Virus record (IMG/VR): IMGVR_UViG_3300032265_002475
Location: 5 to 64,004 of that record
Length of the DNA stretch: 64,000 nt
From: a virus
Direction: 5' to 3' (one strand)
Shown: in pieces, positions 1 to 64,000 of the stretch
Layout of the letters: each line of letters starts with the position of its first letter
Position numbering within the stretch: position 1 is the first letter of the stretch
Position numbers and translations under genes: made by a program
Notes under the pieces: generated by a model
What the model saw: the letters and a program-made list of their open reading frames with translations, nothing else
Databases searched by the model: none
What the model was told of the DNA's origin: nothing

Positions 1-110
1 CCTTTATCTATGATAGTTATTAATTTACCAGGATAACCATTATCTACTAATTTTGTTGCAGCATTAATACCTGCTACTCCTGCTCCAACTATAACTATTT
101 TTTTATTCAT
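1..110 (-). CDS. FAD/NAD(P)-binding oxidoreductase, N-terminal fragment (continues past window start)
   Basis: ATG at 108-110 (rc); translation MNKKIVIVGAGVAGINAATKLVDNGYPGK has Rossmann GxGxxG motif; promoter-like element just upstream. Confidence 0.5.
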   Translation of the reverse strand, partial: MNKKIVIVGAGVAGINAATKLVDNGYPGKLITIIDK

Positions 111-127
111 ATTATTTTAATTCTTTT

Positions 128-160
128 ATAAAGATAAAAAGGAATTTTTGAAAAGCCAAG
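128..160 (-). promoter_or_regulatory. copy of the recurrent promoter element (ataaagata...gaaaagccaa; rc TTGGCTTTTC...TATCTTTAT)
   Basis: same motif as the 18 early-region promoters; sits upstream (minus strand) of the ATG at 110. Confidence 0.4.
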
Positions 161-164
161 AAAG

Positions 165-190
165 AAGGCCCAACTTTTTTAGTTGAGCCG
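165..190 (-). terminator. hairpin terminator after the 795-aa gene
   Basis: ggcccaact-tttttt-agttgagcc imperfect 9-bp stem directly 3' of the stop at 213, followed on the minus strand by a T/C-rich tract. Confidence 0.4.
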
Positions 191-212
191 TTATTTCTAA
201 TTTATATTTATA

Positions 213-2600
213 TTATTGTAATGTTTTTTTATATTTTTTATCTAAAATATCTTTATATTGTGTTGACATATTAGCAGCTAAAGCTATAGCACTTTTTAAA
301 ACTTGTACTCCATTTTTTGTTCTAAATTTAGGATTAATATATGGTAAAATACTATAAATTATAAATTGAGTAAATTCTGTTATATTATTTATTTTTCTTA
401 ATTCATTTCTAAGAATTGAACTTCTTCCTATGTGAGTATAAGCAGTTTTAACATCTGGGAATTTTGTGAATATTTGTTGTACGTTTGCTTCTGTTAAATT
501 ATTAGGAATTGTGTTATTTAAAGTAAATAAAGCACTTCTTACTTTACCTGTATTATCTGCAAATGTTTGATCTGGTGGAAATATAGAGTCACCTTTGGTA
601 TCTCTATAAAGAAATAAAGCTAAAATAAAATTAGCTAATTCATCTTTATTATCTATTCTGTTTAAATATGATTTAAAAGTAGTATCTCCATTTATAGCTT
701 GAGTTACTCTAGTTACATCAGGTTGAATTTTAGTTTTAGTTTTATCAAAACTAGATGTTGGTTGTTTTCCTGGTTCTTGTTTTTGGTCTTTAGATTTTTC
801 ATTTGGAATCTTTTTTCCAACTTTTGAAGCAATTACAGGATATTTTCTTTCAAATATATTCCAACCTGTTTTATATTGATCATTTATAGATACATAATCT
901 ATAGCTCCATTGTCAGGAGCACCCCATGTATAACAATATATTGGAACTAATATTCCTATATTTCCTTTAGCTTTAACTTCATTATATCCAGGAAGACTGA
1001 CAAAATTTGATACAGATGCTTCGGTTAATAAAGAATTATGAATATTAATTAAAGATATTTCTCCTAATTTATTAGTTTCTCCGGGTGATTGAGGACCGGG
1101 GAACGGAATAGAAGTAGGTTCAGAGCCAAGAGTATTAGTTGCTTTTTCTGCCTTTCCAGGTAAAAATCCTCCACTAGGTTGTCCTAATGTAGGAATTTTA
1201 GGATCTAAACTATTTATAAATACTCCAATAGATTTACTATCTCTATCAACAGCAACAGCCCACTTTAAAATATTTTTAAAATCACTTTCTTCTTTTGATT
1301 CTTTTATTTTTTTCTCTAAGTAATCTCTAGTAATAAAAGTATCTTTATTAGCATTTTTAGCATCTTTATTTAACGTAGAAGTAAGTTCTGAAAAGAAAGT
1401 ATTATATGTTGTATCATCAGTAATTAAAGGTAATATATGACCTAAAATGGTATAAAGTTTATTTCCATCAGGTTGAACTACTCTTGGATTTCTTAAATAC
1501 CCAACATCTTCAGGACTTGAAGGTGCTTTAACTGGTGTTTTTTCGTCTGTTTGTAAATTTTTTATAGAAAAAGAAGATGCTTGGTTCTTTTTAGCAGCAT
1601 CAGAATCTTTAGCTACTTCATCTCCAGGATTATCAACATTAGTTCCATCATCTACTATCTTAACTTCAGCTCCTGGGGATTGTGTTTTTATAAGACTACT
1701 TACTTTTTGAGCTAAATTTTTACCTGCTTCTAATCTATCATCACCTAATCCTTTTTCACCAGGACCATTTGGATCATCATCTCCAGTTCCCGGTGTGTTA
1801 GAAATTAATCCTTTAACACTTAATGTTAAAGATTTAATATTTTTACCTCCAGCTTGTTTTATAATTTGATCTGCTATTTTTTTAGCTGTTCCATCTTCAT
1901 CTGATACTTTAAATTCACCTGTATCAAATCCTACTTTAATAGTTTTTCCACTATCTTCAATACTTACAGTATTTGTTGGTATAGTACTTTTTAACAAATC
2001 ACCTGTTAATTTAATATTTTTTTCACTTCCACCAAGATCACTTATTACATTAGAAGCATCACTTACTTTTTCTATTTTAGGAATATCATTACCATTAACA
2101 GCTTGTTTAACTTGATTGTATATTCCAGGATTAGTTGAGTTAATTAATATAGCTAATTTAGCGGCAAGAAGAAGAGTTGAAATTGATTTACTTAAAACAT
2201 TAGCCTCTCCAGTTTTTTTATTTCTAAAAATATCTAATATACCTTCATCTATAGATTCTTTATTAAGTTTAGTATTAAGATAATTATTTATAGATTCTAA
2301 ATCTTTAGGACCATCATAGTTTTCTATAGTGTTAAGAAATAATTCATATTCTTTAGGTTTAAGAATATCTTTAATTGAACTAAAAAGAGAAGCTAATAAT
2401 CCTCCTGTAGGAGAAAGATTGAGTTTTTTTACTTTATTTTTTAATTTTTCTATAAATCCTTCAGATAAATTTTCTTTTAGGATACCTTTAGAATAATAAT
2501 TAGTATGTAAATAATATTCAACTATAGTTTCAACTATTAAATCATTAACATTGTTATTAGATAACCCTGCTAATTCTTGCATTCTGGTAAATTGATTCAT
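213..2600 (-). CDS. large hypothetical protein (795 aa), N-terminal FTRMQELAGL motif, Gly/Pro/Asp-rich centre
   Basis: long ORF; N-terminus MNQFTRMQELAGL matches the motif shared with the three upstream genes. Confidence 0.65.
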   Translation of the reverse strand: MNQFTRMQELAGLSNNNVNDLIVETIVEYYLHTNYYSKGILKENLSEGFIEKLKNKVKKLNLSPTGGLLASLFSSIKDILKPKEYELFLNTIENYDGPKDLESINNYLNTKLNKESIDEGILDIFRNKKTGEANVLSKSISTLLLAAKLAILINSTNPGIYNQVKQAVNGNDIPKIEKVSDASNVISDLGGSEKNIKLTGDLLKSTIPTNTVSIEDSGKTIKVGFDTGEFKVSDEDGTAKKIADQIIKQAGGKNIKSLTLSVKGLISNTPGTGDDDPNGPGEKGLGDDRLEAGKNLAQKVSSLIKTQSPGAEVKIVDDGTNVDNPGDEVAKDSDAAKKNQASSFSIKNLQTDEKTPVKAPSSPEDVGYLRNPRVVQPDGNKLYTILGHILPLITDDTTYNTFFSELTSTLNKDAKNANKDTFITRDYLEKKIKESKEESDFKNILKWAVAVDRDSKSIGVFINSLDPKIPTLGQPSGGFLPGKAEKATNTLGSEPTSIPFPGPQSPGETNKLGEISLINIHNSLLTEASVSNFVSLPGYNEVKAKGNIGILVPIYCYTWGAPDNGAIDYVSINDQYKTGWNIFERKYPVIASKVGKKIPNEKSKDQKQEPGKQPTSSFDKTKTKIQPDVTRVTQAINGDTTFKSYLNRIDNKDELANFILALFLYRDTKGDSIFPPDQTFADNTGKVRSALFTLNNTIPNNLTEANVQQIFTKFPDVKTAYTHIGRSSILRNELRKINNITEFTQFIIYSILPYINPKFRTKNGVQVLKSAIALAANMSTQYKDILDKKYKKTLQ

Positions 2601-2617
2601 TAATTTTTAATTAATTT

Positions 2618-3214
2618 TTAGAAAAACTCAACTACTACTTTATTGTTCTTCATAGTCATAGCCGCTTGTTGACCGTTTACAGTAACATTTAGTCTTTCTT
2701 TATTTTTTATATAATCTACTATTTCTGGGTCTATTTTTTTTAATGAATATTCATAAGTTATATGATCTTCTTCTTCTCCTGGATTATGATTGGATTTTAT
2801 AAAATTTTTAGCTTTATTAATTATATTTGGATCTACCATGTCTTTCATTTCTTTTAATGATTTAGACATTTCTTTTCTTTTATCTGAAATAATTTTAGTA
2901 AGAGCTGCTATTATTTCATTATCTGTTAAAGACTTTTTATTAGTAGTTTGGATTAAATTTATTAAATCTTTTATTAATTCTGCAAATTCAGGAGTGGTGT
3001 CATTAGCTGCTAATTGAGATACTAAAGGTTTTATTTTGTTTATAATAGCAGTAATATTAAAATCTTTTCCTGGTGTTGCTCCTGGAGGGGTATTAGGCTT
3101 AGTATTAGAAAATTGTAATGCTGTATCAGTTGCTTTTTGATCATAAGATTCAGTAATTATACCTGCTAATTTTTGCATACGAATAAATGATTCATTTAAT
3201 GGTTGTTTTTTCAT
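2618..3214 (-). CDS. hypothetical protein with N-terminal ESFIRMQKLAGIITE motif and C-terminal SLKEMKDMVDP module
   Basis: ORF; motif at residues 9-23; C-terminal module repeated in the next gene at protein and DNA level. Confidence 0.6.
   Translation of the reverse strand: MKKQPLNESFIRMQKLAGIITESYDQKATDTALQFSNTKPNTPPGATPGKDFNITAIINKIKPLVSQLAANDTTPEFAELIKDLINLIQTTNKKSLTDNEIIAALTKIISDKRKEMSKSLKEMKDMVDPNIINKAKNFIKSNHNPGEEEDHITYEYSLKKIDPEIVDYIKNKERLNVTVNGQQAAMTMKNNKVVVEFF
2829..2872 (-). repeat. 44-bp DNA repeat (copy 1) encoding SLKEMKDMVDP; second copy at 3808-3851
   Basis: ggatctaccatgtctttcatttcttytaatgattyagacatttc about 90% identical. Confidence 0.7.
3151..3201 (-). repeat. ~50-bp DNA repeat encoding FTRMQKLAGIITE; further copies at 3565-3615 and 4333-4368
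   Basis: cagtaattatacctgctaatttttgcatacgagtaaatgattcatttaatg. Confidence 0.7.
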
Positions 3215-3274
3215 GATTTTGTTTGTTTTATTTACTTCTTTTTTGCTTGATATGACATTATATTAATCGGAGTC

Positions 3275-3994
3275 TTAAATGTTAAATTTAACTTTAATAT
3301 TAGGACCATATTCTTCTCTTGCTGCTTTTGTAAGATCTTCACGGTATTTTTTCGTTCCTTCAGAAGTAATATCTCCATCATCTAACCAACCTGGAAATTC
3401 AGTATCCATATAATCCGCAAAAGCATCATCATCCATGTATTCTATGAATGTATTACTTAAAGGTTCAAATTCACCAAATTCTTTAATATCCCAATCCCAT
3501 ACATTACTTGGAAATACTTCATTTATTTTTTGTTTATAAGATTTTTTTTCTTTATATTCACTTTCAGTAATTATACCTGCTAATTTTTGCATACGAGTAA
3601 ATGATTCATTTAATGATTCGTTTGAAGAATCTAATGCTTCATCAGTAATAGTTGCTTCCATATCGCTTGCTTCTTCAGTATTTTCACTGTCAGTTACAAT
3701 TTCTTTTTTCTTACCTTTATTAGCTTTTTTATCTTTGATTTTTTCAAATTTAGCTTTAGCTTTTTGTAAATCTTTGATTTCTTTTTTTAATTCATTAATT
3801 TTACCTGGATCTACCATGTCTTTCATTTCTTCTAATGATTCAGACATTTCTATTTTCTTTTCGCGTAATGCAATTGCTTCTTCGCATTTTGCAATTTTAG
3901 CGTCCATTGCTGCTGTATCTCCCGCTTCATCAATTTCTTTGATATAATCATGAATTGATTCTTTAATAATCGTTTTGAATATTTTTATGTTCAT
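3275..3994 (-). CDS. hypothetical protein with internal ESFTRMQKLAGIITE motif and acidic C-terminal domain
   Basis: ORF; SLEEMKDMVDP module at the N-terminal part; motif at about residue 150. Confidence 0.6.
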   Translation of the reverse strand: MNIKIFKTIIKESIHDYIKEIDEAGDTAAMDAKIAKCEEAIALREKKIEMSESLEEMKDMVDPGKINELKKEIKDLQKAKAKFEKIKDKKANKGKKKEIVTDSENTEEASDMEATITDEALDSSNESLNESFTRMQKLAGIITESEYKEKKSYKQKINEVFPSNVWDWDIKEFGEFEPLSNTFIEYMDDDAFADYMDTEFPGWLDDGDITSEGTKKYREDLTKAAREEYGPNIKVKFNI

Positions 3995-4039
3995 TTTTGT
4001 TTTATTTTATGTATATAAATATGTTGAAATTTTATTTAA

Positions 4040-5371
4040 TTAATATTCTAATTCTAATTTAATTTTTTTACCATATTTTTTAAATAATTTATACTCTAAA
4101 GTAGCGTATGCATCATCTTGAATTTCTGCAAATAAACCATTATCTTTATCATCATTATCATTATATGTATGACCGTAATTAATTTTAAATATTTCTCCCC
4201 ATGCATCACCCATTTCATCAAAATCAACTACATATGTATCTTCTACTAATTCACCTGTTTTTAATAATTTATCTAATATTTTTTGAATAAGATTATATTT
4301 ATTAGATGAGATAGGTTCTTTTTCAGATATAACTCCTGCTAATTTTTGCATACGAGTAAATTGTTCATCTAAACCTGTCAATCCAGTATCATCTTTAGTT
4401 AAATCACTTTGAATAGAATCCATAGCGTCATTAACCCATTTTATTTGACTAGATGTTAATTTGTTTTTAATTAAATTTTCTATAAATGATTTAAATTCAG
4501 GAGTTTCTAATTTATAAATTTCAGTAAATAAGTATTCTTTAATTCTTTGGTCTGTGTATTTACTTTCTACAAATAATTTATTAATAGCATCATATATAAA
4601 TTTACCAAAACGTAAATCATCTGGTTCATTTTCTAATTTATCAACTTTATCTACTATTTGTTGATTTTTTTCTTTATCAGTTCCAAAACCATGTAATGAA
4701 ATTATTTCATATAATCCTTTAATAATTTCATGAACTAAAAAAGCAAAATTTAAACCCCAAGCTTTAATTACTAATTGATCAGTTTCCTCATCATATCCAC
4801 CTTCAGATTCACCACCTTCTAATTTTTGTTGTTGAGCTAACATTGCTAATAACATAGCTATAGCTTGTTCATCATCATAAATTCCAAAAGCAGCATTTAA
4901 TAATTCATTATATTTTTGTAATAAAGAATCATCAATTGCTTCTAAATAATCTCCAAATAAATTAACAGCATATGCTCCACGAATAGAACTACCTTGAGTA
5001 ATACCATTAATAATACGACGTTTTTCGTCTTCAGGCATTTCTACATCAGAAACTGGTTTGAGTTTACAATTTTTACATCCCATTTCTGAAGGTTTTCCTC
5101 CTATCTTAGCAATAATCTTAATATTTTGATCTTGTATGATAGGGTAAGCTTCTTCTACTAATTGTACAGCTAATGACTCTAATTCAGGTATATAATTACT
5201 TTCAATTTCAGAAATTTCTCCAAGTAAATTTCCAGTTTTTAACATTACTTGTATTAATTGTTCACTTCCTAATAATTTTTTTCTACTTTCAGCAGATTTA
5301 GATTTAAGTATATCAACTACTTCAGATGGAAAAAATTTATCATATTGAGCTTCTTGTAATAGTTTACTCAT
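4040..5371 (-). CDS. hypothetical protein (443 aa) with internal EQFTRMQKLAGVISE motif
   Basis: ORF; motif at about residue 330 followed by an acidic ~95-aa tail resembling that of 3275-3994. Confidence 0.6.
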   Translation of the reverse strand: MSKLLQEAQYDKFFPSEVVDILKSKSAESRKKLLGSEQLIQVMLKTGNLLGEISEIESNYIPELESLAVQLVEEAYPIIQDQNIKIIAKIGGKPSEMGCKNCKLKPVSDVEMPEDEKRRIINGITQGSSIRGAYAVNLFGDYLEAIDDSLLQKYNELLNAAFGIYDDEQAIAMLLAMLAQQQKLEGGESEGGYDEETDQLVIKAWGLNFAFLVHEIIKGLYEIISLHGFGTDKEKNQQIVDKVDKLENEPDDLRFGKFIYDAINKLFVESKYTDQRIKEYLFTEIYKLETPEFKSFIENLIKNKLTSSQIKWVNDAMDSIQSDLTKDDTGLTGLDEQFTRMQKLAGVISEKEPISSNKYNLIQKILDKLLKTGELVEDTYVVDFDEMGDAWGEIFKINYGHTYNDNDDKDNGLFAEIQDDAYATLEYKLFKKYGKKIKLELEY

Positions 5372-5625
5372 TATTTTAATTTTTTATATTTTTGTACAAT
5401 TTTTTTAATAACATCCATTTCATTTTCACGAACAGCTTTAGGTTTTCTTTCAGGAACTATATTAGGATTAGGTGGAGTTAATGTGCGTCTTTTTGGTTCT
5501 ACTGGTGGTTTTCCAGGAATTGTAACAGGTTCACGTGATGGTGATGGTTTTGTTGAAGGTGAATTCATTTTTAATGTTTTACGAATTTCCTCTTTAACCA
5601 TATTTTTAAATTCTGATTGTTTCAT
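5371..5625 (-). CDS. small Pro/Lys-rich hypothetical protein
   Basis: ORF coupled (1-nt overlap) to the downstream gene; N-terminus MKQSEFKNMVKEEI resembles the MKK leader family. Confidence 0.45.
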   Translation of the reverse strand: MKQSEFKNMVKEEIRKTLKMNSPSTKPSPSREPVTIPGKPPVEPKRRTLTPPNPNIVPERKPKAVRENEMDVIKKIVQKYKKLK

Positions 5626-5652
5626 TTGTTTGTTTATTATAAATATGTAATT

Positions 5653-7539
5653 TTAATTAATTATACCTGCTAAATATTTAAATTTATGTTGGTTAGATTT
5701 AAATTCTTGTATATGTTCTTTTAAACCTTGTGATATTTGAGCAGGAGTAAGTTCTATTGTATTATCATAATCATCAACTTTATTAAATGTTAAAGTGTCA
5801 AAATCATTTTCTGTAAAAAACATAGAATTTGAATTTGATGGATAATATCCTGATAAAGAATATTCTTTAACATCTTCACCATTTTTAAGTAAGTCAATAG
5901 TAATAGGATCTATATTTTTGTATAATATTCTTCCAGTTTCATCCATTAAACAGTATGAAGAATCATCATCATATTTTTCATAAGTTATAAAATAATATTT
6001 TCCATTTATAAGTAAAGTAATAGGAATCCCCATTGCTGTAGCTAAGTATTTTTCAGCATTTTTTTTATTTTTACTTATTTGTTTTACAATAGATAAAAAT
6101 TGTTGTTTTTGTTTACTGTCAAATTTATTAAAAGTTTCTGCTGAAATTGGAGATATTACAATTTGTTTTGTTGTTGCTTGTTTAGAAGTTTCATCATTTC
6201 CAAATTCAAATTTACTGTCTGTTGTAAATAATGAGTAAGCTTCATATAACTGTCTTTGTTTACTATCCATGTATCTCGTAGCCTCTTCAGGTAAATATCC
6301 CATTATTTTAATATTATCACTAATATATTGTTTTAATGTATTTTCACCTAAATTATCTTTAATTAAATCATATGTTAATTTATTTTTAAAACTATCATAA
6401 TATTTTAATTTTAAATTTTCAGGTAAAAATTTTAAAAATGGAGTAGGAATAGCTACATCAGGATAACGAGTATATCTATAAATCGGATATCGTTTTAATA
6501 ACGATTGACTATTTTTTAATTCTTCATATGAACATTCTCTATCGTTATTAATTGCTAAATTTTTTAATTCTGTATCTAAAAGTAAGAAAATATCAGTAGG
6601 TATAGTTTTAGCATTATTCTGAACATATAATGTTTTAGTATTATATGATAATGCTTGAAATTGTTCTGGGCTTAAACGTTTTCCTTTTAATGCTTGTAAT
6701 TCTATTTCTTCTGCTTTTGGTTTTACATATGCTATTTTACTTTCTAAAGATTTTAAAGTATTAATTATATCATCAGGTTTATATGATGAATATGTTTTAT
6801 TCATATATGAAAGTAAATTTGAAAAACTAACAGAAGTATTAGGTTCATCATTAGGATCATTATTAGCATTTGTCATTTTATATTTATTATTTTCAAATAC
6901 ATGAATAACAATAGCATGTAATGGATCTTTAAAGCCACCATTTACTTTTTCATCTGAACGATTTCTATCAAATACAAAATAAAACATTCGTGATGCTCCT
7001 TCTCTAAAACGATACGACATGTACATATTTTGAGTATCGGATGCTCTAGATATGCACCAGTTATAATATTCTGGTTTTTCTTTAGCACCATATTTTACAC
7101 AACTATGTTGTTCATCTCCTAAATATACTTCTATACCATTTTGATTATATATTAATTTACCATCAGTATTAACTGAGTTTAATATTTTTGATTGAGCTAG
7201 TTTTTGTTGTTTTTTAGATGAAGGAAAAACATCAATTAGACTTTCAAGATCATTAAATCTATCCCAAAGATAGATATCCATGAATTTATTTTTTTCTTGA
7301 ATATTTCTTGGAATTAAATTTTTAATTTTTTCGTAGTTAGCTAATTTTAATTCATCAGTATCTCCTTCATTTTTTTCAAACATATTTTTGATCTTTGATT
7401 TTAGATCTTCAAATCGTTTTATGTAACTTCTAATAGTGTCTGATTCTAAATTAGGTTGTTGAGATTTATAATGAGCTATTCTATCATTATAAACTTTTTC
7501 ACTATATTCTTTAAGTAATAAATCTGTTAATTTTATCAT
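5653..7539 (-). CDS. MIKL-leader family protein (628 aa); C-terminus ...KFKYLAGIIN
   Basis: N-terminus MIKLTDLLLKEYSEK; C-terminal YLAGII resembles the FTRMQKLAGII motif of the downstream genes. Confidence 0.6.
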   Translation of the reverse strand: MIKLTDLLLKEYSEKVYNDRIAHYKSQQPNLESDTIRSYIKRFEDLKSKIKNMFEKNEGDTDELKLANYEKIKNLIPRNIQEKNKFMDIYLWDRFNDLESLIDVFPSSKKQQKLAQSKILNSVNTDGKLIYNQNGIEVYLGDEQHSCVKYGAKEKPEYYNWCISRASDTQNMYMSYRFREGASRMFYFVFDRNRSDEKVNGGFKDPLHAIVIHVFENNKYKMTNANNDPNDEPNTSVSFSNLLSYMNKTYSSYKPDDIINTLKSLESKIAYVKPKAEEIELQALKGKRLSPEQFQALSYNTKTLYVQNNAKTIPTDIFLLLDTELKNLAINNDRECSYEELKNSQSLLKRYPIYRYTRYPDVAIPTPFLKFLPENLKLKYYDSFKNKLTYDLIKDNLGENTLKQYISDNIKIMGYLPEEATRYMDSKQRQLYEAYSLFTTDSKFEFGNDETSKQATTKQIVISPISAETFNKFDSKQKQQFLSIVKQISKNKKNAEKYLATAMGIPITLLINGKYYFITYEKYDDDSSYCLMDETGRILYKNIDPITIDLLKNGEDVKEYSLSGYYPSNSNSMFFTENDFDTLTFNKVDDYDNTIELTPAQISQGLKEHIQEFKSNQHKFKYLAGIIN

Positions 7540-8207
7540 TTAACTAGTGTATATTTATTATTTATTTTTTTAATTAAATTTTCTATATCACCATATTCTA
7601 CACTTCCTATATTTGCTATTGTAGCATTATTCTTTTTAAATTGATCAAACCCAAATTCATTATTATCTAATGAATTACTTTGATTTAAATAGTTAGCAAA
7701 TTGAACTGCTATTTCCTGTTCTGGGGTTAATTTGTTTACCACATTTTCAATTTTATGTTGTCCTTCAGGTGTTTTTGCTTCAGCAGGTTTAAGTGAACCT
7801 ACTGCTAATAAAGTAGCAGCTACTATTGATCTTAATTTATTATTTTCACTAATAACTACATTTTGATTTACTAAAAAATCTTTAACTTCTTCAATATCAT
7901 CTTTTGCAGTTGCAATATGATCAGAAGCCCAATCATGTCCTTTTGATAATATGTTATCTACTGCTTTTTCATCTAATTGTAACATCTCATCAATTGCATC
8001 TTTAATAGTTTTAAGATTTTGAAAAAACATATAATGAGCACTTTCTTCAGTTAATGATTTTTTAAGATCTTTAACATATTTTTCTTTTTCTTTATTTTGT
8101 TTTTTTGTTAAATGAGTATGTTTAGCTCCTTTAGGAGTTTCAGGTTTACCATATTTAGCTAAATTAGTAGCTAAGGCATACATTAGATTAGTTTTATTTT
8201 TTGACAT
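7536..8207 (-). CDS. hypothetical protein
   Basis: ORF with 4-nt overlap to neighbour. Confidence 0.55.
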   Translation of the reverse strand: MSKNKTNLMYALATNLAKYGKPETPKGAKHTHLTKKQNKEKEKYVKDLKKSLTEESAHYMFFQNLKTIKDAIDEMLQLDEKAVDNILSKGHDWASDHIATAKDDIEEVKDFLVNQNVVISENNKLRSIVAATLLAVGSLKPAEAKTPEGQHKIENVVNKLTPEQEIAVQFANYLNQSNSLDNNEFGFDQFKKNNATIANIGSVEYGDIENLIKKINNKYTLVK

Positions 8208-8209
8208 TT

Positions 8210-9820
8210 TTATTTATTTTTTAATAATACTATATTTCTAGCTATTTCGTCACTAGCTTTATTTCTTTCTTCTTTTGAAGTTTTTAAGTTAGATTTACGC
8301 GCTGAGTTATATCCTCCTCCAAGACTTCCTGTTTTTGCTATATTTAATTTTTTCCAATTCATTTTTTTATCATTTAAATATCCATTTAATATTTCACTTT
8401 CTTTATCAGCAGCTTCATAAGCATTCATAAAGTCAGTTTTTATTATATAATTAATTTGTTCAGAAGTTATTTCAGGATGTTCTTTTAAGAATTTACTAAC
8501 TGCTGTTAATTTATTTTTTTCTTTTTTTAGAATTTCAGGATTTTCTCTAGCTTTAATTGTTTCTTCTTGTTTAATTATTTTTTCTTGATTTTCAATATCT
8601 ACTTTAAAATCATTTAAACTTGATTTATAACTACCTATTTTTATATGTTCTCCATATCGCCTATTAGGATCATTTGTTAAACCTACATAAACTCGATTAT
8701 CTCCATCAACTCCATTTATATTTATAAATTCATAAGCATAAATTAGTTTTTCACTTTGAGGAACGTATTGCATTCCAATATCATTCCAAAAATTTCTTCT
8801 TTGAACATTATTAAAATTTTGTTTTCTCATATATCCTGATATACCGTGATATAACTTTAATGAATAGTCTAATAATTCGTAGATATAATTATTTTTTTCA
8901 AATTCAGGATATACTAATTTAAGTTGTTTTATATGTTCTTTAAAATCTTCTTTAGTATATTTACTCCAATATATTTGAGATTTAAGACCTAGTTTATGCC
9001 AGTTTTGATAATCTTCTCCATCCATTAATGGAAAAATATTTGCTTTAATATAATTGTAAAGAGTATTATCTCCACCTTTTTCTATAGGATCTCTGCTTAA
9101 ATTGGTAGGGTTAGGTTCTTTATCAGGATTTTTTAATTTCCATTTTTTTCTCCAAATTTCAACTGCTTCTTTAGCTTTCTTTATGTCAGTTCCAATAGTT
9201 TTAGAGTATATATTTTCCTCTCTTCCGACAGGAAAACCAAATTTACCCCATTTTAAAAAATCTTCTCCATCCATTAATGGAAAAATATTTGCTTTAATAT
9301 ATTTCCAAAGAGTATTATCTCCACCTTTTTCTTTACTATCACTTTCTAAATTACTAGAAAAAGGTTCTTTTTTATCAGGATTAAATTTTTTCCATTTTTT
9401 TCTCCAAATTTCAACTGCTTCTTTAGCTTTTTCTATGTCAGTTCCAATAGTTTTAGAGTATATATTTTTCTCTCTTACGACAGGAAAACCAAAATCACTC
9501 CACGTTGCTTTTCCGTTATTAATAAAATTTGTTTTAATATATGTCCAAAGAACATTGTTTCCACCTTTTTCTGCAAGATCACTTTTTAAATTACTAGAAG
9601 TAGGTTCTTCTTCTTCATCAGGATTTTTTGATTTCCATTCTGCTCTCCAAGTTTCAATTGCTTCTTTAGCTTTTTCTTCATCAGTCCCGATATAATCATA
9701 TTTTCCTTCATCTAACATACTCTCAATTTCATTAATCTTACGTTCAGCAAGTAATTCAAAATTAGCTGTATTTTTAGAAACAGTAAATAATTCGCGTAGT
9801 AAATTTGTTAACTTAATCAT
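8210..9820 (-). CDS. MIKL-leader protein with three ~85-aa tandem repeats and a C-terminal GIY-YIG-like segment
   Basis: N-terminus MIKLTNLLRELF; three copies of TDxxKAKEAVEIWRKKWK...KGGDNTLWKYIKAN; LIYAYEFININ...NRVYVGLTNDPNRRYGEH resembles GIY...YIG...R...E/H. Confidence 0.55.
   Translation of the reverse strand: MIKLTNLLRELFTVSKNTANFELLAERKINEIESMLDEGKYDYIGTDEEKAKEAIETWRAEWKSKNPDEEEEPTSSNLKSDLAEKGGNNVLWTYIKTNFINNGKATWSDFGFPVVREKNIYSKTIGTDIEKAKEAVEIWRKKWKKFNPDKKEPFSSNLESDSKEKGGDNTLWKYIKANIFPLMDGEDFLKWGKFGFPVGREENIYSKTIGTDIKKAKEAVEIWRKKWKLKNPDKEPNPTNLSRDPIEKGGDNTLYNYIKANIFPLMDGEDYQNWHKLGLKSQIYWSKYTKEDFKEHIKQLKLVYPEFEKNNYIYELLDYSLKLYHGISGYMRKQNFNNVQRRNFWNDIGMQYVPQSEKLIYAYEFININGVDGDNRVYVGLTNDPNRRYGEHIKIGSYKSSLNDFKVDIENQEKIIKQEETIKARENPEILKKEKNKLTAVSKFLKEHPEITSEQINYIIKTDFMNAYEAADKESEILNGYLNDKKMNWKKLNIAKTGSLGGGYNSARKSNLKTSKEERNKASDEIARNIVLLKNK
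9000..9720 (-). repeat. ~255-bp tandem DNA repeats (three copies) inside gene 8210-9820
   Basis: near-identical blocks at about 9128-9300, 9380-9505 and 9610-9700; mirrored by the repeated antisense ORF 9102-9695. Confidence 0.7.
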
Positions 9821-10281
9821 TATAATTTATTGATTTTTAAACGTAAAGTACCATTACCTTTAATAAGACGATGCCAATGGTGCTTTTGTATAAATATTGG
9901 AGTATTTAGTGATGTTGGTAATTCTTCATCGAGTTGTATTTTCCAATCTGTTTTTCCTATAATTTCTACAATGCGGGATTCATTATCCAGATGCCAAAGA
10001 AGTTCAATTGGATCTATATTTTCGTTAAATTCACGAATAATATATTTGTTTGTAACTTCTATGTCTTTATATGGTCTTTTGCTAGTTAAATTTTCAGACG
10101 TAGATGACTTTTTTTCTTTTAATCTAGTAACTTTAACATATGACATTCCATCTTTTGATGCAAATGGAGTACCAAATGTAGTATTATATTCACTTTTAGG
10201 ATATGTACTAGAATACCAACGTATTTTATTTTGTAATTGAAGTGAAGTGTCTGCTTTTAATATAAAAGTTATTGAATCCAT
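9820..10281 (-). CDS. hypothetical protein
   Basis: ORF, 1-nt overlap with upstream gene. Confidence 0.5.
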   Translation of the reverse strand: MDSITFILKADTSLQLQNKIRWYSSTYPKSEYNTTFGTPFASKDGMSYVKVTRLKEKKSSTSENLTSKRPYKDIEVTNKYIIREFNENIDPIELLWHLDNESRIVEIIGKTDWKIQLDEELPTSLNTPIFIQKHHWHRLIKGNGTLRLKINKL

Positions 10282-10297
10282 AGTTTAGATTTTATTA

Positions 10298-11131
10298 TTA
10301 TAAGTTAACTCCTAATCTTTTTACAAATCTTTTATACAAAGTTGGTTTAGTTGACCACATTTTCATCTTCATTAACTCACTCTCATATTCTTGTTCTATC
10401 TTTGGATAATTTTCGGAGGTCCATTCTGCATTAGAAAAAAACCAAGGCATTTGTTCATATTTTTTATCTGCTAATATGTTCTTTATATCTTTAGATTTTA
10501 TATCTGAAAGAAGATTATTTAATAGATTTCTGTAATTAGGATGTTTTTTTATGTTGGTAGTTACTTTGTTAACTAGTGGTGCTGTAAATGCATCAAACTC
10601 CCAAGGTGATTTTATATATTTTTCAAAATTTTTATCAAACTCTGATTTGATAGCTCCTAAATTTGATTTATCTATAGAACGTGCAAATTTATTTCCTAAT
10701 GGTTCTACTCCTTTCTTAGCTATACGTTGATAAACATTATTATTTCTTAATTTAGGATCCATAGCATGAACTAATTCATGTTCTATTGTTTCTTTAAAGT
10801 CTTCATATTCTATAGGATAAGCTAAATTAATTAAAAAAATATCTGCTTGTGTATCCATACGAGCAACACCAGCATCTTTTGGATCATTATAAAATCCTAT
10901 AGTTACTAATAGGTCTTGGTTTTTAAGATCTTTTAATTTAAGATAATTTTTAAATTTAGGATCAATATATGGGTGATTATAATCTAATCCATTTGATTCT
11001 GATTTTAATTTTTCTAAATTTTTAGAAATATAATTATATATCTCTTTAGATTTTGATAAAACTTCCTGAGGAACTTTTACTATATCTTCATTGATATGAA
11101 TTTTTTTTAATATGTCTATAAGTTTAATCAT
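10298..11131 (-). CDS. MIKL-leader protein with HExxH (zinc-metallopeptidase-like) motif
   Basis: start moved to internal ATG at 11129-11131 giving MIKLIDILKK, right after the stop of the upstream gene at 11133; IEHELVHAMDP motif. Confidence 0.5.
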   Translation of the reverse strand: MIKLIDILKKIHINEDIVKVPQEVLSKSKEIYNYISKNLEKLKSESNGLDYNHPYIDPKFKNYLKLKDLKNQDLLVTIGFYNDPKDAGVARMDTQADIFLINLAYPIEYEDFKETIEHELVHAMDPKLRNNNVYQRIAKKGVEPLGNKFARSIDKSNLGAIKSEFDKNFEKYIKSPWEFDAFTAPLVNKVTTNIKKHPNYRNLLNNLLSDIKSKDIKNILADKKYEQMPWFFSNAEWTSENYPKIEQEYESELMKMKMWSTKPTLYKRFVKRLGVNL

Positions 11132-11132
11132 A

Positions 11133-11378
11133 TTATTTATCTTTTTTAGGCATAAACCAGTTTGAACACCATTTTGAAGGATCTTTAATTTGATTGCCTT
11201 CATTGTCTACTAATTCAGCAGTACCCATGTATTTTTGATATTGTTTATTAGAACACATGTGTTTTTCATCTTTCATATAATGAAATTTACAAACATGACA
11301 ACCAAAGCCTATTGGTGAGTACATATAAGGAACATATTGTTCCTCTTTTTTTTCATTTAATAAATCTATTAATTTCAT
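11133..11378 (-). CDS. small Cys/His-rich protein (MKLIDLL leader variant)
   Basis: listed ORF 11133-11507 overlaps the upstream gene by 128 nt; internal Met gives MKLIDLLNEKKEE... starting 2 nt after the upstream stop; CHVCKFH...HMC cluster. Confidence 0.45.
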   Translation of the reverse strand: MKLIDLLNEKKEEQYVPYMYSPIGFGCHVCKFHYMKDEKHMCSNKQYQKYMGTAELVDNEGNQIKDPSKWCSNWFMPKKDK

Positions 11379-11379
11379 A

Positions 11380-11760
11380 TTATTTAGTTTTACCCCATTT
11401 TTTACCTTTACCGGGTGTTTTACATTGTGTTGGTGTAGGACGACATGATGGATATTTAGAGCGTATTTCACCTTTTTTTCTACCACATGCTTTACATTTA
11501 CCATCATGGCATGTATTACAATCTACCCAACCACCTTCTTTACCAGGTGCTCCTTTACGTTTAAACCAAGTACGAAGTGTTTCTTTAGTTTTTTCTTTAA
11601 TTAATTCGTCTTCTTTTAATCCTTTCCAAATATTACCTTTACGGCATCTAACAATAGCACCTGATTTATAAGCAGATGGTTTATCATATTTGCGATCTGC
11701 TATACGCTTACAGCGATCTTCTAATAATATTTGTTTTAATATATTTGTAAGTTTAATCAT
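11380..11760 (-). CDS. MIKL-leader basic Cys-rich protein (possible zinc-binding)
   Basis: MIKLTNILKQIL; CxxC/CxxxC clusters; Lys/Arg/Gly-rich tail. Confidence 0.55.
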   Translation of the reverse strand: MIKLTNILKQILLEDRCKRIADRKYDKPSAYKSGAIVRCRKGNIWKGLKEDELIKEKTKETLRTWFKRKGAPGKEGGWVDCNTCHDGKCKACGRKKGEIRSKYPSCRPTPTQCKTPGKGKKWGKTK

Positions 11761-11778
11761 TTAATACTATTTAATTTA

Positions 11779-12276
11779 TTACCAATAATATGTAATACCA
11801 CTACCAGGTTGAAATTTATTCCATCTAATACGATAATGTTTATGTTTTTTTGGATTATATCTTGTACTTGGTCTTACATCACCAGGTTTATTATTGTAAG
11901 CATCTCTAGTTTTAATTTTATCATATGTATAATATTTTTGAATTTCACATGATTGTAAAAATATTGAACTTGCTATTATTAATGTAATAATATTTAATAT
12001 AGAACCATTAATTTTAAATTTAAATTTATCCCAGAATTCAATTAAGAATTTATTGAATTTACTAATTTCTAATTCTTTAATATTGTTATTAATAGTTTCA
12101 ATTTTTTGTTGTTCTGTCATTGAATTAATTTTCTTTTCTATTTCTTTTAAATCTTCATTATTTAAAGTAGATTTTAATTTATTCCAATATTCTGTTAATT
12201 TATTAATAATTAAATTTTCATTTAATTGTTGATTTTCAAAATAAATATCTTCTATAAGTGTTGTTAATTTAATCAT
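11779..12276 (-). CDS. MIKL-leader protein with one predicted transmembrane segment
   Basis: MIKLTTLIEDIYF; hydrophobic ILNIITLIIASSIFL stretch. Confidence 0.55.
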   Translation of the reverse strand: MIKLTTLIEDIYFENQQLNENLIINKLTEYWNKLKSTLNNEDLKEIEKKINSMTEQQKIETINNNIKELEISKFNKFLIEFWDKFKFKINGSILNIITLIIASSIFLQSCEIQKYYTYDKIKTRDAYNNKPGDVRPSTRYNPKKHKHYRIRWNKFQPGSGITYYW

Positions 12277-12668
12277 TTTTGGTATTGTTTATTATGTTCA
12301 ATATATTTATCTATATCTTCTTGTGTATACCCTAATAATTTTCCTATTTGTCTAGAATCTTCTTCAGTAGCATCCCATGCTAAATATCCACCATATTTTT
12401 CAGCTATATCTTTCAATTTATTAGCTTCTGATTCTGCTCCTTTTCTAAAATAAATGTATGCTTCTGATGGATTACCGTTAACTTTTAATGTTTCTAATTT
12501 ATGTTTACGAATAGTATTCCAAAATATATCTTCAGGTATAGTTGAACTTTTTAAAACCATCCATCCCAAATTTCTTTTACCATCTATAACGGTTTGTAAA
12601 GCACTTTCATCTCTATAAGCTTCATAATCTCTGATTTCTTCTTTTAATAAATCTATAAGTTTAATCAT
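12273..12668 (-). CDS. MIKL-leader hypothetical protein
   Basis: MIKLIDLLKEEIRDYEAY; start/stop coupled. Confidence 0.55.
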   Translation of the reverse strand: MIKLIDLLKEEIRDYEAYRDESALQTVIDGKRNLGWMVLKSSTIPEDIFWNTIRKHKLETLKVNGNPSEAYIYFRKGAESEANKLKDIAEKYGGYLAWDATEEDSRQIGKLLGYTQEDIDKYIEHNKQYQK

Positions 12669-13039
12669 TATATTGTAATTTTTTCTGCTTTAGCGGCTGC
12701 TTTAAACATTCTTACACCTTTAATTTTTTTAATATCTGCTATAAGTTCTTCAACTTGAGGTTGACCAAATCCTCCTTTTCCAATAAATGGATGTGGATCT
12801 ATTTTTACAGTTAAATAAATATAATAATTTTTATTTTGATACATTTTTTCATCAGAAACATATTCTGTTGCTTTTACAATTGTTACTCCAGGTAATGAAC
12901 GAATATCTGATAAAATATCTGCTTGATTTCTTTCAGTTAAATCTGTAATTAAAATGCCTTTTAGTTTATAATTTATACTGCTTTCTTTAATTAAAGCAGT
13001 AATTAATTTTTCTGTTAAGTTATTTATTAAATGTTTCAT
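12668..13039 (-). CDS. hypothetical protein (MKHLINNL leader variant)
   Basis: ORF, coupled. Confidence 0.5.
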   Translation of the reverse strand: MKHLINNLTEKLITALIKESSINYKLKGILITDLTERNQADILSDIRSLPGVTIVKATEYVSDEKMYQNKNYYIYLTVKIDPHPFIGKGGFGQPQVEELIADIKKIKGVRMFKAAAKAEKITI

Positions 13040-13353
13040 TTTACGTTATACTCGGTATTTTCTATTTTTAATTTACTAATAGTATTTAAGTTTACAGCTC
13101 TATATTTTTTCTTTTGAACATCAAATAATATTATCAACCCATAATCACTTGGATTATAAGGCAATTCTCCACCTTTTAAATATGATTTAACTCCTAAACG
13201 AGCATTCATTACTCTTGTAGTACCATCTTTTTTAATAAATGTAACTGTAAAAAATTTACCTTTAGTAGCTTTTATCATTTTTTCAGCGTCTGCTTTTGAA
13301 ATGGTAGTAACTTGTTCTAATAGTATATTTTTAAGTATTGATAGTAATTTCAT
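13036..13353 (-). CDS. hypothetical protein (MKLLSILKNIL leader variant)
   Basis: ORF, coupled. Confidence 0.5.
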   Translation of the reverse strand: MKLLSILKNILLEQVTTISKADAEKMIKATKGKFFTVTFIKKDGTTRVMNARLGVKSYLKGGELPYNPSDYGLIILFDVQKKKYRAVNLNTISKLKIENTEYNVK

Positions 13354-13364
13354 GTTAATAAATA

Positions 13365-14117
13365 TTAAGAACCCATAGATTCATATTTACTTTGTGAAAC
13401 TGTATGGTATTTACCGCAGTCAACACATTGTAATTGTATTCTATATGTTCCTATAGCTGAAATACGTTTCTTTGAAAATTTCATATTATTTAAACCACAT
13501 TCTGGGCAGGAACAATCTTCACCTCCATTTATTACACCATGATGAGTTTTTGCTGGGATATGTGTTGATAATTCATTATATACTCTTTCTAAGATATTAA
13601 CATCTTCTTTACAGTATTTAACCATATGTTCTAATGATTTTTTATCTTTATCAAGTACTATTTTTTTCCATAAATCATAACCAGTATGGATTTTTTTACC
13701 TAAACCTAAAAATTGAGCAATATAATCTAATTTATTACTGTTAAATCTAAATTTAGAACGAGCATATTTTAAAGTATCTATTGTTCCATAATTTGGAAAC
13801 ATTGATATTCTATGGAATAAACATCTTGTTCTAATCCAAGCTAAATCAAATTTATCTCCATTATGTCCTACTAATTCATCAGCTTCATTTGCTATTTTTA
13901 CAAATGATTCTAACATTTTTTTATCATTTTGATTAGCATCCCATGCTAAAAAGTGAGTTGTTTTTTCATCAGCCCACTTATATGCTATGCATATAATTGC
14001 TCTTTCTCTAATAATGCTTTCAGGACTGATTGTTTGTTTATAACCAGCAGACCAAAAAAGCCCTATATTTGGACTAGTTTCAATGTCAAAGAATAATCTT
14101 TTTACTTTTTTACCCAT
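13365..14117 (-). CDS. DEDDy-type 3'-5' exonuclease with C-terminal zinc ribbon
   Basis: Exo I FFDIETSP, Exo II VGHNGDKFD, Exo III YCKED; C-terminal CSCPEC...CVDCGKYH. Confidence 0.55.
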   Translation of the reverse strand: MGKKVKRLFFDIETSPNIGLFWSAGYKQTISPESIIRERAIICIAYKWADEKTTHFLAWDANQNDKKMLESFVKIANEADELVGHNGDKFDLAWIRTRCLFHRISMFPNYGTIDTLKYARSKFRFNSNKLDYIAQFLGLGKKIHTGYDLWKKIVLDKDKKSLEHMVKYCKEDVNILERVYNELSTHIPAKTHHGVINGGEDCSCPECGLNNMKFSKKRISAIGTYRIQLQCVDCGKYHTVSQSKYESMGS

Positions 14118-14160
14118 AAATGTTTTTTTTTAATTTAAAATTAGAGATAAGGTTCTCTTA

Positions 14161-15006
14161 TTACCAATATCCTGAAAATGAACCTTTGAGACCTAAAAGT
14201 TTAGAGAAGCGAGGTAATCTACATGCCCAATAACGTGCTGTTGTTTTATCTTTTGCATCTGCGCATCTTTGTCTTTTTGCAAATGCTTGACGCGCTTTAG
14301 GATTATTTATTTTTGCTTTTAAGCCTGTTGTGTCACCAAAACTTACTTTTTTAATTTTTTTAGTTTTTGGATTACGAACATAAACATAAAATTTCTTAGA
14401 ACCTCCACGATGTGGTTTATTTAATGGAGGATGTTTTTTATCTTTTGCTTCATTTAATTCTTTACCTATAATAGAATCATAATCATCCATTGTAAGTGTT
14501 TCACCTTCAGTACTTAATTTTGTTATTTTTTCAGTTACTGTATGTAAATCCATATCTGTTTTAGCATCTTCACGAGCATATTCTAATAAACGAATAAATA
14601 AAGGAATATCCATAGATATTGTATCTATTGGATTTTCTTCTTCCATTGGATAATCTAATGGGACTTGTTGGCCTTCATAAATTCCAAATTCACCTGTATT
14701 TAAATCACGTAATAATTCCTCATCATCACCTTTTACATTTAAAACATTTCTAGAATATAAACTTCTAGCTTCTCTTAATAATGAGAAATACTTTTCTGAA
14801 CCTGCTCTATAAACAGACTCATGTAATGGTAATTTATTATTTAAATGATATTGTAAACCTTCAGATAATATAGGTTTAACTAATAAAGATTCATTTAAAC
14901 TTATTTTAGGTTTTGAATGACATGTATTACATCCACAATCACATGACTTTTTAGGAATGTATCCGTTTAATTTTTCCTTTATAATATTTTGTATATTTTT
15001 ATTCAT
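14161..15006 (-). CDS. hypothetical protein with N-terminal Cys cluster and basic C-terminus
   Basis: CDCGCNTCH; KKHPPLNKPHRGGSKKFYVYVRNPKTKK. Confidence 0.5.
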   Translation of the reverse strand: MNKNIQNIIKEKLNGYIPKKSCDCGCNTCHSKPKISLNESLLVKPILSEGLQYHLNNKLPLHESVYRAGSEKYFSLLREARSLYSRNVLNVKGDDEELLRDLNTGEFGIYEGQQVPLDYPMEEENPIDTISMDIPLFIRLLEYAREDAKTDMDLHTVTEKITKLSTEGETLTMDDYDSIIGKELNEAKDKKHPPLNKPHRGGSKKFYVYVRNPKTKKIKKVSFGDTTGLKAKINNPKARQAFAKRQRCADAKDKTTARYWACRLPRFSKLLGLKGSFSGYW

Positions 15007-15515
15007 TATGCTGTTGGTTCTTCAGGTGTTGTTTCTTCAGGTGGTGTAGTTGTTGGATTTTCGTTTGATGCTATTTCAGCTGGAGATAAAGGTTCTGGTT
15101 CTGTTGATTTTGGAGTAGTAGAATTAGGTAATTCTTGATACCCATATCTTAATATTCTTGCTATTGCTTTTATTGCTCTTTCTTCTTCAGGAATATTTAA
15201 TAAATAAAATTTCTTACCTTCTACTTGAGCAATCCAAGTACGTTCAGTATTAATTAAAAAGAAATATTGATTATTTTTTAATGTAATTCTAAATGTAGTT
15301 GGTTTTGGAGCTACCCATAAAATATTAGATACAAATAAACCATAATCTTCAGTTAACAAATCAACTAAAACATCATGTAATTTTGGAAATGAATTAATTA
15401 TTTCAAAACCTGGTGATTCTGGTTTATTTGTAGATGTAGATTGGTCTTGATCTGTTTTTAAGACAGCATCTCGTACAATATTTTTTATTTTATCTTTTAA
15501 AATATTTGTTGCCAT
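15006..15515 (-). CDS. hypothetical protein with disordered Thr/Pro/Glu-rich C-terminus
   Basis: ORF; 1-nt overlap. Confidence 0.5.
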   Translation of the reverse strand: MATNILKDKIKNIVRDAVLKTDQDQSTSTNKPESPGFEIINSFPKLHDVLVDLLTEDYGLFVSNILWVAPKPTTFRITLKNNQYFFLINTERTWIAQVEGKKFYLLNIPEEERAIKAIARILRYGYQELPNSTTPKSTEPEPLSPAEIASNENPTTTPPEETTPEEPTA

Positions 15516-15525
15516 AATTATCTAA

Positions 15526-15894
15526 TTAATTAGATACTGATTTTGGACCTGATGGTTTAGCTGTTTGTGCTATATATGTTCTACTAAAGAATGTTAATGT
15601 ATTACCAATTTGGTCAATTAATTTTTCATCTCCTAATTGTTTAGCAGCTTCATGTGCATCTAGTAATAATTTTTCAATTTTATTAAGATTATCATCTCCA
15701 AAATTACTATTAGATGTAGTATCTAAATTCATTTTAGGTTCAGGAGTATTAGTATCAGGCATATCCATTTCTATATCTGTATCAGGCGTGTCTAATTCAG
15801 GTGTTTCATCCTTAGATTTTTTCTTTTTAAGTTTTTTCTTTTCAAGTAATGGATTATTATATAAAAATCCTTTTAAATCAAAATTATCTATCAT
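15526..15894 (-). CDS. small acidic hypothetical protein
   Basis: ORF; Asp/Glu-rich. Confidence 0.45.
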   Translation of the reverse strand: MIDNFDLKGFLYNNPLLEKKKLKKKKSKDETPELDTPDTDIEMDMPDTNTPEPKMNLDTTSNSNFGDDNLNKIEKLLLDAHEAAKQLGDEKLIDQIGNTLTFFSRTYIAQTAKPSGPKSVSN

Positions 15895-16520
15895 TTTTTT
15901 ATAATGTTTGTATATAAATATGTGTTAAGTATAGTTCCTATAGCTGACGCTTTATTTTGTAAATATTTAATTTCTATATCTGTTAAAGTTTTTTCACTTT
16001 TGCAAAATTCAATACCTAATGTGCCTAAAAATTGTTCTTGTAAATTATATAATGAAAATACATAACTTGATTTAGTTTTAAATTCACTACAGTAATTTTC
16101 TAAACCAAATGTATTTAAATTAGAATCATTATATGTTGGTATTTTAATAATACGGTTATCATATAATTCAGCTAATGGTTTAACAAATAATGAAGTTGGA
16201 ATATTAGAGAATGTTTCTTTTATAGTTTCTGTATTAGGTGTAACATGTTCATAGAATATTGAAAATTTCTGTATTGACTTACCTGTTGGATAAAAGTTAC
16301 CACCATTATGGAATTGTGATATCCAGACTCTGTCAGCTTCTACTTCATTTAAAATAATATCTAACTGATCATCTACTTGCTTATTAACTTCTAATGATTC
16401 AAAAATAGGATCAGTTTTAACAGGTTTATGAATTTTTTTTCTAAAAAATTCTATTAATGCAGGACCAAATACTGATGTTATTAATGCTACAATTATTGGG
16501 AGGGTATATTGACTGTTCAT
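15891..16520 (-). CDS. membrane-anchored hypothetical protein
   Basis: N-terminal hydrophobic helix LPIIVALITSVFGPALIEFF. Confidence 0.5.
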   Translation of the reverse strand: MNSQYTLPIIVALITSVFGPALIEFFRKKIHKPVKTDPIFESLEVNKQVDDQLDIILNEVEADRVWISQFHNGGNFYPTGKSIQKFSIFYEHVTPNTETIKETFSNIPTSLFVKPLAELYDNRIIKIPTYNDSNLNTFGLENYCSEFKTKSSYVFSLYNLQEQFLGTLGIEFCKSEKTLTDIEIKYLQNKASAIGTILNTYLYTNIIKK

Positions 16521-17089
16521 CTTTTTAAACTTTCTAAATATTTAATTGATTCTTGTAAATTTTTTTTTATTTGTTCTTCATTTAATCCACCATTCCAATT
16601 TTCAATTTCTCCATTTTCTGTAATAAATGATTTATTTTTTGTTTTAATTTCACTAACTGTCCACTCGGTAAATTCTTTTATTAGATTGTCTATTTCTTGA
16701 TTGTGTACTGATTTTTCATATTCTTCCCATTTACCTTCTATTTTAAGTTTTGTTTCAAATTCAGTAACACAATTTAAACACATTTTATGTACATTAAAAA
16801 AAGGTTTATCTATATGTGTTTTCATTAATCTAGAACATTTAGGACATAATAATGGTAAAACATGTAATTTTTTAATTTCATCAAACTTAGTAATATTTTG
16901 TTTTATACCATTTTTAATTGTCCAATTACGACCATTTTCTTCCCAAATATCTCCTTCAGTATGATTTTCATATTTTTTATTATACCCTACACCTACAGTT
17001 GTTTTAGCACCATATTTACCGGTTACTAAATTACGTAGACGTTCAACATCTCTTTTTTCAAATTGTTTATTCAAAACATTATTTCCCAT
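16517..17089 (-). CDS. zinc-ribbon hypothetical protein
   Basis: CPKCSRL...CLNC. Confidence 0.5.
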   Translation of the reverse strand: MGNNVLNKQFEKRDVERLRNLVTGKYGAKTTVGVGYNKKYENHTEGDIWEENGRNWTIKNGIKQNITKFDEIKKLHVLPLLCPKCSRLMKTHIDKPFFNVHKMCLNCVTEFETKLKIEGKWEEYEKSVHNQEIDNLIKEFTEWTVSEIKTKNKSFITENGEIENWNGGLNEEQIKKNLQESIKYLESLKR

Positions 17090-17486
17090 AAACTATATCT
17101 TTGTATATTTTTAATAACTTAGTTTCCTTTATAGATTTTTTAGTTTGAGCTACACGTATACTCATTTTATTACCTGTAAAGTTTTTTATTTTATTGAATA
17201 CGTTTTTTTCTTCATCCCCACCAACTAAAACAATCATTTCATTACTTTCTAATCCTGGGATTAATTTAATGTATGCTAGTGCTTTTTCTTTATTTGATGG
17301 TGAGTATAAGTAAGCAACGTCAATTTCTTTTTCACCTTGAATAGTTTTTAATGATTCTTTTTTCATTGAAACTATTGCTTTTTCTATACCTTTATTATTG
17401 TTTGAATTAGCAAGAAAATTGTTTTTAATATTATCTACAATTTTATTTAATTCTTCTTTTGAATCAGCTGTAATTAGTCCTTTCAT
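17079..17486 (-). CDS. hypothetical protein
   Basis: ORF. Confidence 0.5.
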   Translation of the reverse strand: MKGLITADSKEELNKIVDNIKNNFLANSNNNKGIEKAIVSMKKESLKTIQGEKEIDVAYLYSPSNKEKALAYIKLIPGLESNEMIVLVGGDEEKNVFNKIKNFTGNKMSIRVAQTKKSIKETKLLKIYKDIVYGK

Positions 17487-17872
17487 TATTTTTTATTTTT
17501 TATTGAATCTTCCCAATTTCTAAACATTATGTTACCTTTTAAATATGCTTCTTCTTCTAATTTTTTCAAATTATCATCTTCATTAGTATTTGTAGTATTA
17601 ATATTTGTTAATCTACCTTGATTATCTTGTTCACGGTGAACCATTTCATGGGTAAATGAACGTAAAATATCTTTTGGGTGTCTTCCTAACGTATATAAAG
17701 TTATTGAAGTATCTTCAGGATTATAATATGCTGTTTTACCTAAAATTCTACCAGCATTGTCAATATCATCATCTATTATTTTTACTTTAGGTAAAGGTTT
17801 AATATCCATTCCATGTTCTAATATGTACTTAGTTAATAACGTTATTGCTTCTTTAAAATCCATATTTTTCAT
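17486..17872 (-). CDS. HExxH-motif protein (putative metallopeptidase-like)
   Basis: FTHEMVHREQD. Confidence 0.4.
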   Translation of the reverse strand: MKNMDFKEAITLLTKYILEHGMDIKPLPKVKIIDDDIDNAGRILGKTAYYNPEDTSITLYTLGRHPKDILRSFTHEMVHREQDNQGRLTNINTTNTNEDDNLKKLEEEAYLKGNIMFRNWEDSIKNKK

Positions 17873-17890
17873 ATGTATAAATATTGTAAA

Positions 17891-18679
17891 CTAATCTTTT
17901 AATTGAAGAGTCATTGGAAAACTATTCAACATTGGTTCAGGATTAGGATTTTCAAGTTTAAAGATATCATAAACTTTCTTGAATAATTCAAAATTTTCAT
18001 TAATATTTCTAGGTGATTCATATAATTCCCACCCTTTACCTTGAATTTTTCCACCTTTTTTATCTTCACCACGTTTAGATGATTTTAACCATAAAATCCC
18101 TACTTTATCAATTTTTTCTTCATATAATTCATCCCAAGCTTTAGCGTACGCTGCTAACTGTAAATCATAACTAGTGTGTAGTGAATTTGAAGTTTTCATG
18201 TCAATTATCCATTTTTCACTATTCATTTCTACTATTAAATCACTTGTACCTGCAAATTTATATTTGTCTGAGAATAAATGTATTTCAGATTCTATTAATG
18301 TTGGTTTACATTTTGTCCAAAATTCATCAAATTTTAAAACCATTTTCCAAACTTCAAACGGACATTTAATATGTCCATTTTCATCTATAAATGTTAATTT
18401 TTCGCCTTTTAAATAACGTTCAATTAAATCATGTGTTTGTGTGCCTTCATCAGCTGCTTTTGCTACAATTATATCTGCGTTGTGTCCTACATCTTTTAAC
18501 CATGATTCAAAAAATTTACCTTTAGGCATAGCTTGTAATATACTTGTTACTGATGGGTAATATTCTCCATTTCTTTTATAAAACCTATGATCTAAAAAGT
18601 CAATTCGTTGAAGTTTTTCATCTATTTGTAATAAACGTTTAACATATTTTTTATTAATATTTTGTCCTTTTTCTAACAT
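17891..18679 (-). CDS. PD-(D/E)xK-family nuclease (phage exonuclease / Cas4-RecB-like fold, no Fe-S cysteines)
   Basis: YYPSVTSIL motif I-like; GTSDLIVE and IIDMKTS resemble hhhD and D/E-x-K. Confidence 0.45.
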   Translation of the reverse strand: MLEKGQNINKKYVKRLLQIDEKLQRIDFLDHRFYKRNGEYYPSVTSILQAMPKGKFFESWLKDVGHNADIIVAKAADEGTQTHDLIERYLKGEKLTFIDENGHIKCPFEVWKMVLKFDEFWTKCKPTLIESEIHLFSDKYKFAGTSDLIVEMNSEKWIIDMKTSNSLHTSYDLQLAAYAKAWDELYEEKIDKVGILWLKSSKRGEDKKGGKIQGKGWELYESPRNINENFELFKKVYDIFKLENPNPEPMLNSFPMTLQLKD

Positions 18680-19611
18680 AATTCTAATTTTTTAGCTATT
18701 AGAGTTGAATACTCTAATTTTTTTGTTTTTTGTATAATTTTAGTAAATTCCTCAAATCCAATTTCTGATGGGTCTTTACCATTTAATTCAACCATGTAAA
18801 TTTCTTTACCTTGAGACATTAAATATTCACAATGTTTATATGCTTCAGTTTTTGCATCATCATCTAAAGCAATGTAAATCTTTTTTACAGAAGATAAAAC
18901 TAATTTTTTTAATAAAGCTGGTTGTAATATTTTTCCTAATAATGGAATTGCATTTCTTTTTATTGCCATGGCGTCAAATATTCCTTCACATAATATAATT
19001 GGAGAATTCCAATTAATATTTAATTCAAACGGTATAATATCTCTAGATATTTTAGGATTTTTATATTTTGCAAATGCGTCTTTTTCAAATGATCTTGTTA
19101 TAAAGTAATTTAACTTACCATTTTTATCGTATGATGGTATAACTATTCTATTTTGATACTCACCATAATCACAATATCCTATATTATATCTTTTAATATC
19201 ATTTTGTGTTATATTACGTGATTTTAAATATTTTAAAGCATGTTTTAATGTTAAATTATTACTCACAGTATCTAACGATTTAAATTCTTTAGGTAATTCT
19301 ACAGTTGGCAACGCATTTAACTTAATAGTAGTTACGTTGTCTTTTGTGGATTTTACGATTTCTCTTAATTCATTAAGCCTATTGTGATCTACATCTATCG
19401 TTTTAAATAACGTGGTTAAACGCTTACCTTTAATACCACAAACCCAACATTGATATGATTGAAAAAATGGAGAATTTTCATCACAGTTAATTTCTAATTT
19501 TAATTTATGATGTCTACATTTAGGACAATGGTATGCATAATTACCCTTAGAAGTAGATTTACCTACTCCTAATTGTGTATTAAGAAGATTTATAAGTATT
19601 TGATTTACCAT
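18673..19611 (-). CDS. DNA primase (zinc-ribbon plus TOPRIM)
   Basis: CPKC...CWVC zinc finger; CEGIFDAMA and ALDDDAKTE TOPRIM motifs. Confidence 0.6.
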   Translation of the reverse strand: MVNQILINLLNTQLGVGKSTSKGNYAYHCPKCRHHKLKLEINCDENSPFFQSYQCWVCGIKGKRLTTLFKTIDVDHNRLNELREIVKSTKDNVTTIKLNALPTVELPKEFKSLDTVSNNLTLKHALKYLKSRNITQNDIKRYNIGYCDYGEYQNRIVIPSYDKNGKLNYFITRSFEKDAFAKYKNPKISRDIIPFELNINWNSPIILCEGIFDAMAIKRNAIPLLGKILQPALLKKLVLSSVKKIYIALDDDAKTEAYKHCEYLMSQGKEIYMVELNGKDPSEIGFEEFTKIIQKTKKLEYSTLIAKKLELC

Positions 19612-19613
19612 TT

Positions 19614-19648
19614 TTATAAAGGTAAAAAAGAATTTTTAAGAAGCCAAA
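19614..19648 (-). promoter_or_regulatory. weak copy of the recurrent promoter element upstream of primase
   Basis: ataaaggtaaaaaagaatttttaagaagccaaa. Confidence 0.3.
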
Positions 19649-20076
19649 TCTTTTCTAAAATATCTTGCTTGTATATTTTCGTTAAGTGCTTTAGGGTTAC
19701 GTAACACTTCTAATTTAAATTGATATTCTGCTTCTAAAAAATTTAATTGTTTTGAATTAAAAGCAAATTCTAATATCTCACGTTTAAAAACATCTTCACC
19801 TTGTTCTTTAACCATTTTATGAATAATTTCAGATGAAGACCAATATGTTAACCAATTACTTTCTTCATAACTTACTTCTTTAGTTTTTTTACGACCTCTG
19901 CCTTCTTGTAATGCTTGAACTTTTTTACCAAGTTTTTTAGTTTTTTTAGTCTGTAGGTTTTTACGTCCAATATAAAATTGGCCTGTTTTTAAATGTGTAA
20001 TTTTATAAATAAAACCAAAACAATTTTTAGGGAAATCTTCTAAATTTTTTATAACTGTATTTTTATATAACCACAT
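19636..20076 (-). CDS. GIY-YIG homing-endonuclease-like protein
   Basis: GFIYKITHLKTGQFYIGRK. Confidence 0.65.
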   Translation of the reverse strand: MWLYKNTVIKNLEDFPKNCFGFIYKITHLKTGQFYIGRKNLQTKKTKKLGKKVQALQEGRGRKKTKEVSYEESNWLTYWSSSEIIHKMVKEQGEDVFKREILEFAFNSKQLNFLEAEYQFKLEVLRNPKALNENIQARYFRKDLAS

Positions 20077-20086
20077 ATTATTTTAA

Positions 20087-20446
20087 TTATTTTATTACAT
20101 TACATTCTTTAAAAAATTCTATTAAAGAATTAACTCTATTATTTAAATTGCTTTCTCCAGTCCACCACATATCTTCTAATGAACCATAGTGTGATGTATT
20201 TTTAAAAGCATTTTTAACATCTTTTTTTGTAAATCTTTTTTTTGTACCTCTAGTAATAATATCTAAAAGAACTAAAGCATTTGCTGTATCTTCATCATAA
20301 TCATCTACCCAATAATTAAAAGAAACTTCGGATTTTAGTTCTTTTAATGCCCAAGGTTGACATTCATAGACTGGATTAGCAGAAACTGGTTCTAACTCAT
20401 TTAAAATTTGTTCTCTTATTATTTGCTTTAATTGAGATTTTTTCAT
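20087..20446 (-). CDS. MKK-leader family protein (leader plus ~95-aa cargo)
   Basis: MKKSQLKQIIREQILNELEPV. Confidence 0.55.
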   Translation of the reverse strand: MKKSQLKQIIREQILNELEPVSANPVYECQPWALKELKSEVSFNYWVDDYDEDTANALVLLDIITRGTKKRFTKKDVKNAFKNTSHYGSLEDMWWTGESNLNNRVNSLIEFFKECNVIK

Positions 20447-20447
20447 T

Positions 20448-21323
20448 TTATGTTAAATCAAGATTAATTATAATATTCATATCAGTGACATGAGATGAGG
20501 GTAATGGTTGTGACATTTTTCCTATAGCTAAAAGTTCTTTATTATTATTGTATAATCCTATAGTTGTAATATATGGTGCAAAATCTGATCCAGTAGCATA
20601 ACTATATATGGTACCATCATTAGTACTTATTAAAGTAGGATTTAATGATAAGTTAAATTCATTTTCTCTAATATTACATTTATATTGTGTTTCATAAATT
20701 GTATATGAACTTGAAAATGAACAAGTTACATAAGAACCAGTTATTCCGTCTATAAAACTTCCTGTTGTTAATACTAATAAACCATGTGAATATACAACAT
20801 TTCCTAATATATTACTACCTGAAATTAAATTACCCTCCCCATCATCTATTATATTTACACTTCCGCTATTAATTAATATGCTATTTGGTTGAATTCTATC
20901 ACCATATAATTTTTTAGGTATAGATAATACTCCAATTGTTGAATTAGAACTAGTTGGAAATATTCTTGGGAATGTTAAAGTTGTTTGAAGATAATTATCA
21001 AATGTTGGTTGGTGGGTATTTTCAGAAAGTATTAATCCATTATCTATAATAGTTAAAGGAGCATTGTCTCCATAACTTGAAGTTAAATAGTTACTATAAT
21101 ATAATTCTTTTATTGAGTTATAAATCAAACGTTTATATTCTATATTATTATCACCTGTAGTAGAATCACTTGAAGAATTAAATAATCCTGTTATATTTTG
21201 CCCTACAAATCTATCAATACCAGAACCAGTCATCATAGCTGCTCCAGCATAAGTAAACCCCTTAGTTAATTCTAAAGGGGTTACTATTATATCTTGCGAT
21301 ACAAATTGTTTAAATGTACTCAT
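20448..21323 (-). CDS. tail-fibre/structural paralogue A (Ser/Thr/Gly/Asn-rich)
   Basis: composition; C-terminal TTIGLYNNNKELLAIGKMSQPLP shared with next gene. Confidence 0.45.
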   Translation of the reverse strand: MSTFKQFVSQDIIVTPLELTKGFTYAGAAMMTGSGIDRFVGQNITGLFNSSSDSTTGDNNIEYKRLIYNSIKELYYSNYLTSSYGDNAPLTIIDNGLILSENTHQPTFDNYLQTTLTFPRIFPTSSNSTIGVLSIPKKLYGDRIQPNSILINSGSVNIIDDGEGNLISGSNILGNVVYSHGLLVLTTGSFIDGITGSYVTCSFSSSYTIYETQYKCNIRENEFNLSLNPTLISTNDGTIYSYATGSDFAPYITTIGLYNNNKELLAIGKMSQPLPSSHVTDMNIIINLDLT

Positions 21324-21334
21324 TTATGTTTTAT

Positions 21335-22354
21335 TTAAAAATCTAACTTAACACGTACTAATGCTTCTTTAGTAAAATCCTTTCTTAATGGTCTTGATAA
21401 TTTAGCTACTGCTAATAAATTATTATTATCATTATACAAACCTACAGTTGTAATGTAAACTTGTGGATTATTAATAAAATCATCATATAATACAGTTCCA
21501 GTTGAACCTGAAATAAAACTTGGATTTTCTGAGTAGTTATATTCTGCACTGCGTGGTCTTACGAATATATAATCTGATGTTATAGTTTCTTGTGAATTAA
21601 GAGTAAATGTAGATGAACCACTTATTGCTTTATAAAGTTTTTGAATATTTTGACCATCAGAATTTGAACTTCTACTTACATTTAAACTAATACCTCCTCC
21701 TGCTACACTTGCAGATAATGCTAAAGGATTTAATAATAAAGTTCCAATATCAGGTAAAAACCAACCATATGAACCTGAATTAACACTCCACCCATTTGAA
21801 GTTAATGTTGTATTAACTGTTCCTGCTGAACCACTAATTAAATTAAAAACTCGACCTGAATCTTTAAATGTAATTGTAGACGCATATTTAGAATCATCTG
21901 TTAATGAAATTGTTCCTAATGAGCCAGTTAATGTTAATGTTAATGAACCTGGAAATAATGATTCTTTATATCTATTACGTCCAATTGAAATTGCCCAAAA
22001 ATCCGAAGCTGTTATATTTCCAAATACAAAATCAGCATTTTCATCTCCTAAAACTAAACTTCTATATTGTCCATAAATTGTTTTAGTAGGTGAAACTCCA
22101 GTTACATTTGGATTATACCAAGCACTCCCACTACCATTTTTATTACCATAAGCTATATCAAACTGTACTTCAGCTCCTGTTATAGTAGATGCTGTTTGAA
22201 AAACGCTTAAATAATAATTTCCTGCTGAGCTTGCTTCTTGTACTGAAGAGGTATAAATATCTGCTAAATTTGGGACATATCCTGTCCAAACTGTAGCTGT
22301 AATTGAATCTGCTGAAACTACGAAATCTGATGTATCAAGTCTTGTGAATGACAT
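21335..22354 (-). CDS. tail-fibre/structural paralogue B
   Basis: C-terminal TTVGLYNDNNNLLAVAKLSRPL homologous to 20448-21323. Confidence 0.45.
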   Translation of the reverse strand: MSFTRLDTSDFVVSADSITATVWTGYVPNLADIYTSSVQEASSAGNYYLSVFQTASTITGAEVQFDIAYGNKNGSGSAWYNPNVTGVSPTKTIYGQYRSLVLGDENADFVFGNITASDFWAISIGRNRYKESLFPGSLTLTLTGSLGTISLTDDSKYASTITFKDSGRVFNLISGSAGTVNTTLTSNGWSVNSGSYGWFLPDIGTLLLNPLALSASVAGGGISLNVSRSSNSDGQNIQKLYKAISGSSTFTLNSQETITSDYIFVRPRSAEYNYSENPSFISGSTGTVLYDDFINNPQVYITTVGLYNDNNNLLAVAKLSRPLRKDFTKEALVRVKLDF

Positions 22355-22364
22355 ATTTTAATTA

Positions 22365-23021
22365 TTATATTTTATTTATAGTTACTGGAATTGTTAATCT
22401 TGCTCCTGAATCTAAACCTACAACTGTTAAAGTAGCTTGTAATTGAGTATTTGTTGTACCAAATAAAGTATTAATTGTTGTAGCTGTTAAATTAATTGTT
22501 GTACCAACTACTGTTTTAGAAACATTAGTTCCTATTGTTGTTGTATTATTTGCCGTAGTAGCCGCTGGTGTGTTTATACCTACACCTGTAAATGTATTTA
22601 ATAATCTAACATCTGAAATTGTGGCTGAATATCCTGAAGATTCAAATGTTTGATTTCCACTTAAATAATTTAATGTTTGTGGAGTTAATGCTAATGATGA
22701 ACCTTGTTTTAATACAATAGCAGCATAACCTAAATCTAAAACAGGTAATTTAGCTGTTCCTCTTGGTAATGTTACTAATTTATATTTCATAATTTGAGTT
22801 TCATCAGGAAACGCTTCTAATAAAGGCATATTTTCAATAGCTTCACCATAATATGCTGAACCTGAAGGATGATTTGGATTGTATAATGTATAATCAATTT
22901 CATCATCTGCTAATGAAAATTGTGTAATTTTAAAACTTCCATCACTTTTTGCTAAAAGTTCTCTACCTTTTTTAGTAAGAATCGCGTCTATTGTTACTAC
23001 CGAATTATTTAAATAGCCCAT
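22365..23021 (-). CDS. structural protein, Thr-rich C-terminus
   Basis: composition, position in fibre cluster. Confidence 0.45.
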   Translation of the reverse strand: MGYLNNSVVTIDAILTKKGRELLAKSDGSFKITQFSLADDEIDYTLYNPNHPSGSAYYGEAIENMPLLEAFPDETQIMKYKLVTLPRGTAKLPVLDLGYAAIVLKQGSSLALTPQTLNYLSGNQTFESSGYSATISDVRLLNTFTGVGINTPAATTANNTTTIGTNVSKTVVGTTINLTATTINTLFGTTNTQLQATLTVVGLDSGARLTIPVTINKI

Positions 23022-23065
23022 TTGTAAATTTTATTTTATTATAAATATTTAATTATTTTGTTTTT

Positions 23066-26000
23066 TTATTGAAATCCTGCTTTTTTTAATATAGATAAAT
23101 AATCTAATGTTGGATTATAATCACTTGGTAAAATTATACCTAAACCATTGTATTCACTATTTAAAAAAGTTTTAACATTTATTGTTGGTGATTTATATGG
23201 TCTATAAAAATTAGTAACTTTAGTACCAACAATATCTAAATATCCTGAAGGCATATTCCATTTTAAAGTTATATCTATATTAGGAGCTGTACTTGTACTA
23301 CCTGTATTACTTATATCTGCAATTACTCCATAAACAGATATAGATAAATATGTAGTCTTTACTGTATCTCCAGGTTTAATAGGTAATAAAGTATCTTTAA
23401 AATAATAATAAGTACCTGAATTCTCTCCATATATTACATCAGATATAGGAGTATAATAAAAATTTAAACCTCCTTGAGGATCTAAAAATGATGAATTTAA
23501 AATAGATTGACCATAATCTATTGAATATGTTGGGTTAGTTAAATATTTTCCTAAATGATCCGCAGTACCTCCACCACCTACACTTCCAGTAACAAATCTT
23601 CCAGCATTAAATATACCAGAGGAACCACTTAAAACTGGATGGCCTGCTGATAAGTAATTATAGTATATTGTGTCAGGTATTATTTGATCATTTATAACAA
23701 AATAATTAATAGAACCACTATTTAAACCTAAAATGTATTGATATCTATTACCAGCATCATTAATTGTAGGATTAAAGTTTTTTCCATTTGATGATGAATT
23801 AAATAATATAATTTTAGCTTTATCTTGAGGTTTAAATAATTGACCTAAGTCAATACTGTCTGGTTTTATAGTATTTCCATTAGAATCAAGTAAAACATTT
23901 AATGAAATATTTTGACTATTTGGGTAATAAAAATAATCATTATTAACATCTGGAGTTAAAGATGAATGGACATAATTAAATACTCCAAAAAAATCTGAAT
24001 ATCTTTCAACATTTGCTCCTGGTACTGCTGAACCTGATATTTTTTTACCTGTTAAAAAACTACCTGTAATTCCATTATCATATATTGATTGTGCTTTAGT
24101 GTTAATATTTGTTGCTGTTGTACGAATACCTTGATAACGAGGTGCTGTTTGTCTTCTTAAATTATAATAATAATCTTTTACTGCTGCTTTTATAGCTGTA
24201 TTTTGTATAATTTGATTATAATTTGTGGGGGTAGTTATTCCTGTTTTATAACTTACTTCTTCAAAATATTGGCTTAAAGGATATGAATCTTCGTCACCAT
24301 AGATAGGATTACAATCAGATAGTTCAAATTTAGCATCTTCTATCTGAGGTTCAATAATTGTTAAATCTGAAATTATTGTTTGTGGTGATTGTGATTGATT
24401 TATATTAATATCAATTGTACTCCAACTCCAATCTAAATCCGATGGATCCGATGGATCATTAGATATAAATGGCATTACTTGATATGTATAATTACTAGCG
24501 GCATAATTACTTATACTTCCACTCCATGTAATATTCCCGTAAACTACGCTTCCTGAAGATGTTGATGATGTTGTAAAAGTTAAATTTTTATTTCCTATAA
24601 TTTTATTACTTCCTGATTCTACAATTCCAATTCCTAGATTCATAAAATAATAATTATTTGCTAAAGGTAAAGTTATACTCCAATTTATTGAGGCTGTATA
24701 TGTTATTAAAGCATTTGGAAGTCGAGTTATAGGTCTTTTTAAACCATTAAAATAAGTAATAGTACTTACAGGAACATTTCCTCCACTATTATCAGAAGAA
24801 GAATAAACATAATTTAAAATTTCATTGTCCGTAGATGAGATAGTATTAACATAAGGTATAGTATATAAATAATATGTAGGATATTCTGTTATATTACTTA
24901 CAGGATAACTTACTTTTCCTACATCATTATATTTAACTCTTATATTTGTTGCTTGTTGAAGTCTTACAGTTTGATCAATTCCATTAGCGTCAATTCTTGG
25001 AATTTTTATATATCTAACTCCTTGATTTTTAAATCCTAAATAAAAAATTCCACTATTGTAATAATGATAAGAATATGGCTCACCTGGATTATACCACAAT
25101 GACATTGACCCTTGTTGAGGAGCATTATTAGAACTTAAATATGTTGATTCATTTGTAATAAATTGAACTGATGATGAATCAATAACTCCTGTTAAGCTAT
25201 TAATGTTGTAAGATCCGCTGTATGCTCTATATAGAATAGGTCCCCAATTCATAGATGTTAAATCAGCATGTAAATATTTTTCACAGTCTGGGTCTAGTAA
25301 ACTTTGTTTTGAAACTCGAATATTAGAGCCACTAAATTCACCATTAAAAAATTCATCTAAATTATTATGTACTCTACTATATATTCCATATGGTGCTTGA
25401 AATGATTCTGACCAACTTTGACTTATAATAATAGGAGTTTGAGGTATAATTGATGCTGTTGTGTTATATAAATTAAATGTTGAACCTCCTGTTCCTCCAT
25501 TAAATTCTCCTACTTGTATTGAACCAGTATATTCATATTGTTCAGCATATGTAGGTGGTAATTTATATCTATTTCTTTCTAACATATGTTGTTTAATAAC
25601 AATACCTGACGCTAAACTTGTTCTTGCAGGAACAAAATCTTTAATCATTTTAAATAATGAATTATCAAAGTATTTTATTAAACGAATATAATCAAATAAA
25701 TTGTAATTTGATTTATTTCCTAAAGTATATTTTTTAAAATAGTTATCTCTTAAAATATTTAAATCAGGATAATAATTTAAAGATTGAGATAATTGACTAG
25801 GATCTCCTATATAATCTCCAATGTTAAAATACCCTAATTGAGAAACTATATCATCATTTATTTCATTTTGAGGTGAAAATGCTACTTCTAAATAATTTAA
25901 ATTATGAGTATAACTATTACTTACTGGATAATTTTGTTGTATTGAAATATAAGGTGATAAATTTTTATTATCTTCAGTAATAATTGAATTGCTAAGAGGT

Positions 26001-28678
26001 AAACTAATATTTTCTAATTTTATTTTATTAGAAACTCTATTTTTTATTCCAGATTGAACTGAATCTTGGAATATTATTTCGTAATTTGGTTGAAATGTCC
26101 ATCCTGTTGAACTTGTTGCATATGATATTGAACTATTATTAGGATAAAATGAATTAGTTATAGGATAAGTAGATATTGCAGGATGTGATGATGAAATAAC
26201 TTGACTTGTTGATGTGTATCTTTTTAAATCTGTTCCTAAAGGAACTCTAAGCATTAAAGTATTTAAAGCTGATTGAGAATCATTATTATTTCCTTCTATA
26301 GAATAAGGATTCATTACAAAATCATTAAAAATACTTTCACTTAAAACATTATTATATGCTCTTAATTCTTGATATGAACCTGTAAATCTTGAATATATAT
26401 TTCCTAATATTGGCAAATTACCTACAGAACCACCCATTACAAATGCTATACTATCATTTATAGAATTTTTATTAACCCATGAATTTGAAGCTTGCATTGA
26501 ACTTGAAGCTTGAAATCCTATTTTATGACCATCCTCTCCTTGATATATTTTATTTTTAACATATAATGTTATTAAATTAGATGGATCTTGAGTTACCATT
26601 ACTGACCACCAACCTCCATCAAAAAATGGTAAATATACACTTGCGGATGCACTACCTGAAATGTATTTTAAAGTTCCATATTTGTAATATGGGTTATAGA
26701 TTCCCCCATTATATGAAGAAGTAGTTGTCCAAGATCCAGTATATTCTAAAACTAAATCTGAATTATGGTATGAAGATGTTCCTATAGAAATTAAAGATTG
26801 TTTACTAACAGGTTGTAAATTAGTAGGTGATTTAAATCTAAATTCATAAGTTTGAGGAATTGGATTTGATGGAAATCCACTAGCGGTCCAATTAAAACTT
26901 ATATACCCATTTCCTGAACCTGAACCTGAAGGTGACCAAGCATAATTAAAAATATCATACCAATAATCATATGATTCATTTAATTTACTTTTACCTCCAA
27001 ATTCACTAATACGTAAAATAGTATCAGGAATACCATAAACATTAATTAATGCTCTTAATCCTTCAGTTGTACCTTTTTTCTTTAATAAGTAAGGTAAATT
27101 GTGGTAAATTCTTTTATAAATTTCTTTATTAACATCATCTAAAGGAATTAAAGATCCTGTAGCTGACGCTGTTATAAATGTATTAATTATTTCACTTCCT
27201 GTGTAAGGTAATAAACTTCCTTGAGGTGTTATTCCTAAAAATGCAGAATATAAATCATTTGTTGAAAAATTATTTTGATATAATTTAACTCCAAAATCTC
27301 TAATAGCATCAGCAACAATATCTTTCGAAATTCCATAATCTAAACGATTATCTGCATTATATTTATTTGTTACATCTTTATAATAAACCCAAACATTATC
27401 AAACTGTTGAGCTACCATATCAATGAATAATTCATATGGTTTATTTTGAGTATCATCTCTTAAATAAGATGGAATTGTATTTAATAAATTATTATCATTT
27501 TGTAAGTCAAAATTAGAAGCACTTACAGATTGAGCAACAAACCAAGTTGTACCTAATGTTGATGTTGTGTTAGTATTTATATATGGTGGTGTAGTATTTA
27601 ACTTAGGCCATGCTTTACTTCCTGATTCAAAATATAAATAATACTCATATCCATCAAAATTAGTTATAATATCATTTATTTTATTTTGCCAAATGTTAAT
27701 ACTTGAACTTGAATAATAATTTGATGTAGAAATAGATGAAGTTATACTTTGAGATGTATATGTTTCTATTAAAGATAATTTATAATAAAAATTTTCTAAT
27801 CTAGTATTAACAGATGAAAAATGAATAAAATTTGAATAATCTGAATAATCAATATTTATTTCTAAACCCTTTTCAGCCATTAAACTATTTAACTGATAAT
27901 ATAAACTATTTGAACCTGTTAAATTAGATGTATTTTGTAATTGATTTAATGTATAATAATCTGTAGAATTATTGATAGTATCTTTAATAGGAATATTAAA
28001 ATTTGGTCCTTGTAATATAACACTATTTGAACTATTATTAAATATAGTAATTAATTCTATAGAATATGCTAATGGTTCAGCTGTTTTTTCTACAACCCAC
28101 AATTCAGTTTTTAAAACAATTTCATTAGGTAAAGGTTCATATAATTTTATTAATACAGTTGAACCATCTAATAAAATATTATTTGCTATGATAAGATTAT
28201 TATTACCAAAATTTAGATAAAAATCAGGATAATATTGTAAAATTGCTTTTTGAGCTAAATATTCATTTACTCCATTTTGGATAGCTAAATCATCTAAAAT
28301 ATTAGAACTTAATCTAAGTTCAGTTCTATCTGCTGAAATTTCACTTATATAATATTTATTATCTTGTGAAGAATTTAATATTTTAGTAAAAAAATTATAT
28401 AATGTATTATATTGACCTTCTTCAAAACCTGCTTGTTGAATATCATTTTGAGGATCTATTACAATGTTATTATCATTAATACTATAATTTATATAATTTT
28501 GATTAGGATATAATATATTTTTATTTAAATCAAAAATAAAATATTCAATATAATCTTTATTTTTATCAAAAGTATCATTTACAGTAAAATTAGATATCAA
28601 AGCTATGTCTTGAGTATTATATTCTTGAGACATAAAAGTTTGAGGATCTATATTAACTATATTAATTGTATTAGCCAT
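23066..28678 (-). CDS. giant fibre/adhesin-like structural protein (1870 aa)
   Basis: single ORF; Ser/Thr/Asn/Tyr-rich, low-complexity beta-rich; next to baseplate genes. Confidence 0.6.
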   Translation of the reverse strand: MANTINIVNIDPQTFMSQEYNTQDIALISNFTVNDTFDKNKDYIEYFIFDLNKNILYPNQNYINYSINDNNIVIDPQNDIQQAGFEEGQYNTLYNFFTKILNSSQDNKYYISEISADRTELRLSSNILDDLAIQNGVNEYLAQKAILQYYPDFYLNFGNNNLIIANNILLDGSTVLIKLYEPLPNEIVLKTELWVVEKTAEPLAYSIELITIFNNSSNSVILQGPNFNIPIKDTINNSTDYYTLNQLQNTSNLTGSNSLYYQLNSLMAEKGLEINIDYSDYSNFIHFSSVNTRLENFYYKLSLIETYTSQSITSSISTSNYYSSSSINIWQNKINDIITNFDGYEYYLYFESGSKAWPKLNTTPPYINTNTTSTLGTTWFVAQSVSASNFDLQNDNNLLNTIPSYLRDDTQNKPYELFIDMVAQQFDNVWVYYKDVTNKYNADNRLDYGISKDIVADAIRDFGVKLYQNNFSTNDLYSAFLGITPQGSLLPYTGSEIINTFITASATGSLIPLDDVNKEIYKRIYHNLPYLLKKKGTTEGLRALINVYGIPDTILRISEFGGKSKLNESYDYWYDIFNYAWSPSGSGSGNGYISFNWTASGFPSNPIPQTYEFRFKSPTNLQPVSKQSLISIGTSSYHNSDLVLEYTGSWTTTSSYNGGIYNPYYKYGTLKYISGSASASVYLPFFDGGWWSVMVTQDPSNLITLYVKNKIYQGEDGHKIGFQASSSMQASNSWVNKNSINDSIAFVMGGSVGNLPILGNIYSRFTGSYQELRAYNNVLSESIFNDFVMNPYSIEGNNNDSQSALNTLMLRVPLGTDLKRYTSTSQVISSSHPAISTYPITNSFYPNNSSISYATSSTGWTFQPNYEIIFQDSVQSGIKNRVSNKIKLENISLPLSNSIITEDNKNLSPYISIQQNYPVSNSYTHNLNYLEVAFSPQNEINDDIVSQLGYFNIGDYIGDPSQLSQSLNYYPDLNILRDNYFKKYTLGNKSNYNLFDYIRLIKYFDNSLFKMIKDFVPARTSLASGIVIKQHMLERNRYKLPPTYAEQYEYTGSIQVGEFNGGTGGSTFNLYNTTASIIPQTPIIISQSWSESFQAPYGIYSRVHNNLDEFFNGEFSGSNIRVSKQSLLDPDCEKYLHADLTSMNWGPILYRAYSGSYNINSLTGVIDSSSVQFITNESTYLSSNNAPQQGSMSLWYNPGEPYSYHYYNSGIFYLGFKNQGVRYIKIPRIDANGIDQTVRLQQATNIRVKYNDVGKVSYPVSNITEYPTYYLYTIPYVNTISSTDNEILNYVYSSSDNSGGNVPVSTITYFNGLKRPITRLPNALITYTASINWSITLPLANNYYFMNLGIGIVESGSNKIIGNKNLTFTTSSTSSGSVVYGNITWSGSISNYAASNYTYQVMPFISNDPSDPSDLDWSWSTIDININQSQSPQTIISDLTIIEPQIEDAKFELSDCNPIYGDEDSYPLSQYFEEVSYKTGITTPTNYNQIIQNTAIKAAVKDYYYNLRRQTAPRYQGIRTTATNINTKAQSIYDNGITGSFLTGKKISGSAVPGANVERYSDFFGVFNYVHSSLTPDVNNDYFYYPNSQNISLNVLLDSNGNTIKPDSIDLGQLFKPQDKAKIILFNSSSNGKNFNPTINDAGNRYQYILGLNSGSINYFVINDQIIPDTIYYNYLSAGHPVLSGSSGIFNAGRFVTGSVGGGGTADHLGKYLTNPTYSIDYGQSILNSSFLDPQGGLNFYYTPISDVIYGENSGTYYYFKDTLLPIKPGDTVKTTYLSISVYGVIADISNTGSTSTAPNIDITLKWNMPSGYLDIVGTKVTNFYRPYKSPTINVKTFLNSEYNGLGIILPSDYNPTLDYLSILKKAGFQ

Positions 28679-29012
28679 TTTTAGTATTATTGATTAGCTG
28701 TTGATTTAATGATAAATTTTCAGCTTGTAAATTATTTATTTCGTTTAATAATGCTTGTATTGTATCATCTGTTGGTTGATAACCAATATATTCACTACTT
28801 TTTTTAATTAAATATTCATGAGAATTAGTCATTCCAGTTTTAGGAATAATATAAAATAATTGTTCATATAAATTAAAAAAATCTGTTACTGTAGGTAATG
28901 AAGATGTTTGTTGTTGAGTAGTTTGAGAAATCAATTGTTTAAAAGAAGTATCTATTGTTCTTTCATATTGGTTTTTTTCAAATACTGTTTTATTTAAAGA
29001 TACTATATTCAT
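28671..29012 (-). CDS. small protein with C-terminal coiled-coil (possible fibre chaperone/assembly)
   Basis: IQALLNEINNLQAENLSLNQQL heptads. Confidence 0.4.
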   Translation of the reverse strand: MNIVSLNKTVFEKNQYERTIDTSFKQLISQTTQQQTSSLPTVTDFFNLYEQLFYIIPKTGMTNSHEYLIKKSSEYIGYQPTDDTIQALLNEINNLQAENLSLNQQLINNTKNG

Positions 29013-30154
29013 TATCCATTAATTATTTTAAAATAATAGTCATTATCAAGTACTAAAGTAGAACCATTTAAAATAGTTTTAATTAAAATTTTATAATATC
29101 TTTCAGGTTCTAAACCATTCATATAAAGTGTGAAATAATTACATTGACCATCAGCATTTAATTTTGTGTATGTTGTGTCAAAATCTATTACATATTCATT
29201 AGTATCTAAATCTTTTACTGCATAACATGATGCTGTTGGTAAATAATAATTAGTCAAATATTCTGATGCTGTTTGATAAACACGAGGTGGGTATTTAGGT
29301 CTTACATTTAAATTAAACCTATTAATACTATCTGGATAATAAACTCCTGGATTTTCTTCTAAAGAAATATATAATTGATTATTATTAATTATAGTTTGTG
29401 TTGATGAACCTGTATTCCAATAAAAATCATTCCATTTTATTTCTAATTGAGGTGGATATATTGTATGTGTATCTACTGAAAAGTATTTTAGATTAGGTTC
29501 CGCTGAAGCACTAGAGTTAAATTCTAAATTTGGGTCTAATCTAACAATAAATCCATAATTCGAAATTGAACTACTATTCCATAATTTAACAATATCTGTT
29601 ACATTTATATTTAAATCCTTAATACTAGTTGTATTAAGTGATTGAGTTACTTGTATATTAGATGAAGTAACTGATGTATTTGAAGAACCTGTATACCATG
29701 TTCCTCCTCCTGGGTTTGATGATTGAAATGATGCTGTTATATAAGGTCCATAATTTGATGAGGTCCAAGCTGAACCACTTAAATATGTTCTCCATTTCCA
29801 ACTAACTCCATTTGTTGTAGGAGGCGAATCAGAATAAGTTCCTGTTCCATTATTCCAATCTTGAGCTAATGGATTTACAAATATATCAGTATTAGATGTA
29901 ATTCCACTTCCATTTGCTAAGTAACATTTTAAATTAGCTTGCCATTGAGAGTTACTAACATTATTATTAATAACATTATTAATTTGATTTTGATCAAATG
30001 CTGTTAAAAATCTAACAACAGAAGCATTAGTTAAAGCTCCTCCAATAGTATTAGTATTAGAAAGTTCAGTTATTTGATCTAGACCAGTATTAATATCAGG
30101 AGTTCCTGAATATAATGTTGCATCTTTTACAGGAAATAATTTATAAACAGCCAT
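29012..30154 (-). CDS. fibre-like structural protein (380 aa)
   Basis: Ser/Thr/Asn-rich; position. Confidence 0.45.
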   Translation of the reverse strand: MAVYKLFPVKDATLYSGTPDINTGLDQITELSNTNTIGGALTNASVVRFLTAFDQNQINNVINNNVSNSQWQANLKCYLANGSGITSNTDIFVNPLAQDWNNGTGTYSDSPPTTNGVSWKWRTYLSGSAWTSSNYGPYITASFQSSNPGGGTWYTGSSNTSVTSSNIQVTQSLNTTSIKDLNINVTDIVKLWNSSSISNYGFIVRLDPNLEFNSSASAEPNLKYFSVDTHTIYPPQLEIKWNDFYWNTGSSTQTIINNNQLYISLEENPGVYYPDSINRFNLNVRPKYPPRVYQTASEYLTNYYLPTASCYAVKDLDTNEYVIDFDTTYTKLNADGQCNYFTLYMNGLEPERYYKILIKTILNGSTLVLDNDYYFKIING

Positions 30155-30184
30155 TTTTTATATATAAATATTGAAATCTAAAAT

Positions 30185-32038
30185 TTATAAAGGAGAAATT
30201 TTACCACGAATATCATTATTTAGATATTTTACTTCAAATATGCTTGGATCTAAAGAAGGATAAATGATATTATTATTAGTTGCTCCTACTATGTTATAAG
30301 AATATTGTGAATATCCATTATTAACTCCACTTTTATTTGAGATTGTTATACTTTTAACAGTTTGAACACCGTTAATTTGATCTAATAAAATATATAAATC
30401 TCTTAACATTATTGGTTGGTTAATTTGCCAATTATCTATATTAAAATAATTTTGTAAAGTATTTATACAATTAGTTAATACATCATTATTATTATAATTA
30501 GGATAAACTATAATTTCAAAATCAACACCAATATTAATAATAAAAGCATCTTTTATATTTACACTATCATTTATTATTCGATATTGTGATAAATATGTTG
30601 ATAAATTTTGTTTTAAACTATTAGAAGCTACTGCTAAGTTTTTATTTAAATCAAAAGTTAAAACATATAAATCTAAAATAGATTTACTTTCCCCAGAAGA
30701 TAAAGTATTAATTTTAACAGGTTCAATATATGCTTTTGAAATAGTTCCATATTTAGGATCCATACTTAATGCTCTAACTAAATAATCATCTGATGTTACA
30801 TTTCTTAATTGAGTATTATAATTAGCTATAGAATTTTGTCTTATATTTTCTACTGTATCTCCATTACTACCTCCAGAAGCAGCATTTGGATTTGTAACAG
30901 CTAATGAACTTATTACTGAATTTGCTATTCCTGTTGTTAAATTATTATTTAAAAATGTAATATTACCATTTATTTGAGTTAAAGTATTAGAAGAAACATT
31001 TGTATTTACTCCACCGCCTGTTAAATATCTAATAGTTAAAGTAGTATTAGATGGAGCTATACCATAAGTTCCAGTAAACATAAAATTAGCTGGACTGTAC
31101 GCTACTCCCATTTTACTTATTCTTGAAGGTAAACCTATACCTACATTATCTGAATTAGGTACTATTTCTTCGTCGCTATCAGTTGCTGAACCTGCTCCAA
31201 ATTGTAATTGTAAATTAGTACTATTTAAAAATCTAGTTACAAAACGTCTTTGTACTTTTTTTAATTTTAAAAGATATGGAGTATCACCACCATTTAAAGT
31301 ATTATTAGGATCATTAATGTTAGTATTTTTAACATCACCATAAACCATTTCTTGAGCTAAATACGGTACTTCATACCATAAATTTCCATCACTATCAGTT
31401 ATATCTAATATACCAATTATATTATTATCATTGATATTTACTGTATTAAAGCGTTGAGGGCTTCCAAAAGTAAATGTTGTAGTATTAATAGCAGAAGAAA
31501 TAGCTTGTCTTGTCTTTTTTAATAAATAATAAGATGGATTATTACCTGATAATTGATAAACAGTTACTGTTGTAGGATCACTTGAACTTGAAATTGAAAA
31601 ATCAACAGTATCTTGTATTAAAAATGAAACTGGTGATGTAGTATTAGTATTAATAGCAGCATTTGGTGCTATGTATAAAGCATAATTAAAATCAGGAATA
31701 TAATTTACCCCTACTGAAGGGACAATTTGATAAATATCAATATCAGTTATAGCTACTCCTGTTACTTTAGGTTTATACCCAAACATATACGCTAATTCAA
31801 ACAAATTATTTGTTTGTCTCGCATATTGTAAAAAATTTTCTTGAAATTGATTATCTAAATAAAAAGATAAAACATCACCTACATAAGCAGCCATTTCCAT
31901 AAACATCATACCTGGACTTTCTTCACTAAAATCTGTGTATGTTGTTGGAAAATATGTTTGAGCATAATTTATAAGATTTGCTCTGAACTCACTAAAATCT
32001 TTATTTATATATTTTATTTGTCTGTTTGTAGTTGCCAT
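30185..32038 (-). CDS. baseplate wedge protein, gp6 / baseplate-J-like
   Basis: N-terminal FRANLINYAQTYFPTTYTDFSEESPGMMFMEMAAYVGDVLSFYLD pattern typical of baseplate J family; directly after gp25-like gene. Confidence 0.55.
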   Translation of the reverse strand: MATTNRQIKYINKDFSEFRANLINYAQTYFPTTYTDFSEESPGMMFMEMAAYVGDVLSFYLDNQFQENFLQYARQTNNLFELAYMFGYKPKVTGVAITDIDIYQIVPSVGVNYIPDFNYALYIAPNAAINTNTTSPVSFLIQDTVDFSISSSSDPTTVTVYQLSGNNPSYYLLKKTRQAISSAINTTTFTFGSPQRFNTVNINDNNIIGILDITDSDGNLWYEVPYLAQEMVYGDVKNTNINDPNNTLNGGDTPYLLKLKKVQRRFVTRFLNSTNLQLQFGAGSATDSDEEIVPNSDNVGIGLPSRISKMGVAYSPANFMFTGTYGIAPSNTTLTIRYLTGGGVNTNVSSNTLTQINGNITFLNNNLTTGIANSVISSLAVTNPNAASGGSNGDTVENIRQNSIANYNTQLRNVTSDDYLVRALSMDPKYGTISKAYIEPVKINTLSSGESKSILDLYVLTFDLNKNLAVASNSLKQNLSTYLSQYRIINDSVNIKDAFIINIGVDFEIIVYPNYNNNDVLTNCINTLQNYFNIDNWQINQPIMLRDLYILLDQINGVQTVKSITISNKSGVNNGYSQYSYNIVGATNNNIIYPSLDPSIFEVKYLNNDIRGKISPL

Positions 32039-32442
32039 TAAAATGTTATTATTAAGTTATTTTGTAAACCTGTATTAGCTATAGAATAACTTAGTTCTAT
32101 AAAAATTTGGTTATTATCTGGATCTTGTAAAATATTTAGCTCATTTATTTTTACATTTGGAAATCGTCCTGTTATTTGAGATTGAATATTTTCTTTTAAA
32201 AAATCTAAATTATTATTTGTTATTTGTTCAAATATAAAAGCTCTAAGATTACCACCAAAATTTGGGTTTAAAAATCTTTCAGATTCATTTGTTAGTAAAA
32301 AATTTATAAGATTATTTTTTACAGCATCTACCGTATTATATGTAGAAATAAATACATTATTAGTATTAAAAGGAATACTAACACCTAATGCTACATTAGG
32401 TCTAGTATCTGAAGGAAATATTTTAATAGGATTATATGCCAT
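32038..32442 (-). CDS. baseplate wedge protein, gp25 / GPW-like
   Basis: 134 aa; TNESERFLNPNFGGNLRAFIFE vs T4 gp25 TRKGSRPFDPEFGCDLSDQLFE; RFPNV vs EPRI. Confidence 0.7.
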   Translation of the reverse strand: MAYNPIKIFPSDTRPNVALGVSIPFNTNNVFISTYNTVDAVKNNLINFLLTNESERFLNPNFGGNLRAFIFEQITNNNLDFLKENIQSQITGRFPNVKINELNILQDPDNNQIFIELSYSIANTGLQNNLIITF

Positions 32443-32789
32443 TATTTATTTAATAAACTTGCTATTTGACTTAAATCTAATTCTCCTGGAGGTAAAGCTG
32501 AACCTTCAGCTGCTGTATTTACAGCAGTAGGTCTAAATGTTCCACTATTAAATGACATTGTATCTCCTTTTAAAGAAGCATCCATACCACCTAAAATATC
32601 CATATATGCTTTTCTTTTATCCATATATGTTATTTCAGATTCAGGTTCTGGTTTAGGGGCATTTATATAATTTTCAGAAATTTGTTTTTTAGAACCTTTA
32701 ATACTTTCTAATAAAATTTCTTTTAATTCTTCTTGAATTGCCTCTTTTACAGCTGCTTTAATAAATTTTTTAAATTCTATTGCTTTCAT
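32442..32789 (-). CDS. hypothetical protein (MK leader variant)
   Basis: MKAIEFKKFIKAAVKEAIQEELKEIL. Confidence 0.5.
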   Translation of the reverse strand: MKAIEFKKFIKAAVKEAIQEELKEILLESIKGSKKQISENYINAPKPEPESEITYMDKRKAYMDILGGMDASLKGDTMSFNSGTFRPTAVNTAAEGSALPPGELDLSQIASLLNK

Positions 32790-32805
32790 ATATATAAATA
32801 TTTAA

Positions 32806-33738
32806 TTAATAAGCTTTTAAATTATTTTTATCAATATACAATTGAAGTTCATCTATAAGAACTTGTGGATTTGTAGTAAATGATAGTGAAGTTTCAATTA
32901 ATGGTATTCCTTGTATATTATAACCAACTGCTTTTCTTCTTAAAATTTTGTCATTATAAGGTACCTCTACTATTTTTATTGTAAATCCTTTATATTGATA
33001 TGTTTGAGTTATTGAATTTGATTGATTAGTTTGATTGTTATTTTGTGTTAATATAATTAAATTATTATTTATTGGTAATAATTTTGTATTAGGTAAACAT
33101 TTAATTATTAATAAATCTAAAATATTTAATAAGTTTAAAATTGTAGTGATAGCAGCTGTAAAAACATCTATAGCTCCTGAAATATTTTCTATTTGATTTT
33201 TTAATTCTGGTAATTTAGCAGTCCCATCTGATTTAAAAAGTAAAAACATTCTTACATCTTCTAAATCACTTAATGCTGATGTTATCACTCCTGGTACTCC
33301 CGGAGGTGATGGTATAAGTTTACTTCCTAAAGATATTGCTGATTTAACTGTTGAAATTATTTCTGGTATAGTTAATGCTAATTCTAAAATTGTAGATGCT
33401 TTTGTTACTGTTCCTGTTACTATATTTAATGTATCGTTAATTTTATTAATAGAATCAGTTATTCCATTTCTAATTATAATAATTTCGTTTAAAATTTCTA
33501 AAGGTGGACATATATCTGGAATATCTGCTACTGTAGGTGGAATACTAGTAATGTTTATTCCTGCTTTTTGCATGTTTGTTAATAATACAGTTAAAATTTT
33601 ATCTTTTAAATCTTGTACTTTGCTTAATAATAAAGTTTTTAAAGACATTAAACCTGATGTATTAGTATTTTTTAATATACTAGATGTATCTATTTTTTGA
33701 TAAGTTAATTTAGCTTTATTTATATTATCTAATGACAT
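32806..33738 (-). CDS. probable baseplate component
   Basis: position between spike-like and gp25-like genes. Confidence 0.4.
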   Translation of the reverse strand: MSLDNINKAKLTYQKIDTSSILKNTNTSGLMSLKTLLLSKVQDLKDKILTVLLTNMQKAGINITSIPPTVADIPDICPPLEILNEIIIIRNGITDSINKINDTLNIVTGTVTKASTILELALTIPEIISTVKSAISLGSKLIPSPPGVPGVITSALSDLEDVRMFLLFKSDGTAKLPELKNQIENISGAIDVFTAAITTILNLLNILDLLIIKCLPNTKLLPINNNLIILTQNNNQTNQSNSITQTYQYKGFTIKIVEVPYNDKILRRKAVGYNIQGIPLIETSLSFTTNPQVLIDELQLYIDKNNLKAY

Positions 33739-34967
33739 TATATTGTATATGACACATTTGATTTAATTGTTTCTAATTGACTGCTAATTGTAGTTAAAAC
33801 TAAATTTAATTGAAAAGCAGCTGTATTTATAGGAGCTAAATTTTCTCCTATTTTAGGAAAAGTAAATGCTAGTACTTCTGAAAATTTTTGTAAATTTTCA
33901 ACTAAATCTTTTAATAATTGATACGTTGATTCTCCTAATAATAAAGGCTCAGTTGCATCTTTAGATCCTAAATAAATTTTATTAGAATTTACAATAGTTT
34001 TTGGAGAATCTATATTTACACTTTCTACAGAATTTAAATTAACTGATTTAGCTGAGCTTAATAAAATATGATCTTTTTTACTATTAAGTACTACTCTATC
34101 AGAATTAATTATTATTTGTTTATCATTAAATAAATCAAGTTGTATAGGTGCATTATTATAGCTTTTATAATTTTTACTAGTTGCTGATAAAGGAATTTTT
34201 TGAGTACTTGTTAAATAAATAGAAGAATCATCATTATTAATATTTTCAGTAATAGGTAACCAACCTTCTTCATTTTGTTGTCCTTGACCATTTTTAATAA
34301 TTAAAATAGGATCACCATTATTACCAGATGTTGACCAGTTATTATTTCTATCTTTAACTGTAGAACCAAATCTTATACTATTACCCCATCTACCTTCATA
34401 AATTATATCTCCTTCAAATGCTTGTAAAGGATGAATATTAGTTTTTTCTTTAAATGTTTGTCCTAATAAGATTTCTGTAGATTTATCTAGAACTCTTCTA
34501 ACACTTCCTGCTGAAGTTTGTTCATAATCTTTTTGTTGAGATTCTGGTAAATTTGTAGGATTAATTGGATAAGCATTATGGTGTGGGTGGTTCCATAATC
34601 CTACTATATTAATATAATATATATTAGTAGAAGTTGGGTTTGAACCTATTTCTGTATTAGGTAATGTTAATAAATAAACAATTTCATTTATTAAAGGATA
34701 ATTTTTAATATTAGGAAATAAAGGTTTAGCTAAACCAAAATTACTTAAAGATGTTCCTGGGTTATTTACTGATGTAAATTGTATAGTTCCTATACTATTC
34801 CATTCTCCATATCCTTTAAATAAAGGATGTGTATCATCTAAAATAATAGATTGTACTCTTCCTTCAGTAATTAAATTATTTAATTTTTCATCAGATGAAA
34901 ATCTATTATCTTTTTGATTTAATCTATTATTTAATCCACCAAAACCATAAACATTATTAACACTCAT
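33738..34967 (-). CDS. baseplate central spike-like protein (gpV/gp5-like)
   Basis: C-terminal periodic IIINSDRVVLNSKKDHILLSSAKSVNLNSVESVNIDSPKTIV beta-helix-like repeats; position. Confidence 0.4.
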   Translation of the reverse strand: MSVNNVYGFGGLNNRLNQKDNRFSSDEKLNNLITEGRVQSIILDDTHPLFKGYGEWNSIGTIQFTSVNNPGTSLSNFGLAKPLFPNIKNYPLINEIVYLLTLPNTEIGSNPTSTNIYYINIVGLWNHPHHNAYPINPTNLPESQQKDYEQTSAGSVRRVLDKSTEILLGQTFKEKTNIHPLQAFEGDIIYEGRWGNSIRFGSTVKDRNNNWSTSGNNGDPILIIKNGQGQQNEEGWLPITENINNDDSSIYLTSTQKIPLSATSKNYKSYNNAPIQLDLFNDKQIIINSDRVVLNSKKDHILLSSAKSVNLNSVESVNIDSPKTIVNSNKIYLGSKDATEPLLLGESTYQLLKDLVENLQKFSEVLAFTFPKIGENLAPINTAAFQLNLVLTTISSQLETIKSNVSYTI

Positions 34968-35302
34968 TATTTAGCATTCAATTTATTAATTTCAGCCATA
35001 ATTTGTTCTTTTTCAGAATCACTAATCCCAAATCCTTCGTCTGTTTTCACATTATTAGCAGTAATACGTTGAATAATAGTAGCTAATTTAATTAATTGAT
35101 CATCATTTTTAACATCGATTTCAAGATATTCTTTAATTAAAGGTACTATTAATGTAGCATCACCAATATCTTCAATTAATGGTTTTAATTCAGCAATTAA
35201 AGCTCCTATTTGTTGAGATTTTTTCTTTTGATTATTATAAATTTCCTCTAATAATGTTGAAAATTTTTTATTTTTAAAAATTTCAAAATCTAAATTACCC
35301 AT
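34967..35302 (-). CDS. hypothetical protein
   Basis: ORF. Confidence 0.45.
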   Translation of the reverse strand: MGNLDFEIFKNKKFSTLLEEIYNNQKKKSQQIGALIAELKPLIEDIGDATLIVPLIKEYLEIDVKNDDQLIKLATIIQRITANNVKTDEGFGISDSEKEQIMAEINKLNAK

Positions 35303-35331
35303 AATACTTTTTAATATAAATATTTATATTA

Positions 35332-36075
35332 CTAAAATTTAATAACACCTTTATCTAAATAATAAGAATAACTGTTTTTAAATATATCTTTTAAAGAATT
35401 AGAAATTTTAGTTATTTTAATAGTTTTAACATCTATTATTTCTCTTATATAAATATATAATGCTTTTTTATTAAAAACATCTATATTTTCACGTTTACGA
35501 AATAATTCTAAAATAGCATCAGCAATTTTAGCGTCACTTTTATTTGGAAATAATTCATAAATATTTTCTGAGCAGTGTTTTACATATAATTCTATAAAAT
35601 TAGATAATTTATCAGGATTATTATCTTTATCTAATTCATATGAATAATTAATATCTTCATATAAAGGTTCTATTTCTGTTCTATTTTGCTGAATTTTATA
35701 ATTTTTATCATTATTAAGAATTAACCAACGTTTAACTATAGTTCCAAAATATGAATATGCTTTTGCTCCTTTTGATGCATCAAATAAATGAATTTTACTT
35801 AAAAGAAAAATAATAATTTCATGTTGTAAATCTTTTATATTATCTGTTTCTGTATAATAAAACTTATATGTATGGATAATATTTTCAGTTAATTTGAAAA
35901 AAGCATAATGTATTTTATCTTGATAAATTTTACTTTTTATTTTTTCATCTTGAGTACTATTATATAATACTATTGCATCATCTGTTTCTTGTGTAAAATA
36001 CACATTAGATTTTTTCTTTCTCGGCATTTGTTTCAATTTTGAATTGATTAATAATAGTTTGAATTTCTTTAACAT
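35332..36075 (-). CDS. sigma-70-family (ECF-like) sigma factor, phage-encoded
   Basis: FDASKGAKAYSYFGTIVKRWLI resembles region 2.3/2.4; alternative start at 36027 (MPRKKK) reduces overlap with upstream gene. Confidence 0.45.
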   Translation of the reverse strand: MLKKFKLLLINSKLKQMPRKKKSNVYFTQETDDAIVLYNSTQDEKIKSKIYQDKIHYAFFKLTENIIHTYKFYYTETDNIKDLQHEIIIFLLSKIHLFDASKGAKAYSYFGTIVKRWLILNNDKNYKIQQNRTEIEPLYEDINYSYELDKDNNPDKLSNFIELYVKHCSENIYELFPNKSDAKIADAILELFRKRENIDVFNKKALYIYIREIIDVKTIKITKISNSLKDIFKNSYSYYLDKGVIKF

Positions 36076-36301
36076 TATTAAAGAAAAATCCTATTTCATC
36101 ATCGCTTTTAAATATTTCTTTACTATCTAATTCTTTTAATTTTAAATCAGTTTGTTCTATAATAGCTGAAATGTTAGAAACATACATATTTTGTTTAATA
36201 GCAATATCTTCTAATTTTTCAGTTTTAGTTAAAAGATTATAAGTGATATAAGATAAAACTATTATCACTATTATAAGCAATATTATTAATACTATTTCCA
36301 T
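36005..36301 (-). CDS. small membrane protein
   Basis: N-terminal TM helix MEIVLIILLIIVIIVLSYI. Confidence 0.4.
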   Translation of the reverse strand: MEIVLIILLIIVIIVLSYITYNLLTKTEKLEDIAIKQNMYVSNISAIIEQTDLKLKELDSKEIFKSDDEIGFFFNNVKEIQTIINQFKIETNAEKEKI

Positions 36302-36302
36302 A

Positions 36303-37076
36303 TTATAAATTATCTAACATATTTTTTAAATTGGTACTTTTAATGCTTCCTAAAGCTTTAGTTTTAATTGGTGTTTTTCTTTCAATAGAAGCTGAAACTA
36401 TATTAGTTCCCATTAATTTATTAACGTTAGTTTTAAATTTAGGTAACCATATTTTTTCCCATTCAATTCTAGAAGCCATTAAATCTGCTTGATGGATAAT
36501 AAAAGGTAAAGCAGTTCTTGGTTTTTGTTCAGCCATAAATGTACTTAAATATTTTTTATTTGCTTCATCATATAAACCATCATGTATTTTTATAGCAATC
36601 ATTTCATTTAATGAATACTGAATGTTATTTTCTTGAAGTAAAAATAAACTACGATCAGGTACAGATACAAAATCTAACTTATCATTGAACATATAATCTT
36701 CACCTAATTTTTCTTTACGCCATTGATCAGTCTGAGGTATATAAGATTCATTTTGTTCATCACCTATTTTACCTAAATCATGATTAATTGCTGAAAATAT
36801 TAATTCTTCTAATGTGTAAGTTGAAGTGTCAGTTCCCATTTCTTCCCATACTTTATGTAATTTAAGAGCACAATCTACTACTCTTAATACGTGATCTACA
36901 TAACCGCCTGGAAATGCATTATGATATTCTTTTTTATGTGATGCTGGCATCATCATAATACGTTCTTGATGTCTGGTATAGAATTTTTCTATATTTGTTC
37001 TACGTGGTTCGGGGAATTGTTCAAAATGTTTAAACAATTTTTCCCAATTTTCTGCTATTGTTTCTGCTGTAATCAT
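36303..37076 (-). CDS. HD-domain phosphohydrolase
   Basis: VDHVLRV...INHDLGKIG...IHDGLYD (H...HD...D). Confidence 0.6.
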   Translation of the reverse strand: MITAETIAENWEKLFKHFEQFPEPRRTNIEKFYTRHQERIMMMPASHKKEYHNAFPGGYVDHVLRVVDCALKLHKVWEEMGTDTSTYTLEELIFSAINHDLGKIGDEQNESYIPQTDQWRKEKLGEDYMFNDKLDFVSVPDRSLFLLQENNIQYSLNEMIAIKIHDGLYDEANKKYLSTFMAEQKPRTALPFIIHQADLMASRIEWEKIWLPKFKTNVNKLMGTNIVSASIERKTPIKTKALGSIKSTNLKNMLDNL

Positions 37077-37273
37077 TAGAATCTATTTATTTCGTCAGGA
37101 CTTAAATCTTCTCTATCAATCACGGCTTGTAATTCTTGAATCAATTCTTCTGATTCTGAGATTACTTGATTATAAGTTGCTAACGGTTCATTACGTGATG
37201 TAATGAATTTTAAAGTTTTCATTTTGTTTTCTAACAGCTCTAATTTAGCTGTAATTAAATTACGATTTCTCAT
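37076..37273 (-). CDS. small hypothetical protein
   Basis: ORF, coupled. Confidence 0.4.
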   Translation of the reverse strand: MRNRNLITAKLELLENKMKTLKFITSRNEPLATYNQVISESEELIQELQAVIDREDLSPDEINRF

Positions 37274-37279
37274 TTATAT

Positions 37280-37400
37280 TGTTTTTATTTAGTTACTGTT
37301 TTACCGTGTGCTACGTGTCACGTTTCTTTATTCTACGTGTTTTTATTACTCTACCCGTAATATGAATATAATAATAAATTTTTAAAAAGCCAAGCCTTTT
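37280..37400 (-). promoter_or_regulatory. intergenic control region with ACGTG-T-CACGT palindrome and CTACGTGT direct repeats plus weak promoter element
   Basis: gtgctacgtgtcacgtttctttattctacgtgt; aaaaagccaagcc. Confidence 0.35.
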
Positions 37401-37402
37401 AA

Positions 37403-37816
37403 TTAAGAGGTTTTTAAAACGTCAGATATATTTTTTAATGTAATACATTTTTCATATTCTTCATAACTTTCAAAAAATAAAAGTAGTGAAGTGACAAATT
37501 CTATAAAATCAGTTTTTTCTAAACTGTATGTTTTTAATATGTCAGTTTGTTCATAATTTGTTAAGTCTAATTTAGATAAATATTCCCAACATCTAACATA
37601 AATTACATAATTACCAGCTTTCTTAACGTCATCCATGTCTAATTTAGGTTGCACGTTAGAAAATATATTTATTACTTTTTCACTAAAAATATTATGTTTA
37701 TAATATAATTTGTGTGCAAGAGCAATCCAATATAAAGGATGCTCTTTAAATTTAATAACTTCATTACCATCTTCAGATTGATCTGAAAATAGTTCAAAAA
37801 TTTTATTTATATCCAT
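37403..37816 (-). CDS. hypothetical protein
   Basis: ORF. Confidence 0.5.
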   Translation of the reverse strand: MDINKIFELFSDQSEDGNEVIKFKEHPLYWIALAHKLYYKHNIFSEKVINIFSNVQPKLDMDDVKKAGNYVIYVRCWEYLSKLDLTNYEQTDILKTYSLEKTDFIEFVTSLLLFFESYEEYEKCITLKNISDVLKTS

Positions 37817-37869
37817 TTTTATATTTTAAAATAAAAATAAAAAAGAAAATTCAAAAAACCAAATTTTTA

Positions 37870-38526
37870 TTAAAATTTAAGATATTCATAATATTTTAGG
37901 GTCTTTGCTTTTCTATCATCTAAACCTATTGGTGTGGATGGTGAATTTGGATTTCCTAAATTTATAGCTTTAGATAATTTTAATATTGAAGTGTCATCCA
38001 CAATATTGCACAAATCCCACAAATGATTTCTATCAAAGAAAAATAGAGCAGATTCAAAAACAAAATCTGTTGCAACTAAATCTGGGTTAGTCATGATTTC
38101 AGGTTTGTGTAAATACTCTGAGAACGCTTTATAATTATCTTTACCAGTTAATTGTAAAGCTCCTCTACCTCTAAAATTCCAACCATCTCTCGAAGCTTCA
38201 TTGCCATTACCCATTCTATTACCATATACTCTTGAAGCAATTTTTTCAGGTTGCATTTTATATAAATCAGCCATATTTCCAGGAAAATAACTTGGGAATA
38301 TTTTTTTTAATCCATAAAATCCATCAGCTGTATAGTTTAAATTTTCAGTTAAAAGAACAAACCCACCTGTTTCGTGTGCTGTTTGACCAAAGAAATGTGC
38401 AGCTTTTTCAGGTGTCATTTTATAGAATTTAGCAGCTGCTTTTAATGTTGTTGGACCAAAAGCTCCATCTTGTTGATCAGGTGTTAAACCAATTTTTGCT
38501 TGAAAATTTTTTAAAGTAGTATTCAT
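37870..38526 (-). CDS. endolysin: peptidoglycan-binding domain plus GH19-family (chitinase-like) lysozyme
   Basis: LKNFQAKIGLTPDQQDGAFGPTTLKAA PG-binding repeat; AHFFGQTAHETGGF catalytic motif of GH19. Confidence 0.7.
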   Translation of the reverse strand: MNTTLKNFQAKIGLTPDQQDGAFGPTTLKAAAKFYKMTPEKAAHFFGQTAHETGGFVLLTENLNYTADGFYGLKKIFPSYFPGNMADLYKMQPEKIASRVYGNRMGNGNEASRDGWNFRGRGALQLTGKDNYKAFSEYLHKPEIMTNPDLVATDFVFESALFFFDRNHLWDLCNIVDDTSILKLSKAINLGNPNSPSTPIGLDDRKAKTLKYYEYLKF

Positions 38527-38738
38527 GATTTTTTATATTTGTGAAATAAGAAAGATAATCCAAAAAAGAATCCCGCTAAACAATATAATACGCAATTTGC
38601 ACCCCATAAACTTCCTGTAAGATGAATCAGGCCATATTGAACTATATCGAATCCAAAAGGGTTGAAAAACATAGCTAATCCTAAACAAATAGTTGATAAA
38701 TTTTTTTTCAATATTGTTTGCCAAGTAGTCACTGTCAT
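38523..38738 (-). CDS. holin-like small membrane protein
   Basis: 71 aa, two hydrophobic segments, 4-nt overlap with endolysin start. Confidence 0.4.
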   Translation of the reverse strand: MTVTTWQTILKKNLSTICLGLAMFFNPFGFDIVQYGLIHLTGSLWGANCVLYCLAGFFFGLSFLFHKYKKS

Positions 38739-38792
38739 TCATATAAATTTAATTTTATTAATAATTATATCATGTATAAATATGTATAAATA

Positions 38793-39212
38793 CTATTCAT
38801 CATCTGGAAATAACTTATGAGGTATTTTCTTATTAAACTTCATTATTTTTTTAACTTCCTTAGGCTCGTCTATAACATAATATAAAGCTTCTTTACTTTC
38901 TTCCATTGCTTTTGTAGTACGATGATTACCATCTATTAAAAGTAACTCAGATAAATCTGTTTCTGGATTTTTAAAGGCAACAACTATACCAATAGGCTTA
39001 GAATAATCCATTTTAAGATTTTTAATCTTTTCAGGATCTACACTAGTAAATAATGAACTTGTTAAACGTATTTTACTTGGATTTAATTTATAGATTTTAT
39101 ATTTTATACCATCTGATTTAATTAAATCGTATGCTTTATCTACGTCAAAAATATAACGACCATGGTAAGCTTTAAAAATTTCTTCTTTAAGTATATTTAT
39201 TAATTTTATCAT
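38793..39212 (-). CDS. MIKL-leader protein with ParB/Srx-like nuclease domain
   Basis: MIKLINILKEEI; LLIDGNHRTTKA resembles the ParB DGHHR motif. Confidence 0.5.
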   Translation of the reverse strand: MIKLINILKEEIFKAYHGRYIFDVDKAYDLIKSDGIKYKIYKLNPSKIRLTSSLFTSVDPEKIKNLKMDYSKPIGIVVAFKNPETDLSELLLIDGNHRTTKAMEESKEALYYVIDEPKEVKKIMKFNKKIPHKLFPDDE

Positions 39213-40210
39213 TTGATTAATTCAGTTTTATCTTTATCATAATATAATTTTTTTAGCTTAAGACATTTAGAAATGTCTAAACTAATTAATTGATTACGTT
39301 CACAATTTAAACGTTCTAAATTAGGACATTTTGAAATGTCTAAAGTAGTTAATTGGTTATTAGCACAATATAATGTTTCTAAATTAGGACAATTAGAAAC
39401 ATCTAAAGTAGTTAATTGATTAGAATAACAGTATAATTCTTCTAAATTAGGTAAACGACCCAATCTAAGAGTAGTTAATTTATTACCACAACACCATATT
39501 TTTTCTACTCTAGGGTCATTAACTACTAAAGTTTTTAAATTTTTATCACTACAATATAATTTATTATTTTCATCTAACTTAAATTTAATTCTTTCACCAT
39601 CTACCGTAATACCGTAAATTGATTGATTAGTGGAAATAGGTTCCAATTCAGTTAATATAGTTTCTTTAATTAATTGGATTTTATCTTTATCGTAATTTAA
39701 ATATTCTAAATTAGAACAGTTTGAAACGTCTAAACTAGTTAATTGGTTATTAGCACACTTTAATATTTGTAAATTAGGACATTTAGAAATGTCTAAACTA
39801 GTTAATTTATTAGAATAACAGTCTAAATAATATAAATTGGGTAATATACCTAATTTTAGAGTAGTTAACTGATTTCTCCAACAAGATAATTTTACTAAAT
39901 TAGGCAAATTACCTAATTTTAGAGTAGTTAATTGATTATTTTCACAATTTAAAGCTTCTAAATTAGGCAAATTACCTAATTTTAGAGTAGTTAATTGATT
40001 TCCAAAGCAATTTATTTTTGTTACTCGTAAGTCATTAACTACTAGAGTTTTTAAATTTTTAAACTCACATTCTAAATTATTATATTTATTTAATTTAAAT
40101 TTAATCTTTTCACCATCTACCGTAATACCGTAAATTTGACTAGACAAGGCATATTCATACTCAGCTAAAATTTGTTCTCTAATAAGTTGTTTTAGTTCGT
40201 GTTTTTTCAT
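39209..40210 (-). CDS. MKK-leader leucine-rich-repeat protein (two fused leader-LRR cassettes)
   Basis: MKKHELKQLIREQIL; repeats NQLTTLKLGNLPNL.L.C..N; internal second leader IKETILTELEPISTNQSIYGITVDG. Confidence 0.7.
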   Translation of the reverse strand: MKKHELKQLIREQILAEYEYALSSQIYGITVDGEKIKFKLNKYNNLECEFKNLKTLVVNDLRVTKINCFGNQLTTLKLGNLPNLEALNCENNQLTTLKLGNLPNLVKLSCWRNQLTTLKLGILPNLYYLDCYSNKLTSLDISKCPNLQILKCANNQLTSLDVSNCSNLEYLNYDKDKIQLIKETILTELEPISTNQSIYGITVDGERIKFKLDENNKLYCSDKNLKTLVVNDPRVEKIWCCGNKLTTLRLGRLPNLEELYCYSNQLTTLDVSNCPNLETLYCANNQLTTLDISKCPNLERLNCERNQLISLDISKCLKLKKLYYDKDKTELIK

Positions 40211-40605
40211 TTTAAAGTAATTCGTCTATAAATATGAGGAGTGAATTTATCTGCCAATGCCCTGGCTTCCACTTCATAAAGATTGTCTTTATATCCATAT
40301 ATATTAGTTAGTTGATCATAATGCTTGTCTTTAGACAAATGTGTAAACTGCATAAAATGAACATACTCATGTATAGTAAATTTTACTAATTCTTTTTTAG
40401 TGTTAATACGCTTAGGATAAAGCGTTATTTTAGACGCTCTATACGCTAATCTTCGCCAGTCTGCGTAATGGGTATCAATACTGTAATTAATATAAAGCTT
40501 GGGTAAATTTGCGCGATAAAGTGGAAATCCTAAATAATGAGGGCACCAGTTTAAAATTTGCTTGGCTAGCTGTTTAAATTGGTGTTTATTTAAACCACGT
40601 ATCAT
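40207..40605 (-). CDS. SprT-like HExxH zinc-metallopeptidase-like protein
   Basis: TIHEYVHFMQFTH. Confidence 0.45.
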   Translation of the reverse strand: MIRGLNKHQFKQLAKQILNWCPHYLGFPLYRANLPKLYINYSIDTHYADWRRLAYRASKITLYPKRINTKKELVKFTIHEYVHFMQFTHLSKDKHYDQLTNIYGYKDNLYEVEARALADKFTPHIYRRITLK

Positions 40606-41042
40606 TTTATAAAACCTTTCTTTTGTAGTTCTTCTCTGTCTAATTTAAATGCAATATAGCCATTATTTATTCTAAAGTTATGCATTGTAAATTTGCTTTT
40701 ATATATGTTTATTAATATTTGAGCTGCAAAATCAAAATCTGCTTTTTTAACTAAACCACGTAAATCTTGTTTTATAAATTGAGGAATGTCTTTTGGTTTT
40801 AATTTTGCTAAAGTATTATTATATTCATCAGAATGTATTGATGTAAAATCTAATGGAATATCAAAATAAAAATATTTACTATCATAATCTATAGGAAATG
40901 CATCTGCATCTTTACTATTACCATACCACCAACCTTTTCCACTTATGTAATTTATACTCCATGGTCTTTTAGCACCAGAAACTGGTTCTAATTCTGTCAG
41001 AATTTGTTCTTTTATAAGCTGTTTTAATTCGGATTGTTTCAT
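40602..41042 (-). CDS. MKK-leader protein, unknown cargo
   Basis: MKQSELKQLIKEQILTELEPVSG. Confidence 0.55.
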   Translation of the reverse strand: MKQSELKQLIKEQILTELEPVSGAKRPWSINYISGKGWWYGNSKDADAFPIDYDSKYFYFDIPLDFTSIHSDEYNNTLAKLKPKDIPQFIKQDLRGLVKKADFDFAAQILINIYKSKFTMHNFRINNGYIAFKLDREELQKKGFIK

Positions 41043-41626
41043 TAGTAAAATGCTTGATATATTGTTTGACCTCTATAATTTAATTTATTAATTTCAAATC
41101 TATATACTGTACTATCAATTGGATTAACACTTAAATACAATCTGTCATCTTCATTATCATCTAACATTATTTCATCACCTATATTATAATTTGTACCTAT
41201 ATATAATTCTGATTTAGTCCAACCCTTTCTTACATAATTCCAGTTTGGGTCATTTGTATGTGGTCCTATAGCTTGTAAAGATAAATTAATTAAATCTTGT
41301 TTAACTTTAGGATCTCTTTCCATAAGTTTTGCAAGAGCAGCATTATTAGGAATACGCATAGCAGCAACAGGTTCTAATTCAATTAGAGGCTCACCTAGTG
41401 GTAAACGATTAGTTTTATTTATTATGTGAGCAGTTAATTTTTTATAAAACGCAGGATCTGTTTGTTTTTTATCTTTTACAGCAGTGTATAAGTGTTTATT
41501 ATGTTTTAATTTAGTTAAATTTGGATATAAAGTAACAAGATTTAACATTTCATCATTAGTAAATGTTCTTTGAACTTCAGCTAGAATTTGTTCTTTTATA
41601 ATTTGTTTTAATTCGTGTTTTTTCAT
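41042..41626 (-). CDS. MKK-leader protein, unknown cargo
   Basis: MKKHELKQIIKEQILAEVQ. Confidence 0.55.
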   Translation of the reverse strand: MKKHELKQIIKEQILAEVQRTFTNDEMLNLVTLYPNLTKLKHNKHLYTAVKDKKQTDPAFYKKLTAHIINKTNRLPLGEPLIELEPVAAMRIPNNAALAKLMERDPKVKQDLINLSLQAIGPHTNDPNWNYVRKGWTKSELYIGTNYNIGDEIMLDDNEDDRLYLSVNPIDSTVYRFEINKLNYRGQTIYQAFY

Positions 41627-42165
41627 CTGATTAGTTGAGTTTTGTCTTTATCGTAAGTTAAAAGATTTAAATTAGGACATTTAGAAATATCTAAAGTAGT
41701 TAATTGATTATTAGCACAATTTAAAGATAATAATTTAGGACATTTAGAAATGTCTAAAGTAGTTAATTGGTTATTAGCACACTTTAATATTTGTAAATTA
41801 GGACATTTTAAACTAGTTAAACTAGTTAATTGATTACTATCACAATTTAAATATTCTAATTTAGGTAATATACCTAATTTTAGAGTAGTTAACTGATTTC
41901 CAAAGCAATCTATTTTTGTTACTCGTGGATCATTAACTACTAGAGTTTTTAAATTTCCAGCCCGTTCAGGTAATTCATCTTCAGGATCATCTTCATCTTC
42001 ATACCACCACTCATCAAATGAGCAAAGTAATACACCATCTTTATCTAACTCTAATTTAATCTTTTCACCATCTACAGTAATACCGTAAATTTGTTTAGGT
42101 GTAGTAGCTTCTAACTCAGCCAAAATGGTTTCTTTTATAAGTTGTTTTAATTCGTGTTTTTTCAT
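41623..42165 (-). CDS. MKK-leader leucine-rich-repeat protein
   Basis: leader + IYGITVDGEKIKLEL + NQLTTLDISKCPxL repeats + YDKDKTQLIR end. Confidence 0.7.
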   Translation of the reverse strand: MKKHELKQLIKETILAELEATTPKQIYGITVDGEKIKLELDKDGVLLCSFDEWWYEDEDDPEDELPERAGNLKTLVVNDPRVTKIDCFGNQLTTLKLGILPKLEYLNCDSNQLTSLTSLKCPNLQILKCANNQLTTLDISKCPKLLSLNCANNQLTTLDISKCPNLNLLTYDKDKTQLIR

Positions 42166-42776
42166 CTGATTAATTGGGTTTTATCTTTATCATAATCTAA
42201 TTTTTGTAAATTAGGACATTTAGAAACATCTAGAGTAGTTAATTGATTATCATTGCACCATAATTGTTCTAAATTAGGACAATTAGAAACATCTAAATTA
42301 GTTAGATTATTACCATTACAATATAACCAAATTAAATTAGGACATTTAGAGACGTCTAAACTAGTTAAATTATTATCAATACAAGTTAAATAGTTTAAAC
42401 TAGAACATTTAGAGACGTTTAAACTAGTTAAATTATTATAACTACAATATAAATGTTCTAACTTAGGGCACCCAGAAACGTTTAAATTAGTTAAATTGTT
42501 ATTCATACAATTTAAATATCTTAAATTAGGTAAACGACCCAATTTAAGAGTAGTTAATTGCTTATTATCCAACTCAATTGTTTTTACCCTTGGATCATTT
42601 ATTATTAAAGTAATTAAATTGTTATGAGAATACTCTAATATACCACTTTTACTTAATTTTAATTTAACTTTTTTATCATCAACCGTAATACCGTAAATTT
42701 GTTGATTAACAGCAACAGGTTCTAACTCAGCTAGAATTTGCTCTTTGATAAGCTGTTTTAATTCGGATTTTTTCAT
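42162..42776 (-). CDS. MKK-leader leucine-rich-repeat protein
   Basis: leader + NNLTSLNVSKCSSL-type repeats. Confidence 0.7.
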   Translation of the reverse strand: MKKSELKQLIKEQILAELEPVAVNQQIYGITVDDKKVKLKLSKSGILEYSHNNLITLIINDPRVKTIELDNKQLTTLKLGRLPNLRYLNCMNNNLTNLNVSGCPKLEHLYCSYNNLTSLNVSKCSSLNYLTCIDNNLTSLDVSKCPNLIWLYCNGNNLTNLDVSNCPNLEQLWCNDNQLTTLDVSKCPNLQKLDYDKDKTQLIR

Positions 42777-43159
42777 TATTTTATATTATGGAACATTAAA
42801 AATAGAATATCATCATCATGCGTGTAATAATATAATGAATATGCTTTAGGAAAATTACCCCAATCAGTACCTACACCTTCATGAATACTCATAGTATAAA
42901 TTTGATTAGTATTTTCTAATTTAAAAAATAATTTAGCAGCTTCTAATTGTCTTTTATCCCAATTCATTTCATCACCATATTCTTTTTGAGCTTTATACCA
43001 CTCTTCAAAATTACCCCAACCTACTAAACCTGATAATGAGATTTTATCATTAAATATCATGCCAAGCATTTCCTTAGGACTTACTGGAGAATTAGAAGTG
43101 TATTCGTATTCTAATAAAACTTCTTCTTTTATAATTTGTTTTAATTCTGATTTTTTCAT
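42776..43159 (-). CDS. MKK-leader protein, unknown cargo
   Basis: MKKSELKQIIKEEVLLEYEY. Confidence 0.55.
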   Translation of the reverse strand: MKKSELKQIIKEEVLLEYEYTSNSPVSPKEMLGMIFNDKISLSGLVGWGNFEEWYKAQKEYGDEMNWDKRQLEAAKLFFKLENTNQIYTMSIHEGVGTDWGNFPKAYSLYYYTHDDDILFLMFHNIK

Positions 43160-43160
43160 T

Positions 43161-44510
43161 TTATATTATTTCTATTCCTAAATTTTCAAGAGCTTTTTCT
43201 AAATCATTAACATAGGAATTACCTAGTCTTTCTATCTGTTTTACATATGGTCCTTCACCATCCATAGCTTTTAGTATATCGTATCCATTTGCTATATTTA
43301 ATCCATATACTTTAAGAGCTAATTGTAGTAAAAATAACCATTCTTCTGTACCTGTTTCTATTTCACCATCTTCTATAATTTCTGGATATTCTTCTCTAAT
43401 CGCTTGTTCTATTTGGTGAGATTTATCTCTATTAGAAATTGGTTGTAATTCTGTCAAAGGTTTACTAAATTTTTGTTTTTTATAATCTGAAATTATACTT
43501 ATAATTTTATTAATAAGAAGTTCTACATTAATCCCTACAGAATGTTCATCTCCAGGATTTTTAGGATTTTCTCTCCTATCTATATCTAAAAATTCATTAA
43601 AATCATCTCCTGGTACTCCTGGCTTACCTTTTAATTCATTATCAAAAATAGGATCATAAAGGCAATCTACTAAATCATCATCCCAATGATGATCAAATTC
43701 GGTCCAATTATAATTAGGTCTATCTTCCTCAGGATCACCTAATAAATCTGCATTTTCGTCAATTATGTAAAAATACTTTTCATTAGGTATTCTTTTTAAA
43801 AGCATTTTAAAACTATTACGAGGAACTGCTTGTAACTCAGCTAAAATTTGTTCTTTGATGAGTTGGGTTTTATCTTTGTTATAAATAATACTTTTTGGTT
43901 CTAAATTAGGACATTTAGAAACGTCTAAACTAGTTAACTGATTATTAACACAATTTAACCAAACTAATTTAGGACATTTTGAAAGATCTAAACTAGTTAA
44001 TTGATTATTTTTACAATTTAATGTTTTTAAATTAGGGCATTTTGAAATGTCTAAACTAGTTAATTTATTAACTTGACAATCTAAAAGTGTTAAATTAGGA
44101 CATTTTGAAATATTTAAACTCTTTAATTGATTATTAGCACAATTTAACTCTTTTAAATTAGGACATTTAGAAACGTCTAAACTAGTTAACTGATTATCAT
44201 GACACCATAAATATTCTAAATTAGGTAGACTACCTAGTTTAAGAGTAGTTAATTGGTTGTGATAACAATATATTCCTTTTACTTGTGGATTATTTACTAT
44301 TAAAGTTTTTAACTCTCCAACCCATTCAGATAATTTATCTTCATCCTGATATAAATCATATGTGTAATTTAATATACCATCTTCATCTAACTCTAATTTA
44401 ATCTTTTCACCATTTACAGTAATACCGTAAATTTGTTTATTAACAGCAACAGGTTCTAACTCAGCTAAAATTTGTTCTTTTATAAGTTGTTTTAACTCAG
44501 ATTGTTTCAT
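43161..44510 (-). CDS. MKK-leader LRR protein fused in frame to a second leader plus C-terminal domain homologous to 44516-44866 and 48165-48404
   Basis: ...IIYNKDKTQLIKEQILAELQAVPRNSFKMLLKRIPNEKYFYIIDENADL... then YPEIIEDGEIETGTEEW. Confidence 0.65.
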   Translation of the reverse strand: MKQSELKQLIKEQILAELEPVAVNKQIYGITVNGEKIKLELDEDGILNYTYDLYQDEDKLSEWVGELKTLIVNNPQVKGIYCYHNQLTTLKLGSLPNLEYLWCHDNQLTSLDVSKCPNLKELNCANNQLKSLNISKCPNLTLLDCQVNKLTSLDISKCPNLKTLNCKNNQLTSLDLSKCPKLVWLNCVNNQLTSLDVSKCPNLEPKSIIYNKDKTQLIKEQILAELQAVPRNSFKMLLKRIPNEKYFYIIDENADLLGDPEEDRPNYNWTEFDHHWDDDLVDCLYDPIFDNELKGKPGVPGDDFNEFLDIDRRENPKNPGDEHSVGINVELLINKIISIISDYKKQKFSKPLTELQPISNRDKSHQIEQAIREEYPEIIEDGEIETGTEEWLFLLQLALKVYGLNIANGYDILKAMDGEGPYVKQIERLGNSYVNDLEKALENLGIEII

Positions 44511-44515
44511 TTAAT

Positions 44516-44866
44516 TTATTTTTTATAATCTGAAATTATTTGTTTAATTTTATTAACAAGAAGCATTTCATTTTTTCCAGTACCTTTTTTTGTAGGATTT
44601 TCTATTCTATCCATTTCTTGGAACTCTTGATAATCATCTCCTAGTACCCCAGGCTTGCCTTTTAATTCATTGTTAAAAATAGGATCATAAAAGTAATCTA
44701 CTAAATCACTATCATCTAAATCTAAATCTGCATTTTCGTCAATTATGTAAAAATACTTTTCATTAGGTATTCTTTTTAAAAGTGCTTCAAAACTATCATT
44801 AGAAATTGGCTGTAATTCGGCCAAAATAGTTTCTTTTATAAGTTGTTTTAATTCGTGTTTTTTCAT
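44516..44866 (-). CDS. MKK-leader protein (start corrected to internal ATG 44864-44866)
   Basis: listed ORF has a spurious 46-codon 5' extension; MKKHELKQLIKETILAELQPISNDSFEALLKRIPNEKYFYIIDENADL. Confidence 0.55.
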   Translation of the reverse strand: MKKHELKQLIKETILAELQPISNDSFEALLKRIPNEKYFYIIDENADLDLDDSDLVDYFYDPIFNNELKGKPGVLGDDYQEFQEMDRIENPTKKGTGKNEMLLVNKIKQIISDYKK

Positions 44867-44869
44867 TTT

Positions 44870-45245
44870 TATTTTTGTTTTATTATAAATATGTATATAG
44901 TTTGTTCGATATGAAAAGAGTTGTAAAAAGAAGATTTTTGATTTTATGAAAGAGAGCGCAAAATGGGTAAAGCGGAATTGCGCATTTGTGTTATGGACGT
45001 GCAACGTTAGGTGTTATATAAGTATATAGGCCATCGATGTGAGGAGATGTGGGAGGGCTGAAAATACATCACATTCACACCCATGTACAGCCCAGATATG
45101 TATGGAAAACGACGCATATGGGATTCTACATATACGTACCGCGTATTATTATTCCTTCGTATATCGTACATAGTACATACGGAATAAAAAGCAGAAAAAA
45201 AGAGAACATTTCTGTTCCCTTTAATTCTGTTTTTTCATCTTAAAT
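44870..45245. other. GC-richer noncoding island between early and cassette regions (candidate regulatory region / origin / ncRNA)
   Basis: no credible ORF; gcgcaa...ttgcgc inverted repeat, GTAC-rich repeats, ggagatgtgggaggg G-tract. Confidence 0.4.
45186..45220 (-). terminator. rho-independent terminator after the AT-hook gene
   Basis: minus strand GGGAACAGAAATGTTCTC hairpin followed by TTTTTTTCTGCTTTTT. Confidence 0.5.
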
Positions 45246-45246
45246 T

Positions 45247-45669
45247 TTAAGCTACATTTTCAGATGTAACAGTTTGTGTTGTAACAACTTCAGGTGCTGG
45301 TTTTGTCATTTTTGGTCTACCTCTTTTAGGTACATACCCATTTGCAATTTTAGCTGCATATTCAGCTTCTCTAAGTTGTTTTTTACTTCCGGGTACAATT
45401 GGTCTACCTAATCTAAATGTACCGCTTGCTTTTCTTTCTGTACGTGCAGCTTCTCTAATTTGTCTTGCACTTCCTGGTACAATTGGTCTACCTAATTGTT
45501 TTTGAGGTGTTGCAACTGTATTACCTACTGTTACTTCACTTACATTTACTACTGTTGTTTCAGGTACAGTTACTTCAGGTGTAATTGTTTCAGGTGTAGT
45601 TACTTCAGGGTTAACTACTTCATTTGTGTTAACTAATGCTTTGTTTGTTTTTTGTTTTTTGTTTGACAT
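45247..45669 (-). CDS. AT-hook DNA-binding protein with internal LGRPIVPGS repeats
   Basis: KRGRPKM AT-hook; two LGRPIVPGSxxQxREA repeats. Confidence 0.45.
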   Translation of the reverse strand: MSNKKQKTNKALVNTNEVVNPEVTTPETITPEVTVPETTVVNVSEVTVGNTVATPQKQLGRPIVPGSARQIREAARTERKASGTFRLGRPIVPGSKKQLREAEYAAKIANGYVPKRGRPKMTKPAPEVVTTQTVTSENVA

Positions 45670-45715
45670 GATGTTTTGTTTTTGTTTGTTAATTTATTTT
45701 GTTATTTATTTATTT

Positions 45716-45756
45716 TAATGACATAAAGATAAGTTAAAATTTATGAATGGCCAAAC
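45716..45756 (-). promoter_or_regulatory. early promoter element (family A/B)
   Basis: ttaatgacataaagata...gccaaa. Confidence 0.55.
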
Positions 45757-45794
45757 TATACTTTTATTTATTATTTTATTGTTATTATTACTTA

Positions 45795-45835
45795 TTAATG
45801 ACATAAAGATAATTATGAATAAATGAATAGCCAAA
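45795..45835 (-). promoter_or_regulatory. early promoter element (tandem second copy)
   Basis: ttaatgacataaagataattatgaataaatgaatagccaaa. Confidence 0.5.
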
Positions 45836-45840
45836 CCATT

Positions 45841-46125
45841 TTAATCTTCTTTAGCTGTTTCTAAAGCGGCTGTATATGCACCTTTATTTATATTATCCAT
45901 TCCCATCCCTTCATATTTTAACAATGCATTACAAATATATTTATGGATTCCATTAATGTTTTTTATTTCTGCAATTGCTTTAACAATACTATTTTTGTCA
46001 GTATCATTAATGTTTTTATCATTAACAAAATCCGTAATGTATTTTTTTGCTACATTTACATCCTTCATTTTAAATACCCCATTACTGATCTGTTCAAAGA
46101 TTGATTTTAAATACTTTTGTTTCAT
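45841..46125 (-). CDS. small hypothetical protein
   Basis: ORF behind promoter element. Confidence 0.5.
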   Translation of the reverse strand: MKQKYLKSIFEQISNGVFKMKDVNVAKKYITDFVNDKNINDTDKNSIVKAIAEIKNINGIHKYICNALLKYEGMGMDNINKGAYTAALETAKED

Positions 46126-46150
46126 TTTTTATGTTGTTATTTTTAATAAT

Positions 46151-46191
46151 TTAATGACATAAAGATAATTATGAAATTATGAATTGCCAAA
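46151..46191 (-). promoter_or_regulatory. early promoter element
   Basis: motif. Confidence 0.55.
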
Positions 46192-46197
46192 CTTACT

Positions 46198-46350
46198 TTA
46201 CCACCTTAAAACAGCATTTGGATTGTTAGTGTTATGTTTATGAAATCTTGCACATTTACCTTTATGTGTGGTAGTACATGAGGCAAATATAATAATGCAA
46301 AAACAAATACCAATAATAATAATTAAAGCGTTTAAATAATTTTGTTTCAT
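46198..46350 (-). CDS. small putative lipoprotein (50 aa), not in ORF track
   Basis: ATG 46348-46350; MKQNYLNALIIIIGICFCIIIFASC signal with lipobox-like FASC; own promoter element upstream. Confidence 0.35.
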   Translation of the reverse strand: MKQNYLNALIIIIGICFCIIIFASCTTTHKGKCARFHKHNTNNPNAVLRW

Positions 46351-46361
46351 TTTTTAATAAT

Positions 46362-46407
46362 TTAATGACATAAAGATAAAAATGAATAGCTGAATAGCCA
46401 AGCCAAA
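46362..46407 (-). promoter_or_regulatory. early promoter element
   Basis: motif. Confidence 0.5.
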
Positions 46408-46434
46408 CAAAAATGGGGAGCTTTTAACTCCCCA
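46404..46434 (-). terminator. rho-independent terminator after gene 46450-46860
   Basis: minus strand GGGGAG-TTAAAAG-CTCCCC then ATTTTTGTTTGG. Confidence 0.6.
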
Positions 46435-46449
46435 CACCATGTAACATAA

Positions 46450-46860
46450 CTAACCAATCATTTCATTTACAATCTTATCTAACATTTCACTAACATTACC
46501 GTCCGTTTCTATAGTGGCCATAATTATTTTGGTCTGAGCGTCCTGATATGATACATTATTTACATGTACTTGTATGTCAGGTGCAGTATCACTTGCTTGA
46601 GTATTCCACCAAATATTACAATTGTAACCATTTTGTTTTAATTTAAAACTCAATGTTTCTCTTAATATGTTTAATTCTGAATTGATTTTATTACTACGTT
46701 GATTTATTTTTTTCAATTCATCAATTAACTTTTTAGCTTTGTTTGTTTCATTTTGTTTAGCAATAAATACTTTAGATGCAGTTGATGCTTTCACATTAGC
46801 ACGTCTCATCACTTCTTGACTTAATACATTTAACTGTAGATTACTTAATTTTTTAGCCAT
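46450..46860 (-). CDS. hypothetical protein
   Basis: ORF. Confidence 0.5.
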   Translation of the reverse strand: MAKKLSNLQLNVLSQEVMRRANVKASTASKVFIAKQNETNKAKKLIDELKKINQRSNKINSELNILRETLSFKLKQNGYNCNIWWNTQASDTAPDIQVHVNNVSYQDAQTKIIMATIETDGNVSEMLDKIVNEMIG

Positions 46861-46881
46861 GTTTATTATTGTTTTTGTTTT

Positions 46882-46922
46882 TTAATGCCATAAAGATAAG
46901 GCTGAATTTATGAAATGCCAAA
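46882..46922 (-). promoter_or_regulatory. early promoter element
   Basis: ttaatgccataaagataaggctgaatttatgaaatgccaaa. Confidence 0.5.
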
Positions 46923-47073
46923 TCTGCTTTTTAATCTGTTTTTTAAATCCCGTTATTTAATCTGTTTTTTAGGTGTGGTTTACTGTGGTTTTGCTTGCGC
47001 TGAATTTTGGCTGCCTTAACCTAAACACATTGATTAATGCCTGAGTGGATTAGATGATTTTTGGCGCGTTTAC

Positions 47074-47265
47074 TTACCAATTTTCATCCTGTGCTTCATC
47101 GTCTGGTGATTCGAGGGCAAACTCATCAGGCACATCCTCAAATGAATCAATTAATGTTTCAATGTAATCAGCAGGATCAGGTGCTTCATAAGCTTCAATA
47201 ATAATTTCAGCTAATTGCTCTTGAGTATAGTTAAGTAAGTTTTGTTTAATAATGTTTATATTCAT
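47074..47265 (-). CDS. small highly acidic protein
   Basis: 63 aa; Asp/Glu-rich C-terminal half. Confidence 0.45.
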   Translation of the reverse strand: MNINIIKQNLLNYTQEQLAEIIIEAYEAPDPADYIETLIDSFEDVPDEFALESPDDEAQDENW

Positions 47266-47483
47266 TATAATGTTTGTTTTAATAATGGTTTAAATTGGTT
47301 TACTATTTGTTCTGATGTGTTTTTTGCTTTACGAACCATATCTTCAAAACAATATGAACCCGTTTCGGCAAATGTGGTTTTTATAGTATCGTTCCACAAC
47401 GAGTTAGAAAATTTTAATTTATTGTCTATTGAAGTTAGATCCCTTACTAATTGTTCTTTTGCTAATGTTGATTTACGTTTCAT
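47265..47483 (-). CDS. small hypothetical protein
   Basis: ORF. Confidence 0.45.
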   Translation of the reverse strand: MKRKSTLAKEQLVRDLTSIDNKLKFSNSLWNDTIKTTFAETGSYCFEDMVRKAKNTSEQIVNQFKPLLKQTL

Positions 47484-47502
47484 CTGTTTTTTAATTTTGT
47501 TA

Positions 47503-47543
47503 TTAATGCCATAAAGATAAAATATTTTTTGTGAAAAACCAAA
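47503..47543 (-). promoter_or_regulatory. early promoter element
   Basis: motif. Confidence 0.5.
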
Positions 47544-47544
47544 T

Positions 47545-47750
47545 TTTCCTAAGAAGGTATATATTTATTATATGAGGACTGGACGTGTCCGTGCTGAATG
47601 TATATGCGATCCCGCCCCTCCTACTCCACCCACTCATTTACTGTTTTCCACATACACTTTATCTTACTTTTAATTTATTACCTCCCACTCCCAATGTGTA
47701 TATAGCTCGCTACATATTTCCAACTATTACATTTATTTTATTTTGTATTT
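47545..47750. other. C-rich (plus) / G-tract-rich (minus) noncoding island
   Basis: cccgcccctcctactccacccactc ... cctcccactccc in a ~30% GC genome; no ORF. Confidence 0.4.
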
Positions 47751-48154
47751 TATGAATTACGTGCCTTTAAAGATAGTTCATATAATTTATCTAACGTTTC
47801 ATGTGTGAATGTTTGGCACCCTACCGTAATATTATCTTTGGTGATTGTTGCTTTGTAATTGCTATTTAACGTGAGTTCTTTTTTAAATTGTTCTTTACCT
47901 TTACCTTTCATATATTGGGTAAATTCTTCTAATGTTATCCATCTATATTTAGATTCTTCTTTAGATATAGAACTCATTTGTGTTATTATATCACCATCCC
48001 AACAGTAATATGGAAATTGAGGATCTATAAGTTTATTTATCATTCCTCCATAAATAGATACTTCACAGTCAATAGCGAGTTTTAGTAATTCTTTTACTTC
48101 TGTGATTGATAATTCATGGTTAATTGCTACTTTGTCTTGAAAGTTATGTGTCAT
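47750..48154 (-). CDS. hypothetical protein
   Basis: ORF. Confidence 0.5.
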   Translation of the reverse strand: MTHNFQDKVAINHELSITEVKELLKLAIDCEVSIYGGMINKLIDPQFPYYCWDGDIITQMSSISKEESKYRWITLEEFTQYMKGKGKEQFKKELTLNSNYKATITKDNITVGCQTFTHETLDKLYELSLKARNS

Positions 48155-48164
48155 TATTTTTTGT

Positions 48165-48404
48165 TTATAATGTTTCTATTGCTAATTCTCCAAGTACAGA
48201 CATTAATTCAATGTGTGCATCATCACTTAATAGTTTAGTTCCATTAAATAGGTCTTGATATGTCACAGTTACTCCATGTATTTTATTTGCTTCTATAACT
48301 AAATCAAACCATTGTTCTGTACCCATTTCAACTTCACCGTCATGAACTAATTCAGGATAATGTTTTACAATTACGTTTTTGATTTTTTGTTGTGTGTTTG
48401 CCAT
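48165..48404 (-). CDS. small protein homologous to the C-terminal domain of 43161-44510
   Basis: KHYPELVHDGEVEMGTEQWFDL vs EEYPEIIEDGEIETGTEEWLFL. Confidence 0.5.
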   Translation of the reverse strand: MANTQQKIKNVIVKHYPELVHDGEVEMGTEQWFDLVIEANKIHGVTVTYQDLFNGTKLLSDDAHIELMSVLGELAIETL

Positions 48405-48419
48405 TGTTATTTTATTTAT

Positions 48420-48460
48420 TTAATGACATAAAGATAAGGTGGAAAAAATGAATAGCCAAA
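48420..48460 (-). promoter_or_regulatory. early promoter element (identical subfamily ggtggaaaaaatgaatagccaaa)
   Basis: motif. Confidence 0.55.
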
Positions 48461-48793
48461 TTAATTTTCATTATTTAATTCAAATTGTACACGTTCATTA
48501 AATAATGATTGCACATCTTCAAACGGTTGTGTCATCATTAATTGACGTAACATTTGTTCCTCCATATTCATTTCTTTAAGTAAATGTTGTGTTTTTTCAC
48601 CTGTTATTTCAGGATTAGATGATCTACACCATTCAGCATATAATAATTCAGCTTTATCATGTGGGGTTATGCCTTTTAATTCTAAATAATCATCATATTT
48701 TAGATTATGATTAATTACATTTCCTAATTCTACCAATATTAATTTTTTAACATTAGGTTCATTTAATAATTTTTTTAATGTTATATTTTTCAT
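48461..48793 (-). CDS. hypothetical protein
   Basis: ORF. Confidence 0.5.
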   Translation of the reverse strand: MKNITLKKLLNEPNVKKLILVELGNVINHNLKYDDYLELKGITPHDKAELLYAEWCRSSNPEITGEKTQHLLKEMNMEEQMLRQLMMTQPFEDVQSLFNERVQFELNNEN

Positions 48794-48796
48794 TTT

Positions 48797-49126
48797 TTAG
48801 TTATTATTTGATGTTGTTTCTTCAGTTACGTTTTCGTCAAGTACTTCTTCAATAATTGATTCAATTTTACTCAAATCTATCGAAACATCACTAAGTACTA
48901 TTGTATTATCACGTTCTAAATCAAAACTAGCTGAATCCATATCAACTACATCATCACTATCTAATTGGTTTAGTCTATTACTAATAACATAACGTATCTC
49001 ATCCGCTAATTCTTGTGTAATGCAGCTTTCACGTTTTACTTCATTAAGTAATTTTATGATATCATCTTTAGTGAAAATTGAACTTGGTGAGTCTTGTACT
49101 GTTTGTTTTAATTCTTGTAATTTCAT
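48797..49126 (-). CDS. acidic hypothetical protein
   Basis: ORF; Asp/Glu-rich. Confidence 0.5.
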   Translation of the reverse strand: MKLQELKQTVQDSPSSIFTKDDIIKLLNEVKRESCITQELADEIRYVISNRLNQLDSDDVVDMDSASFDLERDNTIVLSDVSIDLSKIESIIEEVLDENVTEETTSNNN

Positions 49127-49147
49127 AACTTTTATTATTTTTATTAT

Positions 49148-49188
49148 TTAATGACATAAAGATAAGGTGGAAAAAATGAATAGCCAAA
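49148..49188 (-). promoter_or_regulatory. early promoter element
   Basis: motif. Confidence 0.55.
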
Positions 49189-49226
49189 TTTATTTTAAAT
49201 TCCAAATTTTTCATTTTGTTACTTAT

Positions 49227-50048
49227 TTAGTTGTTTTTAACAATGTTGTTTATGATATCCATTGTTTCCCACGAAGTAGCAGTGTTAAAGTTAATTTCTA
49301 ATCTACCTAAAGAACCATCAGGATACACTTTCCACTTCGATGATATTCCATTTGCCATTTTGATTTTAACTGCATCGATTTCGTAACCTTGTTTTTCATA
49401 TGGTTCTTTTCTCCACTCTTTTATAGCTACTACCTCTGCTCCTGGATAAAGTGCTTGCATCTTAGCTACGGTAGCTTCAACTACACTAACTTGCTTTTTA
49501 GTTGCGTTTGTTTGAGCTTCGCGTTCATCACGCACCTCTTTTATTTTCTTGTTAATAGTGTCAGCTTTTGTTATAGCTTTATTTTCATATTTATAATCCA
49601 ATCCAAGTCCTGTTAAATACATTTTCCAGCCATTGTTAGTTCCTCTTGTATCCCATTTAGAATTATATACTACCTGAACCTTCACTCTTACGGTAAAACC
49701 ACCATTTACAATGGAAGCTTCTTTTTTGGTATGTGTTTCGCGATGAGCTACTTTATAAGCTCCATTTTCATCTTTGTTACCATAATCAAACACCACTTTT
49801 TCAAATTGATTTTCTCCGATATTCAACTGCCATCCTTTACCTAACTGTTTATGATATTCTGTAGCTGCTGCTATTTGCTCATCTTGAGTTTTGATAATTT
49901 TAGCAATTTCAGCCTTACAATCTACAATACCTCTTTCGATTTGTGCTTTGTTTTTGGCTTGCTTTTCAGCTTGTGCTAAAGCTTCTTTTTCACGGTTAAT
50001 TTTAATGATTTCTAATTCTGCTGGTGTTAATTCTAAAACTTGTGTCAT
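49227..50048 (-). CDS. hypothetical protein (273 aa)
   Basis: ORF. Confidence 0.55.
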   Translation of the reverse strand: MTQVLELTPAELEIIKINREKEALAQAEKQAKNKAQIERGIVDCKAEIAKIIKTQDEQIAAATEYHKQLGKGWQLNIGENQFEKVVFDYGNKDENGAYKVAHRETHTKKEASIVNGGFTVRVKVQVVYNSKWDTRGTNNGWKMYLTGLGLDYKYENKAITKADTINKKIKEVRDEREAQTNATKKQVSVVEATVAKMQALYPGAEVVAIKEWRKEPYEKQGYEIDAVKIKMANGISSKWKVYPDGSLGRLEINFNTATSWETMDIINNIVKNN

Positions 50049-50064
50049 AACTTTTATTATTTTA

Positions 50065-50102
50065 TTAACATAAAGATAAGGTGGAAAAAATGAATAGCCA
50101 AA
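50065..50102 (-). promoter_or_regulatory. early promoter element
   Basis: motif. Confidence 0.55.
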
Positions 50103-50231
50103 TTTTATCTAAATTCCAAATTCGATTACTAAATATAAAACACACGCTACAAAAGCTAGTGCTACTATTACTAATCCTGTGTCAATTGGTGCCCAATATT
50201 GTTTCATTGTATTTTATGTTAATTAAAATAG

Positions 50232-50294
50232 TAGGCAAAGTGAGAATTGAACTCACATTATCGCAATATCACACAAGTAAGGTGCTATTTACCC
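50232..50294 (-). ncRNA. short tRNA-like element (acceptor + T-arm, lacks a canonical D-arm)
   Basis: rc GGGTAAA..GTGAG-TTCAATT-CTCAC-TTTGCCT-A: T-arm plus 7-bp acceptor with two G-U pairs; only 63 nt. Confidence 0.2.
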
Positions 50295-50492
50295 GACCGT
50301 ATAAAAAACTACATCTGCCTTCTAAATGGGATACCTTGTCTCAAAAGTGTTATCCAGTACATTAACCCAAACCACTCAAATTTTAGAACTTTGAGAACAA
50401 TAGCCCCACCTCATCACAAAGGGTACTGAATAATGTTATTACTATTATTTGTTCAGTGTTAATCAGATGTAGTTTTAAAGAACGTTTTTGTG

Positions 50493-50582
50493 AAGTTGGT
50501 GGGAGATTTGAACTCCCATCTCTCATCATACAATGAGGCGTTACTCAATTGTGGTATTCATTCCCACTTACGCCAACCAACT
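50493..50582 (-). tRNA. tRNA-like gene, ~89 nt, non-canonical core; anticodon not resolvable by eye
   Basis: rc AGTTGGT-TG-...-GGGAG-TTCAAAT-CTCCC-ACCAACT-T: perfect 7-bp acceptor and canonical T-arm; D region has A14 A15 G18 G19; candidate anticodon stem CTCAT/ATGAG encloses only 6 nt. Confidence 0.4.
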
Positions 50583-50605
50583 TACCATTTTTCATAGGTG
50601 AATGA

Positions 50606-51310
50606 TTATTTCAACTTATTTAATATTTTAATTATAGTTGCTTCATCCACTGTCCATTTATGGGCACTGTCTTCTGCTTTAGCTCCACATCCAACCCAAA
50701 CTGCAGCTTTGTCATTTTGAGCTATTACTAACGCAGCTTCCCAAAATTCTTTAGTAAACTTATATCCGGAAATGGTAGTTTTATTTTTTTCAAATTCAAC
50801 TTCATAACCTCCTATTCTAATAGTTTCTTCTTTTTCATAGGCAGGTTCAAACCAAATGTCTAAAACACCCATACTTTTAGCTTCATCAATTGCACCGTCT
50901 TGATCCATAGTGAAAAATAAATTATCATGACCTCCAACATTAAATAAAGTATCAGCCCAACTAATATGACCACGTTTTAATGCAATTTTACCTTTTTCTG
51001 TTAATTTATAACCAACTAATTTTTTATTCATGTTATTATTGTTTGTTTTTGGAGTTGGATTACTCATTTTTAAAAACTCATTCCAAGTAATTCTACACTC
51101 TTTTGAAAAACAATCAAAACTAGCTACAGTTCCGTTATAATTCCAACTTCCTGTTGATTCATCAAAACTGATGTATAATCGGGTTGGGTTGTTAATTTCG
51201 AAATAAGAAAGATGATTTTCATCTACTGTTTCACCTGATATAGTGCTAATATAATTTAACACTCGTTTAAAGTTTTTTGCGTTAGTTACGCATACATTCC
51301 ATTTATTCAT
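50606..51310 (-). CDS. hypothetical protein (234 aa)
   Basis: ORF. Confidence 0.5.
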   Translation of the reverse strand: MNKWNVCVTNAKNFKRVLNYISTISGETVDENHLSYFEINNPTRLYISFDESTGSWNYNGTVASFDCFSKECRITWNEFLKMSNPTPKTNNNNMNKKLVGYKLTEKGKIALKRGHISWADTLFNVGGHDNLFFTMDQDGAIDEAKSMGVLDIWFEPAYEKEETIRIGGYEVEFEKNKTTISGYKFTKEFWEAALVIAQNDKAAVWVGCGAKAEDSAHKWTVDEATIIKILNKLK

Positions 51311-51833
51311 GATTTTTAAATTTTACTATTGTTACTTTACAATCTTTTAATTCCTGTTGAATAATTGTTCTTACATCCCTATACAATCCTTCTTGAGGTG
51401 TATGATATTTATCCCATACACCCCCTGCTATACCACATCCAATTTGCGGAAGTCCAATATGTTTACCTCTAAATTGTACATTCATTTTACGTAAACATAA
51501 AGTTAGTGCTTCATAATCTAAATTAGCTCCTGGTTGGTATTGTGTATAAGCATTTACTACAACTATTTCAGGTTCATTAGCATTGTTTTTATATTCACTT
51601 AATAACCAATTAGTATTTTCACCTACTACAACGGTTTCAAAATCAATATTACCTAACTTTGAAAAACTAATTAAATGCTCCATTTCAAATTTATCGGTAT
51701 GAAATGTTTTAGACATTACTGCTGCTATTCCTGCCTTTTGTAAACAAAAACAATTACACCCATGAACAATCACATCAAAAGAACCTTGTAATGCTAATTG
51801 TATTAAATCTCCTTCTATTTCTTGATAATTCAT
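51303..51833 (-). CDS. macro-domain (ADP-ribose binding/processing) protein
   Basis: start at internal ATG 51831-51833 (MNYQEIEGD) just downstream of promoter element; GDLIQ...DVIVHGCN...GIAAVM and IGLPQIGCGIAGGVW resemble macro-domain motifs. Confidence 0.5.
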   Translation of the reverse strand: MNYQEIEGDLIQLALQGSFDVIVHGCNCFCLQKAGIAAVMSKTFHTDKFEMEHLISFSKLGNIDFETVVVGENTNWLLSEYKNNANEPEIVVVNAYTQYQPGANLDYEALTLCLRKMNVQFRGKHIGLPQIGCGIAGGVWDKYHTPQEGLYRDVRTIIQQELKDCKVTIVKFKNHE

Positions 51834-51841
51834 TTTATTAT

Positions 51842-51882
51842 TTAATGACATAAAGATAAAAAAGAAAACCTGAAAAGCCAAA
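51842..51882 (-). promoter_or_regulatory. early promoter element
   Basis: motif. Confidence 0.55.
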
Positions 51883-52077
51883 TTAATCTTCTACTTCGTC
51901 ATTAGTTATACCTAACTCATCCTCAACAAATTCAATAGCATTTAACGCTTCATCACTTGACATATAATTTTCTATTATAAGTTCAAGTATTTTTGCTTCA
52001 GTATATCCTAATTCTATAAGAATATTTAATTTATGATTAACTAATTGTCTATTGTTTAACATTATGTATAATTTTAT

Positions 52078-52305
52078 TTAATTATTTTCAAATCCAATAT
52101 GTTTTTGCACAATTGTATTTAATTCTTTATAAAAATTTGGGTGAATAAAACCATATTCCCATCCTTTTGGGTTTTGTTCTATATCTTTAAGTGTGGTTTC
52201 TAATGCCCAAACAATTCGTTCACGTAATAATGCTGAATTAATAGTGCCTTCTATTTCTTTAAGTAAGCTTTTTAGCATTTGTTCGTTTGTTTTTAATTTT
52301 ACCAT
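52078..52305 (-). CDS. small hypothetical protein
   Basis: ORF. Confidence 0.45.
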   Translation of the reverse strand: MVKLKTNEQMLKSLLKEIEGTINSALLRERIVWALETTLKDIEQNPKGWEYGFIHPNFYKELNTIVQKHIGFENN

Positions 52306-52322
52306 GTTGTTATTTTATTTTA

Positions 52323-52360
52323 TTACTATAAAGATAAAAATGAATTTTGGAAAAGCCAAA
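52323..52360 (-). promoter_or_regulatory. early promoter element
   Basis: motif. Confidence 0.5.
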
Positions 52361-52399
52361 TTTATTTTAAGGCCAAATTACAATTTCATAAACCATTAG

Positions 52400-52600
52400 T
52401 TATATTTCTTCAGATTCTCCAATTAGTTTTAATATTTGTTTTGTAGATTCAGTTACTTCAAAACCACCATTATTGTGTCCTGTGTGTTTTATAATAGTGA
52501 ATGTATCACTATCATCTCTATAAATAGCTTGAATGCCATTTACATTTAAAACCATTTTATGGTTTTTTAACCTACGATTAGTTACAATAATAAATCTCAT
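52400..52600 (-). CDS. small hypothetical protein
   Basis: ORF. Confidence 0.45.
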   Translation of the reverse strand: MRFIIVTNRRLKNHKMVLNVNGIQAIYRDDSDTFTIIKHTGHNNGGFEVTESTKQILKLIGESEEI

Positions 52601-52609
52601 ATTTATAAT

Positions 52610-52650
52610 TTAATGACATAAAGATAATGCGGAAAATCTGAAAAGCCAAA
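52610..52650 (-). promoter_or_regulatory. early promoter element
   Basis: motif. Confidence 0.55.
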
Positions 52651-52682
52651 GAAAAAGGTGATGTAATTTTCATACATCACCC
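52648..52682 (-). terminator. rho-independent terminator after the RecA-fold ATPase gene
   Basis: perfect 9-bp stem ggtgatgta-attttca-tacatcacc, followed on the minus strand by TTTTTCTTTGG. Confidence 0.6.
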
Positions 52683-52690
52683 GTTCTTCA

Positions 52691-53557
52691 TTAACAACAA
52701 TCAACAACATCGTTACCTATTTTTTCAGGATTTGTTACTTCCATTTCAGGTTCTATTTTTTCTTTTGTAATTTTTCCATAATAAATGCTATTATTTGTTA
52801 ATTGATAACTAAATCTAGCATTAGTATGCCCGTTTCTATTTTTAGAAAACATCATATATGTTTCATTTAATTCTTTATCAAGTTTCACTTCACATACAGC
52901 ATCAACTAAATGTTTTAGTTTATTACTACCTACAGCATCACCAGCTTTTGTTTGTTGTTGTATAAGTAAAAATGATGTAAATTTACCACCTATATTTTCA
53001 CCTGAATTATGTTTTACACATAAATCAACTAACCAAGATTCCGCTGTTTTTCGGTCCCAACGATTATCATCGCGTACACTATCTAATACTTCCGCTATTG
53101 AATCAATTAGTATTAGATCATATCCTTTATTTAATATTTGTTCTACAACATCTTTTGCGTTGTATTGAATATAATCTGTCATAAATAACGTTTCAACAAT
53201 ACCAAATTGTGGAAATCGTTGTGTATATTTAAACATTTGCTTTTTACCCATTTCACCACTTATAAATAAACATTTATATTCTTTTTTATTTTGAATACCT
53301 GCTATTAAATCTAACATTAATGTTGTTTTACCTATTCCTGGATCTCCAGGAACCATAATGTTAGTAGCACATGGTGTTCCACCTTCGTAACTAATAAGTT
53401 CATCTAATGGTAATCCACTTTTCATAGTATTTAACATTCGTGGATCAATTTCTAATTGATTTAGTTTCATTACTTCACTAAATTCAATAATTGATGGTAT
53501 TTGTGGTACCATTGGTTGGCTAAGGTGTGGTCTTCCTGGTTTACGTTGTTCTTCCAT
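52691..53557 (-). CDS. RecA-fold P-loop ATPase (Sak4 / DnaB-C-terminal-like)
   Basis: Walker A GDPGIGKTT, Walker B DLILIDSI. Confidence 0.5.
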   Translation of the reverse strand: MEEQRKPGRPHLSQPMVPQIPSIIEFSEVMKLNQLEIDPRMLNTMKSGLPLDELISYEGGTPCATNIMVPGDPGIGKTTLMLDLIAGIQNKKEYKCLFISGEMGKKQMFKYTQRFPQFGIVETLFMTDYIQYNAKDVVEQILNKGYDLILIDSIAEVLDSVRDDNRWDRKTAESWLVDLCVKHNSGENIGGKFTSFLLIQQQTKAGDAVGSNKLKHLVDAVCEVKLDKELNETYMMFSKNRNGHTNARFSYQLTNNSIYYGKITKEKIEPEMEVTNPEKIGNDVVDCC

Positions 53558-53578
53558 GTTGTTGTTTATTTTAATAAT

Positions 53579-53619
53579 TTAATAACATAAAGATAAAAAG
53601 GAAAGTCTGAAAAGCCAAA
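53579..53619 (-). promoter_or_regulatory. early promoter element
   Basis: motif. Confidence 0.55.
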
Positions 53620-53785
53620 TTATTCAAAGTAAATCATAGATACACATTCTGAATGATCAAACATACCCATATCCTCATATGTTGAGTATACTCCATCAGC
53701 GTCAGATACTTCTACTAACATGATGACTTCGTTGACAATGTCACGACCATACAAAGTGATTGCTTCTTGTATTTTTTCTTTCATA

Positions 53786-54181
53786 TTATCCATAAACTAT
53801 TTCACCATCAAATAAAACTGACTGTATTATTACATCTGCTGTTTCAGCATCGTCTTGTTCAAGAATCATGTTAAATAAATGTTGTTTTTCAGTTTTATTA
53901 ACACGTTCATATATTAACTCTAATGTTACAATATGTTCTTCATTATCTGATTCAGTATCTACAAACCATATTTTATTACCATCTCTTAATATTTGCATTA
54001 AGCAATCTTCATAACAAATAACTTTATTAGGTTTTGATTCTCGTAATTTCTTATTAGCTAATGCATAATGCATAATGTCATATTCTAAATCTAAACCATA
54101 ATTACTAATATAACCTAACCCATTACATAAAGCGTTATAAAAATATAATTCTGATTCTTCAGTTGTTAAGATAATTTGCAT
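53786..54181 (-). CDS. hypothetical protein (start at internal ATG 54179-54181)
   Basis: weak promoter variant at 54193-54222 lies inside the listed 5' extension. Confidence 0.45.
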   Translation of the reverse strand: MQIILTTEESELYFYNALCNGLGYISNYGLDLEYDIMHYALANKKLRESKPNKVICYEDCLMQILRDGNKIWFVDTESDNEEHIVTLELIYERVNKTEKQHLFNMILEQDDAETADVIIQSVLFDGEIVYG

Positions 54182-54436
54182 TTTTAATAATATTAATGGA
54201 AAATGAAAAGTCAAACTTTTTAAGAAAATCACCCGACTTTACCCCGGTGAATTTGTTATAGCAGTCATAATATATGATCTATAACGGATACCCTAAATTA
54301 GCCTAGAACATGTTAGGGGCACTCAACCTGTGTTAATTTATTGACAACCATTGATACTATCTTTGGAATACATAATAAAACCCTTACTCATGTGTAATAA
54401 GTTTTATTAAGGTAATAAATCATTGACTACGTTGGT

Positions 54437-54742
54437 TCAATTAATTAATTCTTCTGAATATGTAATATCTTTCACATCTTCTTCATTGAATTGTTGAACA
54501 TATCCACTTAACATATTTATAAAATCATATCCTAATGTCTCTAAATCATTTATAAGTAATTCCCATTCCTCGAATTTATTAGCATATGTCTTCATTGCTA
54601 AATCATTTTCAATAACAAAATGAAAAAATGCATATAAACTAACATTCATAAATTCACCATTTGATAATTTACATGTTAACCAACTATCTTCGTTTTTAGT
54701 TAAATGTTTTTCATATGATGTAACTGTTAAACTATTTTTCAT
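54437..54742 (-). CDS. hypothetical protein
   Basis: ORF. Confidence 0.45.
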   Translation of the reverse strand: MKNSLTVTSYEKHLTKNEDSWLTCKLSNGEFMNVSLYAFFHFVIENDLAMKTYANKFEEWELLINDLETLGYDFINMLSGYVQQFNEEDVKDITYSEELIN

Positions 54743-54757
54743 AAATTTAATTTCTTG

Positions 54758-54792
54758 TTATAAAGATAAAAAAGAAAATCTGAAAAGCCAAA
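54758..54792 (-). promoter_or_regulatory. early promoter element
   Basis: motif. Confidence 0.55.
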
Positions 54793-54830
54793 CTTTTAAA
54801 ATTTTTTATTTACACATTTCTTGATAAATA

Positions 54831-54868
54831 TTACAAATAAATTAAGGGGGACTGATTTAGTCCCCCTC
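54831..54868 (-). terminator. rho-independent terminator after the SPFH gene
   Basis: agggggact-gattt-agtccccct 8-bp GC stem followed on the minus strand by TAATTTATTTGT. Confidence 0.55.
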
Positions 54869-54878
54869 TATTTATAAC

Positions 54879-55715
54879 TTACTTAATTGGTAAATTAAAA
54901 TTAATACCATTACCCATCTGATATTGTGGTAATACACCATTCCACTTCTCAATTGCTATTTGTTGTAACAACATAGGTGTGATAGCTGTCTGTTTCAGTC
55001 TATATGATTCAGCTTGAGCTTTAGCTGTTGCTAACATTGCATCTGCATCACCTTGCGCTGTTGCTACTTTAATTTTAGCTTGAGCTTCTGCTGTTTTTAC
55101 TTGATTTTCAGCCATTAAAGCTGCTTGAACTGCATTATTCTTAGCTATGATTGCATTCTTAAATGATTCCGGATAGCCTAAATTAGACGTTAATTGGCTG
55201 ATTGTAAAACCTTCCTTAGTTAAATTTGAATCTAATTTAGCACGCACCTTTATCTCAAATTCTTGACGATTAGACACTAAATCTTCGGCAGTATAAGCAT
55301 TGGCAGTCATACGAAATGCATCATAAATAGTTGTTTTCATAAAACCATCCTCAATGTCTTCTAAATCTCTACGATATTTAGCAAAGATATAAGGTACTTG
55401 TTCCCTTTTAACTGAATAATTCACAATAGGTGATACATGAAATTCACTACCATCCTTTGAGTTTACTACAAATGAGTTGCCATCTTTATATTCTTTGTGT
55501 TGCATAAAAGTTGGAAATTCATAAATCTTTGTTGAGATTGGATTGTAAAATACCCACCCTGTACACTCCGTGATACCATCAATACCTTTGTTGGTTCCAT
55601 ACAAATTTACTTTAATACCTACATGACCAGCGTCAATACGCTCACACGAATTAAATACCATAATTGTAAACATAAATGCTACAATTGCTCCTAAGACTAA
55701 TTTTACTTTGTTCAT
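54879..55715 (-). CDS. SPFH / band-7 (prohibitin-stomatin-like) membrane protein
   Basis: N-terminal TM; Ala/Gln/Lys-rich C-terminal helix AEAQAKIKVATAQGDADAMLATAKAQAESYRLKQTA typical of SPFH. Confidence 0.55.
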   Translation of the reverse strand: MNKVKLVLGAIVAFMFTIMVFNSCERIDAGHVGIKVNLYGTNKGIDGITECTGWVFYNPISTKIYEFPTFMQHKEYKDGNSFVVNSKDGSEFHVSPIVNYSVKREQVPYIFAKYRRDLEDIEDGFMKTTIYDAFRMTANAYTAEDLVSNRQEFEIKVRAKLDSNLTKEGFTISQLTSNLGYPESFKNAIIAKNNAVQAALMAENQVKTAEAQAKIKVATAQGDADAMLATAKAQAESYRLKQTAITPMLLQQIAIEKWNGVLPQYQMGNGINFNLPIK

Positions 55716-55763
55716 AACTTGTTTTGTTTTTATTTTGTGTTTTAAATTGTTTTTGTTAATCTT

Positions 55764-56021
55764 TTAACCATGATAATATGTATAAGGCGTGTAACAATAT
55801 TCTACTCCTACTCTTTTACACTCTCCGTGCCCCATATACTTTTTTATCATGTATGCTTCTGCATCTTTGTATGTACTGTGTGATATCCTTTTACTTGTTA
55901 GCTCTGTGTTGTATATTTCCTCCCATCCCCATAACCAATTTTTCTTTTCAACTACAAACTCTATACGTTTCGTTGTACTGTTAGTAACATCATGCGTATA
56001 TTCTATTATTCTGAATTTCAT
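55764..56021 (-). CDS. small Cys/His-containing hypothetical protein
   Basis: ORF. Confidence 0.4.
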   Translation of the reverse strand: MKFRIIEYTHDVTNSTTKRIEFVVEKKNWLWGWEEIYNTELTSKRISHSTYKDAEAYMIKKYMGHGECKRVGVEYCYTPYTYYHG

Positions 56022-56029
56022 AATATTGT

Positions 56030-56260
56030 TTATTTGAAAAAGAATGAAAATGTTTCTTTAATAATTGTTAAATTCACTTCGTGAAATACTAACCACTTCA
56101 TCCACACTAAAGGTGATAAAAAGAAATCAAATATAGCCCAACCAACTGAATTGTGAATGTGATATCCAACCATTGCTGTTATGAGTGCAAATAACCCATA
56201 CAAGTTGAATGGTTGAAAGTGAAATGTAGTTTTTCCGTCTTTTTTTCTGTAGTTGATCAT
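56030..56260 (-). CDS. small two-TM membrane protein
   Basis: hydrophobic segments. Confidence 0.4.
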   Translation of the reverse strand: MINYRKKDGKTTFHFQPFNLYGLFALITAMVGYHIHNSVGWAIFDFFLSPLVWMKWLVFHEVNLTIIKETFSFFFK

Positions 56261-56264
56261 GTTT

Positions 56265-56483
56265 TTATTTTGTGTTTAAAACTTTAATAATTAATTTTAT
56301 CAATTCAAATTCTCCAATTCCAACAACTAACCACCACAACAGTAAACATACAACTCCTGCTAAATTTACTACTGTATCTCTTTCGTTAAGCATTTTTAAA
56401 ATGTCATCTTGACCTGCAAATCCGGAAAATATTACTGATATCATTCCAATAACCAGTAATGAAATGTAAATTATTTTTTTCAT
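56265..56483 (-). CDS. small two-TM membrane protein (start at internal MKKIIYISLL to avoid the tRNA-like gene)
   Basis: listed ORF 56265-56552 overlaps the tRNA-like gene. Confidence 0.4.
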   Translation of the reverse strand: MKKIIYISLLVIGMISVIFSGFAGQDDILKMLNERDTVVNLAGVVCLLLWWLVVGIGEFELIKLIIKVLNTK

Positions 56484-56500
56484 TTTATTTTTTATTTTTG

Positions 56501-56602
56501 TAGTCAGGACAGGATTCGAACCTGTAATGATGCGTGTCTGTCCGTACATCAACGTTAGGGTTGCGACCCCTTCTCGCGTCTTGCCAATTCCGCCACCTGA
56601 CT
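56501..56602 (-). tRNA. tRNA-like gene, 101 nt, class-II-like (Leu-type D arm); anticodon uncertain (candidate loop GUCGCAA)
   Basis: rc AGTCAGG-TG-GCGGAATTGGCAAGACGCG...ACAGG-TTCGAAT-CCTGT-CCTGACT-A: perfect acceptor, canonical T-arm, D-arm nearly identical to E. coli tRNA-Leu; too long for a standard tRNA. Confidence 0.5.
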
Positions 56603-56780
56603 ATTTTACTCTTATTCTCCTTTCTAATGAAAAATAAAAATCCCGTTATTATGGTTATGACTGCCATACTAAAGGTAGCTGTTTTTGCAGCTGAAAAAGT
56701 CATCAATTACTATTTCAGGTAAGAACTGAAATACTCTTTTTTCTTTTGTTTTTATTTTGTGTATCATCTATATTATTTAT

Positions 56781-56816
56781 AATATAAAGATAAAAAGGAA
56801 AATCTGAAAAGCCAAA
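56781..56816 (-). promoter_or_regulatory. early promoter element upstream of tRNA-like gene 56501-56602
   Basis: motif. Confidence 0.55.
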
Positions 56817-56820
56817 CTTT

Positions 56821-56952
56821 TTATTTATCTTCATCAAACATATCAGACCCATCATAATCAGGGTGTTCTTCCATCATTTTTGAAATTCCTTTTGCGTATA
56901 CAGTTGATACTATTATTGACACAACTAACACTAATAAAATTATAATTTTCAT
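56821..56952 (-). CDS. small signal/TM peptide (43 aa), not in ORF track
   Basis: MKIIILLVLVVSIIVSTVYAKG... Confidence 0.3.
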   Translation of the reverse strand: MKIIILLVLVVSIIVSTVYAKGISKMMEEHPDYDGSDMFDEDK

Positions 56953-57093
56953 TGTTTATTTATTTTTTATTAAAAATTGTTCCTAACCACATTAATAAAT
57001 AAATGTAAATCACCAGCAAACCTATAAAAGGCATTGCTAGTATATTTTTGATATAGCACCATAATGGGTACTTACATGTTTTACAAAGTGTCA

Positions 57094-57387
57094 TTACTCT
57101 TTTATTAATGTTAATCTATTATAATCATTACATTGAGTGTCATATATTTCTGTTCCATCTTTACAAACAGTTTTTAAATTAAATGTTAATTTTCCATATT
57201 TACTAACTACATCAAGGATTCTAACTTTTACATATGTTTCACCATCTTCTATTTTTTCACTTCTATTTTTAGCATAACATTGTTGATAAGCATAATCACC
57301 AGCTTGACCGCTCGGATGTCCTATTTTAGTATGAAAATGTAACCAACATAGTTCACCACCTTTAATATATTCTTTTTTTAAACTCAT
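57094..57387 (-). CDS. Cys-containing hypothetical protein
   Basis: ORF. Confidence 0.45.
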   Translation of the reverse strand: MSLKKEYIKGGELCWLHFHTKIGHPSGQAGDYAYQQCYAKNRSEKIEDGETYVKVRILDVVSKYGKLTFNLKTVCKDGTEIYDTQCNDYNRLTLIKE

Positions 57388-57609
57388 TTATTCACAATTT
57401 TATACCATATCTTGTTAATCAACCATTTAGCTGATTCCCAAAGTATGATTGTTAGTAATATTTTAATCATTTTTTACCGCATTTAGGACAATATTCTTCA
57501 TTTCTCCTATCAAACCACGAATTACAACATAATTTCCATAATTCACAATAACCACTATTCATAGATGTATCTTCTATCATTTCTTTAACCTTTTCTTCAA
57601 ACTGTGCTG

Positions 57610-57888
57610 TCATATTCTTGATTTTAATTCAGTTAATACTTCTTTTAAATGATTTAATCTTGGATTAATAATATTCACGTATAACAATTTTGGAGCATTA
57701 GGTACTTGTCTTATATCAAATATCATTGGCTCTAAAAGTTTATATTCTTCAAGTCTTGCTTCTATTTCTAAAATAGCACATTGTGTTGCAGAATAATTAC
57801 CTTCTTCTCTTGTTTTCCAATTAAAACAAGCTAAATACTTCTCAACTATTTTATCACATTTTTCTTTTATTGTCATTTTAAAATTCAA
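57610..57888 (-). CDS. hypothetical protein
   Basis: ORF in overlapping chain. Confidence 0.45.
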   Translation of the reverse strand: MNFKMTIKEKCDKIVEKYLACFNWKTREEGNYSATQCAILEIEARLEEYKLLEPMIFDIRQVPNAPKLLYVNIINPRLNHLKEVLTELKSRI

Positions 57889-58138
57889 TTTGATTAATTA
57901 CTGATGTTATAGATTCTTTGTTTATTGTCATTCTTGGTTCTAACCATAAACCAGCTGTATTTTTTAATTCAGCATTTTCAGCAGCTAATTCTAATAATTT
58001 TTCTGCAAATTCTTTCATTGCTTGTTTAAGTCTATCATATTCAGTTCCTTCAAAACCATCTCTATTATGAACTTGTTTTAATGCTTCTAATGACTTAAAA
58101 TGATTACTTTTTAATATTTCATCTACAATTATTTTCAT
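57878..58138 (-). CDS. hypothetical protein
   Basis: ORF in overlapping chain. Confidence 0.45.
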   Translation of the reverse strand: MKIIVDEILKSNHFKSLEALKQVHNRDGFEGTEYDRLKQAMKEFAEKLLELAAENAELKNTAGLWLEPRMTINKESITSVINQIEF

Positions 58139-58413
58139 AAGTTTATTTCTTTGTTTAAATATTCTTGTAATTTTTGATTATATATAGAAAAATCTCCAGT
58201 TTTCTTCCACATATTACATTGATTAAAACTATCTATTACAATAGGTTCTAATGGTTTAAGTTTAAATTGAACACTTTCTAAATAAGCTATTTTCCAAGTT
58301 AATTCATCATTATCTTTATTTAAAGATTGTTGATGTTTTAAGAACTTAATCTGAGAGGAAATCCAATCAGTTTCTATTACTGATAAATCTTTTATTTTAG
58401 TCATTGTTTTCAA
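58135..58413 (-). CDS. hypothetical protein
   Basis: ORF in overlapping chain. Confidence 0.45.
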   Translation of the reverse strand: MKTMTKIKDLSVIETDWISSQIKFLKHQQSLNKDNDELTWKIAYLESVQFKLKPLEPIVIDSFNQCNMWKKTGDFSIYNQKLQEYLNKEINL

Positions 58414-58633
58414 TAAAATTTAATAACCATTTTAAATTATTTACTTTTCTTTCTAAATCTTTTTTTGGTATTTTTGTTAAAGACGATTCTCTACTTATTA
58501 TTGTACCAAGTCTATATGTAACATAAACCCATTGTATATTTTCATATTTATTTTTATAACTATGAAATTTATAGATTTCATCTCCTTCTCCACCTACATA
58601 TACTAAATCATTTTGTTTAAATTTTTGTTTCAT
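58397..58633 (-). CDS. hypothetical protein
   Basis: ORF in overlapping chain. Confidence 0.45.
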   Translation of the reverse strand: MKQKFKQNDLVYVGGEGDEIYKFHSYKNKYENIQWVYVTYRLGTIISRESSLTKIPKKDLERKVNNLKWLLNFIENND

Positions 58634-58809
58634 TTCTTTATTGGTTTAGGTGGTTCTGCCATTTTGCTTCTTTCTTCTTTTATAGAGCAAGTTTTACCAT
58701 CATATTCACAACAGCATCTTGCACCCATTCCAAATAATGAACGCTTAATATTTTTATTAGCGCACCAAGCACCATTATCATTAAATTTACAATTTATTTT
58801 TAATATCAT
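58630..58809 (-). CDS. small Cys-rich protein (59 aa), not in ORF track
   Basis: ATG 58807-58809 overlaps upstream stop, TGA overlaps downstream ATG (ATGA coupling at both ends); seven Cys. Confidence 0.4.
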   Translation of the reverse strand: MILKINCKFNDNGAWCANKNIKRSLFGMGARCCCEYDGKTCSIKEERSKMAEPPKPIKK

Positions 58810-59240
58810 TTAATTAAATTTTTAAGACAATATTCAAAAGCAGAATTTAAAGCTTCTTGTGGATTATTAAAATAACTTTTATCACTATTTTGGATTTCTA
58901 TACTTTCTTGTTCTATATTTTTTAAAGTAGATACGTTGGCAGTAAAGTAATTTTTAAAAGAAATATTACTATAATATCCATCAATAGTAACCCAAATACC
59001 ATGTTTCTCTAACAACCAATTTTGAACACTTTGATATAATGGAATACCAATAAAATCTTCATGTAATTTTTGACTAATAATATCTTTAATAGTTAAAGTA
59101 TCATTTTCATCATCTGTACAACCAAATCTCCACATTGTATGACCATGTGGATTACCTTCTTTAAGGCAAGGTTCATCAAAACCTAATCTTTTAAGTTCTA
59201 AAGCGATTTTATAAGGAACAAAGTTATCTTTTACATTCAT
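58806..59240 (-). CDS. hypothetical protein
   Basis: ORF. Confidence 0.5.
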   Translation of the reverse strand: MNVKDNFVPYKIALELKRLGFDEPCLKEGNPHGHTMWRFGCTDDENDTLTIKDIISQKLHEDFIGIPLYQSVQNWLLEKHGIWVTIDGYYSNISFKNYFTANVSTLKNIEQESIEIQNSDKSYFNNPQEALNSAFEYCLKNLIK

Positions 59241-59292
59241 AAGTTAATATTTTTAGTTGGTTTACCATCTATCCAGATAGTTGTGTATTGTT

Positions 59293-59589
59293 TCATAGTT
59301 TATTAAATACTAAGTCTTTCATTGGATTAGCAAATTCTGTAAATATTTTATTAATATCTTTTCCTATTGATACATTATTCACAAAACATTCAATATCAGA
59401 TTCTTTAAAATATTTAACAAATGCTTGAATAATATAAGGACAAGCAGATACTAATATAGTAGTATCTTCTAATTTTAGGTTTTTAACAAATTCTACTCTT
59501 TGTTTTGGTGTCTTATTATCTTCAGGATAATAAATACTGTTTTCAATAAATTCTCTATTATCTTGGTAATGTATTTTTATTTGTTTCAT
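59293..59589 (-). CDS. hypothetical protein
   Basis: ORF. Confidence 0.45.
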   Translation of the reverse strand: MKQIKIHYQDNREFIENSIYYPEDNKTPKQRVEFVKNLKLEDTTILVSACPYIIQAFVKYFKESDIECFVNNVSIGKDINKIFTEFANPMKDLVFNKL

Positions 59590-59590
59590 T

Positions 59591-60130
59591 TTATTTGAAA
59601 AAATTAATTATTTTATCTTTAACACCGTTTTGTTTAATACCTTCCTGCGATGAAGGAGTCCAAACAAAATTAGTCAAACCCCAATCCCTATAAAATTCAC
59701 CATATGAACTATGTTTAACGTGAAGACCCATGTGTAAATCATCAACAGCAACCCAATGTGTTACTTCTGGGTGTTGCTTTAACCATTCAAGTATTTCAAG
59801 TGAACGTTGTTGCTCTAAATCAAATGTTTTATCGTATGGGTATCCTTCTTGAATTGGAACAGATGAAGGTGTATAGTCAATTGGTGACTTTTTAACATTT
59901 CTCATCTTATACAATTCCTGCATTTGATCTAGTGTAGTGTGATATTTCCAATCCGAGCTAACTACTATTTCACAATCTGTTTCTTCAATGATTTCATTTA
60001 ACACCTTGATTGCTTTATCATTGAATCTATCAAATTCACTGTCAAGTCCTTCCTTGTTTTTAAATCTACTACCCCATTCGGATGCTAAACATATAACACC
60101 ATCATGGTCTAAAAATATTATTTTTTTCAT
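59591..60130 (-). CDS. HAD-like hydrolase (putative phosphatase)
   Basis: IIFLDHDGVI resembles HAD motif I DxDx(T/V); IVVSSD motif II-like. Confidence 0.35.
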   Translation of the reverse strand: MKKIIFLDHDGVICLASEWGSRFKNKEGLDSEFDRFNDKAIKVLNEIIEETDCEIVVSSDWKYHTTLDQMQELYKMRNVKKSPIDYTPSSVPIQEGYPYDKTFDLEQQRSLEILEWLKQHPEVTHWVAVDDLHMGLHVKHSSYGEFYRDWGLTNFVWTPSSQEGIKQNGVKDKIINFFK

Positions 60131-60131
60131 G

Positions 60132-60166
60132 TTATAAAAATAAAAAAGAAAGCCTGAAAAGCCAAA
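60132..60166 (-). promoter_or_regulatory. early promoter element
   Basis: motif. Confidence 0.5.
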
Positions 60167-60174
60167 CTTTTAAA

Positions 60175-60846
60175 TTAATTTAATCCAAATGAAATCGGTT
60201 TATGAGCATAATTGTATTGTTCATTTAATGAAGAAGCGTTGATGAAGATAGTGTTGATGTTGTGCATAATATTAGGACTATCTACAAACCCATATCCAGT
60301 ATGGATGTGACCACAGCAATGTATTTTTGGTCGTACTCTCATAATTGCGTTATACAAATCAACACAACCTAAATGATCTCCTCTACGACTATCTACATCA
60401 TCTAATATTCCAAATACTGGACCGTGAGTTAAGAGTATATCTAATCCGGTAGGAATTTTATTCCAATGTTGTTGTATGTCTTCACCTGGATCAGCATTGA
60501 ATGCCCAATCGTTAAATCTAGGTTGCCAAGGTGAACCATAAATCTTCAATCCATCAAGTTCAATAAATGAATCTTGTATATAGGTTATGTTTGGAAATGC
60601 ACTTAAAATTTCTTTTATTTCATTGGGTCTTTCTTGAAATCCAAAGTCGTGATTACCAGCTATGAATACTTTGTGAGCGAAGTTGTCAAGACTATTAAAC
60701 CACTTACAAAATTCTTTTATTTCGTGATTGTATCCCATAGATGAAATGTCTCCAGCATGAAATAAAAAATCACCACCATGATCTAAATCTCTAGTTAGTT
60801 GTCTATGTTTGTTGTGTGTGTCTGATATAAATGTTAGTTGTTTCAT
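60175..60846 (-). CDS. calcineurin-like metallophosphoesterase
   Basis: ISDTH, HAGDIS, AGNHDFG, LLTHGP, CCGHIHTGYG. Confidence 0.7.
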   Translation of the reverse strand: MKQLTFISDTHNKHRQLTRDLDHGGDFLFHAGDISSMGYNHEIKEFCKWFNSLDNFAHKVFIAGNHDFGFQERPNEIKEILSAFPNITYIQDSFIELDGLKIYGSPWQPRFNDWAFNADPGEDIQQHWNKIPTGLDILLTHGPVFGILDDVDSRRGDHLGCVDLYNAIMRVRPKIHCCGHIHTGYGFVDSPNIMHNINTIFINASSLNEQYNYAHKPISFGLN

Positions 60847-60851
60847 AATTG

Positions 60852-61085
60852 TTAAATTTCGTTATCTAAATAAATAGTCGGTGGATCAAATGATACTATA
60901 GCTGAATAATAAACATCATTCATTAGTAAATCTACTTTTTTAAGTAGAGGCTCTAATTCAGAAATATCATTTATCTCTATAGAATAAGCACCTGGTTCAC
61001 CTTTCCACATATCTTCCCATTTAGCACCTATTTCTTTTAAAACTTTATCGTTTACCCTTTGATTAAAATCTATTTGAAATTTCAT
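60852..61085 (-). CDS. small hypothetical protein
   Basis: ORF. Confidence 0.45.
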   Translation of the reverse strand: MKFQIDFNQRVNDKVLKEIGAKWEDMWKGEPGAYSIEINDISELEPLLKKVDLLMNDVYYSAIVSFDPPTIYLDNEI

Positions 61086-61087
61086 AA

Positions 61088-61318
61088 TTATTTAAATTTT
61101 AATGTATCACCAATTTTATAATTACCTATTGGCATCCTAAATTCTACATCACTTTTATTAAAACCTGCTTTATCAATATAATCTAAAGAAAATAAAGCAG
61201 TTTTAGTATTCACATCATAATCACTAATATTAATAATTACAAAAGGATATTTAGGATTAACTTGATTACAAGCTGCAAATACAATAGCTATTAAAGCTAA
61301 TAATGTTAATTTTTTCAT
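61088..61318 (-). CDS. small lipoprotein
   Basis: MKKLTLLALIAIVFAAC lipobox. Confidence 0.5.
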   Translation of the reverse strand: MKKLTLLALIAIVFAACNQVNPKYPFVIINISDYDVNTKTALFSLDYIDKAGFNKSDVEFRMPIGNYKIGDTLKFK

Positions 61319-61587
61319 ATTTCTATTAATGTATCTTTTAATAATGTTATTGTTTTTACTTGATTAGCTATTGTTCCTGAACAAAATACTTGACCATCTT
61401 CTTCTAATTTAGGTGTACACCAATTTTGTCCTGTTATAGTATCTGTAGTATTATCATAATATTTCACTTTAATAGTCCACTTATGAGTGTAATTCTTTTC
61501 ATGTATATCTGGACCACAACTACCAAATATAAATAATAGTAAAATAGGTGTATATTTAAACCAATTTAATAATTTAGTATTTTTCAT
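61315..61587 (-). CDS. small lipoprotein
   Basis: signal peptide + FGSC lipobox. Confidence 0.5.
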   Translation of the reverse strand: MKNTKLLNWFKYTPILLLFIFGSCGPDIHEKNYTHKWTIKVKYYDNTTDTITGQNWCTPKLEEDGQVFCSGTIANQVKTITLLKDTLIEI

Positions 61588-61880
61588 TGTTTTTTGTTTA
61601 AAAAGTTTTCTGCTTTGGTGATTGTTTCTTCATTGTCTTGTGCATCGTCGGGGGCTAAAACATAATCATCGGTAATGCTTTTTACCCTTTCAGTTAATTC
61701 TCTAATCAACTCCACCGCTTCTTGCTGATGAATCTTTTTTACAATGTCGGAGTTTGCACCAAAGTTTATTGCTGAAATAATATCGTGTCTGCAATACTCA
61801 TTATCATTTGTTGCAGGACATCTATAAGGTTCAGCGTAATTTTTGATAGCTTCTTCCAATTCTTGTTCAAGGTTGTTCAT
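61584..61880 (-). CDS. hypothetical protein
   Basis: ORF. Confidence 0.45.
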   Translation of the reverse strand: MNNLEQELEEAIKNYAEPYRCPATNDNEYCRHDIISAINFGANSDIVKKIHQQEAVELIRELTERVKSITDDYVLAPDDAQDNEETITKAENFLNKKQ

Positions 61881-61881
61881 G

Positions 61882-62475
61882 TTATTGTAATTTTAAAAAT
61901 TTATGCAATTCTGATAATAAAAACATTGCCCTGTCTTTATCTAATATTATTTTAGTTTCTTGATAAGTCCCAGCACCATAAATTGTTATCCTATCTTCTT
62001 CTATCTTTGAAGGAATTATATTAACCTTTTTTTCTTCCTTCGGCAGCCATTTGATTTGCAAAATGTTGTTGACCATCCAATAGTCTATACCATTTGTATT
62101 GGTACTTATATCAAACTTCGGCAACTCCTTCCATTTATTCCAATAATCCACAAACTCTTTCACTCTTTCTTCTGAAAAATAGCAGTTAGGTGTGATTGTT
62201 GGGGAGTTAGTGGTGATTACTTTTTTAAGATATTTTCCACTTGTTGTAAAGTCTTCTAACAAAAAACATATAGAATTATTTCTAACATCAAACATGGGTT
62301 CTCCTTTATTTACTATTAAAAATTCTTCATCGCTGCAAAGAACGAGTAGTTTGTTTTGATAAAATCCTGTGTTAATTTTAGCAGTTTCTTCGCAATAAAG
62401 TAGATTTTCTATACCCTTGTCTAATCTAATATTACTTGGCTCGTTGGTGTCTATAAGTTTTAAAAATGCGTTCAT
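61882..62475 (-). CDS. hypothetical protein
   Basis: ORF. Confidence 0.5.
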   Translation of the reverse strand: MNAFLKLIDTNEPSNIRLDKGIENLLYCEETAKINTGFYQNKLLVLCSDEEFLIVNKGEPMFDVRNNSICFLLEDFTTSGKYLKKVITTNSPTITPNCYFSEERVKEFVDYWNKWKELPKFDISTNTNGIDYWMVNNILQIKWLPKEEKKVNIIPSKIEEDRITIYGAGTYQETKIILDKDRAMFLLSELHKFLKLQ

Positions 62476-63110
62476 TGTTGTTTGTTTTTTTTATTTAATT
62501 CGTGATGATCAATTGGTAAAGTTAATTTAGCTATTGGTTGATTGTTCATAATGCTCAATATCTCTTGCAAATCAATTGGTTTTAAGTTATTACCTTCACA
62601 ACCAACATCCATTGATTTACCTCCATGTAATCTTTGGTCAGGCATTAAGTGTACGTGTCCATGTAAGTGGATTACACCATTATTCATTCCATTCCAACTT
62701 GCAATTGGATAGTGCATACAAACAAATCTTTGTTTTTCAACACTTGTTTTATTGTGTTCTATACGGACATCTAAATACAAATATTCGTTAATTGATTTAA
62801 ACAAGGATTGAATATTTTCTTTGTTGTTTTGTATGTGGTGATCGTGATTACCTAATACTAAATGTATGTTTTTACAAACTAACCGTTCTCTGAATTCTCT
62901 TATTTTATTAAAACCACCAAACGACCAATCACCTAAATGAATTAATATATCATCTTCTTTAACACAATCGTTTAAATTTTCTACCAATGTGTTATTCATA
63001 GTTTCTAACGAGTCAAACTGCCTTGTTAGTCTTTCGGCATTAGTCCATTTAGTAGTTGTTGAACAAATGTTGCTATGAGAATAATGTGTTAAGTATCCGA
63101 GGTAAACCAT
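62472..63110 (-). CDS. calcineurin-like metallophosphoesterase (second copy)
   Basis: LIHLGDWSFGG, VLGNHDHH, HGHVH. Confidence 0.6.
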   Translation of the reverse strand: MVYLGYLTHYSHSNICSTTTKWTNAERLTRQFDSLETMNNTLVENLNDCVKEDDILIHLGDWSFGGFNKIREFRERLVCKNIHLVLGNHDHHIQNNKENIQSLFKSINEYLYLDVRIEHNKTSVEKQRFVCMHYPIASWNGMNNGVIHLHGHVHLMPDQRLHGGKSMDVGCEGNNLKPIDLQEILSIMNNQPIAKLTLPIDHHELNKKNKQQ

Positions 63111-63160
63111 AATCTGGTATCCTCGGATAAATTTATTTTAAGTGTTGACATTTTATTATT

Positions 63161-63201
63161 TTAATAATATAAAGATAAAAAGAAAAATCTGAAAAGCCAA
63201 A
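63161..63201 (-). promoter_or_regulatory. early promoter element
   Basis: motif. Confidence 0.55.
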
Positions 63202-63216
63202 TTATCTTTTAAAATA

Positions 63217-64000
63217 TCAATGTGAATCACCTACATCGTGTTTTTCACCATAGATTAAGTATTCGGGGTTAATACACTTTGCAATTTTATTTCTTTCACC
63301 TGAAAAATGTTTAATAACGATTCCTTCATGAGGTACTTTTGTACCTTCAATAAAATTGTTGAATGTGTACTTATCTTGAATTTCTTGAGACCAATTACCT
63401 TCAAACAGTATTGGTACGTAAGGTAACTCTAACATATAAATAATTAAAGTTTGAGCCATAGGAGAACCTTTATACACACCATTAATTGAAATATCAAATG
63501 CTGCAAATTCTATATCCTTTAAACCATAATCATAATTCTTTTGAATACCTGCTCCATAAATTTCTCCATATAACACTACACCTGAACCAACTTCTTCTGG
63601 GGTATATCCTTCACGCAACATATTCCATAAACGCTCTTTGATATTATATTTAGCATCAATTTCATACCAAACATTTGTATCATAATAACCTTGAGAATCA
63701 GAACCTTTTTCAACATTGTGAGATCCAACTACAAACTCATACTCAACAAATTCATCGGCAAAGTTGAAGAACATTTTAATTCTATCCCAAACAGATAATT
63801 TATTTTTCTTTACAATTCCAAATCGAGCATTGGTACCATGTAACTTTCTAGTTATTTCAACTACATCATCTTCTGTAAAGATTCCAGGAACATTTTTAAT
63901 GTTTGGAAACTTATAGTAAATGTGAAAGTTAGGATTGTCTTGCCATCTAATCTTACGACCTGACGCTAATTGAACTTGTTTAACTGGTGGTTCATATTTA
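63217..64000 (-). CDS. RNA ligase, Rnl2-like nucleotidyltransferase (5' end beyond window)
   Basis: reading frame stays open to the window edge; motif I RKLHGTN upstream of the listed Met, LYGEIYG (III), PHEGIVIK (IV), NKIAKCINPE (V). Confidence 0.55.
   Translation of the reverse strand, partial: KYEPPVKQVQLASGRKIRWQDNPNFHIYYKFPNIKNVPGIFTEDDVVEITRKLHGTNARFGIVKKNKLSVWDRIKMFFNFADEFVEYEFVVGSHNVEKGSDSQGYYDTNVWYEIDAKYNIKERLWNMLREGYTPEEVGSGVVLYGEIYGAGIQKNYDYGLKDIEFAAFDISINGVYKGSPMAQTLIIYMLELPYVPILFEGNWSQEIQDKYTFNNFIEGTKVPHEGIVIKHFSGERNKIAKCINPEYLIYGEKHDVGDSH

Follow-up and report, generated by a model that had tools for sequence, protein, structure and literature searches.

tRNA mimicry as such is already known. 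Stable RNAs C and D of phage T4 (rnaC and rnaD) are small RNAs encoded among tRNA genes, are matured with them, and resemble the phage RNAs described here in these respects, and the TMERs of murine gammaherpesvirus 68 possess a tRNA-like unit that is recognized by RNase P and RNase Z and delivers an attached functional RNA. For rnaC and rnaD, we know of no family with a constant frame and a hypervariable cargo. In tmRNA (RF00023), a natural domain made of the acceptor stem and T arm surrounds a large non-tRNA insertion that replaces the anticodon arm, in a molecule of about 200-360 nt with alanine identity (G3-U70), a tag ORF, pseudoknots and no D stem. The t-elements of plant mitochondria (PMC1920247) are tRNA-like folds that serve recognition by RNase P and RNase Z and not decoding. 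YrlA, a bacterial Y RNA also present in some phages, is non-coding and has a tRNA-like module that mimics the D/T elbow and acceptor, with another functional helix standing in for the anticodon arm (PMC4201824). The nematode nev-tRNAs (PMC3333845) and the allo-tRNAs (PMC5389517) combine a body of the Leu/Ser type and its long variable arm with an anticodon that does not fit the identity of that body. In the engineered tRNA scaffold of Ponchon and Dardel, the acceptor, T and D arms are kept and a cargo takes the place of the anticodon arm, a design intended to have the chimera recognized and precisely processed by the tRNA machinery of the cell and shielded from nucleases (PMC3753655).

Here we describe a natural locus of this architecture in a 64,000-nt stretch of viral DNA (positions 5 to 64,004 of the IMG/VR record IMGVR_UViG_3300032265_002475; the whole stretch is referred to below as the window). 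We consider it probable, at roughly 0.6, that the locus encodes a non-decoding, tRNA-shaped RNA and that it belongs to a large phage-specific family in which a tRNA-Leu frame carries an exchangeable cargo. The frame is nearly constant and derived from tRNA-Leu; its parts are an AGUCAGG/CCUGACU acceptor stem with A73, D and T arms, the former of the Leu type, and the tertiary core. The cargo replaces both the anticodon arm and the variable arm, and elsewhere in the family its place is taken by >100 unrelated sequences.

Results

The element lies on the minus strand of the window at 56501-56602 and, with the discriminator included, is 102 nt long rather than the 101 nt given in a first-pass annotation of the sequence (RNA position i corresponds to window coordinate 56603-i). 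The perfect 7-bp acceptor stem noted in that annotation is formed by AGUCAGG (56602-56596, positions 1-7) fully paired with CCUGACU (56508-56502, positions 95-101), with a U at position -1 (56603) just 5' of the stem, discriminator A73 at 56501 and an encoded C74 at 56500; CCA is not encoded. U8 and G9 precede a D arm of the tRNA-Leu type, placed by the Rfam alignment at 56576-56593 (positions 10-27), which has a GCG/CGC stem and the loop GAAUUGGCAAGA, carries A14, A15 and G18G19, and differs from its counterpart in genuine tRNA-Leu genes, GGCGGAAUUGGUAGACGC, by one substitution and one inserted base, in keeping with the likeness to tRNA-Leu seen at first. The GGTTCGAATCC T arm was likewise recovered where it had been reported, at 56509-56525 (positions 78-94; stem ACAGG/CCUGU, loop UUCGAAU).

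Between the D stem and the T stem there are 50 nt, fewer than the ~55 nt first estimated, and the cargo is arranged as two hairpins of 15 and 24 nt. The linker GAGA (56572-56575, positions 28-31), at the site of the single nucleotide 26 in a tRNA, leads into hairpin 1 (56557-56571, positions 32-46), which is followed by the linker AACGU (56552-56556, positions 47-51), by hairpin 2 (56528-56551, positions 52-75), for which folding gives a UGAUGU/GCAUCA stem and a 12-nt A/C-rich loop ACGGACAGACAC, and by UU (56526-56527, positions 76-77), of which U77 is the equivalent of tRNA position 48 and the partner of A15. Hairpin 1 can be drawn in two registers, either AGGG/CCCU closing a GUCGCAA loop or GGGGU/ACCCU closing a CGCA loop. 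The 4-bp stem with a GUCGCAA loop and the ~30 nt behind it, as originally described, are present, but RNAfold favours the competing 5-bp register with the CGCA loop, which is lower in energy. The G+C content of the element is 53% and that of the cargo by itself 52%, against 27% in the flanks; folding of the whole element compared with shuffled sequence gives z = -1.06. The phage is represented in metagenome assemblies only, and the single further assembly of it shows 100% identity across the region. A second tRNA-like element is located in the window at 50232-50294, and no relatives of it were found among viral contigs.

Several features of a canonical tRNA are combined in the element, including a 7-bp acceptor stem with discriminator, G18G19 in the D arm, and a UUCRANY loop on a 5-bp T stem, while a canonical anticodon arm (5-bp stem, 7-nt loop, 1 nt after the D stem) is absent. 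Hairpin 1 begins 4 nt after the D stem and, in the register with the 7-nt loop, pairs over 4 bp only, with an A-A mismatch at the fifth position. From hairpin 1 to the T stem there are 31 nt, which exceeds a canonical variable region; in class II tRNAs this region reaches up to about 21-23 nt. No leucine anticodon (NAG/NAA) is found in a canonical arm of the element, and the genuine tRNA-Leu genes that share its D arm have middles of 29-36 nt with CUNAG/CUNAA-type loops. The identity set of bacterial LeuRS (A73, U8-A14, A15-U48, G18-U55 and G19-C56) is present in the window copy and conserved across the family defined below; LeuRS identity resides in A73 and the tertiary core of the D and T loops, and charging does not depend on the anticodon arm (PMC2377443).

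ARAGORN with default settings predicted no tRNA genes in the window, with the intron search on or off, its mitochondrial and tmRNA modes found nothing, and Rfam with default filters gave no match at the element. With relaxed filters only, a match to RF00005 emerges on exactly 56501-56602 (minus strand), end to end over model positions 1-71, with 36.2 bits against a gathering threshold of 29 and E = 6e-4 for the whole 64-kb window searched against all 4227 families; the alignment requires a 26-nt insertion. At 70-80% stringency, ARAGORN makes mutually contradictory calls on the element, either a Val-AAC from other boundaries or a Val-GAC with a 28-nt 'intron'. A canonical tRNA with other boundaries was rejected on the basis of the empty ARAGORN modes and the conflicting relaxed calls, and the Rfam match sits on the boundaries proposed at the outset. 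The first-pass suggestion of a tRNA-Sec-like molecule does not agree with the acceptor and T stems (7/5 rather than 8/5 bp), with the D arm (a 3-bp stem and 12-nt loop, compared with a 6-bp stem and 4-nt loop in RF01852) or with the absence of UCA, and no match to RF01852 was listed in the Rfam scan of the locus.

The 23-mer covering the T arm and acceptor of the window copy is found without mismatch in at least 120 contigs of uncultured viruses (150 copies, up to 7 per locus), and nearly all of these copies are preceded by a matching 5' acceptor strand and D arm; past about position 26 the sequence is random-like. The Rfam score already places the element above chance, and this recurrence does so much more strongly. 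The AGUCAGG-frame family, defined by the AGUCAGG/CCUGACU acceptor, A73-C74, the T arm ACAGGUUCGAAUCCUGU and a Leu-type D arm, has copies of 70 to about 180 nt (median, 104 nt), so that the window copy at 102 nt is typical in length; it possesses the exact 23-mer and departs from the D-arm consensus of the family by one substitution and one inserted base. The AGUCAGG heptamer is found in 131-137 of the 138 distinct copies, 116 of 137 copies have a U just 5' of the T stem, and the tertiary nucleotides (U8, A14, A15, G18G19, the U equivalent to position 48, and UUC/A58) are kept family-wide, with the invariance of the 3' part of the frame being partly a product of the exact 23-mer search. Against RF00005, family copies score 26-41 bits compared with 43-64 bits for the ordinary tRNAs of the same loci, and ARAGORN recognizes only 32 of 142 copies, to which it assigns anticodons that are scattered and in many cases impossible. 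Many copies are located within tRNA arrays. Anticodon-like hairpins occur in 3 of 92 copies, compared with 2.8 +/- 1.6 in shuffled inserts, and because such loops are no commoner than in shuffled sequence the family is regarded as non-decoding.

A probe consisting of the D arm only recovered further elements with other, correctly pairing acceptor stems (GCUUUGG/CCAAAGC, GGACAGG/CCUGUCC, GUCAAGG/CCUUGAC and others), in each of which the middle is long and non-canonical. There is accordingly a wider superfamily with covarying acceptor stems and structure at the level of the RNA: 10 of 15 frame pairs are changed on both sides, and the observed values were reached by 0 of 500 shuffles, in a set to which sequences were admitted only with at least 6 of the 7 acceptor positions paired. 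The frame is virus-specific. A search of 185,579 species genomes returned only 17 matches, every one on MAG contigs and none in an isolate genome, and no single GenBank phage record among 50,697 annotated phage genomes contained both halves of the frame. An origin as a relic of a host tRNA or attachment site was rejected in view of this distribution and of the conservation of both halves, not just the 3' half.

The interiors of the family span about 20-130 nt, and clustering of 143 of them gives 117 clusters, with about 116 unrelated types in all. The 50-nt interior of the window copy has no relative among the 143 interiors or in viral contigs, and its only look-alikes, two or three distant ones, are on other frames in metagenomes. 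Hairpin 1 recurs on other tRNA-like frames at the metagenomic loci L269, L275 and L267/L268. In L269 and L275, 5-6 nt occupy the site equivalent to the linker GAGA, the CGCA-loop register lengthens to 7 bp plus outer pairs, and a counterpart of hairpin 2 is found at the same place with a different stem sequence and pairing retained (GUGUAC/GUACAC with the loop GCCAACAAACAA in L269, UGGAUG/CAUCCA with the loop GCCAACAGA in L275). As these relatives were retrieved by a search in which the sequence of hairpin 1 was fixed, the conservation of hairpin 1 is partly circular.

Cargos can be conserved amid unrelated flanks, and near-identical phages exchange whole interiors, with breakpoints within the frame. 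One cargo type, present on 36 contigs, has a median identity of 0.88, whereas the 300-nt flanks of the same copies have an identity of 0.60, the level of shuffled sequence; flank-versus-cargo identity was used here because this cargo type is too conserved for covariation statistics. Across the family, the G+C content of the cargos exceeds that of the flanks (41.5% versus 36.4%, p = 3e-7). At two loci (L010 and L031) the sequences to either side of the copy agree at 99-100% and the interiors, of 94 and 44 nt, are wholly different, and unrelated interiors were present in 14 of 30 locus pairs with conserved flanks, pairs that are non-independent and correspond to roughly six separate replacement events. 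The folding advantage of the cargos over shuffled sequence is modest (family mean z = -0.61). Permissive Rfam searches of the locus, the window and 20 family loci assigned no cargo to a known RNA family, returning tRNA matches only, and no k-mer shared among cargos exceeds shuffled controls, so that neither family membership nor a common short motif gives a positive clue to the cargo target. Antisense regulation of the phage's own genes was rejected, the best complementarity of the cargo in the 64-kb window being 10 nt, which is the mode for shuffled sequence. A spacer-like origin was also rejected, as 262 cargos compared with 2.5 Mb of related phage DNA matched only tRNA or tRNA-like genes.

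The immediate flanks of the family copies resemble those of the ordinary tRNAs on the same contigs, with U(-1) in 85% (69% in the tRNAs), A(-4) in 66% (63%) and C74 in 97% (93%); the N73-C74 pattern is shared with these tRNAs, A73 occurs in 91% of family copies, and CCA is encoded in 3 of 138. Downstream of the window copy, an ATG at 56483, 17 nt past the discriminator A (56501), opens a gene for a 72-aa membrane protein. A same-strand ORF starts within 30 nt downstream of 32% of family copies; the corresponding figures are 13% for ordinary tRNAs and 16% for random positions. With an enrichment of only about two-fold and downstream genes that are mutually unrelated, a functional link to the ORF that follows was rejected. 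The neighbours of family copies include DUF932, terminase, phosphoesterase and homing endonuclease genes, and no linked partner protein was found, the commonest neighbour family occurring at just 17 of ~138 loci. A synteny search with the Band_7-like neighbour gene retrieved 19 loci, one of which has a family copy, with a different cargo, and none of the window ORFs tested encodes an RNA enzyme.

Discussion

Among the readings offered in the first-pass annotation, the evidence favours the last, a tRNA-like RNA in another role. In the sequence of events that we propose, the element would be transcribed together with the surrounding small genes, which have the same strand orientation. Host RNase P would separate U(-1) from A(+1), trimming of the 3' end would stop after C74, and CCA would be completed; such processing by host tRNA enzymes is suggested by the flank signature, which is that of the genuine tRNA genes on the same contigs. 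The frame is predicted to form a tRNA elbow and acceptor helix, with ends that would be defined and protected as in an engineered 'tRNA scaffold'. The RNA may also be leucylated, since the LeuRS identity nucleotides that were checked are kept and LeuRS needs no anticodon arm. The cargo would be the specific functional part, and the pattern of exchange fits modules that bind host or rival factors under diversifying pressure; recombination between the repeated frames could also replace interiors as a neutral side effect.

The roles of frame and cargo might be the other way round, with the frame as the effector and the cargo secondary. A leucine-accepting tRNA mimic would then titrate or exploit host factors that read the acceptor and elbow, such as LeuRS, EF-Tu, RNase P, the CCA-adding enzyme, aminoacyl-tRNA-dependent transferases or tRNA-targeting toxins, and the interior would be free to vary. 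The frame is by far the most conserved part of the element and retains the LeuRS identity elements A73, U8-A14, A15-U48 and G18G19, leucylation is possible without an anticodon arm (PMC2377443), and the cargos have no common motif and a modest structural signal, all of which counts in favour of this view. We nonetheless consider it unlikely, as it leaves unexplained the 88% identity of one cargo type amid unrelated flanks, the elevation of cargo G+C above that of the flanks, the occurrence of up to 7 copies with differing cargos in one phage, and the retention, rather than deletion, of interiors of 50-130 nt. The fold could alternatively act as a processing signal of the t-element kind, recruiting RNase P and 3' tRNA nucleases irrespective of the interior, so that a polycistronic transcript is cut and the downstream mRNA, here that of the 72-aa membrane protein, gains a defined, short A-rich leader. 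The frequency of ORF starts within 30 nt downstream and a flank signature equal to that of real tRNAs point in this direction, and tRNA-like t-elements that shape mRNA ends are known from plant mitochondria (PMC1920247). However, the downstream genes are unrelated among themselves, a roughly two-fold enrichment is the expectation from dense gene packing, many copies lie within tRNA arrays, and a pure signal requires neither a Leu-type D arm, nor A73, nor conserved and exchangeable cargos, and little weight is given to this reading.

Two further explanations would keep the locus closer to an ordinary tRNA. An unusual class II tRNA, as initially considered, would have hairpin 1 as its anticodon arm (GUCGCAA, anticodon CGC) and hairpin 2 as an oversized variable arm; with Leu identity it would be a missense or 'poison' tRNA that reads GCG (Ala) codons as Leu, and otherwise it would supply Ala. 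The Rfam tRNA model does align end to end with the GUCGCAA loop, with U33, A37 and A38, ARAGORN reports the related hairpin of L267/L268 as an 89-nt tRNA-Ala(cgc), the GUCGCAA loop is kept in L269 and L275, and class II bodies with non-Leu/Ser anticodons have precedents in the nev-tRNAs (PMC3333845) and allo-tRNAs (PMC5389517). We find this improbable, given that default ARAGORN rejects the element with introns allowed or not, that 4 nt and not 1 follow the D stem, that the stem has 4 bp and the variable region 31 nt, and that the CGCA-loop register is the lower-energy fold and is the one extended to 7 bp and outer pairs in L269 and L275. Anticodon-like loops are at chance in the family, with the window copy one of just 3 among 92, GCG, the codon for a CGC anticodon, is used merely 1.6 times per 1000 codons in the window phage, and the conservation of the loop is circular, the relatives having been fetched by fixing GUCGCAA. 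The variant with an insertion or intron fares no better, as no anticodon arm for Leu, Ser or Tyr results from internal excision. The Leu-like D arm and discriminator would also be accounted for by a tRNA-Leu gene that is decaying into a pseudogene or has been split by an intron or mobile insertion, and group I introns are classically found in tRNA-Leu genes. Such decay or interruption is highly improbable, with a frame that is intact in hundreds of copies and an element of 53% G+C amid 27% G+C, the opposite of decay. The interior is only 50 nt, ARAGORN in intron mode gave no convincing tRNA, and Rfam intron families, including the group I intron (RF00028), were unmatched both here and in relatives with 150-300-nt inserts.

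The preferred reading, a non-decoding RNA with a tRNA-Leu frame and an exchangeable cargo, can tentatively be carried further. Phages of Bacteroidota and other aquatic bacteria might maintain a natural 'RNA display', a counter-defence arsenal built from a tRNA-Leu chassis and modules shuffled by recombination, although we hold this broader picture to be possible rather than likely. The chassis would be processed, and perhaps leucylated, by host enzymes, the modules would be shuffled at the conserved frame, and different modules would disable or commandeer different factors of the host or of competitors, for example as mimics of a CRISPR repeat, of a toxin substrate or of a protein-binding site, in an RNA counter-defence logic analogous to cassette arrays. 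The AGUCAGG-frame family is apparently undescribed so far, and no prior description of a natural family with a fixed tRNA frame and >100 exchangeable inserts, unrelated to one another and each conserved, was found in the literature surveyed, in Rfam 15 or among the 50,697 phage genomes. If the preferred reading is true, phages hit on the 'tRNA scaffold' trick long before biotechnologists did, and a large class of phage non-coding RNAs would be invisible to standard annotation, as ARAGORN and default Rfam both miss the window copy. The cargos would then represent a catalogue of small structured RNAs under selection in the conflict between phage and host, each a candidate inhibitor or regulator, and the frame would be a natural chassis optimised for Bacteroidota and possibly useful for RNA expression there.

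Set beside the known systems, the family shares elements with each and has a combination of its own. The topology of YrlA is reversed relative to that of the phage RNAs, in that YrlA ends in the Ro-binding stem and its acceptor-like helix is closed, while the phage family ends at the acceptor stem and is not linked to a Ro/Rsr gene. Phage-encoded tmRNAs do occur at two of the loci examined (L059 and L231); the window element differs from tmRNA in having U-A at 3-70, a normal D arm, A73 and a 50-nt cargo without a reading frame, and neither ARAGORN in its tmRNA mode (-m) nor Rfam gave a tmRNA match for it. The nev-tRNAs and allo-tRNAs have canonical anticodon arms (5 bp, 7 nt) and decode, whereas the phage family shows no enrichment of anticodon-like loops. 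The t-elements and TMERs keep their functional RNA or mRNA outside the tRNA-like fold, while the cargo of the phage family is embedded inside it. The engineered tRNA scaffold (Ponchon and Dardel; PMC3753655) has the same architecture as the phage family, and its logic would be the same if the phage RNAs are processed as proposed. The scaffold was built in the laboratory from human tRNA-Lys3 or E. coli tRNA-Met, whereas the phage family is natural and Leu-derived, extends the replacement to the variable region and occasionally to the D arm, and carries not a single insert but a population of exchangeable cargos.

A tRNA-like element with an enlarged interior

The element on window positions 56602-56501 (-) reads AGUCAGG-UG-GCGGAAUUGGCAAGACGC-GAGA-AGGGGUCGCAACCCU-AACGU-UGAUGUACGGACAGACACGCAUCA-UU-ACAGGUUCGAAUCCUGU-CCUGACU-A, with a fully paired 7-bp acceptor stem, a tRNA-Leu-type D arm, a canonical T arm, 50 nt between the D and T stems, and a G+C content of 53% compared with 27% in its surroundings. 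ARAGORN reported no tRNAs over the whole window and Rfam with default filters returned no match on it; once the filters were relaxed, Rfam's tRNA model aligned over its full length to exactly 56501-56602 (-) at 36.2 bits (gathering score, 29; E = 6e-4 for the whole window), requiring 26 inserted nucleotides in the variable region plus two extra ones past the D arm. This match and the sequence features bear out the coordinates and description in the first-pass annotation, a tRNA-like gene with canonical acceptor, D and T arms around an oversized middle, except that the element measures 102 nt, not 101, and the D-to-T gap 50 nt, not ~55.

The source is a tailed phage of ~26% G+C with nearly every gene on the minus strand. 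There is no nucleotide relative among GenBank phages; the closest cultured relatives are Flavobacterium myophages (baseplate wedge protein, 47% amino-acid identity), and an ENA metagenome assembly holds the same phage, 100% identical across the element's region. The element sits inside a 337-nt gap left empty by gene callers, with no outstanding promoter immediately upstream, and no RNA-processing enzyme occurs among the window ORFs scanned. By eye, the intergenic leader ~55-100 nt upstream contains nested inverted repeats (56657-56703 (-); outer ATGACT, 56703-56698, with AGTCAT, 56662-56657; inner AGCTG, 56692-56688, with CAGCT, 56681-56677) followed by a T-rich run; the only terminator-like site in a consensus scan of this leader, 56661-56678, is on the opposite strand.

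Elsewhere in the window, another tRNA-like element, also non-canonical and 63 nt long (50232-50294 (-)), has an acceptor GGGUAAA/UUUGCCU with two G-U pairs, a T arm GUGAG-UUCAAUU-CUCAC, discriminator A, and 31 nt between without a normal D or anticodon arm, scoring 28.4 bits on RF00005, just below the gathering score of 29. A Band_7/'lipoprotein' gene (phrog_200; 54879-55715 (-)), 800 nt downstream of the 102-nt element, has counterparts at 61-75% amino-acid identity in 19 viral contigs that otherwise differ, jumbo-sized ones included, a distribution that suggests a mobile accessory gene. Two proteins consisting mostly of leucine-rich repeats (39209-40210 (-) and 43161-44510 (-); LRR_4, E = 1e-31 and 6e-25), a content unusual for a phage, may be receptor-binding or host-interaction proteins.

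A virus-specific family with a common frame

The 23-nt string ACAGGTTCGAATCCTGTCCTGAC, covering the T arm and the 3' acceptor strand, has exact matches in at least 120 IMG/VR contigs and at least 150 copies, with up to seven within 5 kb (locus L010) among the matches listed. Almost all copies are preceded by one common acceptor strand and D arm, AGTCAGG-TG-GCGGAAT(T)GGTAGACGC; past approximately position 26 base composition is random-like. Among the matches listed, copies span 70 to ~180 nt in total (median, 104), making the window copy typical, and 143 interiors form 117 clusters, none of them related to the window interior. The frame, comprising the acceptor stem, A73, D arm and T arm, is virus-specific: across 185,579 bacterial and archaeal species (one genome each) the 23-mer occurred 17 times, always on MAG contigs of inconsistent taxonomy (several Bacteroidota), and none of 50,697 GenBank phage records held both frame halves.

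Some copies (L095, ~3894, +; L046, ~2787, -) possess an extra D-loop hairpin between GGAAT and TGGTAGACGC besides the variable interior. Phage-encoded tmRNAs adjoin some copies, including a permuted tmRNA ~35 nt ahead of one (L231:3650-3884 (+); RF04321, 55.9 bits) and a standard tmRNA near another (L059:553-939 (-); 68.8 bits); a 123-nt match at L047:1916-2038 (+) is only weakly tmRNA-like (18.9 bits).

The frame seems invariant when copies are selected by an exact 3' string, and therefore the D arm alone was used as a second probe. Its matches split cleanly into genuine tRNA-Leu genes, with 29-36 nt middles, G1-starting acceptors and canonical Leu anticodon loops, and a non-canonical group with 41-297 nt middles. 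In the latter the AGTCAGG acceptor is dominant, and the others (GCTTTGG/CCAAAGC, GGACAGG/CCTGTCC, GTCAAGG/CCTTGAC, GAACGGG/CCCGTTC and others) each pair correctly. Across 52 distinct non-canonical frames, 10 of 15 pairs changed on both sides and none of 500 shuffles reached the observed measures; extraction demanded at least six of seven acceptor pairs, which renders the percentage paired partly circular but not the diversity of pair types. The family also retains the tRNA-core nucleotides U8, A14, A15, G18G19, T-loop UUC and A58, with U at the position-48 equivalent in 116 of 137 copies. This covariation argues that the frame is an RNA structure rather than a DNA motif.

Flanking positions are likewise shared with real tRNAs. 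Family copies carry U(-1) in 85%, A(-4) in 66%, A73 in 91% and C74 in 97%, with CCA encoded in 3 of 138, and 191 ordinary tRNAs from the same contigs (loci L001-L120) carry U(-1) in 69%, A(-4) in 63%, and, in 93%, N73 plus C74 with A or T next, without C75-A76. The flank signature, uniform among these ordinary genes, is common to the family. Bacterial RNase P favours U(-1) and A(-4). From the shared signature, the simplest inference is that the enzymes maturing real tRNAs would also mature the family. A Bacteroidota-type -7 box (TAnnTTTG) is present in one group of related phages, its end ~5 nt before +1.

Exchangeable interiors under selection

The interiors, or cargos, fold slightly better than when shuffled (mean z = -0.61, p = 3e-9) and are richer in G+C than their flanks (41.5% versus 36.4%, p = 3e-7; 52% versus 27% for the window cargo). 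One cargo type, AUGAAUAAAGGUUAAUAGUAA...GCUCAUAAGUUAUCAU, was present in 36 contigs, in one case with another acceptor stem; across 28 copies the identity of the 300-nt flanks is 0.60, the level of shuffled sequence, and median cargo identity is 0.88, never falling below 0.81 among the 78 pairs with both flanks unrelated. Conversely, the loci L010 and L031 are 99-100% identical either side of one copy that has a wholly different sequence between AGTCAGGTGG and ACAGGTTCG (94 nt versus 44 nt). Interiors are unrelated in 14 of 30 locus pairs with both 150-nt flanks at least 85% identical, although these pairs are not independent and represent about six replacement events, and a single syntenic site in six related phages holds five different interiors. 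This combination of conservation and replacement argues that the cargo is both selected and exchangeable.

The homing endonuclease family phrog_314 occurs in the flanks of 12 family loci, for example at L109:988-1645 (-) (218 aa, E = 9e-10, GIY-YIG-like N-terminus), and could be a driver of interior exchange, though far from a universal one. No cargo matched a known RNA family in Rfam, and no k-mers were common to 116 non-redundant cargos beyond shuffled controls. A cargo shared by L011 (~8698, -) and L039 (~13869, +) keeps the hairpin loop GCUGGGUAA on a fully changed stem (GUUGAA/UUCAAC versus GAGCAA/UUGCUC), a clear compensatory change.

The window cargo consists of two hairpins, and its complementarity to the 64-kb window is not unusual. 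In metagenomes, a scan for GGTCGCAACCC with GGTTCGAATCC 20-50 nt further on found 13 loci, two of which (L269 and L275) share the window layout of Leu-type D arm, 4-6 nt linker, AGGGG-UCGCAA-CCCU, second hairpin and T arm on acceptor stems that differ from the window's, with CCA encoded in L275. The stems of hairpin 2 differ yet pair (UGAUGU/GCAUCA in the window, GUGUAC/GUACAC in L269, UGGAUG/CAUCCA in L275) around a loop that is A- and C-rich in all three. Since the scan fixed hairpin 1, only the conserved layout and the hairpin 2 stem changes count as independent evidence.

Potential functions of the element

Decoding features are absent from the family. ARAGORN accepts 32 of 142 copies, with 'anticodons' spread over many amino acids and including A34 and loops of 2 or 4 nt, and the tRNA model gives copies 26-41 bits, whereas ordinary tRNAs in these loci score 43-64 bits. 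A 7-nt-loop hairpin with U33 and R37 near the interior start occurs in 3 of 92 copies, the window copy among them, compared with 2.8 +/- 1.6 in shuffled interiors. Judged by these features, the family does not decode. ARAGORN calls tRNA-Ala(cgc) in the 89-nt element of L267/L268, which contains GGGG-UCGCAA-CCCC. A true class II missense tRNA reading GCG is improbable for the window element: GCG accounts for 29 of 17,655 codons in the window phage, and the minimum-energy fold of hairpin 1 is an alternative register (GGGGU/ACCCU, CGCA loop), which in the two closest relatives grows to 7 bp plus 2-4 outer pairs. Very improbable is either a pseudogene or a tRNA containing an intron; no group I intron was found in the long inserts.

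The ATG of a 72-aa membrane protein at 56483, 17 nt past the discriminator A (56501), would suit a t-element-like processing signal serving the downstream gene, a reading as doubtful as the missense tRNA and one that leaves the cargo conservation aside. Slightly better placed, but still unlikely, is that the frame itself is the effector, as its constancy might suggest; the cargos are conserved as well.

We favour, at a probability of roughly 0.6, a natural tRNA scaffold in which the functional module is exchangeable. The parts kept, namely the acceptor helix, D/T elbow and A73, are those read by RNase P, 3' processing and CCA-adding enzymes, EF-Tu and LeuRS, and they coincide exactly with what the engineered 'tRNA scaffold' keeps, where a cargo RNA replaces the anticodon arm so that the chimera undergoes processing and gains protection as a tRNA does (PMC3753655); it is on these two correspondences that the scaffold reading is based. 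The LeuRS identity set is A73 plus the tertiary core, in E. coli U8-A14, A15-U48, G18-U55 and G19-C56, and removal of the entire anticodon arm reduces affinity only 2.5-fold in the Aquifex system (PMC2377443). The data show that the element belongs to the family, that decoding features are missing, that the frame covaries, and that cargos are both conserved and replaced. As a scaffold, the element would be transcribed, then processed and possibly leucylated, and its cargo would act on some target.

Relation to known RNAs

No description of the family was found in the searchable literature, the coverage of which is incomplete, and there is no Rfam family for AGUCAGG-frame RNAs and none in annotated cultured phages; a large structured-RNA screen of IMG/VR reported only a few 'tRNA or tRNA-like' candidates, overlapping ARAGORN calls (PMC10690425). 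The broad kind, tRNA mimics, is already known, the closest parallels being tmRNA, the YrlA tRNA-like module, t-elements and the T4 stable RNAs. What appears to be new is a fixed frame coupled to a large pool of interiors that are unrelated, conserved and swappable.

Follow-up and report, generated by a model that had tools for sequence, protein, structure and literature searches.

Sets of RNA repair genes like the one considered here are a known type of system that has already been described in jumbo phages, and such sets were reportedly also described by Burroughs and Aravind in 2016. For RNA repair, jumbo phages bring together tRNA arrays, ATP-dependent RNA ligases, polynucleotide kinases and phosphatases of the HAD type, including those of the 'Swiss-army-knife' (SAK) family, with calcineurin-like phosphatases being rarer than HAD enzymes (Iyer et al., 2021, PMC7824862). 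In bacteriophage T4, Pnkp (a kinase fused to a HAD-type 3′-phosphatase) and the RNA ligase Rnl1 mend tRNA-Lys cut by PrrC. Clostridium thermocellum Pnkp, which is accompanied by Hen1, is a single fusion with P-loop 5′-kinase, adenylyltransferase/ligase and binuclear metallophosphoesterase chemistries, the last of these acting on 2′,3′-cyclic and 3′-phosphate ends (PMC2190708). Ligases of the Rnl5 family, DraRnl and NgrRnl, are cellular enzymes that have been studied as stand-alone proteins. They seal duplex nicks, not anticodon-loop breaks, and their physiological role has been called uncharted (PMC5397189); they are also able to link an RNA 3′-OH to 5′-phosphate DNA (PMC1807946).

Here, we describe genes from a large uncultured phage; they probably constitute an RNA 'healing and sealing' toolkit, arranged as two adjacent transcription units beside a tRNA array. 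They lie at one end of a window of 64,000 nt, the whole stretch of DNA analysed, and continue on an adjoining contig. A preliminary description of this DNA had proposed a set of genes for healing and sealing RNA ends by tRNA genes, and this is now supported by profile searches, by structure prediction and by the conservation of the gene neighbourhoods. Open reading frames for the ligase, two metallophosphoesterases (MPE1 and MPE2) and the HAD protein were recovered on the minus strand (Table 1).

As in the jumbo-phage sets (PMC7824862), a tRNA array occurs together with genes for an ATP-dependent RNA ligase, polynucleotide kinase, stand-alone SAK HAD phosphatase and calcineurin-like phosphoesterase, and a cREC gene is near, here on the adjoining contig; the present set differs in that MPE1 is, in this clade, the ligase's most regular phosphoesterase partner. 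T4 likewise has a phage kinase, a HAD-type 3′-phosphatase and an RNA ligase, and the kinase family of the present phage aligns with T4 Pnk. However, kinase and HAD are separate here, the HAD is a SAK-family enzyme, and the ligase is of the nick-sealing Rnl5 type, whereas T4 Rnl1 acts on anticodon loops. The chemistries of C. thermocellum Pnkp are also represented, but in three separate small proteins. Furthermore, the ligase is Rnl5 and not a Pnkp ligase domain, a sequence relation between MPE1 and the lambda-phosphatase-like Pnkp domain is not detectable, and no Hen1 methyltransferase was seen in the phage.

Table 1. Features of the repair region and other elements of the window (positions in nt)
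Feature	Position	Strand	Basis
tRNA-like element, the only one in the window	56501-56602	-	36 bits, Rfam tRNA model
144-aa paralogue of the 129-aa kinase-ligase spacer gene on the adjoining contig; LKxLGFDEPC motif in common	58806-59240	-	
HAD phosphatase, stand-alone, 'Swiss-army-knife' RNA-repair family (HAD_SAK_2)	59591-60130	-	PF18143 profile
HAD motif FLDHDGV	60095-60115	-	
MPE2, MPPED2-family metallophosphodiesterase, all five motifs intact	60175-60846	-	profile and structure-database match
Five small ORFs (197, 98, 90, 76 and 77 aa)	60852-62475	-	
MPE1 main body, aq_1665-like calcineurin-type metallophosphoesterase	62472-63110	-	profile, structure and motif evidence
5-nt insertion within MPE1 motif I (S-D-T-H), separating its Thr and His codons; TAACA in the alignment	about 63087-63091	-	
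Orphaned MPE1 N-terminus with motif-I aspartate, 20-codon ORF MSTLKINLSEDTRLWFTSDT and TAA stop	63089-63151	-	
Promoter-like intergenic motif, 37 nt, TTGGCTTTTCAGATTTTTCTTTTTATCTTTATATTAT, between ligase and MPE1	63164-63200	-	
Rnl5-type ATP-dependent RNA ligase, C-terminal 260 codons (residues 123-382 of 382 aa)	63217-64000	-	profile searches and motifs
Ligase motif V, IAKCINP	63265-63285	-	
Ligase motif IV, EGIVIK	63310-63327	-	
Ligase motif IIIa	63382-63405	-	
Ligase motif III, VLYGEIYGAG	63547-63576	-	
Ligase motif I, TRKLHGTN, Lys nucleophile in TRKLHG	63829-63852	-	

RNA ligase and kinase

The ligase frame, 63217-63999, is open up to the window edge (ORF check) and contains the nucleotidyltransferase domain, the N-terminal OB module lying beyond the window end. 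This part matches Pfam RNA_ligase (PF09414; E 5e-15) and PHROG 968 'RNA ligase' (1e-27), and is 100% identical to the corresponding part of a full-length protein (P0001) with the domain pair PF21189 and PF09414. The nearest solved relative of the full-length ligase by sequence is the Rnl5 enzyme NgrRnl (E 1e-14). The top 13 PDB matches of its AlphaFold model are also all NgrRnl (E 3e-18 to 4e-16), as against 1e-5 for Rnl2/REL1 and E > 0.1 for DNA ligases. By sequence and predicted fold, the ligase is therefore a member of the Rnl5 family (DraRnl/NgrRnl), with an N-terminal OB module and without the Rnl2 C-domain. The earlier view of an Rnl2-like RNA ligase holds for the RNA ligase and its motifs I, III, IV and V, but Rnl2 proper was rejected because NgrRnl is the best solved match by sequence and is far ahead of Rnl2/REL1 in fold. 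Identity as an ATP-dependent DNA ligase, which had been raised as a possible refutation, was rejected on the E values above and on the presence of a separate, dedicated DNA ligase gene on the adjoining contig.

The phage ligase resembles NgrRnl and DraRnl in the order of OB module and C-terminal nucleotidyltransferase domain, in a T-x-K-L-H-G motif I with His two residues past Lys, in ordered motifs III, IIIa, IV and V, and in a chain that stops about 30 aa past motif IV, the phage protein ending 35 aa past it; its motifs agree with DraRnl TEKLHG, FGE, EGVVV and SVK. It differs in being only ~22% identical to NgrRnl, in its length (382 aa vs 340 aa in NgrRnl chains and 342 aa in DraRnl) and in its position beside a kinase and phosphoesterases. 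Its top NCBIfam match is TIGR02306 (DRB0094), with a score of 108 bits that lies under the trusted cut-off of 151 and counts against the toolkit reading. In the AlphaFold model, the OB module has a tRNA-binding fold.

A homologue of the ligase-linked kinase family is absent from the 64,000-nt window (family HMM). The preliminary description had suggested that a P-loop kinase may lie upstream of position 64000, and one is indeed present on a near-identical contig (99.94% over 1791 nt) that runs on past this position. There, a P-loop, polynucleotide-kinase-like gene matching Pfam AAA_33 precedes a 129-aa gene and the ligase, and 21 tRNA genes lie further on. In searches with the kinase family profile, polynucleotide/RNA kinases were among the best solved matches (T4 Pnk, 2e-4 over positions 1-128), with PSTK, Pnkp1 and CthPnkp ranking lower, and the P-loop and a family-invariant Asp align with T4 Pnk K15/S16 and D35. 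The similarity to Pnk is weak (E about 1e-4), which speaks against a toolkit. The same applies to the observation of kinase and tRNA array on a separate near-identical assembly, outside the window.

Phosphoesterases and HAD phosphatase

Both metallophosphoesterases of the preliminary description are supported by the Metallophos profile, but the frame assigned to MPE1 is interrupted, with its motif-I Asp outside the ORF. This frame matches Metallophos (E 6e-6) and PHROG 547 (1e-40) with motifs II-V intact (HLGDWSFGG, LGNHDHH, MHYP and LHGHVH). Its sole solved relative, aq_1665, is a protein of unknown function, again a point against the toolkit. MPE2 (Metallophos, E 5e-13) aligns with mammalian MPPED2 (PDB 3rl4; E 1e-43) across the whole catalytic domain with all metal-binding motifs, differing from it as a 223-aa phage protein without the N-terminal extension. 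An SbcD/Mre11-type DNA nuclease identity, also raised earlier as a refutation, was rejected for MPE1 and MPE2, as neither resembles SbcD/Mre11 and no SbcC partner was found for either. The protein previously noted as DxDxV HAD-like is confirmed as such by its match to HAD_SAK_2 (PF18143; E 1.7e-24), with intact catalytic motifs DxDGV, SS and DD that are invariant in the family.

Conserved neighbourhood and proposed function

Genes within 10 kb of the ligase were counted in 67 distinct related IMG/VR viral loci. The kinase is present in 51 of these, abutting the ligase in 24, and MPE1 in 46. MPE2 and HAD occur in 24 (36%) and 8 (12%), respectively, low shares that weigh against the toolkit reading; all four genes, where near, are always on the ligase strand. 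MPE1 is the sole consistent phosphoesterase partner, and the tie of MPE2 to the ligase is looser. In the relative L003, a contiguous HAD_SAK_2–MPE1–kinase–ligase block, encoding proteins with 51, 57, 60 and 72% identity to those of this phage, immediately follows 24 tRNA genes and a tmRNA. In another relative, L005, ligase, MPE1 and MPE2 are adjacent.

What was observed directly is the family to which each protein belongs, the integrity of the catalytic motifs, and the conservation of gene orientation and proximity; from this homology and synteny, we infer the healing and sealing of broken RNA as the function of the set. In the scheme that we propose, the activity of each enzyme, the sequence of the steps and the RNA substrate are predictions. 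Damage, for instance by an anticodon nuclease or another host ribotoxin, would create an RNA break with 2′,3′-cyclic-phosphate and 5′-OH ends, tRNAs cut by anticodon nucleases being the presumed target. The small P-loop kinase would phosphorylate the 5′-OH, and one or more phosphoesterases would open and remove the 3′ phosphate, candidates being the binuclear metallophosphoesterase MPE1, the aspartyl-phosphatase HAD_SAK_2 and possibly the MPPED2-like MPE2. The Rnl5 ligase, adenylylated on the lysine of TRKLHG, would then activate the 5′-phosphate and seal the 3′-OH/5′-PO4 nick with an RNA 3′-OH strand, its OB module probably helping to hold the substrate. The preference of Rnl5 enzymes for duplex nicks over anticodon-loop breaks and their uncharted physiological role (PMC5397189) speak against this scheme, as does the disruption of MPE1 in the present phage.

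Alternatively, these could be loose accessory genes, together only because the region by the tRNA array is an accessory-gene hot spot, with ligase and kinase serving nucleic-acid metabolism, for example by closing RNA-primed nicks during DNA replication or repair, and the phosphoesterases degrading nucleotide second messengers of host defence systems. MPE2 is closely homologous to MPPED2, whose family comprises cyclic-nucleotide phosphodiesterases, and this membership counts against a repair toolkit. Moreover, a proposed role of jumbo-phage calcineurin-like phosphodiesterases is the destruction of cyclic-nucleotide signals (PMC7824862), the RNA-to-DNA joining possible for Rnl5 enzymes would suit such a role (PMC1807946), gene order around the ligase is fluid, and UvdE and DNA ligase genes lie close by on the adjoining contig. 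The MPE1 family is present in 978 phage records, and the closest isolate, Flavobacterium phage immuto, gave no match in the ligase search and has neither ligase nor kinase in the 9 kb flanking its MPE1; the wide distribution and this isolate were likewise counted against the toolkit. We nevertheless regard this joint reading as unlikely, since the genes for kinase, MPE1 and ligase recur side by side and in one orientation in phages with proteins no more than 50-70% identical, the HAD family is defined by its RNA-repair context, and the phage already has its dedicated DNA ligase. Very unlikely, in our estimate, is that the set matures the phage's own tRNAs or tRNA-like RNAs by trimming, cyclic-phosphate removal and joining, rather than mending host-inflicted damage. 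Its location beside the tRNA array in this phage and L003, with at least five tRNA genes in 28 of the 67 loci, would fit such a role, as would the tRNA-binding OB fold of the ligase, tRNA-like elements abutting the ligase start in L002, L032 and L045, and the immuto MPE1, which directly follows four tRNA genes with no ligase. However, none of the phage tRNAs here has an intron or is split in a way that would call for a ligase, no conserved exon-like part is common to the inner segments of the tRNA-like elements, and among 120 loci picked for a tRNA-like element the ligase occurs in two and the kinase in none. Bacterial tRNA maturation also does not normally require ligation.

Interruption of MPE1

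The annotated MPE1 frame has its start at an ATG inside the gene and is without the motif-I Asp; it covers only part of a gene that the 5-nt insertion has split by introducing an in-frame TAA and shifting the frame (alignment with L005 and L003). The same insertion is found in L001, L007, L009 and the contig of P0243, and all other orthologues in the catalytic MPE1 clade are intact. Judged from the sequence, MPE1 in this lineage would be either a pseudogene or dependent on a +5 ribosomal hop from ACU-UAA to ACA, so that its step may be lost, with HAD and/or MPE2 covering, or reliant on translational bypass.

It is quite likely that the insertion inactivated the gene, leaving a recent pseudogene that is tolerated because HAD_SAK_2 and/or MPE2 cover 3′-end healing. 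Motif I is split by a TAA directly after the Asp-Thr codons, the metal-binding Asp is missing from the downstream ORF, and frameshift mutations far outnumber programmed bypass (PMC5009743). In addition, the MPE1 5′ region is almost identical in both insertion-bearing strains, so the insertion may be recent or spread by recombination. Against inactivation, at least four assemblies share the allele, it is also present in a strain with a ligase gene that is 9% different at the nucleotide level, the downstream frame of 212 codons is still open, and the pairwise dN/dS of MPE1 vs L005 is 0.13, similar to neighbouring genes. The arrangement of ACU-UAA followed by ACA-CAU (ACU-UAA-CA-CAU) would also permit a +5 hop, with the stop in the A site and a Thr codon matched for landing at a distance of exactly 5 nt; by our own enumeration, ~1 in 100-300 random 5-nt insertions would yield such a layout. 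Stop-hops and T4 gene 60 bypass similarly have a take-off codon followed directly by a stop and a matched same-tRNA landing codon downstream (PMC5009743), and in MPE1 an essential conserved motif would be regained by such a bypass. The candidate hop differs in its gap of merely 5 nt, and no nascent-peptide or stem-loop signal was identified at MPE1.

Other elements of the window

Proximity of the repair genes to tRNA-like genes, as first described, is borne out by the genuine tRNA array close by, outside the window, but the window itself has a single tRNA-like element. Its acceptor, D and T scaffold resembles that of tRNA-Leu and its inner segment is non-canonical; it received no call from ARAGORN and is without specific link to the repair genes. 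The five small ORFs between MPE2 and MPE1 had no family match in profile searches, and two of them have lipoprotein-like signal peptides. They are missing in L005, where MPE1 adjoins MPE2, and are therefore probably an insertion and not members of the repair set. The 37-nt intergenic motif, for which no further copies are expected by chance, recurs at 56779-56815, at 53582-53618 and, on the adjoining contig, upstream of the AAA-kinase-ligase unit, consistent with a putative promoter.

Ligase family and domain architecture

The ligase, two metallophosphoesterases (MPE1 and MPE2) and HAD-like protein proposed in the preliminary description were all recovered by profile searches at the positions originally assigned, and their motifs were mapped. 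All sizeable open reading frames (ORFs) between 59.3 and 64.0 kb lie on the minus strand. The ligase fragment matches the Pfam family RNA_ligase (PF09414, E = 5e-15) and PHROG 968, 'RNA ligase' (E = 1e-27); as the latter match begins at profile position 136 of 398, about 120-135 ligase residues are missing from the window. This outlying part is known through P0001, a full-length protein of 382 amino acids that is 100% identical across the 260 window residues and contains an N-terminal OB module (PF21189) as well as PF09414. Relatives number in the thousands at 65-93% identity, many of them labelled 'RNA ligase (TIGR02306 family)' by JGI.

Comparison with solved structures called for the full-length protein, as the fragment alone yielded only weak Rnl2 matches in the PDB. 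Residues 10-130 of P0001 align to residues 10-129 of NgrRnl from Naegleria (E = 1e-14, against 0.025 for T4 Rnl2), a stretch that takes in the N-terminal OB module of about 126 amino acids that is distinctive of Rnl5 ligases. The 13 PDB entries that best match an AlphaFold model (pLDDT 74) are all NgrRnl, with alignments spanning the whole protein (E = 3e-18 to 4e-16); the overall TM-score is low (0.33-0.41, rmsd about 14 Å), which we put down to how the model places the two domains relative to each other. The modelled N-terminal module also resembles the tRNA-binding OB domains of Trbp111, EMAP II and PheRS beta. Mutagenesis of DraRnl has defined the motifs TEKLHG, SK, VQIFGEVV, YEGPFDEAT, EGVVV and SVK, and about 30 amino acids separate motif IV from the chain end (PMC1807946). 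The window ligase has TRKLHG, VLYGEIYG, FEGNWSQE, EGIVIK and IAK in the same order, and stops 35 amino acids past motif IV with no C-terminal domain, but its motif Ia is not an exact match (SH, whereas DraRnl has SK). The best NCBIfam match is TIGR02306 (DRB0094, DraRnl), covering positions 5-339 of 341 at 107.9 bits, which is below the trusted cut-off of 151.15 bits of this curated model. As judged from its sequence, the ligase is a divergent member of the Rnl5 family, whose enzymes seal 3′-OH/5′-PO4 nicks in duplexes having an RNA 3′-OH strand (PMC4408790, PMC1807946).

The initial assignment as an Rnl2-like ligase does not hold. The nucleotidyltransferase (NTase) domain is C-terminal, nothing follows motif V where ligases of the T4 Rnl2/REL1 type have their specific C-terminal domain, TIGR02307 scores only 25.7 bits, and the model matches REL1 and Rnl2 (E about 1e-5) in the catalytic NTase core only. 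Full-length homology likewise argues against an ATP-dependent DNA ligase, there being no match to a Pfam DNA ligase family and only matches of E > 0.1 between the model and DNA ligases I and IV. A separate DNA ligase gene (PF01068 and PF14743) is present on the adjoining contig, L001.

The ligase-linked kinase

L001 is an ENA scaffold of 39 kb, the last 1791 nt of which are 99.94% identical to window positions 62210-64000. Onward from the ligase start it encodes a 129-amino acid protein, a 155-amino acid P-loop protein (Pfam AAA_33), an 86-amino acid protein, an AAA ATPase, an RNaseH-like protein and 21 tRNAs, and further on UvdE, a cREC protein, a SET-domain protein and the ATP-dependent DNA ligase. 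A kinase had been predicted to lie upstream of position 64000, and it is found there on this separate assembly of evidently the same phage population; within the window a family profile detects no homologue of it, in keeping with the original reading.

Among 23 orthologues of the P-loop protein, the motifs RGLPGSGK[ST] and EAD are invariant. When their profile was compared with solved structures, T4 Pnk was among the best matches (positions 1-128, E = 2e-4), with PSTK, Pnkp1 and the CthPnkp kinase domain ranking lower, and the invariant Asp aligns with D35 of T4 Pnk. As these E-values are weak, the likeness is only suggestive of a T4 Pnk-type polynucleotide 5′-kinase. A family of 129-144-amino acid proteins with a conserved N-terminal LKxLGFDEPC motif recurs around the kinase and ligase genes, with one copy standing between the two in this phage and up to four copies in the related contigs L036, L060 and L013; it has no Pfam or PHROG match.

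Phosphoesterases and HAD protein

MPE2 matches Metallophos (E = 5e-13) and aligns over residues 6-222 with mammalian MPPED2 (3rl4, E = 1.3e-43), with all five motifs present, which identifies it as a clear MPPED2 homologue. MPPED2 is a cyclic-nucleotide phosphodiesterase. MPE2 could open 2′,3′-cyclic ends, and could equally destroy cyclic-nucleotide signals.

MPE1 matches Metallophos (E = 6e-6) and PHROG 547 (E = 1e-40). The five metal-binding motifs (DxH, GD, GNH[DE], H and GHxH) are all conserved in MPE1 orthologues of the catalytic clade; in the window copy, motifs II-V are intact, and a 5-nt insertion and a stop codon stand between the motif-I Asp and the remainder. Its sole solved relative, by profile (E = 1e-12) as well as by fold (E = 3e-8, TM-score 0.55-0.63), is the uncharacterised Aquifex protein aq_1665. 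A domain of the lambda-phosphatase or CthPnkp type was rejected, as the profile search matches aq_1665 only. The possibility that the two proteins are Mre11/SbcD nucleases with an SbcC partner was rejected too: they are only 212-223 amino acids long, the MPE1 model matches SbcD/Mre11 at E of at least 0.1 (TM-score 0.17-0.37), MPE2 matches MPPED2, and among ten large window ORFs run against PHROG, seven had no match and none matched an SbcC family.

The MPE1 family is represented in 978 isolated-phage records. Its nearest member among isolated phages (65% identity) is in Flavobacterium phage immuto, where the gene comes after four tRNA genes and has neither ligase nor kinase nearby. Since, in addition, aq_1665 is the sole solved relative, it is only synteny in the present clade that points to a role of MPE1 in RNA end healing. 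Also seen was an MPE1-related subfamily of 173-179 amino acids with substitutions at nearly all metal ligands (FVTSNQQFGR in place of SDTHYNH, LGNF in place of LGDW and GEYD in place of GNHD). Because its genes still lie beside kinase and ligase, the product may be a phosphoesterase that is catalytically dead and binds to RNA ends.

For the HAD protein the match is to PF18143 (HAD_SAK_2, the 'HAD domain in Swiss Army Knife RNA repair proteins'), with E = 1.7e-24 and 87.2 bits against a gathering cut-off of 27.5. The motifs DxDGV, SS and DD are invariant in 11 orthologues; no solved relative was found by sequence.

Conserved gene neighbourhoods

Eighty ligase-bearing loci were fetched from IMG/VR and their ORFs scanned with family HMMs, giving 67 distinct loci. 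A kinase gene lies within 10 kb of the ligase in 51 of these (within 2.5 kb in 45, abutting the ligase in 24) and an MPE1-type gene, with the degenerate subfamily included in the count, in 46 (within 2.5 kb in 32). At the same distance of 10 kb, MPE2 is found in 24/67 loci, HAD_SAK_2 in 8/67 and at least five tRNA genes in 28/67. All of the protein genes so counted are on the ligase strand. These counts define a regular core of kinase, ligase and MPE1, with MPE2 and the HAD protein as looser companions.

The 233-kb contig L003 has a single contiguous block, HAD_SAK_2–MPE1–kinase–ligase, with respectively 51, 57, 60 and 72% identity to this phage, directly following 24 tRNA genes and a tmRNA. 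In L005, the closest relative with enough sequence (ligase 87% identical), the order is ligase–MPE1–MPE2, and HAD_SAK_2 lies beside the DNA ligase gene. The HAD_SAK_2 gene overlaps the end of that ATP-dependent DNA ligase gene in L005, so the HAD protein may also serve DNA-end processing. The five small ORFs that separate MPE1 from MPE2 in the window match no family and have no counterpart in L005, and for these reasons are treated as a putative insertion. Two of them have lipoprotein-type signal peptides (MKKLTLLALIAIVFAAC..., ...LLLFIFGSC...).

A 37-nt intergenic, promoter-like motif, TTGGCTTTTCAGATTTTYCTTTTTATCTTTATATTAT, occurs three times in the window and twice on L001, where none would be expected by chance. 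It stands upstream of MPE1 and, on L001, of the AAA–kinase–ligase unit, and probably represents a phage promoter class common to the ligase unit, the MPE1 unit and a tRNA-like element; this suggests two like-regulated transcription units. A megablast search of window positions 59-64 kb against isolated phages found nothing.

Coordinates of features in the window and in related viral contigs (L-numbers)
Feature	Sequence	Position	Strand	Remark
Ligase frame	window	63217-63999	minus	open to window edge
37-nt motif	window	63164-63200	minus	upstream of MPE1
37-nt motif	window	56779-56815	minus	
37-nt motif	window	53582-53618	minus	
37-nt motif	L001	7568-7604; 11166-11202		
20-codon ORF	window	63092-63151	minus	5′ part of MPE1
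MPE1	window	62472-63110	minus	
Small ORFs	window	60852-62475		five ORFs
Signal-peptide ORF	window	61315-61587	minus	
Signal-peptide ORF	window	61088-61318	minus	
MPE2	window	60175-60846	minus	
HAD_SAK_2	window	59591-60130	minus	
LKxLGFDEPC family	window	58806-59240	minus	
LKxLGFDEPC family	L001	9610-9999		
tRNA-like element	window	56501-56602	minus	only tRNA-like sequence in window
tRNA-like element	L002	4155-4280; 9860-9982		
tRNA-like element	L049	2701-2855; 3256-3349; 17410-17538		
tRNA-like element	L038	18259-18419		
HAD_SAK_2/DNA ligase	L005	14178-15864		overlapping genes
HAD_SAK_2/DNA ligase	L001	1-501		
Degenerate MPE1 subfamily	L046	2335-2850		further loci exist
Degenerate MPE1 subfamily	L052	15446-15964		
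Degenerate MPE1 subfamily	L057	6449-6967		
Degenerate MPE1 subfamily	L072	7222-7737		
Degenerate MPE1 subfamily	L073	1384-1902		
GOLLD/tmRNA/Ro60-TROVE	L002	14092-14514; 13045-13405; 18552-20198		
GOLLD/tmRNA/Ro60-TROVE	L003	2695-3091		
Band_7/SPFH	window	54879-55715	minus	
RecA/KaiC-like ATPase	window	52691-53557	minus	
Leucine-rich-repeat protein	window	43161-44510	minus	
Leucine-rich-repeat protein	window	39209-40210	minus	
Baseplate wedge	window	30185-32038	minus	T4-type

A proposed healing-and-sealing pathway

The best-supported explanation of this gene set is a healing-and-sealing RNA pathway of separate small proteins, in which the kinase would act on 5′-OH ends, the phosphoesterase or phosphoesterases on 2′,3′-cyclic or 3′ phosphates, and the Rnl5 ligase would seal. 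T4 Pnkp and Rnl1 work similarly, and bacterial Pnkp has kinase, metallophosphoesterase and ligase in one chain (PMC2190708), whereas here the proteins are separate and small and the ligase is of the Rnl5 family. Jumbo phages have been described that encode tRNAs together with ATP-dependent ligases, polynucleotide kinases and HAD phosphatases, including a stand-alone SAK, and in a small number of them the repair sets include calcineurin-like domains (PMC7824862). Comparative genomics having already described systems of this type, the finding is a further, well-documented example that confirms more than it surprises; only the split MPE1 gene might prove unusual.

Nicks in duplexes are the preferred substrate of Rnl5 enzymes, whose cellular and physiological role has been called uncharted (PMC5397189). 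Uncultured phages of a large clade regularly have the Rnl5 gene in linkage with genes for a Pnk-like kinase and a phosphoesterase, next to tRNA arrays. This linkage leads to the testable hypothesis that a three-protein pathway, with Rnl5 as its sealing enzyme, serves for mending broken RNA that has 2′,3′-cyclic-phosphate and 5′-OH ends in phage-host conflict, and it also suggests what the uncharacterised aq_1665-like phosphoesterase family may do. Candidate substrates are tRNA, rRNA and RNA-DNA hybrids.

The interrupted MPE1 gene

MPE1 orthologues have the sequence ...LWFTSDTHY(N/S)H(S/A)NICS..., with S-D-T/P-H in every catalytic-clade orthologue examined. The corresponding minus-strand sequence of the window is ATG...TGG TTT ACC TCG GAT ACT TAA CAC ATT, such that a 20-codon ORF closes with TAA directly after Asp-Thr and the remaining MPE1 sequence lies in another frame. 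By comparison with L005 and L003 (alignment A1), the difference is a 5-nt insertion. It is carried by L001, by the Logan contig L009 and by an ENA contig from another sample (encoding P0243), as well as by L007, a strain with a ligase gene that differs by 9% in nucleotides (dS 0.26). Its recurrence in several assemblies, one of them a diverged strain, makes an assembly artefact unlikely. Exact and degenerate DNA patterns did not find the insertion in IMG/VR or JGI metagenomes, and ENA and Logan assemblies are the only known sources of the allele. Between the window and the diverged strain, from which only about 150 nt of the gene are available, the 5′ end of MPE1 is nearly identical, and the insertion event may therefore be recent.

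The simple reading, and the probable one, is that the interrupted gene is a pseudogene. Its downstream frame is still open, and pairwise comparison with L005 gives it a dN/dS of 0.13 (ligase 0.06, MPE2 0.125, HAD gene 0.25). Expression by a natural +5 ribosomal hop is unlikely, though the layout would allow it: a take-off codon ACU is followed by UAA, a landing codon ACA exactly 5 nt on, and then CAU (His). With UAA in the A site, peptidyl-tRNA-Thr would leave ACU and re-pair with ACA 5 nt downstream; a tRNA-Thr(UGU) is encoded by the phage, and a hop by it would restore SDTHYSH exactly, rebuilding the invariant S-D-T-H-Y-x-H metal-binding motif. By hand enumeration, the matched landing codon together with the adjacent stop would arise from about 1 in 100-300 random 5-nt insertions made at this codon. 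Constructs are known in which ribosomes make short hops over stops between matched codons, and bypass is rare in nature (PMC5009743). The small remaining probability falls to a truncated product. If the hop is real, it would add a rare natural example of a 'stop-hop' over a short distance, in a phage with a Bacteroidota-type host, and might keep the RNA-end phosphoesterase at a low or regulated level; full-length MPE1 would contain the junction-spanning peptide LWFTSDTHYSHSNICS.

tRNA-like element and other genes

The tRNA-like element of the window belongs to a family whose exact scaffold is present on more than 120 IMG/VR contigs (L091 onward), in several different copies per phage, among tRNA genes. 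The scaffold is near-invariant, with an acceptor stem AGUCAGG/CCUGACU and A73, a D arm of the tRNA-Leu kind and a T arm. A hypervariable segment takes the place of the anticodon and variable arms: the 125 copies have 108 distinct inserts of 30-119 nt, of which only three start like an anticodon arm. The elements are missed by ARAGORN and score 36-41 bits with the Rfam tRNA model; no match was found in isolated phages. An intron-containing tRNA spliced by the ligase was rejected, as the inner segments share nothing, and so was a spacer-like guide, as the inserts have matches in other copies of the element only. Nor is the element a specific partner of the repair genes: it accompanies tRNA genes, and 120 element-centred loci include the ligase in two cases and the kinase in none. 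A decoy, a processing signal and a scaffolded small RNA are possibilities for its function.

Relatives carry GOLLD RNA (256 bits), tmRNA and a Ro60/TROVE-vWA protein beside tRNA arrays and no more than 10 kb from the Rnl5 ligase; no Ro/TROVE partner was found in the window. Other window genes encode a Band_7/SPFH protein, a RecA/KaiC-like ATPase, two leucine-rich-repeat proteins and a T4-type baseplate wedge protein. Together with the immuto match and a low G+C content of about 26%, the T4-like baseplate gene suggests that the virus is a large myovirus of a Flavobacterium-like host.
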